Source: an uncultured Verrucomicrobiae bacterium | Lineage (GTDB): Bacteria > Verrucomicrobiota > Verrucomicrobiia > Chthoniobacterales > JAFAMB01 | Reading direction: 5' to 3' | DNA: 64,000 bases | NCBI GenBank assembly: GCA_963762565.1 | Contig: CAVXLD010000004.1 | Span: 113,774 to 177,773 of the forward strand | Notes under the pieces: model-generated | What the model saw: the letters and a program-made list of their open reading frames with translations, nothing else | What the model was told of the DNA's origin: nothing | Database searches by the model: none | Made by a program: the position numbers and the translations under genes | Shown: one piece after another, positions 1 to 64,000 of the stretch | Position numbering within the stretch: the first letter of the stretch is position 1 | How the letters are laid out: every line of letters starts with the position of its first letter

Positions 1-49
1 CGACGACCAATCGCCAGGGGAACGTTACCTCCGAGGACGCTCCTCATAC

Positions 50-133
50 CGTACCCTCCGGGACGGATCTCGGTTTGCACGTGTCCCAGGCAGTAAACTG
101 CCTGGCTACCCTCAGTCAGTCCCTCCGGGACGA
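50..133. repeat. REP-like palindromic element (GTMCCTCCGGGAC units flanking a CCAGGCA-N-TGCCTGG hairpin)
   Basis: gtaccctccgggac (51-64) and gtccctccgggac (119-131) flank hairpin ccaggcagtaaactgcctgg; related units at 24810-24895. Confidence 0.6.
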
Positions 134-169
134 AGTCCCAGTAGCACCCATGCCGACTCCAGACCTCGT

Positions 170-2326
170 TCAATTGATCATCACAACCTTCAGGCCACCT
201 GGCCGGTCAGCGGGACTGAGGGTAACGCCTTCGCTCGACCGATGTATTTCGAGATCGATGGAAGTCTGTCCCACTCTAAGCCCCCGGATACGCACCTCCG
301 GTAACGATTCTGGTAACCGTGGATAGCGGAAATAAAGGGTTGCTTCCGACGCGCGAATACTGAGACCTAGACAGGCTTGCAGGAGCAGGAATACGGCTCC
401 AGCTGCCCAGGCTTGGGGAGAACAAGCCGTCGGATAAAGCGTAGGTCCTATTCCTGGTTGTCTCGAGAAACCGCAAAACAACTCTGGCAACCGATGCAGA
501 TCGAGGAAAACGGAAGCATCGAATAGGCCGGCCAAAATTTGGCAGGCAAGCTCTTTATGCGGCGTCTGGGCACAACCAAACCCGATCAACGCGTTGTCGT
601 GCGGCCAGACAGAACCATTGTGATAGGACATGGGGCTAAAACGTTTTTCGGAGCTGGCAATCGTGCGAACACCCCAGCCCGAAAAGAAGCTTTCTCCAGA
701 GAAAGCATCGATCAGTTCCCGCGCTCGATCCGGCTGGGCAATCCCCGTGAAAAGACAATGACCAGCGTTCGAACTGCGTACCCGGCATTGACGTTTATCT
801 CGATCTAAGGCTAACGCGTAAAAGGAAATTTCCTGACACCAAAACGCGTCCTCGAACCGTTGACGGAGCGACTCAGCTTCACGCTCTAAGCGCTCCGCTT
901 GCGCATTGTGCCCTAAGACCCTTGCCAAACCAGCGATCCCTCGTTTTGCGGCATAGACATAAGCTTGCAGCTCACAAATCGCGATCGGCCCCTCAGCCAG
1001 TTCACCATCGGCGTGGAAAACGGAATCAGACGAATCTTTCCAGGACTGATGGATCAAGCCATTTTGCGATCGGCGGCCATACTCGATAAAACCGTCACCG
1101 TCCCGATCTCCAAATTGATCGATCCATCTCAGAGCCAGCTCGATATTTGGCCAGATCGCTTTGATGCAATCCAGGTCTCCGGTTCGTTCGAAATAAGCCG
1201 CCGCGAGGTACAAGAACAATGGGGTCGAATCCGCACTTCCGTAATAGCGGCCAAACGGAACTTCTCCGATTCGAGCTAGTTCACTCTGGCGGGTTTCGTG
1301 CAGGATCTTACCCGGTTCGGCGTCCTGGTTCGGGTTGTGCTCCGTCGCTTGGGTGGCGGCCAGATAGCGGAGAACGCCCTTGGCGAGCTCAGGATAGACC
1401 CAGAGATATTCTAAGGCCGTTATGATGCCGTCTCGTCCGAAGGGAGTGCTGAACCAGGGAATCCCGGCATAAGGATATAAGCCCTCCGGCGTGCGCGTGA
1501 TCAGCATCTGAAGATCCGCTCGAGAACGGTCAATCCAGTCATTGAACTTTTCGTTTGATGTCCGAATCTCGCAGCTATCTCTTTCGATCTGCTCATGTGC
1601 AGACGTCCTGACGTTGCCGTGATGACGAGATGATGACTGTTCCCCACCTGCCGAACAGGAGACCGATAGACTGAATACCTTTTCCTCCTGCGGCTCGAGC
1701 TCGATCGGGAAACGCATTTCTGAAGCGCCAACCACTACCGGTTTTAACGTTGATGCGATCGTTGTTTTTCGCAGGATTTTGTCCAGGCCTTGATACGAGA
1801 AGCTAAGAGAGGCTTGGCCTATCTCGGGGCTGAGCAGTTGCCTCTGTTTGTTACTCGGATACCCTCGAACTTCAAATATATCCGCGAAATCGGCTTCCAG
1901 CTCTAAGACCAACTCTAAGCCAACTGGGAGGAGGCTATAGTTGCGGACGCAAATTTCTTCTCGGCACTCGTTTTCCAGAAGAAACTTGGTTCGTTGAACA
2001 TGGACAGCGCGGGGACGCAATCTACGGTCACCCGGTAACTCGAGATCTGAATTTGTCAGATCGACGAGCAGCCGGGCGTTATCTTCTGTAACCATCGAAC
2101 TCAGCAATACGAGCGAACCGTTCGCCAATCGCAGCACCGATTTCGAAAGATGCCTCGATTCATTGTAGAAGAGACCATGTCCGCCGGTCGCGAGCGCACG
2201 GAGATCGCCGCATCGGTCAAAGACCGCGAACAGATCGCCCCGCATCAAGACATGCGTCTGGATATCGATCAGCGAAGATTCGGCGTGAATATAAAGCTCG
2301 TTCCCGAGCTCGATGAAGTCGGGCAT
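170..2326 (-). CDS. Amylo-alpha-1,6-glucosidase / glycogen debranching enzyme family protein
   Basis: Motifs AGIPWFSTPFGRD, EPGKILHE, YYGSADSTPLF, WKDS, SYHNGSVWPHDN, ACSPQAWAA; 718 aa. Confidence 0.9.
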   Translation of the reverse strand: MPDFIELGNELYIHAESSLIDIQTHVLMRGDLFAVFDRCGDLRALATGGHGLFYNESRHLSKSVLRLANGSLVLLSSMVTEDNARLLVDLTNSDLELPGDRRLRPRAVHVQRTKFLLENECREEICVRNYSLLPVGLELVLELEADFADIFEVRGYPSNKQRQLLSPEIGQASLSFSYQGLDKILRKTTIASTLKPVVVGASEMRFPIELEPQEEKVFSLSVSCSAGGEQSSSRHHGNVRTSAHEQIERDSCEIRTSNEKFNDWIDRSRADLQMLITRTPEGLYPYAGIPWFSTPFGRDGIITALEYLWVYPELAKGVLRYLAATQATEHNPNQDAEPGKILHETRQSELARIGEVPFGRYYGSADSTPLFLYLAAAYFERTGDLDCIKAIWPNIELALRWIDQFGDRDGDGFIEYGRRSQNGLIHQSWKDSSDSVFHADGELAEGPIAICELQAYVYAAKRGIAGLARVLGHNAQAERLEREAESLRQRFEDAFWCQEISFYALALDRDKRQCRVRSSNAGHCLFTGIAQPDRARELIDAFSGESFFSGWGVRTIASSEKRFSPMSYHNGSVWPHDNALIGFGCAQTPHKELACQILAGLFDASVFLDLHRLPELFCGFSRQPGIGPTLYPTACSPQAWAAGAVFLLLQACLGLSIRASEATLYFRYPRLPESLPEVRIRGLRVGQTSIDLEIHRSSEGVTLSPADRPGGLKVVMIN

Positions 2327-2395
2327 AGGTGGTTAGCGTTAGGTACTCGTAGCAAGTTCAACTTCGGGCATCCAGGTTGCAATTGGCCGCGCGAC

Positions 2396-2659
2396 CCGAA
2401 GGGGTCGCCACCCGTGGAGCGCTGCCTCGCTTGCGAGGCCGTGGTGAGCAGGGAGATATAGCTTTCCGCACCCAACTTTTTTGTCTGCGCTCTGTTGCGG
2501 TCGATAGGAGACTCTAGATCACCACCTGGTTCCAACGACCTCGTGTAAATCTCGCGTCCGAGCTACATGCGCCACGATAGAGCACGGCACGGGTCGGGGC
2601 ATGACATGACGCTCTCTCCCTGTTCACAACGGCCTCGCCAGCGAGGCAGCGCTCCACGG
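2396..2659. repeat. REPIN-like element, family C (CCGTGGAGCGCTGCCTCGCTTGCGAGGCCG arms, inverted)
   Basis: Left arm 2412-2457 is the near-perfect reverse complement of 2614-2659; same unit at 19624, 19684 and 41419-41915. Confidence 0.85.
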
Positions 2660-2718
2660 TTCCGACCGATTCACCCCCAATTTCCGGTTGCTCCGCTGCA
2701 ACTCACCACCTAGGGTGA

Positions 2719-2873
2719 TGCATTCCTGATAGGTAGCTAGGGTTCCGTCGCACTTGGGAACGAGCGCGGGCCTGGACCAAGCGCTACAGAAAGCTGTCGT
2801 CGCTCGCTTTCAAAGGAGCCCAACGATGGCTGGCACCTGATGGCATAAAAGGCTCGGGGGGATCACGGATGCA
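2719..2873 (+). ncRNA. ykkC-motif riboswitch, subtype-2-like
   Basis: GUAGCUAGGGUUCC (2733-2746), GGACCAAGCGCUACAG (2774-2789), P2 agctgtcgt/acgatggct, CACC...GCAUAAAAGGCUCGGGGG; closing helix tgcattcctgat/atcacggatgca; about 57 nt upstream of a transporter ATG. Confidence 0.85.
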
Positions 2874-2929
2874 GATACGGCTTGTCCTGTCTGCAACCTG
2901 AAACCAGTAACTCTGACTTTGTGCCTTAG

Positions 2930-3790
2930 ATGATCCCCACGATTTTTGCTCTGGTCGTTCTCGCCGCCTTTATTCACGCCTTTTGGAACATCTTACTTAA
3001 ACGCGTTCAGGGCGGATTATCGTTTACTTGGTCCGTTAGCATCTTTCAGACGGTCGTCTTTGCGCCCTGGGTCGTCTGGGTGATCTGGACAGAAAGACCG
3101 GCTCTGGGCTCCGTCGAATTGGCCTTTATCGCGGGGAGCGCGGTGATCCACATCGCTTACTACTATTTTCTTCAATGGGGTTATCGGGTCGGTGATATTT
3201 CATTAGTGTATCCGATCGCCCGGGGGAGCGGCCCCATGCTTTCCTCGTTGGCAGCAATCATTATCTTAGGCGAGCGGCCGGGATGGTTTGGAATTCTCGG
3301 GATTGTAGCCATCGGTGTTGGTATCTTCTTTTTGACCAATGGGGGCAGGACAGATGGGCGACCAAGGATCACTGCTGCGGTCGTTGCCGGCCTCTTAACC
3401 GGCCTGTCGATCGCCGCTTATACGGTCTGGGACAAATACGCGGTCAGCTCGGTCAAGGTTTCGCCGGTTCTGTTAGATCTGTTGGCCAATCCAATCCTGG
3501 CGTTGCTGTTGACACCAACGGTTTGGTATCAGCGGAAAGATATCGTCCGGTACTGGACGAAGAACCGAGCTGAGTTATTGGGTGTGACCCTCGCAAATCC
3601 GATCTCTTACATCCTGATCCTAACCGTGATGACTGTCGCTCCAGTTAGCCAGATCGCTCCCATGCGCGAAGTCAGCACGTTGATCGGCGCGTTTATTGGT
3701 GGCCATTTGTTCGCTGAGAAAAATCTGAACCGACGCTTGGCGGCGGCTTCGATTATCGTGCTGGGCGTGTTAGTAATAGCTCATGGATAG
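2930..3790 (+). CDS. DMT/EamA family transporter
   Basis: About 10 hydrophobic segments; AAFIHAFWN, GDISLVYPIARGSGP, APMREVS motifs. Confidence 0.88.
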   Translation: MIPTIFALVVLAAFIHAFWNILLKRVQGGLSFTWSVSIFQTVVFAPWVVWVIWTERPALGSVELAFIAGSAVIHIAYYYFLQWGYRVGDISLVYPIARGSGPMLSSLAAIIILGERPGWFGILGIVAIGVGIFFLTNGGRTDGRPRITAAVVAGLLTGLSIAAYTVWDKYAVSSVKVSPVLLDLLANPILALLLTPTVWYQRKDIVRYWTKNRAELLGVTLANPISYILILTVMTVAPVSQIAPMREVSTLIGAFIGGHLFAEKNLNRRLAAASIIVLGVLVIAHG

Positions 3791-3795
3791 CGACT

Positions 3796-3831
3796 AAACG
3801 TACGTGTTGTGATTGATTTTGACGTACGTTT
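3796..3831. promoter_or_regulatory. Putative TA operator: two ACGTACGT palindromes in inverted context, overlapping a TTGACG -35-like hexamer
   Basis: aaacgtacgt (3796-3805) and acgtacgttt (3822-3831) directly upstream of the antitoxin. Confidence 0.6.
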
Positions 3832-3853
3832 CGGTGAGTGTTATCGATTAGAC

Positions 3854-4084
3854 ATGGTCGTAAAGCCTTCTCAGCTGCGGGCAGATCTTTATCGGCTACT
3901 TGATCGCGTGCTCAAGACTGGGGAACCAATCGAGATCGACCGGGGTGGGAAAACGCTTCTTTTGGTCCCCAAAGAAAAGAAAAGTAAGCTGGATAATCTC
4001 GTCAAACGTAACGTGATTGTCGGGGACCCTGAAGATTTGGTTCACATGGATTGGTCGAAGGGTTGGCGCGGTGATCTACCTTGA
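3854..4084 (+). CDS. Phd/YefM-type antitoxin
   Basis: SQLRADLYRLLDRVLKTGEPIEIDRGGK motif; overlaps the downstream PIN gene; ATG 3854 preferred. Confidence 0.85.
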   Translation: MVVKPSQLRADLYRLLDRVLKTGEPIEIDRGGKTLLLVPKEKKSKLDNLVKRNVIVGDPEDLVHMDWSKGWRGDLP

Positions 4085-4445
4085 TACACACGTCGTCGTT
4101 TGGCTATATGCCGGCGAACACGCGCGTCTGAGCCGCGCCGTTAGAAGGCTTCTCGAATCAGAGCCATTGCTAATCTCACCGATATTGTTGCTCGAATTGG
4201 CGTTATTGGAGGAGACTAGCCGAATACAAATCGGACCTGAGACCATCTTCAAAGAACTCGAAGCTTCGCTCGGCCTTTCATTGTGCGACCTGCCATTTGC
4301 CGAGGTGGCGGCAGCTTCTTTGCCACAAAGATGGACCCGAGATCCATTTGACCGGCTAATGGTGGGACAGGCGATAGCTCGGGGAGTGAGACTAATCACA
4401 AAAGATCGCCTTATCCGGCAGCACTTCCGAGGCGCGATCTGGTAA
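4071..4445 (+). CDS. vapC: PIN-domain (VapC) toxin
   Basis: IYLDTHVVVW, ISPILLLE, RDPFDRLMVGQA, LITKD motifs; GTG start at 4071. Confidence 0.9.
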   Translation: MIYLDTHVVVWLYAGEHARLSRAVRRLLESEPLLISPILLLELALLEETSRIQIGPETIFKELEASLGLSLCDLPFAEVAAASLPQRWTRDPFDRLMVGQAIARGVRLITKDRLIRQHFRGAIW

Positions 4446-4557
4446 GACGGTATCCAGGCAGAGGTTGAGGGCTGGGGCGATTATTACCGGCATTTGCAAT
4501 TGACTCACGCCCATAGGGTTGTGCTAGAGTTGCACTTCCTTCCTAGAGGACCCGACT

Positions 4558-5178
4558 ATGTCATCTTCAGCTCCGTTGTCCTGGGATTTCGACGCAGATT
4601 ATCTCCAGGCTTGTAATTGCGATTACGGGTGCCCGTGCGAGTTTAACGCTCCGCCGACACCCGGTTTCTGTGAAGGCACAGGGACATGGCGAATTAAAAC
4701 CGGTAAATGCGGGAACGTTTCGTTGGATGGCCTCTGCCTGGGTTTTGCCGCGCATTGGCCAAAGGCGATCCACTTGGGCGGCGGAACCGTTACGATCTTC
4801 ATCGACGAACGCGCCAATCAAGAGCAACGTGAGGCACTAGAGAATATCGCCTTCGGCAAGCTGGGAGGGCTCCCGTTCGAGATCCTGGCCACGACCTTCT
4901 CTGCCGTTCAACCGACCCGTTTTGTTCCTTTCGAATTTCATTTGGATGGGCGTAATAGCCGGGCGCGAATCGGCGAGGATATCGCTTTCAATTTGGAGCC
5001 CGTTAAAAATCCGGTCACAGGTGATCCGGAATTTGTCCGGATCGAACACGCTACGGGATTTATTTTTAAGGGTGCAGAAGTGGTTTCGGCAAACGATCTC
5101 CGCGTCTCGAGCGGCACGATCAATTTCCAATACACGAATAAGGCAGGCTTCGTGACCGATGTCCATTACCACAACTAG
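4558..5178 (+). CDS. DUF1326 family protein
   Basis: ACNCDYGCPC...PT.G.CEG, IDERA..EQREAL motifs. Confidence 0.88.
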   Translation: MSSSAPLSWDFDADYLQACNCDYGCPCEFNAPPTPGFCEGTGTWRIKTGKCGNVSLDGLCLGFAAHWPKAIHLGGGTVTIFIDERANQEQREALENIAFGKLGGLPFEILATTFSAVQPTRFVPFEFHLDGRNSRARIGEDIAFNLEPVKNPVTGDPEFVRIEHATGFIFKGAEVVSANDLRVSSGTINFQYTNKAGFVTDVHYHN

Positions 5179-5203
5179 CGCCGGCTAGCCGAAGTGCGGT
5201 CAA

Positions 5204-6010
5204 ATGGAAACCGTGATCCAGGCGGTGGCGCAGCGGGACCGTTTAGTGGTTGGCGTTGCGCTGGTCGGTATTGCCGGCGTGACATGGTATAACCTGGCGG
5301 ACGAGGCAGCAAAATTCTCCGCCACTGGCGTCTGCCACTGCGCGTCAATGATGCTCGGCGGGCCAGACGCCTCGCCCTGGTCACCGGTAACTCTAGTACC
5401 GCTTTTCCTGATGTGGACGGAGATGATGGTGGCAATGATGCTGCCGGCAGTCACGCCATTGGTTCTGCTTTTTTCGAAGGTTGCACGTACCCGAGCCGAA
5501 CGCGGGCAACCCTATGTTTCCACGGCATTCTTTGTTTCCGGATATTTTGCCGTGTGGACCGCGTTCAGTCTCGGCGCCGCTGTGGCCCAATGGATCCTAC
5601 ACGGCGCCACGCTCCTATCCCCGCAGATGACCACTAATAACTCGCTGGTTAGCGGCGCATTTCTGATTGCCGCCGGCGCCTTCCAGTTTTCGCCTCTAAA
5701 AAGCGCGTGTCTGGCTCATTGCCGATCACCCTTGACCTTCCTCATGACCGATTGGCGCAACGGGCGCGCCGGAGCGTTTTTTATGGGATGGAAGCACGGA
5801 TGGTTCTGCACCGCATGCTGCTGGCTGTTGATGGTCCTGCTCTTCGTGGTCGGTGTTATGAATCTCCTTTGGATTGCGCTGCTTGCCTTGTTCGCTCTGT
5901 CGGAACGCATCGCGCCAAAGAGCTGGCGCCTGTCACAGATAACAGGCTTGGTTCTAGTCTGTGCCGGGGTGTGGTTCCTGGCGTCGCCGCTATTTGTTAC
6001 AACGCGCTAA
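5204..6010 (+). CDS. DUF2182 predicted metal-binding integral membrane protein
   Basis: MMVAMMLP, FQFSPLKSACLAHCRSP, CTACCWLLM..LF..GVMNL motifs; follows DUF1326. Confidence 0.9.
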   Translation: METVIQAVAQRDRLVVGVALVGIAGVTWYNLADEAAKFSATGVCHCASMMLGGPDASPWSPVTLVPLFLMWTEMMVAMMLPAVTPLVLLFSKVARTRAERGQPYVSTAFFVSGYFAVWTAFSLGAAVAQWILHGATLLSPQMTTNNSLVSGAFLIAAGAFQFSPLKSACLAHCRSPLTFLMTDWRNGRAGAFFMGWKHGWFCTACCWLLMVLLFVVGVMNLLWIALLALFALSERIAPKSWRLSQITGLVLVCAGVWFLASPLFVTTR

Positions 6011-6138
6011 GTCTGCGGTGGCTGCTAGTGTTGGAAAGATCAGCGCTGCGGGCTCTGGTAAAGGATGGGACCTATACGACCTATAGGACTTATAGGTTCG
6101 GAGCGGCTTGGATTGCCCGGCGACAGTGGAATGCCCCG

Positions 6139-7671
6139 CTACTTCTTCTGCAGCAGACTATGGCCGGTCATTTGCTTTGGCTGTGATAACCCTAGCATTT
6201 CTAACAAAGTCGGAGCCACATCGGCTAAGATGCCGTCCTTCAGAGTGAACTGATCGGCATCGGCAGCGACATAAAGGAAATGAACGAGGTTAGTGGTATG
6301 AGCAGTGTTCGGTGATCCGTCCGGGTTCCGCATCAACTCACAGTTGCCATGATCGGCAGTAACCAAGGCTTTGCCATCTACGCGGAGCACTTCCTCGATC
6401 ACTTGACGCACACAATCGTCGATCGTCTCCACTGCCGTAATACCGGCCTCAACCACTCCGGTATGGCCCACCATGTCCGGGTTAGCAAAATTCAATATCA
6501 CCAGATCATAATCTTTGAGCCGCTTCACGACTTCGCTGGTGACTTCCCTCGCGCTCATTTCCGGCCTCAGATCGTAAGTGGCCACCTTTGGCGAAGGGAT
6601 GATCACCCGGTCTTCCTTGTCGAATGGTTTCTCAACGCCACCATTAAAGAAGTAAGTAACGTGCGGGTATTTCTCCGTCTCGGCGATCCGCAATTGGCGC
6701 TTCCCGGTATCGCTCACCACTTTCCCCAGGATCTCCTCCAACGATTGCGGATGAAAAACCACCGGACATTGATAGGTCTCATCGTAGACCGTTAGGGTCA
6801 CGTAGTGCACGCGCACAAAGGCTCCCCGATCGAAGTCAGAGAAATCCGGAAACAGAAATGCGCGGGAAAGTTGTCGAGCCCGGTCCGCGCGAAAATTAAA
6901 GAAGAACACCACGTCACCGTCACGAACCCGTTGCTGATCAGGCAGATCAAAGATTAACGGCTTCAGGAATTCGTCGGTCTCGCCGGTTTCGTAGCGTTTG
7001 CGAACCGCCGCTTCTGCGTCCGACTGGCTAACCTCGCCTTTCCCCCAAACAATAGCATCCCATGCGAGTTTGGTTCGGTCCCAGCGTTTATCGCGGTCCA
7101 TTGCGAAATAACGCCCGATCACCGTCGCGATCTTAGCGCCGGTATCATGGATACCTTTTTGAACCGTCTCGAGATAACCAGCGCCACCGGTGGGTGAAGT
7201 ATCGCGGCCATCGGTGACGGCGTGGATAAGGATGTCTTTCACTCCCGCTTTAGCAGCAGCCTGTACCAAGCCGATCAAATGATCCTGATGGCTATGAACA
7301 CCACCATCCGAAACTAGCCCCAGAAAATGTAACCGTGCTTGTTTCGCTTGGGAAAAAACTTCCGCCAAAACCGGGTTCCGATTTAGCTCTCCTTCCTCAA
7401 TCGCTTTATTAATCCGGGTAAGATCTTGGTACACAATCCGGCCAGCGCCGAGATTCAGGTGACCCACTTCGGAATTACCCATCTGTCCGTCCGGCAATCC
7501 GACGTCCATCCCGCTGGCGCTCAAACGGCTCATCGGATACGTCTTGTACAGCTGATCGTGAAATGGCGTTCGAGCGAGTAAGGTCGCGTTCCCATCCGCT
7601 TCGGCGCCTTCTTTACCGTGAGGATTAATCCCCCAACCGTCCCGGATGATCAGAATAACGGGTTTACCCAT
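6139..7671 (-). CDS. gpmI: 2,3-bisphosphoglycerate-independent phosphoglycerate mutase
   Basis: IIRDGWG, GQMGNSEVGH, AETEKYPHVTYFFNGG, NFANPDMVGHTG; start at MGKPV (7671). Confidence 0.97.
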   Translation of the reverse strand: MGKPVILIIRDGWGINPHGKEGAEADGNATLLARTPFHDQLYKTYPMSRLSASGMDVGLPDGQMGNSEVGHLNLGAGRIVYQDLTRINKAIEEGELNRNPVLAEVFSQAKQARLHFLGLVSDGGVHSHQDHLIGLVQAAAKAGVKDILIHAVTDGRDTSPTGGAGYLETVQKGIHDTGAKIATVIGRYFAMDRDKRWDRTKLAWDAIVWGKGEVSQSDAEAAVRKRYETGETDEFLKPLIFDLPDQQRVRDGDVVFFFNFRADRARQLSRAFLFPDFSDFDRGAFVRVHYVTLTVYDETYQCPVVFHPQSLEEILGKVVSDTGKRQLRIAETEKYPHVTYFFNGGVEKPFDKEDRVIIPSPKVATYDLRPEMSAREVTSEVVKRLKDYDLVILNFANPDMVGHTGVVEAGITAVETIDDCVRQVIEEVLRVDGKALVTADHGNCELMRNPDGSPNTAHTTNLVHFLYVAADADQFTLKDGILADVAPTLLEMLGLSQPKQMTGHSLLQKK

Positions 7672-7721
7672 CGGTGAGACGTGAGAAGTGAGAGGTGAGG
7701 AGTGATTGGTGGAAGCGGCCA

Positions 7722-7838
7722 GCCTCGCCTTGGGCTCGCTCACATCGCGATAGCCGAAAGCCAATAGCCAAAAATCAATGCCAGTTCTTGGCTATCGGCT
7801 ATTTAGCTATTGGCTATTCGAACGAGCCTGAGGCGAGT
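7722..7838. repeat. Inverted element: GCCTCGCCTGAGGCTCG-type arms enclosing (ATAGCCA)n/(TGGCTAT)n heptamer tracts
   Basis: Second, cleaner copy at 22068-22211. Confidence 0.75.
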
Positions 7839-7841
7839 TCG

Positions 7842-7934
7842 TTAGCGTTTAGCGGCTTTGGCTGCGTTTTTCTTTCTCTGCAGATAGTCGCGACGGCGAC
7901 GGCGCTTTTCGACTTTGTTGAGCTGTTTTCCCAT
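7842..7934 (-). CDS. Small basic protein, 30 aa (MGKQLNKVEKRRRRRDYLQRKKNAAKAAKR), below the ORF-track cutoff
   Basis: Translated by hand: ATG at 7934, TAA at 7842-7844, AAGGG upstream; lies between two repeat elements. Confidence 0.65.
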   Translation of the reverse strand: MGKQLNKVEKRRRRRDYLQRKKNAAKAAKR

Positions 7935-7995
7935 TGAGTCTGCCCTTACGTGACCGGGCCGACGATGTCAAATGCGATGCATCCTTGGTGGGGTG

Positions 7996-8257
7996 AGGCG
8001 AATGGGCGAAACGGCGAATGGGCGAAACGGCGATGGGGCGATCTGAGCTGCGAAGCGCTGGCTAGATTGAAGCCTCGGGTGAGTCTGCGCGCCCCAGGTA
8101 TGGTTTTAGAAAGGCGTTCCGAACTGAAGGTGCGAAAAAGACAGGGGTCGTATCCTACAATAAGTTTGCACTCTGAATAGGCGCGTTCTGCCGCACCTTG
8201 AGCGCGTCGCGCCTCCTAATCGCCCCTTCGCCCATTCGCCCATTCGCCGTTTCGCTC
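7996..8257. repeat. Inverted octamer tracts (GGCGAAWS-type) enclosing a degenerate REP
   Basis: ggcgaatgggcgaaacggcgaatgggcgaaacggcga versus tcgccccttcgcccattcgcccattcgccgtttcgc. Confidence 0.75.
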
Positions 8258-8265
8258 CTACTCCC

Positions 8266-10005
8266 CTACCGCGCTACCAACTCACCCTCGCGCGGCGCTT
8301 CCACGTGAAACTGTTCCGGCTTCGGCCGCGGACCGTTCACATGGGCTCTGCCCCAATAATCGGTAAAGGTTTCGCCTTGGAATCGTTCCCGAACAAACTC
8401 TTCAAGAAGGTCCCGGACTCGGTCCGGGATCTCTGCCAGCGTGATAGATTTTTGCTGAAGACCAACCAAGCGTTCGCCGGTAAGCGCGCCGCCAACATAA
8501 AGCGCATATTTCCCTGGCGCCCGGCCAACGAAGGCGATATCCGCATTATAAGGGCGGGCACAGCCGTTGGGACATCCAGTCATCCGGATCAGAATCGGTT
8601 CTTCAGAAAGTCCCAGGTCGGTCATAACCGCTTCGATCTTATCGAGGACCCCGGGAAAAACTCTCTCGCTCTCTGCCAGCGCCATACCGCAGGTCGGCAA
8701 CGCCACACAGGCCTGGGCCAGCTGACGCACCGGAGTGAGGTCTTCCGGCCGCGGGATACCATGCTCAACCAGGATCTTATCAACCGCCGCTTTCTGCGAT
8801 GGATCGATATTGTAAAAGCTCAGGTTACAATTGGTAGTCAATCGAACAGGAAACCCGAACTCGGTTGCAATTTTGGCAAAAGCGCTCCGAATGTTCGTCC
8901 CCTCGCCGTCCTTGATCCTTCCCTCCTGGATCCAAATCCCGCAGAACAGTTTTCCGTCGCCCTGCTCGTGCCAACCCAATAGATCGCTAACCGTGTCCCA
9001 CCGAACCTCCTTGGGAGCCTGGAGAGCGAAAGACAAGCGAGCCTGTACCTCCTGTTTGAACCACTCAATCCCTTTCTCTTCGATCAGATATTTCAGCCGG
9101 GCACGCTTCCGATCCGTTCGATTACCAAAGTCGCGTTGCACCGTAACCACGGCGACCGCGGTCTGGATCACTTGGTCGCGTTGTACATAGGCTAATGGTT
9201 TGGCCAACGCCGGATAAGTATCCTGTTTGCCGTGGGTCATGCCGAAGCCGCCGCCTGCTACAACGGTATACCCTTTAACCTCGCCTTTTTCGACGTGGGC
9301 TAGAAAGCCGAGGTCGTTTGCGTAAACGTCGACATCGTTCCGAGGTGGAATGGCGATCGCGATCTTAAATTTACGAGGCAGATACTGCTTTCCGTAGACC
9401 GGTTCTTCGCTCGCGCCCGCCACCTCGGATGAGCCAGAGCTCGTCTCCACAGGAATTTTCTCGCCGTTCAGCCAGATATCGGCGTAAGCCGTTGACCTCG
9501 GCAGGAATGCCTGGCTGATCTCCTTAGCCAACCGCTGGGTATCGCGATGGGGGGCATCGTTGATCGGCGTAGCCGGAGCGATCGTATTTCGTACCACGTC
9601 GCCGCAAGCGCCCCAAGTTGTCACTCCGGACTCGTTGATCCGCCGGATGCATTCTTTCAAATCGCCCTTCAGGACACCGTGCGTTTGGAAGCCTTGACGG
9701 GTCGTGATGCGCAAGGTGCCGTTCCCGAGATCTCCTGCGAGCTTGTCGTGTTCGAGATATTGGGCCGCGGTCAAATCTCCGCCGGGCAATTTCGATCGCA
9801 CCATGAACATCCAGGCTTTATCTTGATTTTGGGCTTTTCGGGCGGCCCGCTGATCGCGATCGTCCTGTTGATAGGTTCCGTGGAACTTCAATAGCTGATA
9901 TTCGTCCTCGGGAAAGTGGCTAGAGTCATCGGCCAGGGTCTCCTGGATCGTGCCCCTCAGCGATCGGCTTTCAGCCTTGATTTCCTCAACGTTCTTTGAT
10001 GACAT
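8266..10005 (-). CDS. cysI: Assimilatory sulfite reductase hemoprotein subunit
   Basis: LKFHGTYQQDDRD, YLPRKFK, ACVALPTCGMALAESER, RMTGCPNGCARPY; start MSSKN at 10005. Confidence 0.95.
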   Translation of the reverse strand: MSSKNVEEIKAESRSLRGTIQETLADDSSHFPEDEYQLLKFHGTYQQDDRDQRAARKAQNQDKAWMFMVRSKLPGGDLTAAQYLEHDKLAGDLGNGTLRITTRQGFQTHGVLKGDLKECIRRINESGVTTWGACGDVVRNTIAPATPINDAPHRDTQRLAKEISQAFLPRSTAYADIWLNGEKIPVETSSGSSEVAGASEEPVYGKQYLPRKFKIAIAIPPRNDVDVYANDLGFLAHVEKGEVKGYTVVAGGGFGMTHGKQDTYPALAKPLAYVQRDQVIQTAVAVVTVQRDFGNRTDRKRARLKYLIEEKGIEWFKQEVQARLSFALQAPKEVRWDTVSDLLGWHEQGDGKLFCGIWIQEGRIKDGEGTNIRSAFAKIATEFGFPVRLTTNCNLSFYNIDPSQKAAVDKILVEHGIPRPEDLTPVRQLAQACVALPTCGMALAESERVFPGVLDKIEAVMTDLGLSEEPILIRMTGCPNGCARPYNADIAFVGRAPGKYALYVGGALTGERLVGLQQKSITLAEIPDRVRDLLEEFVRERFQGETFTDYWGRAHVNGPRPKPEQFHVEAPREGELVAR

Positions 10006-10122
10006 GGCGACTAATCCTAGAAAATACTTATTCTCCCTAGGGATATAGTCTATTTGCCTCAAGGTGCAAACTGAATCGGTGAGCGCCGTGCGTCCACAAG
10101 GAAGGACAAACTCGGTTCGCAC

Positions 10123-10381
10123 TCGTTCTCGTCCTCGTCCTCGACTTTGCTAGGGCGAGGCTCCCGAATTGTCCAACGGTTCGAACGAAGCGTTCGGTAA
10201 TACCCGCCTCTATCGCGCCGTTACGTCTGGAATCGCGCCGAGCCGTGGTCCATCGTGGGCCACGGCTCGGCGCGTCTTTCGGCCTTGCTCATTCAACTCT
10301 CGGCGTTCGCACGGTGCACCCTTGGTCAATCGTCGCGCTATTCGGGAGCCTCGCCCTACCAAAGTCGAGGACGAGAACGAT
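10123..10381. repeat. Family A REPIN (10151-10360) nested in (TCGTCC)n/(GGACGA)n inverted tracts
   Basis: TAGGGCGAGGCTCC-N72-GCCGAGCCG ... CGGCTCGGC-N73-GGAGCCTCGCCCTACC. Confidence 0.9.
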
Positions 10382-10469
10382 TGACGGGGGTGCGTGCACA
10401 GCTGGTGGATCCATCACAAATCATTTGGACCTTTAGATCCTCCATGTCCCTCACATGCGTACCTATAAC

Positions 10470-10862
10470 ATGAAACGATTGATCCTTTTAGGCTGGCTAT
10501 TCTGGGCGGTGATCGCTAACGCGGGACAGCCAGTATTACAGTTCAACATGACGAGCACCGGCGGCGCACCGGTTACTTACGTCTTCAATCTTCCAGACGA
10601 CTATCTTGCAGCTCAGCCCCCGGTCGAAGACCTGCATGGGAAGCTACAACATCAAGCTGGTGTCGCCGCAATAACTTGGGCAAAGGACTTTTACGGCGCC
10701 CGTGATGTGTTTCTGACCGGCGTTGATCTTAAAGAATCACCAGCTCCTTATTTCTTGGCGAAGTTCAATGGTGAGGTCGGCGGTCAACGCCAAGAATTTT
10801 ACGCTGTGGTACTTGTGTCCGGTACGATAGTGGAGCCAAGCCAACTGGTAGCCGCTCAATAG
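10470..10862 (+). CDS. Secreted hypothetical protein
   Basis: Signal peptide MKRLILLGWLFWAVIANA; plausible globular sequence. Confidence 0.7.
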   Translation: MKRLILLGWLFWAVIANAGQPVLQFNMTSTGGAPVTYVFNLPDDYLAAQPPVEDLHGKLQHQAGVAAITWAKDFYGARDVFLTGVDLKESPAPYFLAKFNGEVGGQRQEFYAVVLVSGTIVEPSQLVAAQ

Positions 10863-10878
10863 CCAGCCCGCCAGCCCT

Positions 10879-11709
10879 CTATTTAAGTCCGGCGGCAGCC
10901 ATCACGCCTTGCGTGACCCTCTTTTGGAACAACAGATAAGCGGCTGCCGTCGGAATCGATGCTAAAACACCTGTGGCGCAGATTTTAGCAAAAGCGACCC
11001 CGTAAGCTGACTGAACCTGAGTCATCCCGACCGGAACCGTGAGCATCGGAGTCGAGTTGGTAACAATCAGCGGCCACAAGAAATTGTTCCAAGCGCCGAT
11101 AAAGATGATGATGCTCATCGCCCAGACAATGCTCCAGTTAACGGGTAGATAAATCTTGAAGAGAATCTTGAACTCGCTCGCCCCATCGATCAGGGCGGCG
11201 TCACGAAAATCGCGAGGCACTTCGTCGAAGAACTGCTTAAAGACGATCACCGCCAACGGAGTAGCCACTTGCGGAGCAATTAAACCGGCAAAGGTATTCA
11301 CGAAATTGAGCTGCGTCATAAACATAAACAGCGGAACCGCCATCGTGGCGAAGGGCAGCATAAAACCCACCAGCAAGGCCGCATAAAGCAACCGTTTTCC
11401 CCAAAACTCAAGCCGGGAGAGCGCGTACGCGCACATGAGGGAACAGAGAATACATAAGAAAGTCACACTAACTGACGTGATGACAGTATTGAGGTACCAG
11501 CGAAAGAACGGGCTATTCTGGATAATATAGACAAAAGCGTCAAAGTTAGGCGGCCAGGGAAAAAGGGTGGGCGGGTTAACAATCGTATCCGTTTCAGCTT
11601 TCAGAGAGGTGGCTCCCATCCAATAGACCGGAAAGAGCCACGCGATCGCGAGGATCACCGTAAAGACAGTGCAAACAATTCCTAAGATCGATGGTTTTCC
11701 GGTTTTCAT
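10879..11709 (-). CDS. Carbohydrate ABC transporter permease
   Basis: EAA-like loop DAALIDGASEFKI, AWNNFLWPLIV. Confidence 0.93.
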   Translation of the reverse strand: MKTGKPSILGIVCTVFTVILAIAWLFPVYWMGATSLKAETDTIVNPPTLFPWPPNFDAFVYIIQNSPFFRWYLNTVITSVSVTFLCILCSLMCAYALSRLEFWGKRLLYAALLVGFMLPFATMAVPLFMFMTQLNFVNTFAGLIAPQVATPLAVIVFKQFFDEVPRDFRDAALIDGASEFKILFKIYLPVNWSIVWAMSIIIFIGAWNNFLWPLIVTNSTPMLTVPVGMTQVQSAYGVAFAKICATGVLASIPTAAAYLLFQKRVTQGVMAAAGLK

Positions 11710-12596
11710 CTGACCGGTTTGACGCGCAGCAGGCGCGACTGAACAAGGGAGACAACTACAATGATTACTACGAGAGCTATCGCCACCGCGGAGGCGTATC
11801 CTCCTCGACCCTGTTGGAATGCCTCTCGGTACATGTAAAGCAGCACCACCGTGGTAGCATTGGACGGCCCGCCGAATGTCAGCAGATAGACCTGATCAAA
11901 GATTTTAAATTGAGCGATCAGCTGCAGAATCAGAACCAGGCTAGCCACAGGCCAGATCAAAGGACAGGTCACAAATAGAAACCGCTGGAAACCGGTAGCC
12001 CCATCGAGAGCTGCGGCTTCGTAGTATTCGAGCGGAATATTTTGGAGCCCGGCGATAAACAGCAGCATGTTAAACCCAACCGTCCACCAGATGGTAACCA
12101 AAGCGACGCCCGGCATGGCAAAACCAGCATCTCCGAACCAAGCGGTGTTGGTCCCGAGCAGATTATTCACGATGCCAAAATTCGCATCTAACATCCAAAG
12201 AGCGATGCAGTTGGTAACAACGCTCACGGGAAGCACGTAGGGCAAGAAAAGAGCCGATAAGATCGGCAGACGCAGGCGCTTCAACCGCAACACAAGCAGC
12301 GCTAAAAAGAACCCGACGGCGGTGTTAGGAACCACCGTCAAAACAACAAAATAAACGGTGTGCCCCACCGCCACCCAAAATTCCTGGTCGAAAATTAGTT
12401 CGTGGTAGTTAGCCAGCCCAGTGAAATGGCCCTGTCCGGCGATGTCGGAGTTCGTTAAACTCAGGTAAACGACCCGCAACGCCGGATAAATCAGGAACAA
12501 TACGTAGAACAACAGAAACGGGCCAACAAACGCGTACGCGACCCAGGCATTCCTCTTCCGCTTATTCTGTGAGCCGTTCGGTTCAGCTGGCGGCAT
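11706..12596 (-). CDS. Carbohydrate ABC transporter permease
   Basis: GLQNIPLEYYEAAALDGA, FDQVYLLTFGGP. Confidence 0.93.
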   Translation of the reverse strand: MPPAEPNGSQNKRKRNAWVAYAFVGPFLLFYVLFLIYPALRVVYLSLTNSDIAGQGHFTGLANYHELIFDQEFWVAVGHTVYFVVLTVVPNTAVGFFLALLVLRLKRLRLPILSALFLPYVLPVSVVTNCIALWMLDANFGIVNNLLGTNTAWFGDAGFAMPGVALVTIWWTVGFNMLLFIAGLQNIPLEYYEAAALDGATGFQRFLFVTCPLIWPVASLVLILQLIAQFKIFDQVYLLTFGGPSNATTVVLLYMYREAFQQGRGGYASAVAIALVVIIVVVSLVQSRLLRVKPVR

Positions 12597-12652
12597 TGCG
12601 GGAGGAACCGACTCTGAGTAAGTTTGGGAACGCGTAGCGCGTTACTTGACTG

Positions 12653-13960
12653 TTACTGTTGCTGCTTCTGGAATTTTTCCAGCTCGTCCGTGAACTGTTT
12701 CATGGACTGATCGACGGGGGCCTGTCCATTGACCGCCGGCACCAAGAAGTTGCTGATGGGAACAAATGTCGGTCCACCAACACCGAAAATTGGCAGCGTC
12801 GGCTCGAACGCCAGATCTTTGGCTGCCTGAGCACTATATTCGTTGTTGGGAACCATCTGCTTAAAAGCGTCACTCTCTTGTACCGGCAGATAGGCAGGGA
12901 TATGACCGCCGCCAGCCCAATCCACTTGTTTAACCACGAAGGCGATAAACTTGAGCGCCGCTGCCACTTTTTCCGGAGTAGGCGGAGTTTTGTCGTTGTT
13001 GGGAATCGCCAACTGATGAGAATCGGCCCAGGTTTCTTGGTTATCGAACAGCTTAGGGAAAGCCACCACTCCGTAGTCGAAAGGCAACTTACCCGACTTT
13101 TTCAGGTCAACGAGGGTCGGCACCTCCCAGTTACCATTGATCATGAAATCGGACCGTGCGGCCGTAAAAAGAGCCACCATTGACGCGTAACCGACGTTTT
13201 TCGGAATCAGGCCTTCCTTGGACCAGTCCGCCATGATCTGTAACGACTTAATTCCCTGAACGTTCACATCGTCAAAGCTGAGTTTGCCGTTTTTAACGAA
13301 ATCCCCGCCCTGCTGTACGAAGAAGGTGTACCAGATGCGCCAAAGAGAGGCTGGATCCTGAGAGAAAATATTGGCCGAAATTGGGATTAAATGAGTCTTG
13401 GTCTTAGCATCCGTTAACATCTTGGTAAACGCCGCGAGACTATCGAGACCGGTGGGTTTACCGTCAGCATCGAGCAAGCCTGCTTTACCTAGAGCGGTCT
13501 TATTGTAATACAGGACGAGGGTATGGATATCCAGAGGGACGCCAAACAGTTGATCGGTTCCTCCATACGTCTTGCTAATTTCAAGAGATCTTTGAACCAA
13601 CGAAGCCTGGAAATCAGAAGCTTTGAGACCGGCTGCCGCTAGTTCTTCCGTGGTAAACGGCCGCAAATCTTTGGCCTGAATACCCGCCGGAAAATGCGAC
13701 AGATGGTAGGTCATCACATCCGGGGTCTGGCCGGCAACCACACCGGTATGGACCTTGGTGTAGAATGGCTCGCCCCAAGTCAGAGTCGATTCATTGACAT
13801 GAATGTCGCTCTGACTTTTGTTGAACGCTTCAACAATCTGTTTCATGCGGATGCCATCTCCGCCACCAAGGAAGTCCCAATAAGTCAGTTCCAACGGCGC
13901 TGCGGAAGCGAACGCCGAAAGGCAAAAAGCACCAGCAATAGCGGGAATAACTGTTTTCAT
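12653..13960 (-). CDS. Sugar ABC transporter substrate-binding protein
   Basis: Signal peptide from MKTVIP (13960); YWDFLGGGDG, PLDIHTLVLYYN, WADSH. Confidence 0.9.
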   Translation of the reverse strand: MKTVIPAIAGAFCLSAFASAAPLELTYWDFLGGGDGIRMKQIVEAFNKSQSDIHVNESTLTWGEPFYTKVHTGVVAGQTPDVMTYHLSHFPAGIQAKDLRPFTTEELAAAGLKASDFQASLVQRSLEISKTYGGTDQLFGVPLDIHTLVLYYNKTALGKAGLLDADGKPTGLDSLAAFTKMLTDAKTKTHLIPISANIFSQDPASLWRIWYTFFVQQGGDFVKNGKLSFDDVNVQGIKSLQIMADWSKEGLIPKNVGYASMVALFTAARSDFMINGNWEVPTLVDLKKSGKLPFDYGVVAFPKLFDNQETWADSHQLAIPNNDKTPPTPEKVAAALKFIAFVVKQVDWAGGGHIPAYLPVQESDAFKQMVPNNEYSAQAAKDLAFEPTLPIFGVGGPTFVPISNFLVPAVNGQAPVDQSMKQFTDELEKFQKQQQ

Positions 13961-14050
13961 GGAAGGGGAACGGGGGATTATTTCGATATAAAAAGAAAAA
14001 GGTCCGTCTTCAAGGGATGATTTGTAAAAGTCCACGCTTCAGCAGGTTTT

Positions 14051-15556
14051 TCAGTAGCTAAGGGTCAGTACATCCCAAGACAGCGCCGGCATTCGCAGCG
14101 TGAAGCTATCACCGCGCAACGAGAAATCCTGATGGGCTTGGGGCACAACCGCGTCTGGAGCACTGGCGGTGTTCGTCTGTTGCAAATTGCTTCCAGTCAC
14201 TCTTTGCCCGGCGGCTTTGCCGAAAGCGGGAAACCCTCGTAATAAGCCATCCACCTCAATCTCGGTATCCGGGTTCCGGTTCAAAATAAATAGGGTCACG
14301 GCCTGCTTGGCCGGATTAGAAACGGCGCTGACCACGAGCCCAGGCACTTCTCCCGCGGTTGTCGTATTCATCCTCGGCGCATCGATCTTGGCTTGAAGCA
14401 CGCTGCCATGGGCCAGCTCCGCCACCAGCTTGAATGGATGGAAAATGGTTTGCCGCCAGGCCGGACCACCGGGCTCAGTTTTGATGGCGCCGATAACGTT
14501 CACAAGTTGAGCCAGACAGGCGCACTTTACCCGGTCTGCATTGTTTAAAAGGGTGATGAGAGCTCCCCCCACCATCAGCGCATCCATAAGGTCGTAAACC
14601 TCTTCCACTAATCGCGGCGCAGCCGGCCACCCGGGTTGCTGATGGTCCTCATCCGAACGCGCCTTGTACCAAACATTCCATTCGTCAAACGAAAGGCTCA
14701 TTCGTTTCAGTGACCGCCGCTTAGCCGCTACTGCATCGCAAACCGCCGCTGCTTCTTTGATGAAGCGATCCATGATGTCGATATTCGCAAAAAACTCTGA
14801 ACTATCCTTGTGCGGGTTCGCGAAATACATGTGCAGCGATAAGAAGTCGACATGGTCAAAGGTGTGCTCCATCACCTCGTATTCCCAGGCGCCGAAAGTC
14901 GGCATCGCCCGGTGCGATGATCCGCAAGCCGCTAATTGGATAGACGAATCCACCCATTTCATGACCTTGGCAGCTTCCGTTGCTGCCCGTCCGTACTCGG
15001 TCGCGGTTTTCTGGCAGATCTGCCAAGGTCCATCCATTTCGTTTCCCAGACACCAAAACTTAACTCCGTGCGGCCAGTCATACCCGTGACTCTTGCGGAG
15101 GTCGCTAAGCCGGGTACCGCCTGGATGATTGCAATATTCGAGCAGCTCGCGCGCTTCGTCCGGACCCCGAGTTCCTAAATTGACGCCCAGCATCGGTTCG
15201 ATCCCGGCTAAGCGGCACCAGGTGATAAATTCGTTAGTACCAAACTGGTTGGATTCAGTGCTGGCCCAAGCCAGATCCAGCCGAGCCGGCCGAGATTCGA
15301 CTGGGCCAACGCCATCTTCCCAATTGTAGCCGGAGAGAAAATTTCCTCCCGGATATCGCATGATGGTCGGTCCCAATTCCCGCACCAGTTCAAGCACGTC
15401 CGAGCGGAACCCGTGCTTGTCTGCGGTCGGATGACCCGGTTCAAAGATTCCTGTGTAGACACAACGCCCCAGGTGCTCGACAAAAGCCCCAAACAGGCGG
15501 CGATCGATTTCGGCAACGGTAAAATCGGAGTCAAGAATGATGCGAGCTTTATTCAT
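14051..15556 (-). CDS. abfA: Alpha-L-arabinofuranosidase (GH51)
   Basis: FVEHLGRCVY, RYPGGNF, WCLGNEMDGPWQ, SFDEWNVWY, AQLVNVI. Confidence 0.93.
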   Translation of the reverse strand: MNKARIILDSDFTVAEIDRRLFGAFVEHLGRCVYTGIFEPGHPTADKHGFRSDVLELVRELGPTIMRYPGGNFLSGYNWEDGVGPVESRPARLDLAWASTESNQFGTNEFITWCRLAGIEPMLGVNLGTRGPDEARELLEYCNHPGGTRLSDLRKSHGYDWPHGVKFWCLGNEMDGPWQICQKTATEYGRAATEAAKVMKWVDSSIQLAACGSSHRAMPTFGAWEYEVMEHTFDHVDFLSLHMYFANPHKDSSEFFANIDIMDRFIKEAAAVCDAVAAKRRSLKRMSLSFDEWNVWYKARSDEDHQQPGWPAAPRLVEEVYDLMDALMVGGALITLLNNADRVKCACLAQLVNVIGAIKTEPGGPAWRQTIFHPFKLVAELAHGSVLQAKIDAPRMNTTTAGEVPGLVVSAVSNPAKQAVTLFILNRNPDTEIEVDGLLRGFPAFGKAAGQRVTGSNLQQTNTASAPDAVVPQAHQDFSLRGDSFTLRMPALSWDVLTLSY

Positions 15557-15596
15557 GATGGATTGTTCAGGGGTTGATAGGGAGGGCCGCTATGCG

Positions 15597-15848
15597 GCAA
15601 TAACAAATAGCAGATAGCAGATAGCAAAAGGAAGGTCCCGGGGAATTGTCGTCATCCGTGGTGAACGGCCCCCGGAAATCGTCCTCGTTCTCGTCGTCGT
15701 CCTCGTCCTCGACAGTTCACCCAGGGCGTGCCGCTTACCAGCGCGATGACCGATCCAGCGCAAAGGCATCGACAGTCGTTCGGCACCGCTGGACCACGGC
15801 AATGCGCATCGAATCGAGGACGAGGACGACGACGAGGACGAATACGAT
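15597..15848. repeat. (ATAGCAG)n heptamers plus inverted (TCGTCC)n/(GGACGA)n element
   Basis: aatcgtcctcgttctcgtcgtcgtcctcgtcctcga versus tcgaggacgaggacgacgacgaggacgaatacgatt. Confidence 0.8.
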
Positions 15849-15871
15849 TCCCGCGGCTTCGCGATGACCCG

Positions 15872-16654
15872 CTACTTCTGCCCTAGGAGCTCCGGGCGGT
15901 ATTCGAAATGCATTGTATCGTAGTGATACCATTTGCCGCCCCAGACAAATCCGTGCCGTTCAAAAATCTCGACGATGGAATGGGGTATCCGATTTCGATA
16001 GACTATTTTGCCGTCACCGCTGGGTTTGGCCCAACGCCAGTAATCCGAGTATTGGCTGTTAATATCGATCGCGATACCGAACGAGTGAGCGCTCAGCTGA
16101 TCGCTTCCGGCAATCGGTCGCCAGTTATAGGTTCCCGAGGTGGTGGTAACGTACTTTTTCTGTTCTTCCGGGAGCTGATCCAGTTCGGCTGATACCGCTG
16201 CTAACGCTCGATCCACGCCGTTGATCGAGGTGATCCGGACCTTGGCATGAGTCGACTGCGGCATCCAAGGAATGGTCACCAAATGGGCTTCGACCTCGCT
16301 GGGGCTGCTTCCATACATCGCCCGAAAGAAGGCGGCACACCGAAAGCGGCCGGGATCATAATTGTATGCTGGCGCCTGGTAGGAATCAGGGCCCATTGGG
16401 TACGTTTGTGCGAGTTCGTTTAATGGAGTGGCCTGGGCCAAGAGCTCGTCGAAACCCTTCTTTTTGCCGTCATCGAACTCTACTTTTGCACCGTTCTGGA
16501 ACAAAAGTTGGTTATTGCTGAACCCGGTCAGGGTGGTAGGGTAACAGCGCAGAAAAAGGGCAGCCGCGGCCGGTACGGCTTCGGTCTGCGCAAAAGCCAA
16601 GCGCCCGGCCAGAATCAGTGACCAGATCGTCAGACTGATTGCTCGCATGACCAA
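15872..16654 (-). CDS. M15 family peptidoglycan metallopeptidase, secreted
   Basis: SAHSFGIAID and DTMHFEYRPE zinc motifs; N-terminal signal. Confidence 0.88.
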   Translation of the reverse strand: MVMRAISLTIWSLILAGRLAFAQTEAVPAAAALFLRCYPTTLTGFSNNQLLFQNGAKVEFDDGKKKGFDELLAQATPLNELAQTYPMGPDSYQAPAYNYDPGRFRCAAFFRAMYGSSPSEVEAHLVTIPWMPQSTHAKVRITSINGVDRALAAVSAELDQLPEEQKKYVTTTSGTYNWRPIAGSDQLSAHSFGIAIDINSQYSDYWRWAKPSGDGKIVYRNRIPHSIVEIFERHGFVWGGKWYHYDTMHFEYRPELLGQK

Positions 16655-16655
16655 A

Positions 16656-17066
16656 TCAGTCCGAAACTACGGTGACGTTTAGAAAGTTCCGGTAGACGTC
16701 GACCCGGATAACAGGGGTCCCGTTCACCACGCGCCGGATCGCCATCGGATCACTTCGTCCGCGTTCAAGCATGCTCTCGAGCAGAGCGCGATTTTCTTTG
16801 CTTTGGAAAAATGAATCGGCTTCGTCTTCGGGATCGCGTATTCCGTAGACGTAAAAATTCGCTCGATCTTGCCGAATGATGGCGGCCGCCGAAGTCAGCC
16901 TTTGCCCGTTACTGTTGAAGTGATCCCTCGCGCTAAGCCGGGCGACGTAGCTCTCGATCGGGCCGTCAATGTCGCTCTGAGCAGGTGCCGGGGCCGCCAG
17001 AAGAAAAAGAAAGAGCAGCGAAAACAGAAGCGTTTTTATCGCGGCCCGATTAGTGCAAATAACCAT
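16656..17066 (-). CDS. Secreted hypothetical protein
   Basis: Signal peptide; YVARLSARDHFNSNG, AAIIRQDRANF; 1 nt from the M15 gene. Confidence 0.75.
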   Translation of the reverse strand: MVICTNRAAIKTLLFSLLFLFLLAAPAPAQSDIDGPIESYVARLSARDHFNSNGQRLTSAAAIIRQDRANFYVYGIRDPEDEADSFFQSKENRALLESMLERGRSDPMAIRRVVNGTPVIRVDVYRNFLNVTVVSD

Positions 17067-17172
17067 CTCTGCTGTTAGACGACACGGTTAAGCACTCTTG
17101 CGTGAAAACTAAAACCAAGAGGCGCTATCCCTTCTCGCTCCCGGATTCAGACACGATCACGCTACAGACCAG

Positions 17173-17268
17173 CGGCTCGGCACGACTATCGGCCTAATGT
17201 TACACTTCGACATCGAAACACATTAAACCCTGGTAAATTCCTAGATCGTTCGGGAGCCTCGCACTACC
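17173..17268. repeat. Family A REP, single arm
   Basis: CGGCTCGGC-N71-GGAGCCTCGCACTACC. Confidence 0.85.
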
Positions 17269-17283
17269 ATTCCTACTCTGATA

Positions 17284-18456
17284 ATGAGCGACTTTTTCCA
17301 GCATGGTTTGATCAGCACGCTTCACCGGCTCAACCCAGCGGAGACGGTCGAAAGTGAAGGTCTAAACGAAACCGGCCTTGGATTGCTGTTGCCCTGTCAT
17401 CTTCGGGATATCGGCAGCAAAGCACTCGCCGATATGATCCAGACGCTCAACCGGCTCACCTGCTTCGAACACGTCATCGTTTCGGTTAATGGAGCTGGGA
17501 ACTCGAGGCTCTCCGAGACGTCGGATGTGGGCGAGGCGCTTCAGTTCTGGACTCAACTTCGGACTCCGCACACTGTCCTGGGGAACGATTCACCAGCCTT
17601 CGTTTCCTGGCTGCGAGACCGCAATCTACCGGCGGTTCCTGGAAAGGGATTAAATCTCTGGACCGGCCTCGGCTTTGCCTTGTGCCACACTGAATTGCAG
17701 GCATTGATCATCCACGACTGCGATATCCAAAATTATACGGCTTCCTTGCCGGTTTCTCTGGCGATACCCGTGGCTAGGCTGGAGTACCAGTTCTGCAAGG
17801 GTTTTTATAGCCGGGTACAAGAGCAGCTTTACGGGCGGGCGACCCGGCTTTTCATGATCCCACTGGTGCGCGCTTTAGGCCGCACCCTTGGTCACGTCCC
17901 GCTACTCGACTTTATCGATTCGTTTCGTTACCCGCTTGCGGGTGAGTGCGCGCTTTCCACCGGGGTGGCGGCCAGTTTATCGGTGGAAAACGGTTGGGGC
18001 GTGGAAATCGGCTGGCTCTGCGAAGCTTACCGGTTAATCGATCCGGAAGAGATCTGCCAGGTGGATCTGGCAATGCGCTACCATCACCGGCATCAAAGCA
18101 TTGATCCAGGGCGGCCAGCCGAGGGTCTCCTCGGAATGGTCGCCGATATCGCTCTTTCCCTTTTCACCCATCTGGAAAAAGAAGGCTGCCGCCTCGACTC
18201 GTCGATCTTGGAGGAGGTTGTGTCGGGGTACGAACAGACCGCGAACGATATGATCCGCCGGTATCGAGATGTCGCCGAGTTCAACAAGCTGCCTTTCGCA
18301 CGAGATGAAGAACGCCAAACGGCGCGGTTGTTCCAGGAAAGGCTTCGATTTGTGGCCGATGAATTCAGCAGCGGCGCCCGGATGCGGAGTTTGCCCCCCT
18401 GGGATCAATTCTTGCGCGAAGCGAGTTATCCGGTGGACGAGATCGTTTTGCGGTAG
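17284..18456 (+). CDS. Glucosyl-3-phosphoglycerate synthase-like glycosyltransferase
   Basis: MSDFFQHG.I.TLH, GKG.N.W, HDCDI, FCKGFYSR, LYGRATRL, FRYPLAGE, WGVEIG. Confidence 0.8.
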   Translation: MSDFFQHGLISTLHRLNPAETVESEGLNETGLGLLLPCHLRDIGSKALADMIQTLNRLTCFEHVIVSVNGAGNSRLSETSDVGEALQFWTQLRTPHTVLGNDSPAFVSWLRDRNLPAVPGKGLNLWTGLGFALCHTELQALIIHDCDIQNYTASLPVSLAIPVARLEYQFCKGFYSRVQEQLYGRATRLFMIPLVRALGRTLGHVPLLDFIDSFRYPLAGECALSTGVAASLSVENGWGVEIGWLCEAYRLIDPEEICQVDLAMRYHHRHQSIDPGRPAEGLLGMVADIALSLFTHLEKEGCRLDSSILEEVVSGYEQTANDMIRRYRDVAEFNKLPFARDEERQTARLFQERLRFVADEFSSGARMRSLPPWDQFLREASYPVDEIVLR

Positions 18457-18688
18457 GGCGAGGCTCCCAAAAGACCGAGTTCGTTACCAGGGTCCAGTGC
18501 GCATCGCTGCTCGTGCGCGTCGCTGGGTCGAGAGGTCCGCCGAGCCGCGGTCTGCAGTGTGATCGCGGCCCAAGAAGTGGCACATCAGGGGTAGCGGCTC
18601 GGCACGCCTATCGGCCAAGCATCACCTACAGTAACGGACCATTCCGAACCCTGGCGATGCGCGGGTAGTGCGGGAGCCTCGCCCTACC
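18452..18688. repeat. Family A REPIN
   Basis: Arms with N71 and N69 interiors; first arm supplies the TAG stop of the upstream gene. Confidence 0.9.
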
Positions 18689-18737
18689 ATTGATTTCGCG
18701 TTTGAGAGCAGCCCCAATCTGCCGTACAGAACCAGAC

Positions 18738-19613
18738 ATGTTCACTGGCACTTACACCGCCATCGTTACTCCGTTTAAGAATGGTGCAATCGACGAGGGC
18801 GCATTTCGAAAACTGATCGATTTTCAGATCCAAAATGGGGTCGACGGTATTGTGCCGGTTGGGTCTACCGGTGAGGCAGCGACCTTAGGTCACGATGAAC
18901 ATTTACAGGTGATCAAGATCGCCGTGGAACAGGCGGCGAAACGTTGCAAAATCGTTGCCGGCACTGGCTCAAATTCGACCAGGGAAGCGATCGATCTATC
19001 GGTAGGTGCGGCGGCGCTTGGCGTCGATGGGATCTTGTTAGCCAGCCCTTATTACAATAAACCGACCCAGGAAGGGATGTACCGGCATTTCAAGGCCATC
19101 AGCGAGCAAGCCAAGGTACCCGTGATGCTATATAACGTGCCGAGCCGCACTGCCAGCGAGATTGCGGTCGAAACCTGCGTTCGCCTCGTGCGCGAATGCC
19201 CGAATATCGTGTCGATTAAAGAAGCCGGAGGCAGTTGCGATCGGGTTGCGCTGCTCCGGAACGCTCTTCCACCCAGCTTCACTATTCTTTCCGGAGACGA
19301 CCCGTTAACCATCCCGTTCATGGCGTCAGGAGCCGTTGGCGTAGTCAGTGTCGCCTCTAACATTATCCCGAAGCAGATCGCCGACATGGTGAACGCGTTT
19401 TCAGCCGGCAGGGTGCAAGAAGCTCGAGATCTTCACCTCCGTTGGTACCCGATATTCAAGGACCTTTTCATCGAATCCAATCCGATCCCGGTGAAAGCGG
19501 CGCTTCATCTCATGGGAATGATTGAAGAGGAGTACCGCTTGCCGCTTTGTGAGATGAACGAAACAAATCTCGTTCGCCTCAAGAAGACACTGACCGCCAG
19601 CAAGCTGATATGA
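18738..19613 (+). CDS. dapA: 4-hydroxy-tetrahydrodipicolinate synthase
   Basis: TAIVTPF, GSTGE, PYYNKP, LYNVPSRT, IKEA, SGDD, ESNPIPVK. Confidence 0.97.
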   Translation: MFTGTYTAIVTPFKNGAIDEGAFRKLIDFQIQNGVDGIVPVGSTGEAATLGHDEHLQVIKIAVEQAAKRCKIVAGTGSNSTREAIDLSVGAAALGVDGILLASPYYNKPTQEGMYRHFKAISEQAKVPVMLYNVPSRTASEIAVETCVRLVRECPNIVSIKEAGGSCDRVALLRNALPPSFTILSGDDPLTIPFMASGAVGVVSVASNIIPKQIADMVNAFSAGRVQEARDLHLRWYPIFKDLFIESNPIPVKAALHLMGMIEEEYRLPLCEMNETNLVRLKKTLTASKLI

Positions 19614-20470
19614 GTCAGCCGGCTGTGGAGCGCGCCTCGCTTGCGAGGCCGACGGGGTCGCCACCCCCGGAGGGTTCGCCAATTGTGGAGCGCGCCTCGC
19701 TTGCGAGGCCGAAGGGGTCGCCACCCCCGGCGTTCAGGCTTCTTGTTAATGGGGCCTTGGGACGGCTCGGAAAGATTATCGTTGAGATAGCCGAAGGTCA
19801 GCCCGATTTAGCTGTCAAAGGGGCGACTCGAGAAGATCCAGTCGACAAGTTGATCATGTCGGCTGACGTCGTGATCGACGTAACCTCGCCGGCCGCCACG
19901 ATTGCCGTTGCCAGGCTTTGCTCCGAAAATCAGACCCCCTTGGTCGTTGGCACCACAGGGCACACTCAAGAACAAATCGAAGCTCTTCATCTTGTGTCGC
20001 AGAGATGTCCTGTGCTTCTTGCTCCGAACTTCAGCCTGGGAGTAAATCTCCTCTTCTGGATGGCTGAGACTGCGGCAGCCAAGCTAGGCCAAGATTTTGA
20101 CGTGGAAATCGTTGAGTCACATCACCGGCTAAAGAAAGATGCTCCCAGCGGCACGGCTAAAAGACTGGCGGAACTGATCGCCGCAGCCCGCCATTTGAGC
20201 TATGAGAAAAACACCCGGCACGGCCGTGAAGGTTTAGTGGGCCAGCGGCCGGTTGACGAGATCGGGATCCATGCCGTTCGCGGCGGCGATATCATCGGTG
20301 AACATACTGTGTTATTTGCCGGCCTCGGTGAACGCTTCGAGTTGACCCACAAGGCTTCGAGCCGCGAAACGTTTGCTCGCGGAGCAATCCAAGCGGCCAG
20401 GTGGATCGCCGGCCGTAGTCCGGGGCTGTATGAGATGCGGGATGTGCTTGGTTTAGGAGCTAGGAGTTAG
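19610..20470 (+). CDS. dapB: 4-hydroxy-tetrahydrodipicolinate reductase with a REP-derived N-terminal insertion
   Basis: VGTTG, APNFSLGVN, ESHHRLKKDAPSGTA, RGGDIIGEHTV; ATGA overlap with dapA. Confidence 0.95.
   Translation: MSQPAVERASLARPTGSPPPEGSPIVERASLARPKGSPPPAFRLLVNGALGRLGKIIVEIAEGQPDLAVKGATREDPVDKLIMSADVVIDVTSPAATIAVARLCSENQTPLVVGTTGHTQEQIEALHLVSQRCPVLLAPNFSLGVNLLFWMAETAAAKLGQDFDVEIVESHHRLKKDAPSGTAKRLAELIAAARHLSYEKNTRHGREGLVGQRPVDEIGIHAVRGGDIIGEHTVLFAGLGERFELTHKASSRETFARGAIQAARWIAGRSPGLYEMRDVLGLGARS
19624..19730. repeat. Two tandem family C REP units (60-nt period) inside dapB
   Basis: 47-nt unit at 19624-19670 and 19684-19730 with 1 mismatch. Confidence 0.92.
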
Positions 20471-20803
20471 AATCTAGGAGCTAGGAGGAGACTTATGGGC
20501 TGTCGACACATTGGTGGGGCGAGGCTCCCGAGAGACCGAACATCATTACCAGGGTTTAGGGCGATTCGCTGCTTTTACATACGGAAGGGCCCAAACGCGA
20601 GCCGAGCCGTTATGCGTGCCACCGTTCTGGGGCGACTACGTTACAGACCTCCGGCTCGGCACTTCAATCGACCTCATACTCCTCAAGGGCGTCGACGCAC
20701 TTTGGACCCTATTGCTATTCTGGGTCTTTCGGGAGCCTCGCCCCACCAAAATGGGCTCGCCCCGACACGCCCTCCTAGCTCCTAGATTCTAGCTCCTAGC
20801 TCC
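20454..20803. repeat. Family A REPIN (20511-20749) nested in (CTAGGAG)n/(CTCCTAG)n heptamer tracts
   Basis: N72 and N71 interiors; both arms are the GTGG variant. Confidence 0.9.
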
Positions 20804-20811
20804 TTTCCCCC

Positions 20812-21318
20812 ATGCGTTCCGGAATTGCCCTAGGTTCCAATGTCGGCGATCGATTGGCTAATCTCAGGGCAGCCTATCGCAACGTTGCCAATCTCAGCTC
20901 GGATCCGGCTGCCGTCCGGTGCTCTTCAATTTATGAAACCAGTCCGGTGGACAGTCCTCCTGGCGTTTCTTCTTATCTCAACGCCGTAATGGAGATTGAA
21001 TACGACAGACCCGCGATCGCTCTGTTGGATTCACTATTGCAAATCGAGCGGGCCCTTGGCCGGCCTTCGAAACGTCCCCGCAACGCTCCTCGTTCTATCG
21101 ATCTGGACCTGCTTTACGTCGGCAATTCGACGCTGAACAGTCCTGAAATCATCATCCCGCATCCACGAATCACGCAGAGGCGATTTGTGCTGGAGCCGCT
21201 GGCTGAAGTTGTCCCCGACTTAGTATTGCCCGGGCAAGCCCATTCGATCCGCCATTTACTGATGGGTTTGAAAACTGAGGAAGAAGTGACGAAGGTTCCC
21301 CAGGAACTCTGTACATGA
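20812..21318 (+). CDS. folK: 2-amino-4-hydroxy-6-hydroxymethyldihydropteridine diphosphokinase
   Basis: IALGSNVGDR, SSIYET, YLNAV, PRSIDLDLL, PHPR...RRFVLEPL. Confidence 0.95.
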   Translation: MRSGIALGSNVGDRLANLRAAYRNVANLSSDPAAVRCSSIYETSPVDSPPGVSSYLNAVMEIEYDRPAIALLDSLLQIERALGRPSKRPRNAPRSIDLDLLYVGNSTLNSPEIIIPHPRITQRRFVLEPLAEVVPDLVLPGQAHSIRHLLMGLKTEEEVTKVPQELCT

Positions 21319-22079
21319 ATCGCATTACTCCTGACATCGTCCGGAAAGCGAAAAGCCAAGGGATTACTGCATTAACCGCTTACGACTATCCGACTGCTCG
21401 TCTCCTTGATGAAGCCGGGATAGAAGTGCTGCTGGTTGGGGATTCCATGGGCATGGTTGTGTTAGGTCGACCAGACACAACTGAGGTTCGACTCGAAGAC
21501 ATTTTGCACCATTTGCGGGCGGTCTCCCGCGGCGTCCAGCGCGCACTCCTAGTGGCCGACTTGCCAATCGATACGTATCGCGATTCCGCTGAAGCTGTCG
21601 CCAATGCGAAAACGCTCATTTCTGCTGGTGCTAACGCAGTGAAATTAGAGGGCGGCGCAAAACGGGTGGAACAGATCAAGGCGATAGCCGGTGCGGGCGT
21701 GCCGGTGATGGCGCACATCGGGATGTTGCCGCAGCATATCCGCGAAGAAGGCGGTTATAAAATCAAAGGTAAAACACCGGTTGAGAGCCAACTACTCCTG
21801 GAGGATGCAAAAGCTGTCGAGGACGCCGGCGCCTTCGCGGTCGTTTTAGAGTTAGTGACGCCCAGGGTTGCCAACGAGATCACCCACTCGATTAAGATAC
21901 CAACCATCGGCATTGGATCAGGCAAAGATTGTGACGGCCAAATCTTAGTGTTCCACGATCTGGTTGGTTATTCTCCGTGGTTCATCCCTAAGCATGTCCA
22001 CCCCGAAGCCATGGTAGGAGAAGCGATCAGTAAGGCGGCGGCAGCCTATATCGCGAGGGTCAAAGGCGGGCTCGCCTGA
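21315..22079 (+). CDS. panB: 3-methyl-2-oxobutanoate hydroxymethyltransferase
   Basis: LTAYD, LVGDS, VKLEGG, HIGMLPQ, TIGIGSG..CDGQILV. Confidence 0.96.
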   Translation: MNRITPDIVRKAKSQGITALTAYDYPTARLLDEAGIEVLLVGDSMGMVVLGRPDTTEVRLEDILHHLRAVSRGVQRALLVADLPIDTYRDSAEAVANAKTLISAGANAVKLEGGAKRVEQIKAIAGAGVPVMAHIGMLPQHIREEGGYKIKGKTPVESQLLLEDAKAVEDAGAFAVVLELVTPRVANEITHSIKIPTIGIGSGKDCDGQILVFHDLVGYSPWFIPKHVHPEAMVGEAISKAAAAYIARVKGGLA

Positions 22080-22211
22080 GGCTCGCCCGCATGACCGATA
22101 GCCGATAGCCAATAGCCAACCATCGTCGCTGGTTGATCAACGCTGCTCGTATATCGGGTTGGCTATTGGCTATTGGCTATTGGCTATACGGACGAGCCTC
22201 AGGCGAGGCCG
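22068..22211. repeat. Inverted element with (ATAGCCR)n/(TGGCTAT)n heptamers between convergent panB and accA
   Basis: ctcgcctgaggctcg ... cgagcctcaggcgag. Confidence 0.85.
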
Positions 22212-23165
22212 TCAGCTTTCCAGCACCTGGCCCATCGCTCTGAACTTCTGATAGCGTTCCTCGAGCAAGAGTTTCTTTGACTTCTTGCTGAGTTCGTCCA
22301 GCTGCCGGAGCACGGCGGTCTTGAAGTTATCGGCTGCTTTTTCGTGGTCTTTATGAGCGCCGCCAAGCGGTTCCTCAATCACTTCATCGATAACGTTGAA
22401 CTCTTTCAGGTCCCGGGCCGTCAGTTTGAGTGCTTCCGCCGCTTCCGGTGCATGACTCCGATGCCTCCAAAGGATCGCTGCGCACCCTTCCGGGCTGATA
22501 ACCGAGTAATAGGCGTTCTCCAGCATCAACACTCTGTCGGCAACCCCGATCCCTAATGCGCCGCCTGACCCCCCCTCGCCAATAACCACCGCAACGATCG
22601 GGACCGGTAACAACATCATTTCCCGTAAGTTCACCGCAATCGATTCTGAGATATGCCGTTCCTCTGCGCCGACGCCCGGATAAGCGCCGGGCGTATCAAT
22701 CAGAGCAACGATCGGCAGACCGAATTTGGCGGCCAAGCGCATGACGCGAAGCGCTTTGCGGTATCCTTCAGGATGGGCGCTCCCGAAATTGCGGCGGATA
22801 TTTTCTTTTGTACCCCGACCTTTTTGATGGCTCACAACCACACATCGGTAACTACCCAAACACGCCAGACCGCAAGGCATTGCCTGGTCGTCGCCAAACA
22901 GCCGGTCTCCATGCAACTCCGTAAAATCGGTGAAAGCCAGATTCAAGTAATCCAAGGCAAACGGACGCTGGTCCAACCTTGCCACCTGCACTCGCTCCCA
23001 GGCTTTCAGATTTTCATAGATCTGCTTACGGGTGGCCTCAATCTTGTGCTCCATCCCGGCGATCTCGTTCGCGAGGTCGACGCCCTGCAACTTCGAGTGT
23101 TTCTTGAGCTCCTCCAGCTGCCTCTCCAGGTCGACGATCGGTTTCTCAAATTCTAAAGGTTTCAT
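22212..23165 (-). CDS. accA: Acetyl-CoA carboxylase carboxyltransferase alpha subunit
   Basis: LEFEKPI, ELHGDR, PEGYRKA, IDTPGAYPG, GEGGSGGALG, YSVISPEGCA. Confidence 0.97.
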   Translation of the reverse strand: MKPLEFEKPIVDLERQLEELKKHSKLQGVDLANEIAGMEHKIEATRKQIYENLKAWERVQVARLDQRPFALDYLNLAFTDFTELHGDRLFGDDQAMPCGLACLGSYRCVVVSHQKGRGTKENIRRNFGSAHPEGYRKALRVMRLAAKFGLPIVALIDTPGAYPGVGAEERHISESIAVNLREMMLLPVPIVAVVIGEGGSGGALGIGVADRVLMLENAYYSVISPEGCAAILWRHRSHAPEAAEALKLTARDLKEFNVIDEVIEEPLGGAHKDHEKAADNFKTAVLRQLDELSKKSKKLLLEERYQKFRAMGQVLES

Positions 23166-24001
23166 TTGCTAATCGTGACCAGTGTTTCCTTCGGCAAGAG
23201 AGCAAACAGCTCCTCCATGTCCTCTGGAGCCAGCTGAATGCCGAATCGTGGTTTCGTGACATTTGGTATGTTGGGCGAGGTTTCAGAATACAAAGTTATC
23301 CCGTTTTGGCTAAGTACGACCCAGCGACTGCTGCCAATGAATTTCCTCTCGCCGAAAGACACTCGGGCGTTTCCCGACCAGGCTTCTTTACCTATGACCT
23401 TTAATTGACCCGGTTTAATATTAGGCGGCAGATTAAAGTCGAGAGACTTATACCACAGAAAAAACTGGCCATGATTCAGGAGCTCAACCGCCTGAGCTCC
23501 CAGGAAAATCTGAAGGGTAAATTGTCCACTAGGAATAATAAATTTCTGTCCAGGCTGGATCATTAGCCCCTCGAGACCGTTCGCCTTGAAAATCAACTCG
23601 GGCGCAGCCTTTGTCTTGGCGGCTATTTTGGCGATAGAGTCCCCTCGAGCTACGATATACTCCTTCTTATCCGCCGAGGGTTGAGGGGAAAAAAAGTCCT
23701 GAATATTCATATCCCCAATCGTCTTTCTGGCCTCATCGGCTTTTACCGATTTTGGGAAACTTTGAAAAATCGAAATCAGAAGGCGCTTACCATTTTCGAT
23801 ATCGCCCTTAGCGATCAATTGTTTTCCTTGTTCCAACAGGGCGATTCCAGGGTCGGGTGTCGGAGTAACGACTGCCTGGTTACCCTTGGCGGGCGTGCGG
23901 GTGGCTTTCTTAATAAACAGTTCATAGGTAGCAAAACCTCCGCCGCCAAAGATCACTAAAACCAAACCGGCAAGGACCCCGAGTTTCCAAAGAAGGCTCA
24001 T
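23162..24001 (-). CDS. Membrane-anchored LysM domain protein (possible degenerate L,D-transpeptidase-like C-terminus)
   Basis: N-terminal TM segment; YIVARGDSIAKIA...ANGL...IQPGQKFIIP. Confidence 0.8.
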   Translation of the reverse strand: MSLLWKLGVLAGLVLVIFGGGGFATYELFIKKATRTPAKGNQAVVTPTPDPGIALLEQGKQLIAKGDIENGKRLLISIFQSFPKSVKADEARKTIGDMNIQDFFSPQPSADKKEYIVARGDSIAKIAAKTKAAPELIFKANGLEGLMIQPGQKFIIPSGQFTLQIFLGAQAVELLNHGQFFLWYKSLDFNLPPNIKPGQLKVIGKEAWSGNARVSFGERKFIGSSRWVVLSQNGITLYSETSPNIPNVTKPRFGIQLAPEDMEELFALLPKETLVTISK

Positions 24002-24124
24002 TCAGTTGCTCAGGCTACTCCTCCTTTGCTCGTGCCCTGTCCGCGAAATAACATGGCTTTTGTCCGGCAGCTGCCGGGCCCATTTTGATCGCAACGAAAG
24101 CCATGCTATTTCGCGGACAGGGCA

Positions 24125-24643
24125 CTACAGCAAACCGCGTCGCCGTAGATCAAACCAATTAATTCGTGCTGATTGTTCGACCAATTCCAAAGTGAACTTC
24201 AACAGGCAGATTTCCCAGCCTTCGTCAACCCCTTGGATGATAGCGCTCCCACCTCTTTGACCTTCCGGAACGTCCTGATTTACCCGATCCACCACCGCCG
24301 GCAAAGAATCATGAAGGATATGCTCGCTGACACCGTCCTTACGAATTTGAAAGCCGTACTTCAGGAAGGCTGCGTTCCTTGACTGAAGAAGCTGCGCGAA
24401 TTGGTTGGCGGCCTCACCAAAGCCTTCTAGAAGCAATTTGGCCATGTTCTCCGGAGTAACCAATTGCGGTCTGTCCGCCTGGATGCGACCCGAACGAACT
24501 CGGATCTCGTTTACACGATCCATGAGCTCGGATATCAAATAAAAATCGAAACTGGTGACTCCAAAGGTTTCGATCCGCCGGTCGGGCGCATGGATGACTT
24601 TAGTGTTCTCTAGCGCGTATTGAAGATCGTCCCCATTATACAT
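24125..24643 (-). CDS. Conserved hypothetical protein
   Basis: Clean 172-aa ORF, IETFG.T.F.FYLISELMD, LLEGFGE, WEICLLKF. Confidence 0.75.
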   Translation of the reverse strand: MYNGDDLQYALENTKVIHAPDRRIETFGVTSFDFYLISELMDRVNEIRVRSGRIQADRPQLVTPENMAKLLLEGFGEAANQFAQLLQSRNAAFLKYGFQIRKDGVSEHILHDSLPAVVDRVNQDVPEGQRGGSAIIQGVDEGWEICLLKFTLELVEQSARINWFDLRRRGLL

Positions 24644-24746
24644 AGGCGGCAAAAGACCTGAACAGTAGCCGATTTCTCAGGAGGAACAAATCTCTTCCCT
24701 TATCGGCATCCTTACAAGGGTTTTACGCGAGCGGGGTGTAAGGGGT

Positions 24747-25041
24747 CTCGTCCTCGAGAGTTTGGGTGGGGGTGGAGTCGATTTTGCGGACAGGTGTCAG
24801 GGAGGTTTTTGTCCCGAAGGGACGACAGGACTCAGCCTGGGGTTTTAACCCCAGGAATACATTCCAAAACGATCCGCCCTGAACGGGCGGCAGATAGTTG
24901 GGACCGGCGGCTTGTTTGGCGCCATATCACGTTTCGGCGGTGTGTCACCTTTACGATAGATGACCTGGCAAGTCGCGCCTTGGTCGTTGAGAGAGCAAAG
25001 GCCAACTTTACGAGGACGCGGACGAAGAACGAGAACGATTG
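24747..25041. repeat. Nested REP cluster (CTCGTCCTCG ... CGAGGACG tract enclosing GTCCCGAAGGGAC, CCTGGGG-N-CCCCAGG and CCGCCC-N-GGGCGG hairpins)
   Basis: Three consecutive short palindromes at 24810-24892. Confidence 0.7.
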
Positions 25042-25115
25042 GTCGCCGCTCGTGCAGATTCTGAATCGAAACTGCGAACTGGCCCCATGAAGAGGCCAGT
25101 GATGAGACCAAGGAA

Positions 25116-25358
25116 TTACTTCGCTCGCTCTTCGATATAGCGGATAACGTCGCCGACGGTTTGGAGCTTCTCGGCATCTTCGTCCGGAACTTCGACGGAG
25201 AATTCTTCTTCGAAGGCCATTACGAGTTCTACCGTATCCAGCGAGTCAGCGCCGAGGTCCTCAATGAAAGAAGCGTTAGGAGTCACCTGTTCAGGATTCA
25301 CGCCGAGTTGCTCGACGATGATCTCCTTCACTTTCTCTTCGATGGATTTCTCTGACAT
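25116..25358 (-). CDS. acpP: Acyl carrier protein
   Basis: [20 protein letters not shown]. Confidence 0.98.
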
Positions 25359-25614
25359 AAGTCGCGGTTTCTTCTCTTTTGGTTAAGACTCGGCTACGCT
25401 TAATAACGAAGCCTAAGGTTGGCAACTAAAATAATTGCACTAAATAGCAACTATTTTCTTGGGGTCAGTCGCCCGAGCGTGTTTCGACCTTCTTTCGACA
25501 CTTTTTGTGTTGACCTATCTGCCGGATTAGCCAACCTAGACCCTCTTTCATCCACTACAATCGGCTCGCGAGTAGTTTACTTTTTACCCTGAACTTGTTA
25601 CCTGTATCCCGACC

Positions 25615-27633
25615 ATGGCGGATCCCCTCCCCTCGCTCGATCTTCGTTTAACGCCCGATTGGCTAAAGGAATCGGAATCGGCAAACCGTTACGCGGATTA
25701 TGCGGACGTAGAACCCGAGGGTCGAGGCAATCGGGCCCGAAGGGAAAGACGCGACGACCGACCGGGTCGGCCAACTCAGAATCGCCAACGGCGAGATGGA
25801 GGTCCCGGAGGTCCCGCTCGGCGGAACGCCACCGGTCAAAATCGTCCGGCTTCAGCTTCACAGACGCGGCCGGTGCGGCCACCCGGCCAATCGAACCGAG
25901 ACGCATCCTCACATCCTGAACGAGTTAGCGACGGAGCCCGCCGGGGCCGCGACGAACCAGTTCAGGACCAAGTCGAGCCGGCAGCCGTTCAGGTGGACTT
26001 TTTGCCAGAGGAACGCGCTTTCTCAAAAGTGATCCAACAGATCAAGCAGGGGCACGCTGCTTATCCGTTATTTGGTCTGGCAAGGATGTTCCTGGAACGA
26101 CCGGAGCGGCACCGGGTCCGGATCCGTTCCCTGAACGATTCGGTAATGATCTATCAGCTCAGTGACGATGGTCCGGTAGCGATGGAGATGTCCGCCCTGG
26201 AGCGAATCGCGTTTAGCGAAAAAAAGGATGACTTTTATACAAGCGATATCGTTGAAAAGGAGCCAATTAAGGGAAATTTCACTTCCGTAGCCCGGTGTGG
26301 CCTTTCCGGACGGCTGCTCGGACCAACGAATTATCATACTTTTCAGAAGGTAATCCGTGCTCTGTACGAACAGCGATTTAGCCGGCGGATGAGTTTTGAG
26401 GAATACCGCCGCAGTATCGAGATCACGAGCGACCCGGAATTGGTTAACCAATGGAAAGAAGAAGCTCGTAAGATCGTCACCTACACGACAAAAGATGAGG
26501 AGAATCCTGCTGCTTTTGAAAGCGCGGCAGCGATGGAGCAACATTTCCGGGTCAATCACCTCGAGAAATTGATCAAGCCCTGTTTGGCCGCCGAGGTATC
26601 GGGAGACGTCGCCCGCCATCTTCCCGACCGCTCAATTATTGCAGCCATTCGCCGGGCCCGCGAACGGGAAAATCGGTTCCCGGCCCAGATGGCAGGAGCG
26701 CTTCGACACGGCTTAAATCAGGCCGGTTTGCATGTGTTCAAACACAAGAAACGCATTCTCTACATCTCAACGATCCGGCCTCAACTCTTTGACCCGAACC
26801 AAGCCAAAGTGTCGCCGGGCTTGGAAGCGATACTCGCGACTCTGCGATCTTACCCCAGAATTACCCGGAAACAGTTGGCGGAGAAGGTCCTGAAACGGCT
26901 GCTGGGCGACAAGAGTACCGACGACCAATCGCCCGAATACCAACAGGCAAAAAATATTCTGCCGACGGATTTGCTTTGGTTAGCAAAAGCGGGCCATGTG
27001 ATTGAGTTCGCTGATGGCACCCTAGACTTGCCTTTACCGCCAAAAATGGTCGAGAAACCGGGTGCGAGCCAAGAGCCCGACGCTCAAGAAGAGGCCGCCA
27101 CAGATGAGGCATATGAGGCCGAAGGCGCAACAGAGGTCGTAACTACCGAAGAACCTGCACGCGACGTCGAGGCGGCAACACAAGCGCCTATCGAGCATGC
27201 GCCGGTTGACCAACAAGCGGTTGAGGAGCATGCGCCGGTTGAACAACTTGAAGAGCACGCGACCATTCAAGAGCACGCTCGGGTTAAGGAACACCCAACT
27301 GTCGAAGCGCATGCAACCGTCCAAGAGCACGCTCCGATTGAGGAACACCCAATTGTCGAAGAACACGGAACCGTTCAAGAGCACGCCCCGGTTAATGAAC
27401 AGGAGATTCAGGCTACCGAAAGCGTAGTAACTGAGGCGCCGCTCAATCCGGAACCGGAACCAGCTTCCAAGGAGTCTTCAAACCCCAAGGTAGAATCCGC
27501 CGAAGCCGGCCAAACGCTGACTTCCGCTGGCTCAGAACCTGACGGAAGCACGCCGGTCGAGCCGGCGGCCCTGACCAAAAGTCACGACCAAAGTCCCACC
27601 ACCAAAGCGGAGTGGGCGACCGCGGAGTCGTAA
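25615..27633 (+). CDS. Hypothetical protein with a disordered Arg/Gly-rich N-terminus, globular core and acidic His-repeat C-terminus
   Basis: 672-aa ORF; AYPLFGLARMFL, CGLSG.LLGPTNYH, DLLWL...GHVIEF core; xEH(A/P)x(V/I) repeats. Confidence 0.8.
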   Translation: MADPLPSLDLRLTPDWLKESESANRYADYADVEPEGRGNRARRERRDDRPGRPTQNRQRRDGGPGGPARRNATGQNRPASASQTRPVRPPGQSNRDASSHPERVSDGARRGRDEPVQDQVEPAAVQVDFLPEERAFSKVIQQIKQGHAAYPLFGLARMFLERPERHRVRIRSLNDSVMIYQLSDDGPVAMEMSALERIAFSEKKDDFYTSDIVEKEPIKGNFTSVARCGLSGRLLGPTNYHTFQKVIRALYEQRFSRRMSFEEYRRSIEITSDPELVNQWKEEARKIVTYTTKDEENPAAFESAAAMEQHFRVNHLEKLIKPCLAAEVSGDVARHLPDRSIIAAIRRARERENRFPAQMAGALRHGLNQAGLHVFKHKKRILYISTIRPQLFDPNQAKVSPGLEAILATLRSYPRITRKQLAEKVLKRLLGDKSTDDQSPEYQQAKNILPTDLLWLAKAGHVIEFADGTLDLPLPPKMVEKPGASQEPDAQEEAATDEAYEAEGATEVVTTEEPARDVEAATQAPIEHAPVDQQAVEEHAPVEQLEEHATIQEHARVKEHPTVEAHATVQEHAPIEEHPIVEEHGTVQEHAPVNEQEIQATESVVTEAPLNPEPEPASKESSNPKVESAEAGQTLTSAGSEPDGSTPVEPAALTKSHDQSPTTKAEWATAES

Positions 27634-27642
27634 GTGGCGAGG

Positions 27643-27931
27643 CGTGAGAAGTGATTGGTGATTGGTGAATAGTGATTGGTGGCGGCGATGCCTTGGTAGG
27701 GCGAGGCTCCCGAAAGACGCAAAGCTAATGCCAGCGCTCGACCTGTTTCGACGCTGAAGAATAAGGGTGCGCTGACAATCGTGCCGAGCCGTTTCGCCTG
27801 ATGTGGCAACTTCCGGGGTGTGCACCTGCTATAGACCACGGCTCGGCGCATGTATCGGTGCGGCAAAAGATGGATTCGTCAGAACTGCCCTCCTTTGCGA
27901 GGCTTTCTAAGTCTTTTGGGAGCCTCGCCCC
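27643..27931. repeat. (GTGATTG)n tract plus family A REPIN (27693-27931) whose right arm is interrupted by the IS element
   Basis: N72 and N71 interiors; arm resumes as ACCAA at 29542; matching (CAATCAC)n tract at 29564-29605. Confidence 0.9.
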
Positions 27932-28044
27932 CCTATGGTGTTGTCAAGCTACCCAGCGTGTTTTTAGCGGTTTGTCATCTTTTGTAGAGCAACGTAGTTG
28001 CCAAAATTTTTAGTTCAGAGATCGAGCCGGTTTGCGACGGTTGG

Positions 28045-28375
28045 TACGTTTCCTCTTGTGGCTCATGTCTCCGAGCTCGATTGGGACAAGGCAGCCTCCT
28101 ATCCGGCCTGTCAGGGTTTGACAGCGCAAGATGCTCTATACGCATCGCTCAAGAGGAACGAGCGCGCCCAATCTACCAACGGGCTTTTAAAGCCCAGGGG
28201 CGAGCACGAGCGCGCGCCGTTCCAAAGTCCAGAGTTAAAATGTTTAGTCTAGTGCTGTGTCAGCTTCTCCCTTAACCATGGGGCCTCTTTAGAGGCGCCA
28301 GCTTGCTCCTGTTTCCCCCGAACCGGGGTTTGGGGCAGAGCCCCAAGTTAAAACCCGAGTCTTCGGGTCACTTCT
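28045..28375 (-). ncRNA. Predicted bridge/seek RNA in the IS 3' non-coding end (boundaries approximate)
   Basis: Target loop: CUCGCCCC (28197-28204), hairpin 28181-28195, UUGGUAGAU (28171-28179). Donor loop: GCAUCU (28129-28134), hairpin 28108-28124, AUAGGAG (28096-28102). Further hairpins at 28281-28299, 28330-28346, 28353-28368. Confidence 0.8.
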
Positions 28376-28384
28376 AAAATGGTT

Positions 28385-29491
28385 TTAGCCCTCGATCATG
28401 ATGAGACCCAATTGCTGGGCAGTAATACGACCGGTTTGTAGCCGCCAGATATCGACGATCAGTTGCCGGCCGATGGCCACCACGGCTTTTTTCTTCAGTC
28501 CTCGGTTAGAGCCCTCCAGTAGCTCACGCCATTTTTGCACCGCTTTATACTCGGGCTGGAAGAGGATCATCCGCCAGACCATCTCGGTGATGATGCGCCG
28601 CAGAGCCGGTAGTCCCACTTTGGTGATTGCACCCAAGCGTTGGCTCTCTCCGCTGCTCCATTCACTGGGCACCATCCCGGCTAAGCAGCCGATCTTGCGT
28701 TCAGTTGAGTAAAGATTCCAATCCAGTACTTCAGCATTCAATTGCGCCAAGCTGGGAGCTCCCATCCCCTTTGGCCGTGGGCCTTGGTACTGCTTGGTTA
28801 GCTCTGCCTTGGCTTGCTCAATTTGCTGGTCTAGCTCGCGTAATATCCCAACCCAGCGACCAAGATGTTTTACAATCCAAGGCGCCACCCCCTTGCTTAA
28901 GTGCTCAAAAGCTTTGGGCCGCCACCAATTGCTCCAGCTCTGGTAGCCCTGGCTCAGCAAAAGGGAGTTGCCCATGACGCCGATGCGCTGGCGTTCTTGC
29001 ACCAGCGCATCGTGCTGGCGACTTTCCACTCGAGCCTGCTCTTGAGCCTCCCTCGGTATTCTGACCAGTTGCAGCGCTTGCTCATTGCCATTGAGATAAT
29101 TGCTCAGATCACTGGTTAAGGTTCGCGCATCAATTGAGTTGTTCTTGCCCCGCTTCCTCTTCTGCTCTCCGCTGCGGGGTGCACAGACCAGGCACTCAAT
29201 CCCGCTTGCCTTTAACTGCCGATACAGCGAGTACCCCAGCGGCCCGGCTTCGTAGACCACCACCACTTCCTTGGCTTGCTCTCGCTGCTTCTCAACGTAA
29301 AGCAACAACGCTTCCTTGCTCCCGAATGTCTGGGCTACTCCCACAGCCCCGTTATCGATCTTGCGGGCCGCCTGATAGCTCTTTAGGTGCGCATCGACTC
29401 CCAGCACGATCCGGTTTGCCTTCGCTTCCTTTTGGCTGTTCTTTTCCTGGCTTACGGCGGTCGGTGCCGCCTTGAGTTTGTATTCAATCAT
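28385..29491 (-). CDS. IS110-family recombinase/transposase
   Basis: RuvC-like LGVDAH, VVYEAGPLG, KNNSIDA; C-terminal GMVPSEWSSG catalytic-Ser motif, G.ITK.G...LR, KKAVVAIGRQL. Confidence 0.93.
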   Translation of the reverse strand: MIEYKLKAAPTAVSQEKNSQKEAKANRIVLGVDAHLKSYQAARKIDNGAVGVAQTFGSKEALLLYVEKQREQAKEVVVVYEAGPLGYSLYRQLKASGIECLVCAPRSGEQKRKRGKNNSIDARTLTSDLSNYLNGNEQALQLVRIPREAQEQARVESRQHDALVQERQRIGVMGNSLLLSQGYQSWSNWWRPKAFEHLSKGVAPWIVKHLGRWVGILRELDQQIEQAKAELTKQYQGPRPKGMGAPSLAQLNAEVLDWNLYSTERKIGCLAGMVPSEWSSGESQRLGAITKVGLPALRRIITEMVWRMILFQPEYKAVQKWRELLEGSNRGLKKKAVVAIGRQLIVDIWRLQTGRITAQQLGLIMIEG

Positions 29492-29654
29492 TGTTTGTCA
29501 GGCTGCTGTTGATCCGGCAGCCTGACAACACCATGGCATCTACCAAAAGAGGGGCCCCGCCCCAAATCACCAATCACCAATCACCTTTCACCTCTCATCT
29601 CTCACCCTCCCCCTCCCCCTTGCCCCCACCCCCCTCCTCCCTTATGGGTTAGGG

Positions 29655-30467
29655 ATGCGCATTGTCCGTTACCTGGCACAGGATGGAAACGTTCGCCACG
29701 CTGCAGAACAGAAGAACGGCACCTGCCTCGATATTCTCGGCGACCTGCTTCATAGCTTCGAAGTGACAGACCGGGAAGCCAAGATGGTGAAAATGCTGTC
29801 ACCGATCGAGCCGCGAGTCATCCTCGGCATTGGGCTCAACTACCGAGGGCACGCTCAGGAACAAGGGATCCAGCTTCCTCAACGCCCTATGCTTTTCATA
29901 AAGGCGCCCAATAGCCTCTCCAATCCCGGCGATCCGATCGTGATTCCAACCCGTCTCCCCAGCACTGAAGTCGATTATGAAGGCGAGTTAGCGGTGGTGA
30001 TCGGTCGCGATTGCAAGAACGTGAGTAAGGCTAACGCCCTCGACTTTGTCCTTGGCTATACTATCGCAAATGACGTCTCGGCCAGAGATTGGCAGAAAAA
30101 ATTCGGCGGAGGCCAATTTTGCCGGGGAAAAAGCTTCGATACATTTGCCCCCATGGGGCCGGTCCTGGTCACGAAGGACGAAATTCCGAACCCCGGTGAG
30201 CTGCACCTTCAAACTCGAGTTAACGGAGAAAAACGTCAGGATACTAATACCAGCGATCTGATCTTTGATGTACCTGCTTTGATCGAGTTCTTGAGTGGCT
30301 CCACAACGTTGTTGGCCGGATCGGTTATTTTGACGGGTACACCCAGTGGGGTCGGAAATTACATGAACCCGCCTCAATACCTGAAGGCGGGTGACGTGGT
30401 TGAGATCGAGATCGAAAAGATAGGGGTTCTAAGTAATCCCGTGACGGTCGAGGACAAGTATGGATGA
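29655..30467 (+). CDS. Fumarylacetoacetate hydrolase family protein
   Basis: IGLNY..H, VDYEGEL, NDVSARDWQ, GKSFDTF.P.GP, ILTGTPSGVG. Confidence 0.93.
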   Translation: MRIVRYLAQDGNVRHAAEQKNGTCLDILGDLLHSFEVTDREAKMVKMLSPIEPRVILGIGLNYRGHAQEQGIQLPQRPMLFIKAPNSLSNPGDPIVIPTRLPSTEVDYEGELAVVIGRDCKNVSKANALDFVLGYTIANDVSARDWQKKFGGGQFCRGKSFDTFAPMGPVLVTKDEIPNPGELHLQTRVNGEKRQDTNTSDLIFDVPALIEFLSGSTTLLAGSVILTGTPSGVGNYMNPPQYLKAGDVVEIEIEKIGVLSNPVTVEDKYG

Positions 30468-30476
30468 TATCATCCA

Positions 30477-30625
30477 ATCGTAATCGTCCTCGTCGTCGTC
30501 CTCGTCCTCGACAACCCAGCGCTCCGCAGCGATTGTAGGTCAAGCGTCGAATCAGGAGTCGGTTTCGATCACGGGGCTGCATCATCAAAGTTCGAGGACG
30601 AGGACGACGACGAGAACGAGAACGA
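30477..30625. repeat. Inverted (TCGTCC)n/(GGACGA)n element
   Basis: tcgtcctcgtcgtcgtcctcgtcctcga versus tcgaggacgaggacgacgacgagaacgagaacga. Confidence 0.85.
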
Positions 30626-30651
30626 AAAAGCGCCGTAACCGGCATATTAGA

Positions 30652-32832
30652 ATGTCATTCCAACTTTCTTCTGAATATACCCTTAAAGGTGACCAAGAGT
30701 CTGCGGTCGAACAATTGGTGCGCTCGCTGGAAGCCGGTAACCGTCATCAAACACTTCTAGGGGTTACAGGTTCTGGCAAAACCTTCACTGCCGCGAACGT
30801 AGTGGCAACCTTGGATAGGCCGACCCTGGTAATCTCTCATAACAAGACTTTAGCCGCTCAGCTCTACAGCGAGTTTAAACAGTTTTTCCCTAAGAATGCG
30901 GTCGAATATTTCGTCAGTTACTTCGACTACTATCAGCCCGAGGCGTACATCCCCAGGACTGACACTTACATTGAAAAAGACTCATCCATCAATGAGGAGA
31001 TCGAACGGCTGCGGCTTTCTACCACGAGTTCCCTCCTCTCCCGGCGTGATGTGATCGTGGTTGCCAGTGTCTCCTGCATATACGGATTGGGTTCGCCGGA
31101 GGATTACGCCAACATGGTCTGCAACGTGTTCAAGGGCCAACCGTTATCTCGCGAGCTCTTCCTGGCCAAGCTGGTCGATATGCTTTACGAACGAAACGAT
31201 GTGGCGCTGACTCGAGGGAAGTTTCGGGTTCGCGGCGACGTAGTGGAAGTTCATCCGGCCACAGCAGACGAAGAAGCCATTCGGGTCGAATTTTTCGGCG
31301 ATGAAATCGATCTGATTACCTGCTTCGATCCATTGACTGGCTCACCAAATGAGAGTCTCGATCGCTACACATTTTTCCCGGCTAAACAATTCGTCACACC
31401 TTACGAAAAGATGCGGCGAGCATTGACCGCCATCCGGGGGGAGCTCGACGAGCGCGTGGTTTGGTTTGAGGCTAATCACAAGCTGCTTGAGGCCCAACGG
31501 ATCAAGATGCGGACCGAGTTTGACCTGGAGATGCTTTCGGAGATGGGATTTTGCAGCGGCATCGAGAATTATTCACGGCATTTAAGCGGACGCGAGCCGG
31601 GCTCACGTCCTTACACGCTGCTCGACTTCTTCCCCAAAGATTTCTTCCTGATTGTTGACGAATCGCATGCCACGATTCCGCAGATCGGCGGGATGTATGA
31701 AGGTGACCGGTCCCGAAAGACCACCCTGGTCGAATACGGCTTTCGGTTACCGAGCGCGTTGGATAACCGGCCGCTGAATTTTCCCGAATTCATGGAGATG
31801 ACCAACCAGATTCTCTACATCAGCGCGACCCCGGCCGACTTTGAGGTCCAGAACAGCATCGTGGGAAACGCGTCTTATATTCCCCACGCCCGAGACCGGA
31901 TTGGCCGGGAAGAAACCGAGCCCGTCCTGTTACCGATGCTAACCGGACGCGCGGCTGGCCAGCTTGCTGTGCATACTCCCGGAACTCGTTTAGTCGTGCA
32001 GCAGATTATCCGCCCAACCGGGTTATTGGATCCCCGCATCACAATCCGCCCTTTGAAAAATCAAATCGATGAAACCATCGAGTTGTGCCGCGGCCGGTCG
32101 GAGAAGGGTGAACGAGTGCTGATTACGACCCTGACCAAACGGACGGCAGAAGATTTGACGGACTATTTGCGGGATGTCGGCCTCAAGGTTCGCTATCTGC
32201 ACAGCGAGATCGACGCGATCGAACGCGTAGAAATTCTTCGATCGTTACGCGCCGGCGATTTCGATATTCTAGTGGGTATCAATCTTTTGCGAGAAGGCCT
32301 CGATTTACCGGAGGTTAGCCTGGTTTGTATCCTTGATGCCGACAAGGAAGGTTTTCTCCGCAGCCAGACTTCCTTGATCCAGACAGCGGGGCGAGCTGCT
32401 CGCCATGTTAACGGCGAGGTCGTCCTCTTCGCCGACATCCTCACCGAGAGTATCCAACGCCTGGTCGCCATCACGGATTTCCGGCGCGCCAAACAGGCCG
32501 AGTATAACGAACAACATGGGATCACCCCTAAGAGCGTTCGTCGCGCCGTCCAGGAAAGCCTTCACACGATGCTCCGAGGTAAACAACTCGAGGAATCTAT
32601 CGTTCGCGAATCCGGCGCCGATTTTGATTTGACCGAGGTTCTTCGCGAGCTGGAAGAAGAAATGCAATTAGCCGCTGCCAATCTGGAGTATGAGCGGGCC
32701 GCCCTACTGCGCGATCAAATCCTCGAGCTCAAGAACGGAACCGGTGTCACGAAGATCGAGCCCAAGAGACGGCCCATCAAATACACCCGTCCCAGCGGGC
32801 GAGCGACCGCCAAGTCTAAACGGAACCGCTGA
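30652..32832 (+). CDS. uvrB: Excinuclease ABC subunit B
   Basis: LLGVTGSGKT, HNKTLAAQLY, DYYQPEAY, DESH, GINLLREGLDLPEV, QTAGRAAR, C-terminal UVR domain. Confidence 0.98.
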   Translation: MSFQLSSEYTLKGDQESAVEQLVRSLEAGNRHQTLLGVTGSGKTFTAANVVATLDRPTLVISHNKTLAAQLYSEFKQFFPKNAVEYFVSYFDYYQPEAYIPRTDTYIEKDSSINEEIERLRLSTTSSLLSRRDVIVVASVSCIYGLGSPEDYANMVCNVFKGQPLSRELFLAKLVDMLYERNDVALTRGKFRVRGDVVEVHPATADEEAIRVEFFGDEIDLITCFDPLTGSPNESLDRYTFFPAKQFVTPYEKMRRALTAIRGELDERVVWFEANHKLLEAQRIKMRTEFDLEMLSEMGFCSGIENYSRHLSGREPGSRPYTLLDFFPKDFFLIVDESHATIPQIGGMYEGDRSRKTTLVEYGFRLPSALDNRPLNFPEFMEMTNQILYISATPADFEVQNSIVGNASYIPHARDRIGREETEPVLLPMLTGRAAGQLAVHTPGTRLVVQQIIRPTGLLDPRITIRPLKNQIDETIELCRGRSEKGERVLITTLTKRTAEDLTDYLRDVGLKVRYLHSEIDAIERVEILRSLRAGDFDILVGINLLREGLDLPEVSLVCILDADKEGFLRSQTSLIQTAGRAARHVNGEVVLFADILTESIQRLVAITDFRRAKQAEYNEQHGITPKSVRRAVQESLHTMLRGKQLEESIVRESGADFDLTEVLRELEEEMQLAAANLEYERAALLRDQILELKNGTGVTKIEPKRRPIKYTRPSGRATAKSKRNR

Positions 32833-32839
32833 TTTAAGT

Positions 32840-33056
32840 AATATCCGCAGATTTCGCAGATTACGGTCGGAGCTTCGGTTGAGTCCAAGCGGCCAGACAA
32901 GGTTGGTTGTATAGCGGCTGCGGACTCGGCAGTTGCCGATCGCTGTCAGATCCAATCCGACAACCAGGCGTCATCCCGACCGAAAAGTTTTCTACCTTGC
33001 CAGATGCCCCGGACCTAAAACCGTAATCTGCGTAATCTGCGAAATCTGCGGATATT
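32840..33056. repeat. Inverted (CGCAGATTW)n/(AATCTGCGW)n element
   Basis: aatatccgcagatttcgcagattacgg versus ccgtaatctgcgtaatctgcgaaatctgcggatatt; second copy at 40167-40388. Confidence 0.85.
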
Positions 33057-33057
33057 A

Positions 33058-33447
33058 TTAAGTCTGCGGTTTGGGTTGCTTTCGTGATTTCCGGACCGTG
33101 AAAGAAAAAGTGCCCACCGTCATGTGATTATCACTGGAAACAGCTCTCCAACTGACTTTATATCTTCCCCTAGCTAGAGCGGGAACCGATAGCGTCAACA
33201 GGGACGGGTCATCGGAGTCAACCGTGGCGCGGTCTTGAGTAACCACCGGCCTTCCGCGATGATCGAAGAGTTGAATCTGACAGAACGCGGGCTCCAGACT
33301 TTCTGTAAACCAGATCTTAATCTCGGTCGGCGGCGTATCAACCGTGCTTCCCACGGCCGGTTCAGCGTGATCGAGAAAAGCGCTCGCCCATACGTTCGTC
33401 GCAGCTAATAACAAAGCGATTACGGCTAGTCGAGGAGTCGGTTTCAT
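33058..33447 (-). CDS. copC: CopC family protein, second paralog
   Basis: AFLDHAEP..GS, FTESLEP.F, Y.V.WRAVS.D.H...G.F.FTV. Confidence 0.85.
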   Translation of the reverse strand: MKPTPRLAVIALLLAATNVWASAFLDHAEPAVGSTVDTPPTEIKIWFTESLEPAFCQIQLFDHRGRPVVTQDRATVDSDDPSLLTLSVPALARGRYKVSWRAVSSDNHMTVGTFSFTVRKSRKQPKPQT

Positions 33448-33502
33448 AGCAATGGTTCGTTGAAAATGCGTGAACGATGAAAAAGGCGGAGAACTGCATA
33501 CC

Positions 33503-34447
33503 TTAGTGCATCGGTGGTGGAGTGGCGCCAAGAAATCCGATCACCAGAAGGACGCCGCCAGCCAAAAAAGTCTCGCAGGCCACACTTCGGATCAGCAACC
33601 GGATTGGCGTCGCGTCCGATTCAGCGGTTTGGCTTTCTACAATGGCGGCGCGAAACAATCGTGGTTTTAAGACCAACAAGTTCCAGGCGCCAAGACACAG
33701 CATCAGGACGAATAAGGCAATTTTGAAGAGCAACAATCGGCCATAGTCTGTCATGAACAGCGCTCCAAGGCTGCCGACAATAAAATAAGTATTGAGAAGC
33801 CCCGTCGCTACCAGCAACCCGACTACCATTAAGCTTAGGGCGGAAAAGCGTCGAACTACATCCGCGGCAAACCGATTAGTACTTTGGTTAAGACCTCGAT
33901 ATTGCCCAAAAAGTAAGAGCAAAAGTGGCAGTAGTCCACCAGGCCAAAAGGCTGCTGCGATAAGGTGACCGATGTCACCTATCAATGGCAGCGGTCCGCC
34001 GCTTCCGACAATCGCACCGGCGTGCCCTGCGGCCGCCAATGAAGCGAGAATTGCGAACGACAAGGCCGCGGTGAGTACCTCGTCAAATCCGATGAAAATC
34101 AGTATTCCAAGAATGAGGCAGCCGCCCACCCGGAACGCCCATAAATTTCCAAAGTGAGTCTGCAGCAGGACGGTCTGAAGCGTGTCCGGAGTGACGTCAA
34201 GCAACGTGGCTGCGCCGCTCATTGAAACAGTCACCAAGCCGAACCACACCAAAGCGGACAGGACCATTGTAGACCAACTAACCAGCGCTAGGCGGCCCCA
34301 CCTGCCTTTGAACCTCGGCTGAAATTGGTCAACGCGTCCGTGCCGTGCTGCCACTGGCGCCAGCACGACTAGTCTGAACGCAAACACTCCCGCCAACAAT
34401 ATCGACGCCCCGATATGTATCGCCCGTGCTAACGCCAGCCAGAGCAT
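33503..34447 (-). CDS. copD: CopD family copper transport membrane protein
   Basis: R.IH, T.FG..W..R, AGHAGA, HLIAAAFWPGGL, RFS, TDYGRLLLFK. Confidence 0.9.
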   Translation of the reverse strand: MLWLALARAIHIGASILLAGVFAFRLVVLAPVAARHGRVDQFQPRFKGRWGRLALVSWSTMVLSALVWFGLVTVSMSGAATLLDVTPDTLQTVLLQTHFGNLWAFRVGGCLILGILIFIGFDEVLTAALSFAILASLAAAGHAGAIVGSGGPLPLIGDIGHLIAAAFWPGGLLPLLLLLFGQYRGLNQSTNRFAADVVRRFSALSLMVVGLLVATGLLNTYFIVGSLGALFMTDYGRLLLFKIALFVLMLCLGAWNLLVLKPRLFRAAIVESQTAESDATPIRLLIRSVACETFLAGGVLLVIGFLGATPPPMH

Positions 34448-34579
34448 GATTAGTTCAGAAACGATCTCGTTCGTTGCTGGTCAGGAACCGAGCCCGTACC
34501 AATGCCCAAGCGCTTCCAGACTGCATTCCCGGCCCTGTCGGCGTTGTCGGCGACGTCGGCGTTGTCGGCGTTGCTAAGC

Positions 34580-34930
34580 TCATTGGATGGTAAAATCGAA
34601 CGTGCCAGACGTTCTGTGGGTATCGATGGCCACGACCTGCCAAGAAACCCGGTATTTCCCCTCGACCAGCTTTGGCAGGGAAACCGTCATAGTGTTCCCA
34701 TTGACCTTGGTATTTTTGTTATCCACTTCGGCGCCCTTAGCGTCGAAAACCTGGAGCTTGCTAAACGCGGGCTCCAGACCCTCGGTCATCCAGACGGTTA
34801 CCTGGGAGGGAGGTTCGTGGATGGTGCTCCCGACCTTAGGATCTGCATGATCGAGAAAGGCGTGCGCATCCGCGATGCGTGTAAAAACTAGTGAGAGTGC
34901 TAAAAGAATGATTAGGTGTTTGGTATTCAT
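34580..34930 (-). CDS. copC: CopC family copper-binding protein
   Basis: Signal then HAFLDHADP (mature His1), YRVSWQVVAIDTHRTSG. Confidence 0.92.
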   Translation of the reverse strand: MNTKHLIILLALSLVFTRIADAHAFLDHADPKVGSTIHEPPSQVTVWMTEGLEPAFSKLQVFDAKGAEVDNKNTKVNGNTMTVSLPKLVEGKYRVSWQVVAIDTHRTSGTFDFTIQ

Positions 34931-35853
34931 TTGGATTCTCTAAAGAAAAGAGGGTAACCGAAAATCTTGGGCCAGATGTCATCGATGTAGACTTGGACCT
35001 GAACAACCGCGCCGACGTTTGGACCAGTAGCCCGGTTCACTGGGATAACTGCCTCGGCGCCGAGTTGAAAATAGCGCGATTCCCAGAGAAATCCGGGATT
35101 GACCGTCCCGGTAGTGTATCCGCCGCCATGGTTCAAAGGACTGGTCATGGCGAACTCCACTAACGGGAAAACGTTGCGCACAGGGCGCAGCCAATCGATC
35201 TCCTGGATGTGTTGTTCTAGATAGGGAATGCTATATTCGACCGCTAATCCCCAACTGATCGCATTGGGATTGACGGATTCCCCTGGCACGACATATCCGA
35301 GCGTGCCCGTGACAGCCAATGGCTTAATAAATTTGAGAGAGTCAGGTAGATCGCCGAAGCCCTTGCCGACGTAAAGGGTCGGCGTGTAGGTACTGAACGA
35401 CTGGGCGCCTATCGCCTGACTGCCAGTCCCGCCAACGTCGACTTCTCCACCGACCGAGAAGATGAACTCATGCGGCGCGTTCTCGAATAGTTGATACTTA
35501 AAATTGAACCCAAGATCGTCGAAGCCTGCATGGTAGGACTGCCCCTGGGGCTTGAGAACGATGTAGTTGAAAATAATTCCTACCGCGAACTTCGGGAAAA
35601 TTTCCTTATCAAACTCCGAGCTGATGTCGATGTTCAGAGTCTTCGGAGCGCCACCTCCAGCAGGATTATTGAAAAAGGAGATGATTGGCAACGAAAGTTC
35701 ATCAACGGCAAAAGGATCGTCGGTTTGAATCGTTGGAGGGAAAAACCGATCTCCCTCGAATCCATGTGCACCGAGCTTGGTGGTGAGACTGAAAAAAACC
35801 AGTGTAGCAACGACAAGGGTTGCCAACACTCTCACTGAATAAATTGAATACAT
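34927..35853 (-). CDS. Putative outer-membrane beta-barrel protein associated with copCD
   Basis: Signal then HGFEGDRFFPPT; amphipathic beta-strand pattern (FKYQLFEN, FIFSVGGEV, YFQLGAEAVIP); overlaps copC start. Confidence 0.7.
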   Translation of the reverse strand: MYSIYSVRVLATLVVATLVFFSLTTKLGAHGFEGDRFFPPTIQTDDPFAVDELSLPIISFFNNPAGGGAPKTLNIDISSEFDKEIFPKFAVGIIFNYIVLKPQGQSYHAGFDDLGFNFKYQLFENAPHEFIFSVGGEVDVGGTGSQAIGAQSFSTYTPTLYVGKGFGDLPDSLKFIKPLAVTGTLGYVVPGESVNPNAISWGLAVEYSIPYLEQHIQEIDWLRPVRNVFPLVEFAMTSPLNHGGGYTTGTVNPGFLWESRYFQLGAEAVIPVNRATGPNVGAVVQVQVYIDDIWPKIFGYPLFFRESK

Positions 35854-35969
35854 GAAACCCCTAGTAAATTTGTTGTCGAACGGATAGGGCTAGGCACGGT
35901 AGTACCGGGAGATGCCTTAGTGGAACCCGAGCTCGCGAATGGCGAGCTCTCCGACCTCGAACGATTTAA

Positions 35970-36371
35970 CTAGGAGCGGGGTGGCGGAACCGCAGGCTCA
36001 GTAACAATGCCCCGAAGCTGTTCCGCAAATTCGGGATAAACGACTTGAGTCGATTCCCGCCAGATTCGGAATTTGTTCCAGGTGGCTAAGTAATCTTTTT
36101 TCAGCTCCGTTGTCAGAAACGGCGCCTTTTTTTGCTCTCGGTTCTTACCGTCTTGGATGGCCTTACAAACGGGGCACTGGTGCACCCCATCGAAGGTTTG
36201 GGAAAGGCCGGCTATCAACCCGCCTTGCTCGCTATACGACACAACCATGCCTGCCCAGGCTCCCACTTGGAGAATTGCCCAGTGACCTCCCAGAAGCTGC
36301 AGGAAGGCCAGCGAGCAGAACAAGAATCCGATACGGGAACGTAGCCAAGCCACTAAGGCATGCTCGACCAC
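35970..36371 (-). CDS. Small membrane-anchored CxxC protein ending in PPPRS (possible DUF2946-like leader)
   Basis: TM segment with GGHW..LQ..AW.GM, TFDG.HQCPVC, C-terminal PAVPPPRS. Confidence 0.7.
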   Translation of the reverse strand: MVEHALVAWLRSRIGFLFCSLAFLQLLGGHWAILQVGAWAGMVVSYSEQGGLIAGLSQTFDGVHQCPVCKAIQDGKNREQKKAPFLTTELKKDYLATWNKFRIWRESTQVVYPEFAEQLRGIVTEPAVPPPRS

Positions 36372-36664
36372 GCCAGCGCCGAAAGCAAGAATTTCGCTTA
36401 AGGGACAAATACTTTAGCTGATTATCAGCCATTCGATGGTTGATTCTCGATCGTGTTCGTCCCTCGGAATCTCACTGACAGTCCCTGGCCGGGCACGATG
36501 TCACCGGATTATGAGCACTCGCAGAGGCAGTCGGAAAGAAATGGGTTCGCGGTGTCGTTTTGTATACGGGTGTTGATGTTATTCCCTTCGCAGAGGATCT
36601 GCATGGCATTCCACTGCAGACGCCGTGGAGCTAGCTGACCAAGCGGTTGAGAAAATGGGGATGG

Positions 36665-37375
36665 CTAGCCGGAGCTCGGCTCCTCGAGGGCTTTCCGGCT
36701 GCGTGGCAGTGCAAAAGCCACTAAAATCATCCAGATGAATCCGGGAAATCTGGTGAGGGGAATGAGGGGAAGAGTCCATGAAAAGACAAGGTTAAGCGAA
36801 CTCAACTCCCCTAAAACGGCAAGAACGACGCCCAGAATAGCGATCCAATTAGGGACTAGCCTCAAAATCCCTGCGGGAATTGACACTCCGGCGATCAAAA
36901 GACCGAACGGTACTGAAAAGCCGGGTCCGCCCAGCGCGTATGAAAGGTAATAGAGCGCGTTCACGAGCATTGGGTTCTCCGCGATGCCGGGATGCGCGCC
37001 AGCCCAGAGCACGAGCGCCGATGTCGCCACGTTAAAGGCTGTCATCAAGCCGCCGAAAAATGCAATATTAGGACCGGCCGCGCGAACACCTAGAAAGTAG
37101 AGCTGGCTCACGATCGTGGCGGTGAAAATACCGAGCGTTATGGAAGCCCCAAAATGAAAAAAGGCAGAGACTACCAGGGATTCAGGACGCCATCGAAAGA
37201 AGTTAGCGATAGTATTCGGTGTCTCCCAGGAGCCAGGGAAGTAAGGGCTCCCGCCGAACATCGTTACCGGATAAAGTCCGGCTAGAAAGAGAACCACAAA
37301 GACAGTGGCGACGAAGCCGAGATGGGGACCACGATGGCGAGGAGCGCTGGGACGAGATGATGGTGGCGGGTTCAT
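36665..37375 (-). CDS. Integral membrane protein, unknown function
   Basis: About 6 hydrophobic segments; GGPGFSVPFGLLIAG; divergent from a MarR gene. Confidence 0.8.
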   Translation of the reverse strand: MNPPPSSRPSAPRHRGPHLGFVATVFVVLFLAGLYPVTMFGGSPYFPGSWETPNTIANFFRWRPESLVVSAFFHFGASITLGIFTATIVSQLYFLGVRAAGPNIAFFGGLMTAFNVATSALVLWAGAHPGIAENPMLVNALYYLSYALGGPGFSVPFGLLIAGVSIPAGILRLVPNWIAILGVVLAVLGELSSLNLVFSWTLPLIPLTRFPGFIWMILVAFALPRSRKALEEPSSG

Positions 37376-37389
37376 AGTGGAGGCTCCGA

Positions 37390-37442
37390 AATTAGTTATT
37401 ATTATTTATAGTTATATTTAATAATCATTATCATACGTTACT
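37390..37442. promoter_or_regulatory. AT-rich divergent promoter/operator region (probable MarR site)
   Basis: Over 80% AT tract between divergent genes; TATCAT 8 nt before the MarR ATG. Confidence 0.5.
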
Positions 37443-37958
37443 ATGTCAAGAGTTCCCTCAACATCCGCTCACACCGTGGGCGTTGATTTTCTGCTAGCTC
37501 AGATCGGCGCGCACGCCGCCACCCTATTTGCCGAGAGGTTGAAGCCGCTTAAGCTCACTCCAGCACACGCCGGAATTCTTCGGATCATCAATGCTGAGAA
37601 CGGGATCAGTCAAAAGGGCGTCGCGAAACGTCTGGGCATGTACGAGAGCCGGCTGGTTTCGGTCTTGGATGAGATGCAGCGCATGAATCTGGTCGAGCGC
37701 AAAGCCAGCCCCAATGATCGACGCTTTTACGCACTGCATCTTACTGCGCGCGGGAAAAAGAAATTGCAGGCGATTGCCGAAGTCGCGCAGGATCACCGTG
37801 CCGCGCTATGCTCGGGATTAACAGAAAAGGAGACGGATACCCTCTGGGTATTGTTGGACAAAATTGCACAACAACAGCGTCTGACTCCCGGCGTCCATCC
37901 CGGCTACCGCGAGATTGGCAAGAAGAGTGTCGAGTCTGGCGAAACGCATAACTGTTAG
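37443..37958 (+). CDS. MarR family transcriptional regulator
   Basis: GISQ..VA.RLG, LVERK..PNDRRFYALHLTARG. Confidence 0.92.
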   Translation: MSRVPSTSAHTVGVDFLLAQIGAHAATLFAERLKPLKLTPAHAGILRIINAENGISQKGVAKRLGMYESRLVSVLDEMQRMNLVERKASPNDRRFYALHLTARGKKKLQAIAEVAQDHRAALCSGLTEKETDTLWVLLDKIAQQQRLTPGVHPGYREIGKKSVESGETHNC

Positions 37959-38177
37959 ACGCCGAGTAAACAAATAGCAGCGGATCTACATCGTCTCTTT
38001 GGAATGACGCGTTAGCAAAATCGCGACACGTTCAATTGTGCTCGCAAAACTTCTCTATGAGAACCGAGGGACGTCGCGATTCTCTTTGTAGCGTGGGAAA
38101 TATCGGGATCTCAACTAGCGGGAGCAATCGCGCGCGTAAATGTCCGAAACGCGCCCGCTCATTCGTTGTCCAGTTGC

Positions 38178-39014
38178 ATGAATCATCGACCGACGCGTAA
38201 ACCCGCAACTCAAATACCGCGACCAGAAAAACTGTTCTCGAGGGATGGCACTGCAATTGCTTTCGAGCGCGTCGGTGACGGACCGCCTGTGGTTTTGGTC
38301 GACGGCGCGCTCTGCTATCGAGGCTTAGGGCCGAGTAAGCCGCTCGCCGAACTGCTGGCGCAACACTTTACCGTCTTCACCTACGATCGTCGGGGGCGAG
38401 GCGACAGCGGTAATGCGGCGCCCTATGCGGTAGAGCGTGAGGTCGAAGACATTGAAGCCCTCGTCAACGAAGCGGGTGGCGCTGCGTTTATCTGGGGCAT
38501 TTCCTCCGGTGCAGTTCTTGCGCTCGAGGCGACAAATCGCCTCACTGGCATCAAGAAGGCCGCGCTGTACGAAGCGCCATTCATCGTGGACGACAGCCAT
38601 CCGGCAATGACGGACGATTGGGTCCGAATCAAAGAGGCGGTGGCGGCAAATCGCCGAAGTGACGCGGTCAAGTTCTTCTTGAAGGCGGTTGGTCTGCCAG
38701 GGTTCGTCATCGCACTAATGCGATTGATGCCCGTGTGGTCCAAGCTCAAAGCCGTTGCCCACACGCTCCCTTACGACGGCGCGATCGTGCAAGACAATCA
38801 GCGAGGAGAGCCGCTGCCGGCCAACAGGTGGACGTGCGTCACGGTACCAACGCTCGTCATGGACGGTGGGAAAAGCCCTGCGTGGATGCGCCACGCGAAT
38901 CGGTCGCTCGCGAACGTCTTGCCGAATGCGCGGCACCGTACGCTTGAGGGCCAGACGCACATGGTGAAGGCGGAGGCGCATGCTCCGACGTTGGTGGAGT
39001 TCTTCAACGGTTAG
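38178..39014 (+). CDS. Alpha/beta fold hydrolase
   Basis: SRDGT.IA, YDRRGRGDSG, GISSGA nucleophile elbow, GQTH; start uncertain. Confidence 0.88.
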   Translation: MNHRPTRKPATQIPRPEKLFSRDGTAIAFERVGDGPPVVLVDGALCYRGLGPSKPLAELLAQHFTVFTYDRRGRGDSGNAAPYAVEREVEDIEALVNEAGGAAFIWGISSGAVLALEATNRLTGIKKAALYEAPFIVDDSHPAMTDDWVRIKEAVAANRRSDAVKFFLKAVGLPGFVIALMRLMPVWSKLKAVAHTLPYDGAIVQDNQRGEPLPANRWTCVTVPTLVMDGGKSPAWMRHANRSLANVLPNARHRTLEGQTHMVKAEAHAPTLVEFFNG

Positions 39015-39254
39015 AACACACCGGGTCAGAGAATCGGACGGCACCTCACTATACCGATCGTCACAGTTCTTCGCGCAATTTCTGATTGGAAGCAGACAAT
39101 GGAGGAACAACGCCGTCAACGCCGAGATCGCCGGGAACGCCGGCTTGTCCGACGACGCTTCTGGAGTTTCAGACGACAGAGCGAAGTCGGAGAACGACCA
39201 GTCGCAAGTCACGCATCGTTTCTGCCTGCCTCCACCCCGGTTTCCCGAGTTGGG

Positions 39255-39812
39255 CTACTTCTCACGTTCACCCTGTAGCCAGGCAGTTTGATTCATCCGG
39301 TACAGCACATGAGGTCGAAGGCGATGCCCTTCCGGCAAACTCGGATGGTCAAAATCATCTTGCGGGGTGTGGGTCATGCCGAGGCGTTCCATGACTCTGC
39401 GGGATCTCAGGTTTCCGACAAAAGTGAAAGAAACGATCTGATCCAGCTTGAGCTCGTGAAAGCCGTAATCGAGAGCCAGGCGGGCAGCTTCAGTAGCATA
39501 ACCGAATCCCCAAAATTTCCGGGCTAACCTCCAGGCGATCTCGACGCACGGAGTAAAATGCGTTTCGTAGGACGGCACCGAAAGTCCGGTGAAGCCGATA
39601 AAGTCGGCCACCCCAAGGACTTCGACTGCCCAGAAACCAAAACCACGCCGCTCAATACCCTCCCGGATCCGTCCTGCGGACGCATCGCTTTCTTCTCGAC
39701 TAAGGCATTTGGGGAAGAACTCCATGACCTCAGGATCCGCATTGAGAGCAGCGAAAGCCGGAAAATCTTCCTCTCGCCAAGGACGTAGTCGGAGACGGGC
39801 GGAATTCAGCAT
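39255..39812 (-). CDS. GNAT (RimJ/RimL-like) N-acetyltransferase
   Basis: RLRLRPW, NADPEVMEFFP, VEIAWRL...FWG.GYATEAA, N.RSRRVMERLGM. Confidence 0.92.
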   Translation of the reverse strand: MLNSARLRLRPWREEDFPAFAALNADPEVMEFFPKCLSREESDASAGRIREGIERRGFGFWAVEVLGVADFIGFTGLSVPSYETHFTPCVEIAWRLARKFWGFGYATEAARLALDYGFHELKLDQIVSFTFVGNLRSRRVMERLGMTHTPQDDFDHPSLPEGHRLRPHVLYRMNQTAWLQGEREK

Positions 39813-39868
39813 AAGGGCGAAAGATAAATGACAAATGACAGATGGCAGATGACAAATTCAGATGGCCG

Positions 39869-40090
39869 ATGTCGCTGAGCAAGTCGTCGCCACCGATCCT
39901 TGTCCACAACTGCTCGATCACGGTCGCCAGCTCAATTTGCCGAATACACAATGGATACATGGTATCCCTCCGCCATCATGACGACGGCCGGCCGATTGAA
40001 GTTGTCGATACTTACCTTACAGAAGAATCGGTTAGTGAACTGTTAGCTGGAAAAGGCCGAGACCTGGAGATCATCCTAAAGCCATGGTGA
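39869..40090 (+). CDS. Small hypothetical protein
   Basis: 73-aa ORF between repeat tracts; no recognisable motif. Confidence 0.35.
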   Translation: MSLSKSSPPILVHNCSITVASSICRIHNGYMVSLRHHDDGRPIEVVDTYLTEESVSELLAGKGRDLEIILKPW

Positions 40091-40166
40091 TGGGTTAGTT
40101 ACCAAGTGGCGTAGCTGGAGGGGGCTGTAGATCCTTTAATCCCGAGAACCGAAATCAGAGGGTGTT

Positions 40167-40388
40167 AATATCCGCAGATTTCGCAGATTTCGGTTAGAGG
40201 CCTAATGAAGCGGATGAGGTCTGGCCAATGATTGTCTTCGGATTAAGCGCTGGGCCCAATTTTTGTCGCCGCAGATCACTGTTAGAATGTCTGGGCCATG
40301 AATCCGAAGGCGCATTTTTCGCTAGCTCTGCACCCGTGGATAGGCCTCTAACCGAAATCTGCGTAATCTGCGTAATCTGCGGATAATT
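40167..40388. repeat. Inverted (CGCAGATTW)n element
   Basis: Arms extend as ttcggttagaggccta / taggcctctaaccgaa. Confidence 0.85.
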
Positions 40389-40418
40389 CGAGTTCGGGAT
40401 GTAAGTCATATCTCGGCT

Positions 40419-40967
40419 TTACCGCAGCGCGCGGTCGACTGCTGCTATCGCGGTTGAGCGTAAAGCCTCATTACCGCCCTGCATCCGCTCTAATGCGTCT
40501 GCTGCTTCTCTCGTGTAGACTTCGCCAAAGTTCGGGCCGAGAACCGAAACACTTTCCAGGTTCGATACGAGGTCAGCGTATTTTATCGTCTTCGCTCGGT
40601 CGCTAATTTTGGATAAACGTTGCATTTCCTTTGCCTTCCGCTGGCGTCGATTCAAGCCCGGATAGTTGTGCTTGGTAAACCTGTCCGTGAGCTCCTGGAC
40701 AAGTTTGGCTACATCCGCGCCGAACACCATCCGGATATGATTTAGAGACACTGGCGTATCCTCGACCACGTCGTGAAGCCAAGCGGCTGCGACTTGGGCT
40801 TCGTCGCCACCGCCATTAGCGACCAGTTTGGCGACCTCAGCAAGATGCTTGGTGTAAGGCTCGTTTGATCCTTTCCGTCGCTGCCCCAGTTGGTCTTGGC
40901 TGTTCAAAACCAAACCGTGAGCCAGCTTGGCAAAGCGTCTGGCTTTTTGGACTAATGTTTTGGACAT
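40419..40967 (-). CDS. Stand-alone HD-domain hydrolase (Mesh1/small alarmone hydrolase-like)
   Basis: H...Q.RK...EPYTKHL..VA, AAWLHDVVEDT, FG..VA..V.ELTD, IKYAD..SN. Confidence 0.85.
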   Translation of the reverse strand: MSKTLVQKARRFAKLAHGLVLNSQDQLGQRRKGSNEPYTKHLAEVAKLVANGGGDEAQVAAAWLHDVVEDTPVSLNHIRMVFGADVAKLVQELTDRFTKHNYPGLNRRQRKAKEMQRLSKISDRAKTIKYADLVSNLESVSVLGPNFGEVYTREAADALERMQGGNEALRSTAIAAVDRALR

Positions 40968-41202
40968 TGCAATCGCGGCAGGTGTTGCTGATAAAGGCTA
41001 ACGGCGCAACCCGGTTTTCCGTGCGACGGAACGGCAGCGCCGCAAAAGCTTTTCGTAATATGTTACCAAAGGAACTTTCAGGTGTTCAGCGAGTGCCACG
41101 AATTCAGCATCGTAGCCCGCACATCCGGCCCGCGCCTTTAACGGTAATATGCATCTGACGGTTTTGCTATAGTTCTAAAATGGTGCCGTTTCCACGCGCG
41201 AA

Positions 41203-41415
41203 ATGAGTCAATCCGCGGACGCCGAGACCTTACGCTTCTACGATAACGAAGCTGAAGCGTATTGCCAAAGGACGGGCGCTCTTCCATCACTGGACGATCT
41301 ACGAAAGATTTTCCAGGGTGCGGCGAGTTGGACATCACTGGAGATCGAGCGCTCTTCTGGACGCGCCTACGACGACGCACCCGTGAGCTGGCTCAACTGT
41401 TTCGCAACGAAATGA
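41203..41415 (+). pseudogene. Probable internally deleted class I SAM methyltransferase remnant
   Basis: N-terminal TLRFYDNEAEAY joined directly to a C-terminal-like W...E....G.AYD...W; no GxGxG motif. Confidence 0.45.
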
Positions 41416-41418
41416 GTG

Positions 41419-41915
41419 CCGTGGAGCGCTGCCTCGCTTGCGGCCGAGGGACGAGGCCGTGGTGAACAGAGCGTGGCGCTTCGTTCTCGTTTTTGTCTTC
41501 GGATCCGGCCCGCATAAGCGACCCAAGACCTGGAGGGGAGCCGCTTTGCAACGTTGCAGTTCTATTGGATGCTAGCAGGCGGCTCCCGGGAGCTTCTCCA
41601 CGAGTCGTTTTGCCCAACGGTTCGGTGCTATGTCGCATCGCTTGACGGACACCCGATAGAGCTGCAACACCATGGATAATTCCCGGGAGCCGCCTGCTAC
41701 TAACCTGCAGAGCTGCCTAGCTACAAAGCGGCTCCCCTCCAGGCCCTGGGGATGCGATGCCGCGGGTTCATCAGGAGGGTGGGAACGAAGCGCCAGCCCC
41801 CTGTTCACCACGGCCTCGCAACCTGTCGCGCCGTAGGCTTGGCGAAGGCGGAAGCGAGGCAGCGCTCCACGGGTGGCGACCCCTTCGGCCTCGCAAGCGA
41901 GGCAACGCTCCACGG
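41419..41915. repeat. Nested REPIN cluster: family C arms enclosing a family B REPIN (41529-41743) and a 30-nt insert
   Basis: ccgtggagcgctgcctcgc ... gcgaggcagcgctccacgg; GGAGGGGAGCCGCTTT-N28-CAGGCGGCTCCCG inverted pair. Confidence 0.88.
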
Positions 41916-41980
41916 AAAGCGCCACTATCGAGCCATGCTACGATAGTGGCGCCCCCTAGTTTGCCCTAAACTAATTTGCC

Positions 41981-44944
41981 TTACTGCCTAATCATGGGAA
42001 CCCCCGTGCTAATCGACGGAGGCGCAGTCAGGCCCCACTTCGTGTTGGGGGTGGATTGGAGGCTCACACTCAACGAGCCGCCGGCTTGTATCTGACTCGC
42101 GGTTATCCAAGGATTTGTCTGCGAGATGCCACTAAGTTCCGCTGAACCGATATAAACGTCGGTATCGGACTCCTTGGCAGCTTGGAATATGAATTCTTTT
42201 CCTGGATATGGAGAGGTCAGGGTTAGCACCACTCGCGGGAATAACGGGCTGGTTAGCTCGAAATAAGGTAATGACGGATCGACTTGATAGATGCCCAGAG
42301 CACTGAGCACAAACCAAGCACTCATGGTTCCTAAATCATCATTGCCCGGGATACCGCCAGTGGTCGTGTTGTAAACTTGGGTCTGCAAGAGCCGCGTCAC
42401 GGCTTGCGTCTGCCAAGGTTCACCGCTGTAGATATATAAAAACGGAGCCTCGAGATCGGGCTCGTTATAGGCGTTGTAATACGCGCCTTCGAAGTTGAAT
42501 TGTAACGTTGGATCGTTGAAAAACGTGTCCAGGCGTTGGTTGAACGTACCGGCTCCGCCTTGGAGTTGGATCAGCGCAGCTTCATCCTGTGGGACTAACC
42601 ACAGATAATGCCAGGCGGATCCTTCAATGTATCCATCATAATAGTTTGCTTCGATCAAAGTCGGATCGAAATTTGCCCGCCAGCTTCCATCCGGATAACG
42701 CGGCTCAAGGAAGCCGGTGGACGGATTATAGATATTAGCCTCTTTGGTAGCCAGGCTCCGCAATTTCACTGCGTCGGCCGACTTGCCCAGAGAATCGGCA
42801 ACCGTGGCTAACGCGGCGTACGATTCCATGTCCTCTTCCATGGTGGACGGATCGGTAAGCCAACCGACCTTTTGGATCACTTCTGCGTCACCGCTCATCG
42901 CTTCCTGCCACATCCCTTTATAGGCAGTCCCGATATCGAAGTTATGCAGGCCCGCATTCCAGATCTCCGAGAGAATGATGGTCATCGGATAACCGGTCAT
43001 TACTCCGGTGGGGAAATTAGCGAATGGCCAACGATCCATGTACCCAAGCTGCTCGTACATCTCAACGATCGTCTCGGCCAGGTCCTCTGCCATTTTTGGT
43101 TCAACTAAGGTCAGAAGAGGAACTTCAGAGCGATAAATATCCCAACCCGAGATATTGGCATAAATAGCATTATGCCCCGATGGCACTGTGTGAACCTGTT
43201 GATCATAACCAAGATAGCGGCCATCAAAATCGCTCCAGGTTGTTGGACCTAACAGCGCATGATAGAGCGCCGTATAGAACACAGTATAATCAGCATCTAT
43301 GCCGTTGCTCGTTGCCTTGAGTTTGCTCAATTCCTGTTCCCAAGTGGCTTGGGCCGCAGCCGCGACCGTCGCGAAATCAAAGTTAGGAATTTCTTGAGTA
43401 ACATTGTTCTTGGCGCCATTTGCGTCGACGTAGGAAATTCCGATCCTCGCCTGGACCACAAGCGGTGAATTAGAGCTCTGCGGGAACGTAACGTAAGCGC
43501 CGACCTGGGTACTGGAATCAGATTGGGTCGCACTAGATGAGCCGGGTGTAACCGTGCTGTTTGTCCAGGTGCCATAAGCTTGGAAGGGCTGATCAAACTG
43601 CATACAAAAATAAACCTTTACGTTCCCTCCCCAATTTCCCGCGACTACATACCCGTCTATCTCGTTGTTTCCGGTGATTTGGACTTGCGCTGATTGGCTC
43701 GATTGGGTCGCCGTCTGGCTGATGGGGACCATTACATTTGCCATTTGTCCGGCAGGAAACGTGAACCTGGCCATCGCCGAATGCAGCGCGCTGGTAACCT
43801 CTACATTCGTAAGCCAATTCCGGAGAAACACTTGATAGTACCCGGGAGATGCCGATTCTCCGGCAGTAGAGAATGGAGAACTGATCTTGGTGGGATCGGT
43901 AAACGCACCCGTGGTGGCGGTGAACCAAACATCACCATAATCAGGGATCCCTGGACCGCTGAGCATGTTCAGCGCCAACGCCTGCAGAGTGGTCGGCGTA
44001 TTCTCATCGTAACCACCGATCTGGTTCACATCATCTATTGGAGTCGCCTGCACCATTCCGAATGGAACCACTGCTCCAGGGTAGGTATTTCCGCCGTTAC
44101 CGGTACCGATGAATGGATCGACCGACGCAGAAACCGGTACCTTGCCGATGGGCGGAGCACTTTCAGGGGTTTCATCCCAGGTCCACGCCACAATGTTCTG
44201 GATGGAGGTCAAGTCTCCACAGGCACCCGTGAAACCGGCGTAAGCGCTGGTTGCTCCGATGAAGGATTTCAAATTGACCTTATAGTCCTGTCGCGCCGAT
44301 TTTCCGATCGTGGTGTCGGTCTCGATCACGGTCAAAGTTTTGCCATCATAGTAGACATCCACGTTGACTTGATCACCCGCGATCATGTCGATCCCACTGT
44401 GATTGAAGTTCGATTCCCAGAAAGGAGAGACACTGCCGTCGGCAATAAAACTCGTTGTCGGGATCAGAGTTCCGTTTCCATAAATGTCGAACGCCACCGC
44501 CGCACTGTGACCGATATCAGCGAACCCGAGGTTGCTTCCCTGGCCCGGCGCGCCAAGCGCCGTGGTAGCATCGTTCTGCAAACAGAAAGTAAATCCGTCT
44601 GCGGTCGCGTTGCTCAATTGTATAGTGAAGTGAGTTGAGAATTTACTGGTACTGACCTTTTGAGTGTAAAAGGCGCTTCCATTTTCGTTCGGCGATCCGT
44701 TTACCAACTGGATGGCGCCGTTAACTATCTGGGCGCTACCGTTGACTTGAGAATCCGATATCGGCGAGATCGTTCCGCCGGCGACCAACGGCGACGCGCT
44801 AAGCATCAAACCGGCCGTTGCTAAAGCGAGGGAGCGAGTGGTTTTGCCGAGGCTTGCTGCAGCAAGATGCGCCGTCGTGATTTGCGACGGTCGTAGACGT
44901 AGCCTTTGTTCAAGACGTCCGTGTGATGGGGCTTTGTTTTTCAT
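41981..44944 (-). CDS. Secreted GH92 alpha-mannosidase with an N-terminal L-type lectin-like domain
   Basis: Lectin ADGFTF.LQ, AVAFD.Y, AYAGFTGACG; GH92 VDPFIGTG, PGAVVPFGMVQ, FYTALYH, WDIYR, EGSAWHY, NEP, PGNDDLGTMSAW. Confidence 0.9.
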   Translation of the reverse strand: MKNKAPSHGRLEQRLRLRPSQITTAHLAAASLGKTTRSLALATAGLMLSASPLVAGGTISPISDSQVNGSAQIVNGAIQLVNGSPNENGSAFYTQKVSTSKFSTHFTIQLSNATADGFTFCLQNDATTALGAPGQGSNLGFADIGHSAAVAFDIYGNGTLIPTTSFIADGSVSPFWESNFNHSGIDMIAGDQVNVDVYYDGKTLTVIETDTTIGKSARQDYKVNLKSFIGATSAYAGFTGACGDLTSIQNIVAWTWDETPESAPPIGKVPVSASVDPFIGTGNGGNTYPGAVVPFGMVQATPIDDVNQIGGYDENTPTTLQALALNMLSGPGIPDYGDVWFTATTGAFTDPTKISSPFSTAGESASPGYYQVFLRNWLTNVEVTSALHSAMARFTFPAGQMANVMVPISQTATQSSQSAQVQITGNNEIDGYVVAGNWGGNVKVYFCMQFDQPFQAYGTWTNSTVTPGSSSATQSDSSTQVGAYVTFPQSSNSPLVVQARIGISYVDANGAKNNVTQEIPNFDFATVAAAAQATWEQELSKLKATSNGIDADYTVFYTALYHALLGPTTWSDFDGRYLGYDQQVHTVPSGHNAIYANISGWDIYRSEVPLLTLVEPKMAEDLAETIVEMYEQLGYMDRWPFANFPTGVMTGYPMTIILSEIWNAGLHNFDIGTAYKGMWQEAMSGDAEVIQKVGWLTDPSTMEEDMESYAALATVADSLGKSADAVKLRSLATKEANIYNPSTGFLEPRYPDGSWRANFDPTLIEANYYDGYIEGSAWHYLWLVPQDEAALIQLQGGAGTFNQRLDTFFNDPTLQFNFEGAYYNAYNEPDLEAPFLYIYSGEPWQTQAVTRLLQTQVYNTTTGGIPGNDDLGTMSAWFVLSALGIYQVDPSLPYFELTSPLFPRVVLTLTSPYPGKEFIFQAAKESDTDVYIGSAELSGISQTNPWITASQIQAGGSLSVSLQSTPNTKWGLTAPPSISTGVPMIRQ

Positions 44945-45314
44945 TGCGGTTTAAGCAAAGAAAGGAGGGCTTCGGGATGAGGCCTTCCTTGGGTTTATAA
45001 GAGCTCAACAACTCTGCGTTGAGCTAGGAGGAGGAAAGATAAATGGCGTCCGCCGCGCGACCGTGGACTTGGAGGTACTTCCCGCGAGAATCCTGGGGGA
45101 GACATATGAACGCATTTTCAATCGATCCATGGTTGAAAAAGAGTTGGTGCACCGAACACGCCGGGAGAAGTGGCGCTGTTAACGCACTCTCTGGACGGCA
45201 TCCTTGCTGGCGATTCAACCGGCCATCAGGCCGAGAGGACACTGGCTCCTGCTCTCAGATCTAATAGGGTCTGGGGGGTAAACGTCAGAAAGGAGTTTCG
45301 GAAGCGAGCCGTTA

Positions 45315-45335
45315 TTATTCCATTCAATCGAATAA
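45315..45335. promoter_or_regulatory. ROK-family operator-like palindrome TTATTC-N9-GAATAA
   Basis: Perfect 6-bp IR with 9-nt spacer, resembling NagC/Mlc-type TT-N9-AA boxes, between divergent GH92 and ROK genes. Confidence 0.6.
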
Positions 45336-45448
45336 GACAAGGCAAAAACTCACCAAATATGCAGAATTCATTGGTTTATTTGCCTAATTTCCGATGTACT
45401 ATCCTGACGATTCATTCCACTTAATGGAATCTCGTCGGCCGGTTCTTT

Positions 45449-46663
45449 ATGATCCCTTCTGGTACCAACCTTCTCAAGGTCAAAGACTACAATCTCGCAG
45501 TCGTTCTCAATCTGATTCGAAAATGCAAACCGATTTCGCGCCGCGACATTTCTGACCGGACCGGTCTCAGCTTCCAAACCGTTACCAATATCACCGGTAA
45601 TCTGCTCGATTCCGGTCTCATCCGAGAAGGCGCCGAACCGCTAGGAGATGGTGTTCGGCAATCGCGCTCACTTGAAATCAATCCGAATGCTGCCTATGCC
45701 GTCGGGATTCATATTGACCGGGCCAAGCTCACGATCGTTCTCACGAATTTCGATGCCCAGGTTCTCTGGCGCAGCCGAACTCCAATGACCGCCGATTTGA
45801 ATGCGCAGGCGGCCATGGCTGTGATTCAACAGGCCATTAACGAGGCGTTATCAAATACAGGAATTACCAGAGAATCAGTGCTTGGCGCAGGCCTCGCAGT
45901 ACCGGGGCCGTTGGACATCGAAGCCGGTTGTCTACTGGCGGTTCCCAACCTGAGAGACTGGGTCAACCATCCAATCCGCTCTGAGCTCGAAGAGCTATTG
46001 CGATTTCCCGTGGTATTGGATGAAGACGTAACCGCCATCATCCTCGGAGAACAATGGTGCCGGCACGGAGATAATTACCTTAATGTGTTGTATCTCTATG
46101 TCGGGATCGGGATCGGCCTGGGTATTTTGGTTGACGGTCACCCGGTGCGAGGCTGGAGAGGCAACATCGGTCAGATCGGGCATATCGTCATTGACCCAAA
46201 TGGGCCGCGGTGTCATTGCGGAAAACGTGGATGCTTGGAGGTGTATTGCACAGGCGAGGCGATATTGCGGGAGGCACGGATTGCGGCGCTCAATCGTGAT
46301 CACCTCATCGACAGAGAGGCTCCAATTCTCCCGATCAGCATTGAAGAAGTCGCGACCAGCAATGCCCCGATCTTCCGGGATGTAGTCCGATCTGCAGCCA
46401 AACGTTTAGGAAGCGTCCTCGGACAGGCAATCGCGATTCTGGATCCCGAGCTAATTTTGTTAGGAGGCGAGACCCTGGAGTTATTGGGAAACGATTTTGT
46501 GGAGCGACTCATCGAGGAAATTCCGAATTCAGCCATGCCAAGTAAACCGCTGCCCACAATCAAACGGTCAGCACTGGGAGCTGATGCCGGAGCAATCGGA
46601 GCCGCGGCTTTGGTTTTACACGAGGCTTACGCGCCTCGTATTCAGTTGCTTAATCTGACTTAG
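45449..46663 (+). CDS. ROK family transcriptional regulator
   Basis: N-terminal HTH (PISRRDIS..TGLS..TV), GLAVPGP, GIGLGI, GQIGH, C.CGKRGCLE. Confidence 0.93.
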   Translation: MIPSGTNLLKVKDYNLAVVLNLIRKCKPISRRDISDRTGLSFQTVTNITGNLLDSGLIREGAEPLGDGVRQSRSLEINPNAAYAVGIHIDRAKLTIVLTNFDAQVLWRSRTPMTADLNAQAAMAVIQQAINEALSNTGITRESVLGAGLAVPGPLDIEAGCLLAVPNLRDWVNHPIRSELEELLRFPVVLDEDVTAIILGEQWCRHGDNYLNVLYLYVGIGIGLGILVDGHPVRGWRGNIGQIGHIVIDPNGPRCHCGKRGCLEVYCTGEAILREARIAALNRDHLIDREAPILPISIEEVATSNAPIFRDVVRSAAKRLGSVLGQAIAILDPELILLGGETLELLGNDFVERLIEEIPNSAMPSKPLPTIKRSALGADAGAIGAAALVLHEAYAPRIQLLNLT

Positions 46664-46792
46664 GGAGGGATCGCTGCCTGTCCGACATAGCCTATTCTTC
46701 TGCGCTTCTTTTATCCCAGTGTTGGCGACGTCGGATCCCCGCGATCATTTCTTCTCGAAGCACTGGGAGGGCACACGTCCTCGCGCGCCGCG

Positions 46793-47300
46793 AACAGGTC
46801 TGCACAAAATCCAAGCCGTCTTTGAACTGCGTTCTCAACGCTGGCTTCATTTCCAACTCGGTGCCCTGACCGACAACGATCAGAAGGCCTCGAGCTTGAT
46901 TTTAAGTTTGCTCCAACCCGGAGACTTGGTCATTCGCGACCTGGGCTACGCCGTCTTTAAAGTTTGGCGCCAGATCATCCAGGCCGGGGCCTATTTCTTG
47001 AGTCGCTGCCGCAGCGATTTTGTTTTCTTTGTTCCCAAAACTCAAAAGCCGGTCGAGCTTTTGGCTTTAGTGCAAAACCATTATCAACTCAGTGCCCAGC
47101 TGCTGCTCGGCGCCCAAGAGCGACTCCCGGTGCGTTTGGTGGCTTTGCGCTTGCCCCCAGCCTTAGCCGCTCAGCGTCGGCGGCGCGCTCGGGTCAACGC
47201 CAAAAAAGATCGCTCCCTAAAGCTCACCAAACGCTATCTCAAACTTTTAGGTTGGACCATCCTATTGACCAACGTCACCGCTGAACAACTCAGTGCCTAG
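46793..47300 (+). pseudogene. IS4-family transposase internal fragment
   Basis: PGDLVIRDLGY, GAYFLSR, RLVA.RLP...A.QRRR.A, LGWTILLTN; lacks the N-terminus and the Y..RW..E motif; ends in TAG. Confidence 0.8.
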
Positions 47301-47424
47301 CAACTCTGGGAATTCTTGGATCTAGATTAGACACTCGATCTGGTCTGTGCGGCGCTACGTGAACCATCCGGCAGCTGCCGGACGAGGACGCGATCCCTCC
47401 CAAGGTCGGCGGCTGCCAACCCAA

Positions 47425-48210
47425 TCACATCCCTTGAGCAACTACCCCGTTCTGAAAACTCACCTGGCGATAATTGCCGTCGGGAGTCTGATAGGTGCAC
47501 AGTTGATAGGGTGTATAGTATTCCTCGTATTCTTGAGTGGAAACCGGTTGTCCCCAATATGAATCAATGAGATCGACCGGCATCCCAACGTCGACTTGAT
47601 CGTCTAACAAGTCGTCGCACCAAGTATCAAGCAGAGAAAGAGGATAACCCCAATCGATTAACCCGATAAAATAAGCACGGCTTTGTTCGAGCCGGTTTCT
47701 GCGGTCGATTCTGCCGTCGGGTGTACGCCACAGCTGGTTCGCCATCTTGTTCTCAGCCTGTTGAAATTTCTGATTAATATTGGCAGCAGCCTGTGATCGT
47801 TCCGCTGGAGTGGCAGACTGGGGTTTCACTCCCGGAGGTAAGTTGATGCGCCTCTGGGCGCTTCCTTGAGACGACGAAAGCGACTGAGAGGCCGCTGACA
47901 AGTTCGCACCATTCAATTGTGGCCCGGAGTCTTTAGCTCTGGCCTTGGCAACGTTATTTGTCGGGTCTTGTGCGGCACCAGCCTGATTCTGCCTCGACCG
48001 AGGATCGAAAACCAGAGGCCCGCTATCGCCTCGGACTTCTCCTGGCCTGTAACCGTTATAGTAGAGCCCATGTGCCATCGTCCTTCCGTCGGAAGCTAGA
48101 ACGCGACCACCCAGCGCGGCAGATCCAGCTCGCGATTGATGGACATCCGAAGCCTCTAAGCTCATCGAAGCCGAGACGCCAATGGCGAACAAAATGAATA
48201 CGACCTTCAT
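47425..48210 (-). CDS. Secreted hypothetical protein
   Basis: Signal MKVVFILFAIGVSA; C-terminal GM.......WGQP motif. Confidence 0.7.
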   Translation of the reverse strand: MKVVFILFAIGVSASMSLEASDVHQSRAGSAALGGRVLASDGRTMAHGLYYNGYRPGEVRGDSGPLVFDPRSRQNQAGAAQDPTNNVAKARAKDSGPQLNGANLSAASQSLSSSQGSAQRRINLPPGVKPQSATPAERSQAAANINQKFQQAENKMANQLWRTPDGRIDRRNRLEQSRAYFIGLIDWGYPLSLLDTWCDDLLDDQVDVGMPVDLIDSYWGQPVSTQEYEEYYTPYQLCTYQTPDGNYRQVSFQNGVVAQGM

Positions 48211-48468
48211 AAAAACCCCCGAGAAGTCTGCTTGAGGCTTGTAACCTCCAATCGAACAGGGAGCAGACACTGTTCCATAAGATATTATAGCACAATCGGA
48301 GCGATTAGCGGGCCGTTCGTGCTCGCGATGAAGTACTCAGTAGGCGAGTAGGTCAGTAACCATTTTGAGTTAGCGCTAAGACCATTTCTGAATTGATCAC
48401 TGTTCTACTGATCACTGACTCACTGACTACTTGGAGTGCAAAAAGAAGGAGCGAAGATTGCAAAACGC

Positions 48469-50709
48469 CTACAGCGCGTAATCCCCAGAATACTCCCGCA
48501 TATGGAGACCGCGGATCAGCTGCGCGCATTCATGTAACCCTTCCGCAACTCCATGGTAACGGCCGACGAGATCCAACGTTCGCAAAGGTGCTTCTAAGCT
48601 GTGTCCGTCAAGAATTCCTCGATCACGAATCTCTTCAACGATATGATCGATCTCCGCTAGCGCGCCATCCAACCCGGGGAAATCGCGCTGAAAATCTTCT
48701 TTGCGAAAGGCTTCCCGAAATGCTTCCAACAGCTGGCTGAACTCTGTTTCTATTTGTTGGAAGGGCGGCCCCAAGAATTCTTCCGTTACTTCCGGTAAAA
48801 GATGCCGGTGCGAAAGAAGATGGCGGATCCGATTCGGCACCGCTTGCAACAGATGAACCAACGCGATAACTCTCGCCCTTTCCTCTTCAGAAAACCGGTG
48901 ACTACGAATCTGGCGAACCGCTTGCAGCGCTTCTACCGATAGAATCACCAACCGAGTTTGAACTCTCTCCTGATCTGGTTCGCGCTGGAGTAAGGCGTTC
49001 GTATCTTTGAAGAGAGTAAGTAGATCGTCTCTGAGCAAGGTCTGAGGTAACGTGGGCCAAAGCAACCTACCGACGACGGTCGCAATCGCTAACCCGGCGA
49101 TCATTCCAAGAAATGTCTCGATAATCGTGAGAGACGGCACCGGATGTTGCGGATCGAGCCCGACAAAGGTGCTGATCGTCAGTAAGGCCATCTGAATCCA
49201 AAACGTGATTGCACCGATTTTGGCCAAGCAGTAGCCGAACGCGAATAGAATCGCGAACAACACCAGATTCATTACGATGTAATTCGACAAGTACGGCGTG
49301 GTAAGAAGGAGCACGATCGCGCATCCGATTAACGCTAACGAACCTTTAAAGCCGTTCTGAAAAGCTCGAAGATCGCCCGTGCCACCCGATCGAATATACG
49401 GTCGGCCGAACAATGTCATCGTCCAAGCCATCAGGGTCAACGCGGCTGGACCAGGTGGATTGATCCACAACAGTAACACGACCGAAATGGTTGCAGCGAG
49501 GGCTCCTTTAATTCCAACCTTGACCCAAAACCAGTCGATCCTAGGTAAGAGATCCCATTGCGGTTTGGACTCCGGTAGAGGTTGGCCGGTCCGCGGCAGA
49601 CCCTCGATATTGGCACGGATATTATTGAACTCGTCGCGAAGAGACCGGAGAGCGGCAAAATGTCCAGCAAATGCCATGGTCGTCTCTAAAGGTTGAGCCT
49701 TTAGAAAACCCTCGGTACGAATCTTCAGCACTTTGCGCTCGAGATCATCGATGGCTTCGTTCAAAGAACTCGAGGGGAGTTTTCGGCCGGGGCGATGAAA
49801 CATCTTTAAGATCGCACCTTCCTCCTTAATCGCCGCGCTTACCTTCGCGAGCTCGTCTCGCAGCCGTTCGACGATCGGTATATCGACAAGACGTTTTTCG
49901 GCCAGATAAAGGGACCCATGAAATAGGCTTATCAGCGAGACCAGGAAAGAATTGTAATTGGAAACCCGGGATGAAAAAAATACGCTCTCCCGGTTGCCGT
50001 TATTTAACAGGTCTTTAAGAACCGCTAACCGGTGCGAGAACTCTGCCCGGATTTCTCCGATCTTCTCAGGGCCTTTCTGACCTTCGGCATACGCCGCACT
50101 CTCGAGTGACACAAAATCAGTGATGGTCGCTAGAGCAGCACAACTCGCCACCATAAACTCTTCTCGAGCGTAACGGGGCCAGATGATCGTCATTACTAGA
50201 AGCGCGCACATGGCTCCCGTTAAAATCTCCTCCGTGCGAGTCAGCCCGATATACCAAGCCTGATCTGGAGTCGGCACCCCGTTCGTAACCACCGTGAGCG
50301 TTGTCAGACCGACTAGGAAATAGGCATAGGGAACTTGGCGAGCGCCGACTTGGCCAAACTTATAGCTGCTAATGGCCATCACGAGAAACAGGAGCGGCAA
50401 GAAGATCGCCGGCGTCGACGTGTAGTCGCCGACGATCCAGACACCGATGATCGCCCCACCGATAGTCCCCGTAACCCGCATCACCGCCTTCAACGCCATC
50501 GAGCCGACGAATTGGGAGGTGGTCATCACCAGCACGGTGAGGATGGCCCAACTATCGTGCGGCAAACGCAAAAGCTGCGTGACGAGCAATGCTGATAGCC
50601 CAGCTAGCCCGGTCTTTATCCCATTCCTTACCGCGCGATCGCCAAAAAAATCTTGCAGCAGCCAATGCCATTTCCGCGGCAAAGGAATGGCTTCAGTCTT
50701 GGAGCTCAT
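48469..50709 (-). CDS. FUSC family inner-membrane efflux protein
   Basis: Duplicated TM repeats, WAILTV, K..MR..GT..GA, R.EEI..G, IWP. Confidence 0.88.
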   Translation of the reverse strand: MSSKTEAIPLPRKWHWLLQDFFGDRAVRNGIKTGLAGLSALLVTQLLRLPHDSWAILTVLVMTTSQFVGSMALKAVMRVTGTIGGAIIGVWIVGDYTSTPAIFLPLLFLVMAISSYKFGQVGARQVPYAYFLVGLTTLTVVTNGVPTPDQAWYIGLTRTEEILTGAMCALLVMTIIWPRYAREEFMVASCAALATITDFVSLESAAYAEGQKGPEKIGEIRAEFSHRLAVLKDLLNNGNRESVFFSSRVSNYNSFLVSLISLFHGSLYLAEKRLVDIPIVERLRDELAKVSAAIKEEGAILKMFHRPGRKLPSSSLNEAIDDLERKVLKIRTEGFLKAQPLETTMAFAGHFAALRSLRDEFNNIRANIEGLPRTGQPLPESKPQWDLLPRIDWFWVKVGIKGALAATISVVLLLWINPPGPAALTLMAWTMTLFGRPYIRSGGTGDLRAFQNGFKGSLALIGCAIVLLLTTPYLSNYIVMNLVLFAILFAFGYCLAKIGAITFWIQMALLTISTFVGLDPQHPVPSLTIIETFLGMIAGLAIATVVGRLLWPTLPQTLLRDDLLTLFKDTNALLQREPDQERVQTRLVILSVEALQAVRQIRSHRFSEEERARVIALVHLLQAVPNRIRHLLSHRHLLPEVTEEFLGPPFQQIETEFSQLLEAFREAFRKEDFQRDFPGLDGALAEIDHIVEEIRDRGILDGHSLEAPLRTLDLVGRYHGVAEGLHECAQLIRGLHMREYSGDYAL

Positions 50710-50715
50710 AGAGAA

Positions 50716-50962
50716 GGAGCTAGGAGCTAGAATCTAGGAGCTAGTAGGACGTATCGGCGTATGGGCGTATCGGCGTATCGGCGTGTCAGCCTGTTGGCAT
50801 ATCGGCGCCAAAAAGCGTCAGGACTCATAACAACAAATACGAACTCTAACGAACCGGATCATCTTATTATTCCCGTACGTTTCTTTGAGTTATCTCAGTT
50901 CGGAAAACGCTACGATGCAATTGAACGCCCATACGCCGATACGGCCACACGCCGACACGTTT
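50716..50962. repeat. (CTAGGAG)n heptamers and inverted (GGCGTATS)n/(ATACGCC)n tracts
   Basis: Direct inspection. Confidence 0.75.
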
Positions 50963-50965
50963 CTC

Positions 50966-51874
50966 CTACGGCGCCTTCTTCTCCTTCGCTTCCTCCGTCG
51001 ACTCAACTTCTGGAAGCATCGACACCGAAATGGTTTGGCCGATCCTTAACGGGACCGGCGGTGTTCCCGTCACGTGTATCCGCACCGGGAACCGTTGAGG
51101 GAGACGAACCCAATCGATGGTCTGGCTAACCGAGGGTAACAGACCGGTGGAAGTGCTACCTGAGCCATCCTGCACATAAATCCCCCAGCCGATACTTCGA
51201 ACCACGCCTTCGAAGGGTTTTTTCTCGTAACCGATAATCACGATTTTCGCTTTTTGCCCGACTTGAATGTGCGGTAGCTGAGTCTCTTTGAAGTAGCCGG
51301 CCACCCAGAACGAATCAGTGTCAACCAGAGCTAACAATTGGTTTCCTGCTGTTACGTAGGTGCCCGGGCTCGTGTTCACATTCGTAACGTACCCGTCCAC
51401 CGGGGCCACAACCGTGGTGTAGCTTAGATTGAGTTGAGCCAGCTCGAGATTGGCTTTGGCAGACACGACTTGGGCCTGCGCAGCGAAAAACGCATCCTGC
51501 GCATTCTGAAAATCCTGCTGGGCCGAAACGTGCTTTTGGTAAAGATCGGTCTGCCGGTCGAGATCCTGTTGCTTTTGTTTTAGGTTCGCCTCGGCATTTT
51601 GCACCTGACCCGTCGTGACATCGACCTGCGCCTTGAAATCGGAAGGATCAATCTGGAATAGCAGTTCACCTTTTTTCACCCGCTGATTATCCCGGAGTGG
51701 AATGTTAATGATGGGCCCGGAAACCCGGGGCGCGATTCCAACAACGTTAGCGCGGACCTGACCATCTCTCGTCCAAGGATTCTCTATATAGTTGGAATAG
51801 AGCGAAACGCCGGCCCAAACCGCCAACGCAATGAGAACGAACGTAATGAAGTAATTGAGAAGCCTAACCTTCAT
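50966..51874 (-). CDS. HlyD-family membrane fusion protein (AaeA-like)
   Basis: PWTRDGQVRA, IAPRVSG, APVDGYVTN, YFKETQL, WVRLPQRFPVRI; start MKVRL at 51874. Confidence 0.92.
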   Translation of the reverse strand: MKVRLLNYFITFVLIALAVWAGVSLYSNYIENPWTRDGQVRANVVGIAPRVSGPIINIPLRDNQRVKKGELLFQIDPSDFKAQVDVTTGQVQNAEANLKQKQQDLDRQTDLYQKHVSAQQDFQNAQDAFFAAQAQVVSAKANLELAQLNLSYTTVVAPVDGYVTNVNTSPGTYVTAGNQLLALVDTDSFWVAGYFKETQLPHIQVGQKAKIVIIGYEKKPFEGVVRSIGWGIYVQDGSGSTSTGLLPSVSQTIDWVRLPQRFPVRIHVTGTPPVPLRIGQTISVSMLPEVESTEEAKEKKAP

Positions 51875-52095
51875 GGTTGAAACATCCATCCGATCACCGA
51901 GGTCAAAAACACAACGAGCGCCAGAAAGAAAAGAGGAAGATGCCAGACGTACCGCGAGAGGCCGGTGCGCTCCATGATGGCGATCACTAGCCAAGCCGCC
52001 AGAAACCCAAACGTGCCCACCACGACTATCCACGGAATCAAGACTTCCCCGAGCCTCATCTCCGGCCGGCTTATATCTAAGCGAAGCAGTTCCAT
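51871..52095 (-). CDS. DUF1656 (AaeX-like) small membrane protein
   Basis: E......VLIP, RYVWHLPLF motif; ATGA overlap with HlyD gene. Confidence 0.85.
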   Translation of the reverse strand: MELLRLDISRPEMRLGEVLIPWIVVVGTFGFLAAWLVIAIMERTGLSRYVWHLPLFFLALVVFLTSVIGWMFQP

Positions 52096-52154
52096 GCGTT
52101 AGCTGATCAATTGTACCGACTTGTGGATAAGATCAAGCTAAGTTAGCGGCGACG

Positions 52155-52460
52155 CGGAGAAAGGGCGAAAGGGCGAAAGGGCGAAGGGGCGAAGGGGCGA
52201 AGGCGCACCCTGGAGGGGAGCCGCTTTGGCGCACGCCCACGCGAACCCGCCTATTTTTTCGCAACGTTTGCTTTGGCCTGTTCCCTCGGCAACAGGCGGC
52301 TCCCGCGATCAGCCCAGAGCGTGTTCTCGCCCAGCGCAAAATCGTGACGACGCCAAAACACAGAAACCACGCTGGGTTATCGCCGTACCCTGGAACGTTC
52401 CCGGGAGCCGCCTGTTAAGACGCCAATAGAGCAGCCAACCTACAAAGCGGCTCCCCTCCA
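52155..52460. repeat. (GGCGAARG)n octamer tract plus family B REPIN (52209-52460)
   Basis: GGAGGGGAGCCGCTTT ... AAAGCGGCTCCCCTCC. Confidence 0.85.
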
Positions 52461-52492
52461 CGGTCAGGGGCGCGCGCCGCCATTGGCGTGTT

Positions 52493-52957
52493 CTAGTTCT
52501 CCCCCAACTTTTTCCCCAGGTTCTCCAGCAAAGTCGCGGCAAACGCCATACCCCGGCGGCAATCCTGACTGTTGAATTTACGCAGGAGAGCAAATAACCC
52601 TGGCGCCTCTCCTTTCGTAGCCGAGGCTTGGGCTATCCCTTCCGGGATCGCGCCAGCTAAACGGGCCAGCAAATCGGGATCGATCCCGCCCAATAGCTTG
52701 CTCAACAAAAGCAGATTCCGAATCGCCCGAATATTCTCCGGTGTATTCGCCGTTTCCACGGCCGCCTCTAGTATAAAATCGCTGGAACTCACCGCCCCTT
52801 TCAATGTATCCAGGACGCCGCGGTCGTGTAACCCTTGAAGTAAATCATAGACCGCCAACAATGCCTCCGCGTGTTCCGCCGGAGCCTGTTCCAAGCGACT
52901 ACGCAGTTCTTCGTGCGCATCCCGGGGAGGTGGTTCGAATTTGATGGGTGCAGCCAT
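52493..52957 (-). CDS. DUF1641 (YjgD-like) protein
   Basis: MAAPI, LHDRGVLD, GLFALLRKF...D.RRG; follows the FDH gene. Confidence 0.85.
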   Translation of the reverse strand: MAAPIKFEPPPRDAHEELRSRLEQAPAEHAEALLAVYDLLQGLHDRGVLDTLKGAVSSSDFILEAAVETANTPENIRAIRNLLLLSKLLGGIDPDLLARLAGAIPEGIAQASATKGEAPGLFALLRKFNSQDCRRGMAFAATLLENLGKKLGEN

Positions 52958-52963
52958 ATGACC

Positions 52964-55900
52964 TTACTCCGATGCTTCGGTTCCCGCTTGGTTCCCCGGG
53001 CTGGCGTTGCTCCCTGGCAGCTTTGGCGAAACAGGAAGCGCCGCTCGCTGGCCCGCTCCATTACCCGTTCCAGGCAGATGATAATCCGGGCGTTTCCATT
53101 TCCGCTCAACTTCTACTCCACGCTGAGGGGTCGGATGTCCGAAACGGAAATTATTCCGGGGAAGCGGTGATTCACCCTGTTCACCGAGCAAAGTTAATTT
53201 TACCGCGGTCTCTTTGTAAGCCGGAGTGTGAGTGGTGCGGTCAGTGAAACTACTGGTTAACAGGTTCACCGGATGTTCACTCGAGTTCATCGGCATATAA
53301 AGTTCGTGACCGTGCACTCGATCGGTCACTAGCGCCCGGACTTTCACCTGACCACGCCGCGAGATAAGCTGAACCCAAGCTCCGCTCTCTATCTTGCGTT
53401 CGGCAGCCAGCTCCGGTGAAATCTCCACCCAGTTATCCGGCGTTTTCTCTTTAATCCCCTGAACCCGATAGGTCATGTTCCCTTCATGGAAATGCTCCAG
53501 TAGCCGGCCGTTGTTCAGGTGGAGATCGAACTCTGCATCAACCTGTTCCGAGGGTTCGATCCATTGGAGCGGATAAAACCGCGCTTTACCATCGGGGAAA
53601 TTGAACTGCTTGGTGTAGAGCAACGGTTCGTCAGTGCCATCCGGATGTACCGGCCATTGCAGACATTTGTAGCCTTCAAGCCTCTCATAGGTGACACCGG
53701 CAAACATTGGGGTAAGTGAAGCAATTTCCGTCATGATTTCAGACGGATGCTGGTAGTTCCAATTCGCCCCTAACCGGTTCGCCACCTCTTGGATGATTCG
53801 CCAATCCGGCTTCGTATCGCCCAATGGCTCAAGCACCTGATAAAGACGCTGAATCCGTCGTTCCGTGCTGGTGAAAGTCCCCTCTTTTTCAAAGCTCGGC
53901 GAAGCCGGCAACACCACATCCGCAAACCGGCAGGTGTCCGTGAAAAAGATATCCTGCATCACAAAGAACTCGAGTTTCTCAAACGCGCCATCCACCAGCT
54001 TGACGTTGGAATCTACCAAGCCCATCTCTTCGCCGTACATATACATGGCCCGGAGTTTCCCCTCATAAATGGCGTCGACCATCTCATGATTGTCCAGACC
54101 TCGTTCGGGCGAGATGGTTACCTGCCAGGCTTTTTCAAAACGCCCGCGCGCTTCGGCGTCCTTCAGCAACTGGTACCCGGGAAAGCGATCCGGCATCGCT
54201 CCCATATCGGAAGCGCCTTGGACATTGTTATGGCCTCGCAACGGATAAGCACCCGTGCCGGGACGCATGTAGTTGCCGGTTACCAACAACAAATTGGAGA
54301 TCGCGGTTGATGTATCCGATCCGTTTGCATGTTGAGTCACTCCCATCGCCCAACAAATGGCGACGCCATCGGCCGCGACCACCATCTCTGCCACTTGTTC
54401 AAGAGTTGCTTTCGGAATCTCGCAGACGGTTTCTGCGAACTCCATGGTAAACGGCTCCAGGCTCTTTTTATAATCCTCGAAATCCTTCACCCATTCGTTG
54501 ATAAATTCCATCTTGGCGAGGCCGCGATCAATCACATAACGGCTTATGGCCGACAACCAAACCAGATCCGTCCCCGGACGCGGTTGCAGATGAATGTCAG
54601 CCCTGCGCGCCATCTCATTTTTACGGAGATCAGCCACGATCAGTTTTTGACCCCGCAGCTTGTGGGACTGCTTGATCCGCGTTGCCAGCACTGGATGGCT
54701 TTCGGCCGTATTCGCGCCAACGATGATCACTAAGCCAGCTGCTTCGATGTCTTTGACGGAGCCAGAGTCGCCGCCGTAACCGACGGTTCGAAACAAGCCC
54801 GCAGTAGCGGGTGATTGGCAGTACCGCGAACAATTATCGACATTGTTAGTACCCACCACCGCCCGAGCGAGTTTCTGCATCAAATAGGCTTCTTCATTTG
54901 TGCATTTCGACGAAGCAATGAACCCGAGCGCGTCTGCTCCATGCGCCTTCTTTAGCTCTGTCAGCTTTCTGGCCACGAAATCGAGCGCCTCATCCCAGGT
55001 AGCCTCACGAAAACGACTTCCCTCCCGGATCAGTGGTTTGGTTAACCGCTCTTTATCGTTCACGAAGTCCCATCCGAACTTGCCTTTTACGCAGGTGGAA
55101 ATGCCGTTGGTGGGACCTTCCAGGGGTTCGACCTTAAGGATGTGACGGCCTTTTGTCCAAACCTCGAAACTGCAACCAACGCCGCAGTAGGTGCAGACCG
55201 TCTTTGTCCGGCGAATTCGCGACTCGCGCATTTCCGATTCCACTTCTGAAACCTTGAGAATCGAGCCATAGCCGACCTCGGGCTCCACACCCTTTACCAG
55301 ATCAATCATCCCGTTGAGCGTCTTCTGCGGAGTCGCCGTCATGTAGCCGGCTTCACCCAGCATTGACTTTTCCATTAGAGCGTTACAAGGGCACACGGTC
55401 ACGCAGTGTCCGCAGGATACACAGCTAGACTCGCCAATTGTTTTTCCTCCGTCCCAGAGAACACGCGGATGTGGGTCTTCCCATCGAATCGATAACGTCT
55501 CGTTGACCTGGAAATTCTGGCAGGCCTCTACGCAACGCCCGCAAAGAATGCACTGGTCCGGATCATACCGGTAGAACGGATTGGTATAATCGGCTTGATA
55601 CGGTTTAGGCTGGTAAGGCGTTTTTTGATGCTCGACTTGCAAGAGCTTAGTCGTGTTATGAACCGTGCAATTGCCGTTGTTATTGTCACAAACCGTGCAG
55701 TAGAGCAGGTGATTCCCTAAAATCCGGTCAAACGCTTCGTTTTGTGCGGCTTTGGCTCTTGGCGAGTCCGAAAAAACTTCCATCCCGGCCGATACCTGCG
55801 TTCCACAAGCTCTGGCCAGGGTTCCGTTGATTTCTACCAAACAGGTATCGCAGGTCTGTATGGGGCCAAGCTGTGGATGATAACAGACTTGGGGAAGCGT

Positions 55901-56035
55901 TTTGGTCACCCGGTTAATGACATCAACCAACCGTTCGCCCTGTGATGCATCATAGGATGAGCCATTAATTTGAATCTTCATGGCGGCTGTTGCTTTCTCC
56001 GGCCGCCTTGGTGGCCTTCGTATCTGTCGCGCCAT
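52964..56035 (-). CDS. fdhF: Formate dehydrogenase alpha subunit (YjgC/FdhF-like molybdopterin oxidoreductase)
   Basis: N-terminal Fe-S motifs, CTYCGVGC, NNVDNCSRYCQ, PLRGHNNVQG, TPAYKE. Confidence 0.92.
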   Translation of the reverse strand: MARQIRRPPRRPEKATAAMKIQINGSSYDASQGERLVDVINRVTKTLPQVCYHPQLGPIQTCDTCLVEINGTLARACGTQVSAGMEVFSDSPRAKAAQNEAFDRILGNHLLYCTVCDNNNGNCTVHNTTKLLQVEHQKTPYQPKPYQADYTNPFYRYDPDQCILCGRCVEACQNFQVNETLSIRWEDPHPRVLWDGGKTIGESSCVSCGHCVTVCPCNALMEKSMLGEAGYMTATPQKTLNGMIDLVKGVEPEVGYGSILKVSEVESEMRESRIRRTKTVCTYCGVGCSFEVWTKGRHILKVEPLEGPTNGISTCVKGKFGWDFVNDKERLTKPLIREGSRFREATWDEALDFVARKLTELKKAHGADALGFIASSKCTNEEAYLMQKLARAVVGTNNVDNCSRYCQSPATAGLFRTVGYGGDSGSVKDIEAAGLVIIVGANTAESHPVLATRIKQSHKLRGQKLIVADLRKNEMARRADIHLQPRPGTDLVWLSAISRYVIDRGLAKMEFINEWVKDFEDYKKSLEPFTMEFAETVCEIPKATLEQVAEMVVAADGVAICWAMGVTQHANGSDTSTAISNLLLVTGNYMRPGTGAYPLRGHNNVQGASDMGAMPDRFPGYQLLKDAEARGRFEKAWQVTISPERGLDNHEMVDAIYEGKLRAMYMYGEEMGLVDSNVKLVDGAFEKLEFFVMQDIFFTDTCRFADVVLPASPSFEKEGTFTSTERRIQRLYQVLEPLGDTKPDWRIIQEVANRLGANWNYQHPSEIMTEIASLTPMFAGVTYERLEGYKCLQWPVHPDGTDEPLLYTKQFNFPDGKARFYPLQWIEPSEQVDAEFDLHLNNGRLLEHFHEGNMTYRVQGIKEKTPDNWVEISPELAAERKIESGAWVQLISRRGQVKVRALVTDRVHGHELYMPMNSSEHPVNLLTSSFTDRTTHTPAYKETAVKLTLLGEQGESPLPRNNFRFGHPTPQRGVEVERKWKRPDYHLPGTGNGAGQRAALPVSPKLPGSNASPGNQAGTEASE

Positions 56036-56171
56036 CGGACTTCGACCAGCCCAGTCGAGTCGCTTGACGACGGTTAATGCGAAGATCCTATATGGGAGGC
56101 GGTTACCGGATCTGTTACACTAGTCTCGTGCGTGGCCGCCATTCAGCAAAACGGAAATGTTTGGTACTTTT

Positions 56172-57056
56172 CTACGGGGCTTTGACACTTTTCGCTCGGG
56201 CCGCACCTGGAGATGTCCCGGTCAGACGTCGATAGAATCGAACGAAGTAAGAGACATTCCGAAAATTAAGCCGGTAAGCGATCTCAGAAATGGTGAGATC
56301 GGTATAGGTCAAGAGCCGGCGCGCTTCGAGCAAGGTTCGATCCCGGATCCAAACACTAGGAGATTTTCCAGTCTCGGAAAGGACGGCGTTAACAAAGGCG
56401 CGCGAATCGACCGAGAGGGCGGAGACAAAATGATTGGCGCGATAAAATTTACCCTGTTCTTTTTCGAGCAGCGCCAGAAACCGATTTGTTAACGGGCGAA
56501 AATGGTCTGTGGCTTCGACTTCGCCTGGACCTCGGCAAAGCCGGCGCAATGAAATGAGGATACTCGTAATCTGAGTCCTAAGCATCTCGTCTCGAAATTC
56601 TTCACTGGTGCAGAACTCGCGAGCCAGATCTTCGAATTTTGTTCTAAGCAGGTCGTAGGCGCCGCCGACCTCGATCTGCCTTTTCGCGGTCGCGCTCCAT
56701 TGCGTTAGCTCGTGCAACAAGCGATAGGGCCGCTCGGTTTGGCTGAAGAGAAGCGTGGGTTCAATCGAAAGGATGTATCCATGCAAAGTGTCTTTTGCTT
56801 CCCAGGTATGCACTTGGCCCGGTGGGATAAAGATCAGACTGCCTGCCTTGATCGGGTAGCTCTGATCATCCTGGATGAAGGTCCCGGTTCCCGACTCGAT
56901 CCAGGCCACATGATAAAAATCGTGCCGATGAGGGATATGCCGGAAAGGCACGCGTTGCACCAATTTCTGGAGAGAAATACCGAGGCGATCGTCAACTTGA
57001 GTGCGGCCGCTGGCCAAGCGAAACAACGGGATCTTTAGGGGCTTGATCGACGCCAT
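56172..57056 (-). CDS. AraC family transcriptional regulator
   Basis: Cupin PHRHDFY, PGQVH; C-terminal EARRLL..TDLTISEIAY.L.F...SYF.RF. Confidence 0.92.
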   Translation of the reverse strand: MASIKPLKIPLFRLASGRTQVDDRLGISLQKLVQRVPFRHIPHRHDFYHVAWIESGTGTFIQDDQSYPIKAGSLIFIPPGQVHTWEAKDTLHGYILSIEPTLLFSQTERPYRLLHELTQWSATAKRQIEVGGAYDLLRTKFEDLAREFCTSEEFRDEMLRTQITSILISLRRLCRGPGEVEATDHFRPLTNRFLALLEKEQGKFYRANHFVSALSVDSRAFVNAVLSETGKSPSVWIRDRTLLEARRLLTYTDLTISEIAYRLNFRNVSYFVRFYRRLTGTSPGAARAKSVKAP

Positions 57057-57122
57057 CGTAACAGGGGAAGATACAGGATGGGCCGAGATTAGGTTGGACG
57101 CAAGGTTCGCAACGCCCAGCTC

Positions 57123-57250
57123 GGTGGGGCGAGGGCCTGCCACGCCATAGGCTTGGCGAAGGCGGGCTCCCGAACGGCCTTAAAGACTTCCCGGAGGCTG
57201 CGACGTCGAATGACGATTATGTGTTTTGGACCAATGCGCTCGCCGAGCCG
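57123..57250. repeat. Family A REP arm (N71) interrupted by a 30-nt insert at 57136-57165
   Basis: ggtggggcgag[insert]gctcc-N71-gccgagccg. Confidence 0.8.
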
Positions 57251-57487
57251 TGTCTATGGTGTGGCAGCCATCTAACGGTTCGAACTGGATTGGCGCCAAG
57301 CCCGACCTACCGATGGCTCACCAATGACCATTGCACATGATGGCCCCGAGAACGCAGTGAACGAACGTGAACGGTGCGCAGCGTGGAAAATCCGGGGAGG
57401 GCGCGCGTCCCCGCGCACCGCGAGGACTTCGCGGCAAGCAAATCTGGCACTCACCTGGGCTATGATGTAGAACCGCTTCGCGGTAAG

Positions 57488-59728
57488 ATGCCCGAAATGC
57501 GTCCCCTTTCCACACTTCGCTCGCCGGTCACGTTCTCCGCGCTGTCGGCGTTGACGGCGCTGACGGCGTTAACAGCATTTGGCCAGAGCTCCGATAGTGA
57601 TCACTACCTGCAAGCCCTGGCGGAAACTCAGAATTTCTCGCTCGGACGTCCTATTGAGGCGATGCCGACCGCGGACGGAAAATCGGTGATCTTTCTTCGA
57701 TCGGATTCGCCGCGTGACCGAACCACCAGTCTGTATCGGTTTGATGTTGAATCCGGTCGGACCGAACAATTGGCCGCACCAGAGAAACTGCTCGGAGAGC
57801 AGACTGGGAGCTTAACGCCGGAAGAAAAGATGCGGCAAGAAAGGACCCGAACCAAGGTAACCGGTATCACGAGCTTTGCTCTATCGGAAGATGGCAATCA
57901 GATCGGTTTCACACTGCCAGGCGCTCTTTTCGTCTATCGGCTTGGAACCAAGAGTTTAGTCAAATTGAAAACTGGAGCCGGGAACGCGATCGATCCCACT
58001 TTTTCACCAGACGGCCGAAAAATCGCTTACGTCCGGGACTACAACCTGTTCGTCTACGATCTGGAGACTAATCAGGAACACGCCGTAAACACCGGCGGCA
58101 CCGAAACCAAGTCATTCGGAACGGCTGAATTTGTAGCCCAAGAAGAGATGGCCAGGACGAAAGGCTTTTGGTGGTTACCGGACAACAGAACGATCGTTTA
58201 CCAAGTCAACGATAGCTCCAAGGTCGAGGTTTGGTATGTCGGAGATCCGTCAGCGCCACAGAATCCTCCGTATCCCTCGCGTTACCCCCGCCCGGGAAAG
58301 GAAAACGTAGACGTGCGCTTAGCGTTCGCCAATGCCGAAGACAGCGCCGGCAGCGGCGCCAATGCCAACAACGCCGGCAACGCAGAACCCGTGCGTTGGA
58401 TCGAATGGGATCGCAGTAAGTATCCTTATTTGGCGCGAGTGAGTCCCACCAAGTTTGGCCCCTTAACCATAACCGTCGAGACACGGGACCAACACGAATT
58501 AGTACTTCTCGAGGTCGACTTGCAAACCGGCGCGACCCGGCCGCTTCTAAGGGAGAATGATCCGGATTGGGTGAATATCGACCAAAGCGTGCCGGCCTGG
58601 CTGCCTTCGCATGAGTTTGTCTGGACCAGTGAAAAAAACGGGGCATGGGAGCTAGAACTGCGGCGGCCGGATGGATCTTTGGATAGGGTGGTTGTACCTC
58701 CCAAAAGCGGTTTACAACATTTCTCCGGTGCGACCGGATCCTATCTGTTTTTCCTGGCGGGGAACAATCCGTCCGAGAGTGAGTTATGGCGGGCCAATCC
58801 GGACGATGCCGAGTTAACCAGGCTGGCCGGTGGTTTCCATACAATCTCGGTAAGCGAGAACGGCGCCTCCGTTTTGGCCGACACCGTTCGCGCTCCGGAT
58901 TCGCTAGCCAAAACTTTGGTCCGTCGTACCGACGGAACGGTGTTGGGAGAACTACCGAGCGTGGCCGAAGAGCCGCCCTATTATCCTCGAATCGAATTCT
59001 CGGATAATTCGAGCAAATTTGTCAGCTCGATTGTTCGCCCGCGCAATTTCGATGCCTCGAAAAAATATCCGGTGATCGTGGATGTGTATGCCGGACCCGG
59101 GTATAACCGGGTCCAGAAGATCGCCGAACCGTATCTTATCGACCAATGGCTGGCCGACCAGGGGTTTGTGGTGGTGTCATTCGACGGAAGAGGAACACCC
59201 GGGCGCGGGCGTGATTGGGAGCGTGCAATCTATCAAAAGTTCGGAGAGATACCTTTAGCTGACCAGGTCAGCGCGCTGACTAACTTCGCAGCCAAGCATC
59301 CCGAGTTGGACCTGACCAGAGTGGGGATCACCGGTTGGTCTTTCGGTGGATATATGTCAGTCCTGGCAGTGCTGCGGCGCCCGGACATCTTTAAGGCAGC
59401 TGTCGCAGGCGCTCCCGTAACCGATTGGTTAGATTACGATACTCATTATACCGAGCGCTTTTTGGGGTTACCAGGTGACGACGTCTACACGGCTTCGTCA
59501 CTTATCGCCGATGCACCGAACCTGAACCGGCCTCTTCTGATTATCCACGGAACCGCGGACGATAATGTCTACTTCCGGCACAGCCTCAAACTGATGGACG
59601 CCTTTGAAAAAGCGGGCCGTTCCTTCCAATTCTTACCGATCGCCGGTTCCACCCACATGGTTTTGGACCCCGGACTAAGGGTGCAAATCGAGAAACGAAC
59701 GGTGGAGTTCTTTAAGGCGTCGCTATAA
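57488..59728 (+). CDS. S9B dipeptidyl peptidase IV family protein
   Basis: AEFVAQEEM, YPRPG, VYAGP, GWSFGG, YDTHYTERFLG, HGTADDNV, STH; start uncertain (57488 or 57497). Confidence 0.93.
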   Translation: MPEMRPLSTLRSPVTFSALSALTALTALTAFGQSSDSDHYLQALAETQNFSLGRPIEAMPTADGKSVIFLRSDSPRDRTTSLYRFDVESGRTEQLAAPEKLLGEQTGSLTPEEKMRQERTRTKVTGITSFALSEDGNQIGFTLPGALFVYRLGTKSLVKLKTGAGNAIDPTFSPDGRKIAYVRDYNLFVYDLETNQEHAVNTGGTETKSFGTAEFVAQEEMARTKGFWWLPDNRTIVYQVNDSSKVEVWYVGDPSAPQNPPYPSRYPRPGKENVDVRLAFANAEDSAGSGANANNAGNAEPVRWIEWDRSKYPYLARVSPTKFGPLTITVETRDQHELVLLEVDLQTGATRPLLRENDPDWVNIDQSVPAWLPSHEFVWTSEKNGAWELELRRPDGSLDRVVVPPKSGLQHFSGATGSYLFFLAGNNPSESELWRANPDDAELTRLAGGFHTISVSENGASVLADTVRAPDSLAKTLVRRTDGTVLGELPSVAEEPPYYPRIEFSDNSSKFVSSIVRPRNFDASKKYPVIVDVYAGPGYNRVQKIAEPYLIDQWLADQGFVVVSFDGRGTPGRGRDWERAIYQKFGEIPLADQVSALTNFAAKHPELDLTRVGITGWSFGGYMSVLAVLRRPDIFKAAVAGAPVTDWLDYDTHYTERFLGLPGDDVYTASSLIADAPNLNRPLLIIHGTADDNVYFRHSLKLMDAFEKAGRSFQFLPIAGSTHMVLDPGLRVQIEKRTVEFFKASL

Positions 59729-59742
59729 CGGCGACGCCTAAC

Positions 59743-60001
59743 TTGGTAGGGCGAGGCTCCCGAATGACCCGGGACAATAGCAGGGGAATGGAATGATAGC
59801 CCTAATCTGCGTGAGATTAGGCCGCTGTGCCCGCCGAGCCGGACCCAGGACATGCCACTCTTAAACGCGCCCTGAATGCCTCGAACACGAGGGGTTAGGC
59901 ACGCTACGGCTCGGCAGTTGTTAGGTGTTGCCTGCCCTATCTTCTGCAACACCGTTCTCCCTGCGCAGCTCTTCAGGTCATTCCGGAGCCTCGCCCTACC
60001 A
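59743..60001. repeat. Family A REPIN
   Basis: N72 and N69 interiors. Confidence 0.9.
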
Positions 60002-60073
60002 GTTTATAGCGACGCATAAGTGTTGGCGTAAACGACAGATCTGGAGATTTTATCTCTATCGCACGCTGAGCTT

Positions 60074-60670
60074 ATGAAAAAAGGAACCGAAACACGGAAG
60101 GCCGATTATCCCATAGATTCATTGTTTCTCGACCGGTGGTCCCCACGGGCTATGTCCGGTGAGCCATTGACTGAAGAGGAACTCTTCACCTTGTTCGAGG
60201 CAGCCCGTTGGGCCCCCTCTTCCTTTAACGGTCAGCCGTGGCGAATCTTTTATGCGCGACGGGATACTCCGCACTGGCCGCTCTTTTTAAACCTGCTGGT
60301 CGAGTTCAATCAGAGTTGGGCAAAGCATGCTGCTGCCTTGGTCGTTTTTGCTTCTAAGACGACCTTCGATCACAATGGCGAGCCCGCCGCCACTCACTCT
60401 TTCGATACGGGCGCCGCCTGGGAGAACTTCGCGTTACAAGGCGCACTGAAAGGATTGGTGATTCATGGGATGCAGGGGTTCGATTACGACAGAGCCAAGA
60501 CCGCGCTTAACATCCCGGAAGATTTCAAAGTCGAAGCAATGGCAGTGATCGGCAAACCGGGCCGCAAAGAAGATTTGCCGGAAAAGCTGCGAGAACGGGA
60601 AACTCCAAATGACCGGCGTAAACTAGCTGAAACCGTGTTCGAAGGACCTTACCGGGCGCATAAGCCCTAA
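60074..60670 (+). CDS. Nitroreductase family protein
   Basis: RWSPRAM, EAARWAPSSFNGQPW, FDTGAA, HGMQGFD. Confidence 0.92.
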   Translation: MKKGTETRKADYPIDSLFLDRWSPRAMSGEPLTEEELFTLFEAARWAPSSFNGQPWRIFYARRDTPHWPLFLNLLVEFNQSWAKHAAALVVFASKTTFDHNGEPAATHSFDTGAAWENFALQGALKGLVIHGMQGFDYDRAKTALNIPEDFKVEAMAVIGKPGRKEDLPEKLRERETPNDRRKLAETVFEGPYRAHKP

Positions 60671-60784
60671 ATTACGAAGGCCCGGCGTTCAAGGCCGCTA
60701 ATTGCGAACTCATACTTTAGTATGCCTTGCAAGCGGGGCCGCTCCACGAGATCGATACCGAGGTAGAAACGAAAGCATACGACT

Positions 60785-62419
60785 ATGACGCCATCTATTC
60801 AGTCACTTTCGGGCCGCCCAGCCTGGAAGGCTCTTGAAGCTCATCATGGGAAAATCCGGGATTTGCATCTGCGCAAGCTATTCGGCGACGACCCAGGACG
60901 CGGAGAACGGTTGGCCGTCGAAGAGGTCGGCCTCTACTTAGATTACTCTAAGAATCGGATTACGGATGAGACCGTAAAGCTGCTTCTGGAGTTGGCAGAC
61001 GAATGTGGTCTGCGAGCCCGCATCGACGCAATGTTCCGCGGCGACAAGATCAATATCACTGAAAATCGGGCGGTTCTCCACGTTGCTCTACGCGCGCCGA
61101 AAGGAGCATCGATAGTGGTCGATGGACAGAATGTCGTTCCCGAGGTGCATGAGGTGCTCGACAAAATGGCTGCCTTCTCGGACCGAGTTCGTAGCGGCGC
61201 CTGGACCGGCCACACCGGCAAACGGATTCGCAATGTGATCAATATCGGGATTGGCGGCTCAGACCTGGGGCCAGTGATGGCATATGAGGCTCTAAAACAT
61301 TACAGCGACCGGTCAATGACCTTCCGGTTCGTTTCCAACGTTGATGGGACCGATTTCGCCGAAGCGGTGCAAGGTCTCGACCCGGCAGAGACTCTTTTCA
61401 TTGTCTCCTCAAAGACGTTCACCACGCTGGAAACGATGACCAATGCCCACACGGCACGCGATTGGTCCTTGCAGGGACTGGGGGGCGACACCAAGGCGGT
61501 GGCTAAACATTTTGTGGCCGTCTCGACTAACGCGGCGAAAGTCTCTGAATTCGGCATCGATACCGCCAATATGTTTGGGTTCTGGGATTGGGTAGGCGGC
61601 CGTTACTCGATGGACTCCGCTATCGGTCTTTCCACCATGCTGGCGGTTGGTCCCGACAACTTCCGGGCGCTGCTCGCTGGTTTTCATGAAATGGATGAAC
61701 ATTTTCGCACCGCGCCCTTCGAGCGAAACCTACCGGTGCTCTTGGGCCTGTTGGCGGTATGGTACAACGATTTCTTCAAGGCAGAGACAGTCGCAGTTCT
61801 GCCTTACGAACAATACCTGAAACGGTTCCCTGCCTATCTGCAGCAGCTGACCATGGAAAGCAACGGTAAGCACGTGACCCTTGAGGGAACTACCGTCGAT
61901 TACGCGACCGGGCCGATCTACTGGGGTGAACCCGGAACCAATGGCCAGCATTCGTTCTACCAACTAATCCATCAAGGAACTCGGTTAATTCCTTGCGACT
62001 TCATCGCTTTCGTTGAAACCCTCAATCCTTTAGGCCGCCATCACGATATACTCCTGGCCAACGTGTTTGCCCAAAGTGAAGCCTTAGCCTTTGGCAAGAC
62101 GCCCGAACAAGTCAAAGCGGAAGGAACCGCGGATTGGCTGGTACCCCATCGGGTTTTTGATGGAAACCGGCCATCTAACACGATCCTGGCGCAGGAGCTG
62201 ACCCCAAGCGCACTCGGTAAGTTGGTCGCGCTCTATGAGCACAGCGTGTTTACCCAAGGGGCGGTTTGGAACATCGATTCGTTCGATCAATGGGGCGTCG
62301 AGCTCGGCAAAGTTTTGGCTCAACGCATCATCCCGGAACTCGAATCAAAAACGGAACCCGCACCGGCTCACGATAGTTCCACCAATGCGCTGATTCGCCG
62401 GTATCGAAAACTCAAGTAG
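60785..62419 (+). CDS. pgi: Glucose-6-phosphate isomerase
   Basis: [44 protein letters not shown]. Confidence 0.98.
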
Positions 62420-62524
62420 AAAGATCGAGTAGGAAAAGGTCAAGTAGAAGGCTCGAACAGAAAAGCTGACGTAGAAGACGGCTGGCTCTTAAACCTAATA
62501 TAACGAAAAAGAAAGAAACCTAGC

Positions 62525-63556
62525 ATGCAACTCGGAATGATCGGATTGGGCAGAATGGGCGCCAACATGGTTAGACGGTTGTTAAGGGCCGGCCATGAGT
62601 GCGTGGTCTTCGATATGTCACAAAAGACAGTCGAAGAGTTAGCTCAAGAAAAAGCGACCGGATCGACCTCGTTAGCCGACTTTATCGGTAAGCTGGCTAA
62701 GCCGCGCGCCGTGTGGTTGATGGTTCCCGCGGGAGTCGTTGACAAAACCATTGCGGACCTGGCGCCATTGTTAGAACCCGATGATATCCTGATCGACGGC
62801 GGTAATTCTTATTACGTTGACGATATCAGGCGCGCGACGGAGTTGGCTCCGAAAAAGATCCATTACGTTGATGTCGGCACTAGCGGCGGGGTTTGGGGGT
62901 TGGAGCGCGGCTATTGTATGATGATCGGCGGCGAACTGGGCGTGGTGAAACATTTGGACCCGATCTTCGCTACATTGGCGCCCGGACCTGGAGATATTCC
63001 TCGTACCCCAGGCCGCGAAAAAGTCGGCGGCACGGCCGAGGAAGGCTACCTGCATTGCGGACCTAATGGCGCCGGCCATTTCGTTAAGATGGTTCACAAT
63101 GGGATCGAGTACGGAATCATGGCCGCCTACGCCGAAGGGCTGGGTGTTCTGCGCAATGCCAACATTGGTAAGCAGACACACGCCATCGATGCCGAGACGA
63201 CCCCGCTGCGGGACCCGCAGCAGTATCAATATGATATGAATCTCGGCGACATCGCTGAAGTATGGCGTCGGGGCAGTGTGGTCGCTTCTTGGCTACTAGA
63301 CCTAACGGCCATCGCTTTGTTAAAAGATCCAGGCCTTGCGAAATTCAGCGGACACGTCTCCGATTCCGGTGAAGGTCGATGGACCATCAAAGCCGCAATC
63401 GACGAGGGAGTACCTGTTCCGGTACTCACCACCGCTCTCTACGAGCGTTTCAGTTCCCGCGGTGAAGCCGATTTCCAAGACAAAATGCTATCCGCAATGC
63501 GTTTCGAGTTTGGCGGACACTTGGAAAAGCCGGGTAAAGTCGCTGGTGAGAAGTGA
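62525..63556 (+). CDS. gnd: Decarboxylating 6-phosphogluconate dehydrogenase (short YqeC type)
   Basis: [49 protein letters not shown]. Confidence 0.95.
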
Positions 63557-63578
63557 TACGCGTGCCCGCCCTGCCTTT

Positions 63579-63794
63579 TTGGTGGGGCGAGGCTCCTGGA
63601 CGTCCTAAAATGCCTCGCAAAGCCTAAAAGCGGCCCTCGCCTGCTGACGCACAAATACCAAACAATCCGCCGAGCCGTGGCCCAGCGATAGACCACGGCT
63701 CGGCGCGCTTCACAGTATAACACCGCTATCCGGACCGAAGGAACGATGTCCCTTCGGCATGGCTGTGGATTGTTCGGGAGCCTCGCCCCACCAA
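63579..63794. repeat. Family A REPIN
   Basis: N72 and N72 interiors; both arms are the GTGG variant. Confidence 0.9.
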
Positions 63795-63892
63795 GTGGTG
63801 CCATGCGTCGGCTCACGCCAGACATTCCCCCTAAAACGAGAGCAGCAGAAGATTCGGAAACCGAATCTTCTGCTGCCGCACCCAACTCCGAG

Positions 63893-63938
63893 CCTATAAC
63901 CTAAAACTTTTAACCTATAACCTATAACCAAAACCTAC
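63893..63938. repeat. (CCTATAA)n degenerate heptamer tract
   Basis: cctataacctaaaacttttaacctataacctataaccaaaaccta. Confidence 0.7.
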
Positions 63939-63946
63939 AGCGGCCC

Positions 63947-64000
63947 TGCCGATGGCGGGACTCGAACCCGCACGGACCTTTCGATCCAACGGATTTTAAG
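63947..64000 (-). tRNA. tRNA-Leu(TAA), 3' part; truncated by the window end
   Basis: Reverse complement CTTAAAATCCG-TTGGATCGAAAGGTCCGT-GCGGGTTCGAGTCCCGC-CATCGGCA: anticodon loop, long variable arm, T arm, discriminator A; CCA not encoded. Confidence 0.92.

Follow-up and report, generated by a model that had tools for sequence, protein, structure and literature searches.

An IS1111-group insertion sequence with a predicted bridge RNA, resident in the REPIN-like repeats of an uncultured Verrucomicrobiae bacterium

Background

REP-targeting elements of the IS110 family were reportedly described in Pseudomonas by Tobes and Pareja in 2006. RNA-guided members of this family were described as a class in 2024. 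The IS1111 elements shown to use a seekRNA (ISEc11, ISPa11, ISKpn4 and ISPst6; Siddiquee et al. 2024, PMC11187229) encode a DEDD-type recombinase with the motif G-x-x-P-4x-S/T-G, followed by an extended stretch of non-coding DNA. Their inverted repeats lie sub-terminally, measure about 11-13 bp and carry extensions of 7 bp on the left and 3 bp on the right, and they insert without duplicating the target. In their guides, the complement of the top strand lies 5' of the complement of the bottom strand, and ISPa11 is directed to REP sequences. IS621 of E. coli (PMC11208160, PMC11208158) has a bispecific RNA with two loops, in which the left guides have the sequence of the top strand and the right guides are complementary to it; the REP end is cut inside a CTAC/GTAG tag. 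According to its structures, the top strand is cut after the core, and the right target guide then pairs with the incoming donor core and with bases 6-7 (PMC11208158; PMC13626964). Donor guides lie in a multiloop in many IS1111 elements (Durrant et al. 2024, PMC11208160). ISPpu9 and ISPpu10 of Pseudomonas are reported to be present as several identical copies at one position of the REP family of their host (PMC12288879).

The locus described here shares with these IS1111 elements the C-terminal motif, the layout of the ends, the downstream non-coding region, the insertion without target duplication and, in its predicted guides, the strand order; it also shows a predicted two-loop guide arrangement like that of IS621 and the copy pattern of ISPpu9 and ISPpu10. 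It lies in 64,000 nt of DNA from an uncultured Verrucomicrobiae bacterium (GCA_963762565.1, contig CAVXLD010000004.1, positions 113,774-177,773), and this whole stretch is called the window in the following.

Results

Boundaries, ends and copies of the element

The element and its ends were delimited as follows; left and right ends are named in gene orientation.

27932..29541: IS1111-group insertion sequence, 1610 bp, genes on the minus strand; delimited by copies, flanks and contig ends
27924-27938, plus strand: left junction, CTCGCC (27924-27929), CC (27930-27931), CCTATGG (27932-27938)
29535-29546, plus strand: right junction, GGCAT (29535-29539), CT (29540-29541), ACCAA (29542-29546)
27932..27949: right end, 3-nt extension CCT (27932-27934), then ATGGTGTTGTCA (27935-27946)
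29523..29541: left end, sub-terminal inverted repeat (29523-29534) and extension GGCATCT (29535-29541)
27989..28002, minus strand: small conserved hairpin GGCAAC-loop-GUUGC, in the stretch that separates the predicted guide RNA from the right end

The sequence ATGGTGTTGTCA forms a perfect 12-bp sub-terminal inverted repeat (27935-27946 / 29523-29534), flanked by extensions of 7 nt, including the donor core CT, and 3 nt, in accordance with the IS1111 rule (PMC11187229). At the right end the repeat reaches 27949 with one mismatch, and the minus strand there contains TTGACA. Non-coding DNA amounts to 453 nt downstream of the recombinase gene (27932-28384), versus 50 nt upstream of it. The scan for promoters found no sigma-70-like site in the linear element. 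Across the joined ends, inspection by eye places ATGGTG, a poor -10 box, 17 nt beyond the TTGACA of the right end.

Four copies of the element, about 100% identical, are found in the genome. Their flanks diverge exactly outside 27932 and 29541, and the end of one copy (C9) is altered. No RNA run is listed among the 20 runs that contain the DNA, and those examined consist of contigs. The same limits are seen there: contigs of one unrelated run begin at 27932 and stop at 29541 (run X7, records 25 and 26), while those of two others (X1 and X3) show a skip of 1610 nt at the element. The allele free of the insertion in these contigs carries a 3-nt CCT substitution and differs from the canonical empty site, and a 15-nt remnant lies at another repeat end. 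All four genomic copies are flanked by GGGAGCCTCGCCCC and ACCAA, in one orientation and at the same position of the same repeat end; insertion between CTCGCCCC and ACCAA is site- and orientation-specific and without target duplication in all four. Anatomy, copy number and site specificity are demonstrated. The IS110-family element at 27932-29541 belongs to the IS1111 group, is intact and has been active recently.

An initial annotation, made from the letters of the window, had given the junction strings, their coordinates and the positions of two guide loops, every one of which was exact on recheck. It had also assigned the element to the IS1111 type, with sub-terminal inverted repeats and about 450 nt of downstream region, as borne out by the family profiles described below and by the 453 nt measured, and had called for a check that further genomic copies occupy the same REP site, as all four do.

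The recombinase

28385..29491, minus strand: recombinase gene, 368 aa; longest open reading frame, with profile matches

The protein matches PF02371 (Transposase_20, C-terminal) with 46.4 bits (cut-off 21.3), and falls just under the cut-off for PF01548, the N-terminal RuvC-like DEDD domain (28.3 bits, cut-off 29; E = 1.8e-6), and for NF033542, "IS110 family RNA-guided transposase" (134.7 bits, cut-off 140). Its catalytic positions are D33, E81, N118, D121 and S280, the last within GMVPSEWSSG. In the alignment D33, E81 and D121 coincide with catalytic residues, and N118 takes the place of the D that occupies the third position in IS621, ISSso6 and a Klebsiella relative. The Asn is seen across the clade; in IS621, mutation at the equivalent position abolishes activity. 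Proteins that score at E <= 1e-10 number 472. Of 120 homologues, 113 have T and 5 have S before the final G of the motif G-L-x-P-4x-S/T-G, 118 in all. With 368 aa the protein exceeds the 330-350 aa quoted for the family, and its N-terminal extension is conserved in the clade. Identity to any named plasmid-borne IS110-family protein is below 33%. A phmmer search of the protein against PDB chains gave no match; a profile of five sequences reached IS621 (E = 0.0057) in the C-terminal domain only.

The target repeat

27693..27931: REPIN-like palindromic repeat carrying the target, defined by inverted repeats and a genome-wide consensus
27693-27718: left arm of the repeat, TTGGTAGGGCGAGGCTCCCGAAAGAC
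27783-27792 / 27838-27847: central inverted repeat
27911-27931: right arm
27924..27931, plus strand: left target and core, CTCGCC-CC, the same letters as in the predicted 5' guide of loop 1
29542..29546, plus strand: right target ACCAA, the last 5 nt of the repeat, beyond the insertion sequence

The unit contains two inverted repeats, of 20 nt (95%) and 10 nt (100%), and its half units, of about 100 nt, enclose a variable filler. The target motif CTCGCC-CC/CT-ACCA occurs 441 times in the genome, and CTCGCCNNACCA is found 467 times; 244 sites have CC and 197 CT, so that the other strand reads GTGG in 244 cases and GTAG in 197. Without an insertion, CTCGCCC[CT]ACCAA is found at 327 places. The same 8 nt, CTCGCC-CC, border all four copies of this genome as well as the copy in G005. 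The target is a REP/REPIN-like repeat of about 440 copies, short, abundant, extragenic and palindromic, with a terminal tag of the GTAG type; all four copies lie in it, in agreement with the earlier proposal that the element targets the REP family of its own host. A cognate RAYT (Y1 transposase) gene flanked by the repeat was sought among the 10 PF01797 matches above cut-off in the genome, and the motif is missing from the 700 bp around each of them. A tRNA-like reading of the repeat end (...CCACCA) was discarded, since inspection by eye gave no matching acceptor strand upstream.

Anatomy and folding of the predicted guide RNA

28050..28219, minus strand: core of the predicted bridge/seek RNA, from single-sequence and consensus folds
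28159-28219, minus strand: predicted target-loop domain
28050-28158, minus strand: predicted donor-loop multiloop domain
28171..28204, minus strand: putative target-binding loop (loop 1), covarying with flanks in relatives; CUCGCCCC, left target and core CC (28197-28204), hairpin (28180-28196), UUGGUAGAU (28171-28179)
28096..28134, minus strand: putative donor-binding segments (loop 2); GCAUCU (28129-28134), hairpin CUGUCA..UGACAG (28108-28124), AUAGGAG (28096-28102)

The 3' guide of loop 1 reads UUGGU-AG-AU, corresponding to the right target, the donor core and two donor bases. In loop 2, GCAUCU matches the left donor with the core, and AUAGG-AG the right donor with the core. Both patterns occur once in the 64-kb window; when searched in dinucleotide shuffles, the loop-1 pattern was matched in none of 100, and the loop-2 pattern in 6 of 100.

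The single-sequence fold of the predicted RNA has a z-score of -2.87. A consensus fold was derived from 27 sequences, one mis-anchored sequence (L023) being left out: 97.3% of the cells are paired, against 33-51% with the partners slid. Its six helices comprise 40 pairs, of which 13 show compensatory change, a number reached in none of 500 shuffles. Rfam, searched at E <= 1 over 27500-30000, returned two matches, both below threshold and to families unrelated to such RNAs, and none of relevance. Reading the 3' non-coding region as a bridge/seek RNA is supported by these sequence comparisons.

The composition of loop 1 proposed in the initial annotation, an 8-nt match to the left target plus core and a 9-nt complement, was recovered at the same positions, and the folding and covariation analysis that it had called for yielded the covarying helices just described. 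Its expectation that the guide segments lie in unpaired regions holds in the consensus fold, with the amendment that loop 2 is part of a multiloop rather than a simple internal loop.

Covariation of guides and flanks in relatives

Candidate loci of related elements were parsed by a regular expression, which succeeded for 55 of 118 sequences and gave 24 unique guide/flank pairs with 17 distinct guides; the other 63 were too short, truncated (L040) or without the RNA region. The pattern used to scan metagenomes allowed a gap of 3-5 nt, versus 2 in the type of the window, so that the scan returned only sister lineages, and copies of the window type were taken from genomes of the same genus. The metagenome elements L074, L090, L110, L130 and L132 contribute the target-flank side only.

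Target guide and flank agree at 7.12 of 8 positions on average; permuted pairs gave a mean of 4.87 and a maximum of 6.12, and none of 10000 permutations was as high. Examples of matched guides and flanks are GCGACCCU with AGGGTCGC, CCCACUCU with AGAGTGGG, CCUCCCCU with AGGGGAGG and AACGCCCC with GGGGCGTT, and the variants include targets unrelated to the host repeat. Where both ends are present, the right target guide shifts with the other flank (L041, GGA-AG; L048, TGG-AG). Two elements, L048 and L064, score only 4/8 because of a one-base register shift, and L048 matches 9/9 by eye. The exceptions are L121, whose guide misfits its flank (4/8), and L110 and L132, in which the guide ends with CC and the flank starts with AG. 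Covariation is demonstrated, between guide and flank as well as within the helices of the RNA; a lack of the former had been named in advance as evidence against a guide RNA.

These data bear on whether the site might instead be chosen by the protein, or through the DNA structure of the REP hairpin, the flank-like segments being captured fragments of the repeat. The target is indeed a structured repeat, and the RNA is a predicted one. Captured fragments, however, would have to match opposite strands, enclose a conserved hairpin, sit within a covarying stem and change in step with the flank in 17 guide variants, unrelated targets included; moreover, a requirement for the RNA has been shown experimentally for other IS1111 members (PMC11187229). 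Such an origin is considered extremely improbable.

The donor side is less clear-cut, the left donor guide being the least secure part of the RNA assignment. The right donor guide changes together with the right element end, AUAGG(-AG) tracking CATAGG and AUAGC(-AG) tracking CATAGC, and donor guides placed in multiloops are reported for IS1111 elements (PMC11208160). A left donor guide whose match extends through the core is confined to the lineage of the window and the L041 type; in most relatives GCAU is followed by CA or AA, at an unchanged element end (AG-ATGCC). GCAUC is moreover placed in a hairpin loop by the consensus fold and is paired in the single-sequence fold, and chance matches to loop 2 arise in the shuffles counted above. 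Target loop 1 could therefore be a true guide while the donor-loop assignment is partly wrong, the ends being recognised mainly by the protein on the 12-bp inverted repeats and GCAUCU being coincidental or secondary; according to Siddiquee et al. (PMC11187229), the two families may recognise their ends in different ways. Since donor ends vary little in the clade, covariation has little power either way, and this alternative is judged unlikely, though it deserves some weight.

The core dinucleotide

All 6 left junctions known from the lineage of the window, drawn from three genomes, read CC, and all 8 right junctions read CT. The target core is CC and the donor core CT, so that the core dinucleotide is not identical between donor and target, as the initial annotation had read it from a single copy. 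The left target guide also has CC in this lineage, versus CU in relatives. Wherever the flank has G at the core position, the guide has C (window lineage, L074, L090, L130); the combination with a guide U occurs in 0 of 49 parsed elements.

The mismatch would be only apparent if the element had entered CT sites and the left junction had later been altered by mutation, conversion or an assembly error in the run of C. The junction does lie within a run of six C, and one relative (G003) has one C fewer. Against a later change stand the agreement of the six left junctions across three genomes, the CC of the guide itself, the pairing of guide C with flank G in three further elements of two guide types, and the 244 unoccupied CC sites of the genome, which together make it very unlikely.

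With recombination between unlike cores as the preferred reading, CC on the left and CT on the right is the top-strand product that the IS621 model predicts. The junctions were not retained as new evidence for single-strand transfer, for the IS621 work already predicts that the bases left of the cut stay with their half. The extension of the loop-1 3' guide into the donor, which had been interpreted earlier as of handshake type, agrees both with the junctions and with the published IS621 mechanism.

Discussion

The reading that best accounts for these observations, and is very probably correct as a whole, is that of an IS1111 member whose bridge (seek) RNA guides its insertion into the end of a host repeat. 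The 3' non-coding region would encode an RNA of about 170 nt, read from the minus strand. If the plus strand is equated with the strand called "top" for IS621, loop 1 would present the two halves of the target. Its extension AG-AU, which matches CT, the core of the donor, and the donor's last two bases, could act as a handshake guide and retain the donor strand that arrives once the top strands have been exchanged. The second domain, with GCAU(CU) and AUAGG-AG, would match both sides of the joined element ends. As the RNA matches target and donor alike, a complex of recombinase and RNA would insert the element from a circular form, and in a single orientation, between CTCGCCCC and ACCAA. This site is the terminal block of the REPIN-like repeat and lies inside its GT(A/G)G tag. 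In the lineage of the window the left target guide appears to have been re-programmed from CU to CC, so that the GTGG variant of the repeat end would be selected though the donor core stays CT; the core base at each junction would then be the one that belongs to its left half, as expected from top-strand exchange. We infer that the RNA is transcribed and bound by the protein, that the intermediate is circular and that strands are exchanged in this order.

Compared with the IS1111 seekRNA elements, of which ISPa11 likewise targets REP sequences (PMC11187229), the element differs in host phylum (Verrucomicrobiota), in target repeat and in its recombinase, less than 33% identical to named plasmid-borne IS110-family proteins, 368 aa long and with Asn for the third Asp. 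With IS621 it shares the orientation of left and right guides, handshake bases that match donor positions 6-7, and a cut inside the tag (GGC-CT-AC in IS621, GCC-CY-AC here). Unlike in IS621, the RNA lies at the opposite end of the gene and would be transcribed against the polarity of the site, the inverted repeats are long, the predicted donor guides are in a multiloop, and the target core can be CC with a donor CT; in IS621, T9 hardly ever varies. From ISPpu9 and ISPpu10 (PMC12288879) it is set apart by host, repeat and recombinase clade, a distinction made by comparing descriptions.

A further and rather doubtful proposal is that this abundant soil Verrucomicrobiota clade represents a variant of bridge recombinase with a D-E-N-D active site and without the need for identical cores, the 3-nt substituted allele and the 15-nt remnant being footprints of a cleavage register unlike that of IS621. 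If so, the second base of the target core would be set by the left target guide, separately from the donor (C9 in the target, T9 in the donor).

The element appears, on sequence evidence, to be a well-supported addition to the RNA-guided class. Its mechanism being known from earlier work, its value lies chiefly in offering a clean example, annotated in full, from a phylum in which none had been characterised. The clade is large and naturally re-programmed, with 17 distinct target guides in the sampled loci on one conserved RNA scaffold. The second base of the target core may differ from that of the donor and be read by the left target guide, which would relax a constraint near-invariant in IS621; the clade, this core base and the catalytic Asn may be of use in the study or engineering of bridge recombinases. 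For the host, the picture is that of a probably RNA-guided element living on the REPIN family of the genome and inserting within its GT(A/G)G tag.

Element structure and genomic copies

Four copies of the IS, at about 100% identity, were found in the window's own genome (G000; 6.12 Mb in 15 contigs), on contigs C4 (carrying the window), C3, C1 and C9. When their flanks were aligned, the similarity of the element stopped at positions 27932 and 29541, beyond which the copies have in common only a short repeat end; its length is therefore 1610 bp. Contigs from an unrelated sequencing run start at 27932 and stop at 29541, which is how an assembly graph behaves at the edges of a repeat. The junctions and loops of the initial annotation were re-read in the sequence and are exact, both in string and in position. 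The ends below are given in gene orientation.

28385-29491, minus strand: recombinase ORF of 368 aa, identified by ORF search
Left end: 7-nt extension, then a 12-bp perfect inverted repeat
Right end: the same 12-bp inverted repeat, then a 3-nt extension

The non-coding DNA measures 50 nt upstream of the gene and 453 nt downstream. According to Siddiquee et al. 2024 (PMC11187229), the diagnostic IS1111 layout consists of sub-terminal inverted repeats of 11-13 bp with extensions of 7 and 3 bp, together with a downstream non-coding region and the absence of target duplication. The window IS has exactly the layout reported there, and its assignment to the IS1111 type is borne out by the ends and by the 453-nt downstream region.

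One related locus, L040 (MAG contig CAWAIK010000015.1), retains an intact recombinase gene and left end; its downstream region diverges after about 130 nt and is devoid of the guide-RNA scaffold, so that it is a truncated or rearranged element.

Target repeat

All four G000 copies lie in one orientation between GGGAGCCTCGCCCC and ACCAA, in agreement with the expectation that other copies would sit at CTCGCCC(C/T)ACCAA. This motif occurs uninterrupted 327 times in G000; the looser motif CTCGCCNNACCA is found 467 times, with CC in 244 cases, CT in 197 and other dinucleotides in 26. It forms the terminal block of a roughly 100-nt unit, which starts with ACGGCTCGGC and contains about 70 nt of variable filler. 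In the window, two such units together make one palindrome:

27699-27718 and 27911-27930: palindrome arms, 20 nt, 95% complementary
27783-27792 and 27838-27847: central repeats of the palindrome

This anatomy makes the earlier term "REP arm" a fair description of the target. On the opposite strand the repeat end reads TTGGT(A/G)GGGCGAGG and hence bears a GTAG-type tag of REP sequences, inside which the insertion point falls. IS621, whose natural target in E. coli REPs is ATCAGGC-CT-AC (PMC11208160), likewise inserts inside the REP tag. A RAYT beside the repeat was not found: ten Y1-transposase matches above the Pfam cut-off are present in G000, and no occurrence of the motif lies within 700 bp of any of them.

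The palindromic repeat is flanked on both sides by arrays of a 7-nt word in mirrored orientation, GTGATTG at 27650-27685 and its complement, CACCAAT/CAATCAC, at 29566-29590; the same heptamer array follows many other repeat ends in G000. A terminator-like hairpin, GGGGCGGGGCCCC followed by TCTTTTGGT, is found at 29551-29563 on the minus strand. Since its T tract overlaps the right target, the IS stands directly behind a possible terminator pointing into it; at the C3 and C1 copies, the sequence after ACCAA is similar to this hairpin region. A long C-rich, purine-poor tract (CTCTCACCCTCCCCCTCCCCCTTGCCCCCACCCCCCTCCTCCC) occupies 29590-29650, shortly before the start of the next gene at 29655. 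Upstream of the IS, a 672-aa ORF (25615-27633, plus strand) ends in a long acidic C-terminal tail in which units of about 8-10 residues are repeated imperfectly (…EEHAPVEQ… / …QEHAPIEEH…).

Predicted guide RNA

Two guide-hairpin-guide loops had been proposed on the minus strand, and both are found in place, with sequences as originally read. All segments listed are on the minus strand.

28207-28219: stem strand of the target loop
28197-28204: first target guide, CUCGCCCC, equal to the plus strand left of the insertion point
28180-28196: target-loop hairpin
28171-28179: second target guide, UUGGUAGAU, complement of AT-CT-ACCAA at the right junction
28159-28170: returning stem strand of the target loop
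28129-28134: donor segment GCAUCU, matching one side of the joined ends
28108-28124: donor-loop hairpin
28096-28102: donor segment AUAGGAG, matching the other side of the joined ends

The combined target-loop pattern has a single match in the window, and 100 shuffles yielded none. The donor-loop pattern, also found once, is weaker when taken alone, because it was matched in 6 of 100 shuffles.

Related elements were collected by searching 61 related genomes, MAG contigs of Verrucomicrobiota and Chthoniobacterales (27 loci), and metagenomes scanned with the conserved right end (at least 80 loci). The RNA scaffold is conserved among them, whereas the 8-nt stretch corresponding to CUCGCCCC varies. 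From 118 candidate sequences, 55 could be parsed, giving 24 unique guide/flank pairs after deduplication, with at least 17 distinct guides. On average, 7.12 of the 8 guide positions in these pairs agree with the reverse complement of the flank beside the element, against a mean of 4.87 and a maximum of 6.12 for permuted flanks; the observed value was not reached in any of 10000 permutations. Target guides therefore do covary with their targets, a point on which the initial annotation could have failed. Targets unrelated to the repeat of the window include AGGGTCGC, AGAGTGGG, AGGGGAGG and GGGACGGG. Where both element ends are known, the second guide tracks the other flank (CGGA-AG-AU with GGGA-AG at L041; UUUGG-AG-AU with CTGG-AG at L048), and the right donor segment, AUAGG or AUAGC, tracks the element end, CATAGG or CATAGC. 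The low scores of L048 and L064 are due solely to a one-base register shift; L132 matches at 6 of 8 positions. An exception is L121, where the guide CCCACUCU adjoins AGGGCGAA with 4 of 8 matches; it may be a natural off-target or half-matched insertion, or a chimeric contig.

The fold was predicted by using RNAalifold on 27 sequences, namely the window and 26 dereplicated relatives. The consensus contains six helices and 40 pairs. Paired cells amount to 97.3%; shifting the partners by 1-3 columns lowers this to 33-51%, a comparison which favours the fold, as it was derived from the same alignment. Pairs changed on both sides are 13, against 2-5 in the slid controls; such compensatory pairs (for example columns 15/78, GC in 14 sequences and AU in 12) are independent of the bias from folding and testing one alignment. 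None of 500 column shuffles matched the fold on any of five measures. The proposed check by folding and covariation on homologues thus came out in favour of the structure, with 13 of 40 pairs changed on both sides.

In the consensus, the target guides occupy an internal loop, flanked by a 13-pair stem and a small hairpin, and the donor segments occupy a multiloop closed by an 8-pair stem. Donor-binding nucleotides lie in a multiloop in many IS1111 elements, according to Durrant et al. (PMC11208160). The guide order, with the complement of the top strand first in gene orientation, is that of IS1111 and the opposite of IS110, as reported by Siddiquee et al. (PMC11187229). Sequestration of guides in stems had been named as a possible objection: the target guides are unpaired, whereas the predicted folds place the left donor guide in a paired segment or in a hairpin loop. 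In most relatives this guide reads GCAUCA or GCAUAA, though the element end is unchanged, and it is the weak point of the guide-RNA reading. On the sequence comparisons as a whole, the predicted guide RNA is supported.

Non-identical cores

In every relative with both ends known, the two bases beside the element are identical on both sides, AG in gene orientation, corresponding to CT on the plus strand of the window. The window lineage, on the same strand, has CC at the left junction and CT at the right.

Junction dinucleotides in the window lineage (G002, G003 and G005 are same-genus genomes)
Left junction: CC in 6 of 6 (four in G000, one in G005, one in G003, the last with one C fewer in the C run)
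Right junction: CT in 8 of 8 (four in G000, including the altered C9 end, two in G002, two in G003)

The mismatched cores, target CC and donor CT, are thus confirmed. By rough arithmetic, an element indifferent to the choice between 244 CC ends and 197 CT ends would hit CC in all six cases with a probability of about 3%. The target guide ends in CC in the window lineage and in CU in the relatives; AG/CU is retained in the second guide and in both donor segments of the lineage. In three metagenomic loci (L074, L090, L130) a guide ending in C adjoins a flank G, and, among the matches listed, a flank G beside a guide U is found in none of 49 parsed elements. The left target guide appears to program the second core base of the target. 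At L110 and L132, guides ending in CC adjoin flanks starting with AG; here, too, the insertions may be natural off-target or half-matched events, unless the contigs are chimeric. The unusual feature of the window lineage is the C that its target has at core position 9, where IS621 is described as having an almost invariant T, read by the protein (PMC11208158).

The top strands of IS621 are cut just after the core, after which the right target guide takes up pairing with the incoming donor core and with donor bases 6-7 (PMC11208158); the bottom strand is cut four bases leftward, and the resulting mismatches are left to cellular repair (PMC13626964). Given these cut positions, bases left of the top-strand cut would remain with their own half, here including core position 9. 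By analogy, the CC/CT outcome fits the published IS621 mechanism, on which the junction pattern is no new evidence. The suggested handshake extension also fits, as the AU after the core complement in the second guide is complementary to donor AT but not to target CC. Such pairing, of donor over target, is reported to favour insertion and hinder excision (PMC11208158, PMC13626964).

IS-free allele and irregular copies

Contigs of two sequencing runs from the probable source study, X1 (depth 2) and X3 (3127 nt, depth 18), join 27934 to 29545, skipping exactly 1610 nt and showing no differences over 27800-27934; an IS-free allele of the window locus therefore exists. A CC insertion behind 29564 in the same contig indicates a second haplotype. 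The allele reads CTCGCCCC-CCT-AAAAG, against CTCGCCCC-ACC-AAAAG for the canonical empty site. Of the G000 repeat ends, just the four IS junctions and one remnant have CCT behind the motif, and none has CCTAA, so that the allele looks like a footprint rather than an ancestral site. It may result from excision; its CCT is not derivable from the IS621 cleavage pattern.

In the C9 copy (C9:30237-31850, locus L004), 8 bases of the left extension and repeat are replaced by 4: in the plus-strand frame of the window it reads GACAACAC, AGCT and CT-ACCAAG in succession, in place of the CATGGCAT found in the other copies. This removes the bases that the left donor guide would read, and the copy is probably immobile. 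The remnant is a repeat end on contig C6 (minus strand, plus-strand position about 44529), CTCGCCCC-CCTATGGACTG-CCCC-ACCAAG, which holds 15 extra nt precisely at the insertion point. The first 7 nt of this insert equal the start of the element and the last 4 duplicate the target bases CCCC; within 2 kb there is not a single 14-mer from the IS.

Recombinase

The recombinase matches PF02371 (Transposase_20) with 46.4 bits (cut-off 21.3). Its matches to PF01548 (DEDD_Tnp_IS110; 28.3 bits) and to the NCBIfam model NF033542 ("IS110 family RNA-guided transposase"; 134.7 bits) lie just below the respective cut-offs of 29 and 140. Annotation sources offer no name beyond "transposase", and the best matches on plasmids, ISEc45, ISSso6 and ISRel9 among them, show less than 33% identity. 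A five-member clade profile matches the IS621 transposase (8wt6) weakly (E = 0.0057), in the C-terminal domain only, where the SG of the serine loop is aligned.

The catalytic residues are matched by D33, E81 and D121 when the recombinase is aligned with a paralogous clade of related genomes, ISSso6 and a Klebsiella plasmid relative. The third DEDD position is Asp in these three, in a K-T/N-D-x-x-D-A motif, and in IS621, whereas the window clade has Asn (N118), within K-N-N-x-I-D-A. Of the 120 best homologues, 96 have Asn, the other 24 being unmatched by the search pattern. Mutation of the corresponding IS621 residue, D102, abolished recombination (PMC11208158). The identical copies and the many re-targeted relatives indicate that the window clade is evidently active.

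Taken together, the sequence data support a new member of the IS1111 group, apparently unnamed, with a predicted bridge/seek RNA aimed at the REPIN-like repeat of its own host. The class of bridge/seek RNAs has itself been known since 2024; the remaining novelty lies in the non-identical cores, the active-site Asn and the odd IS-free allele.
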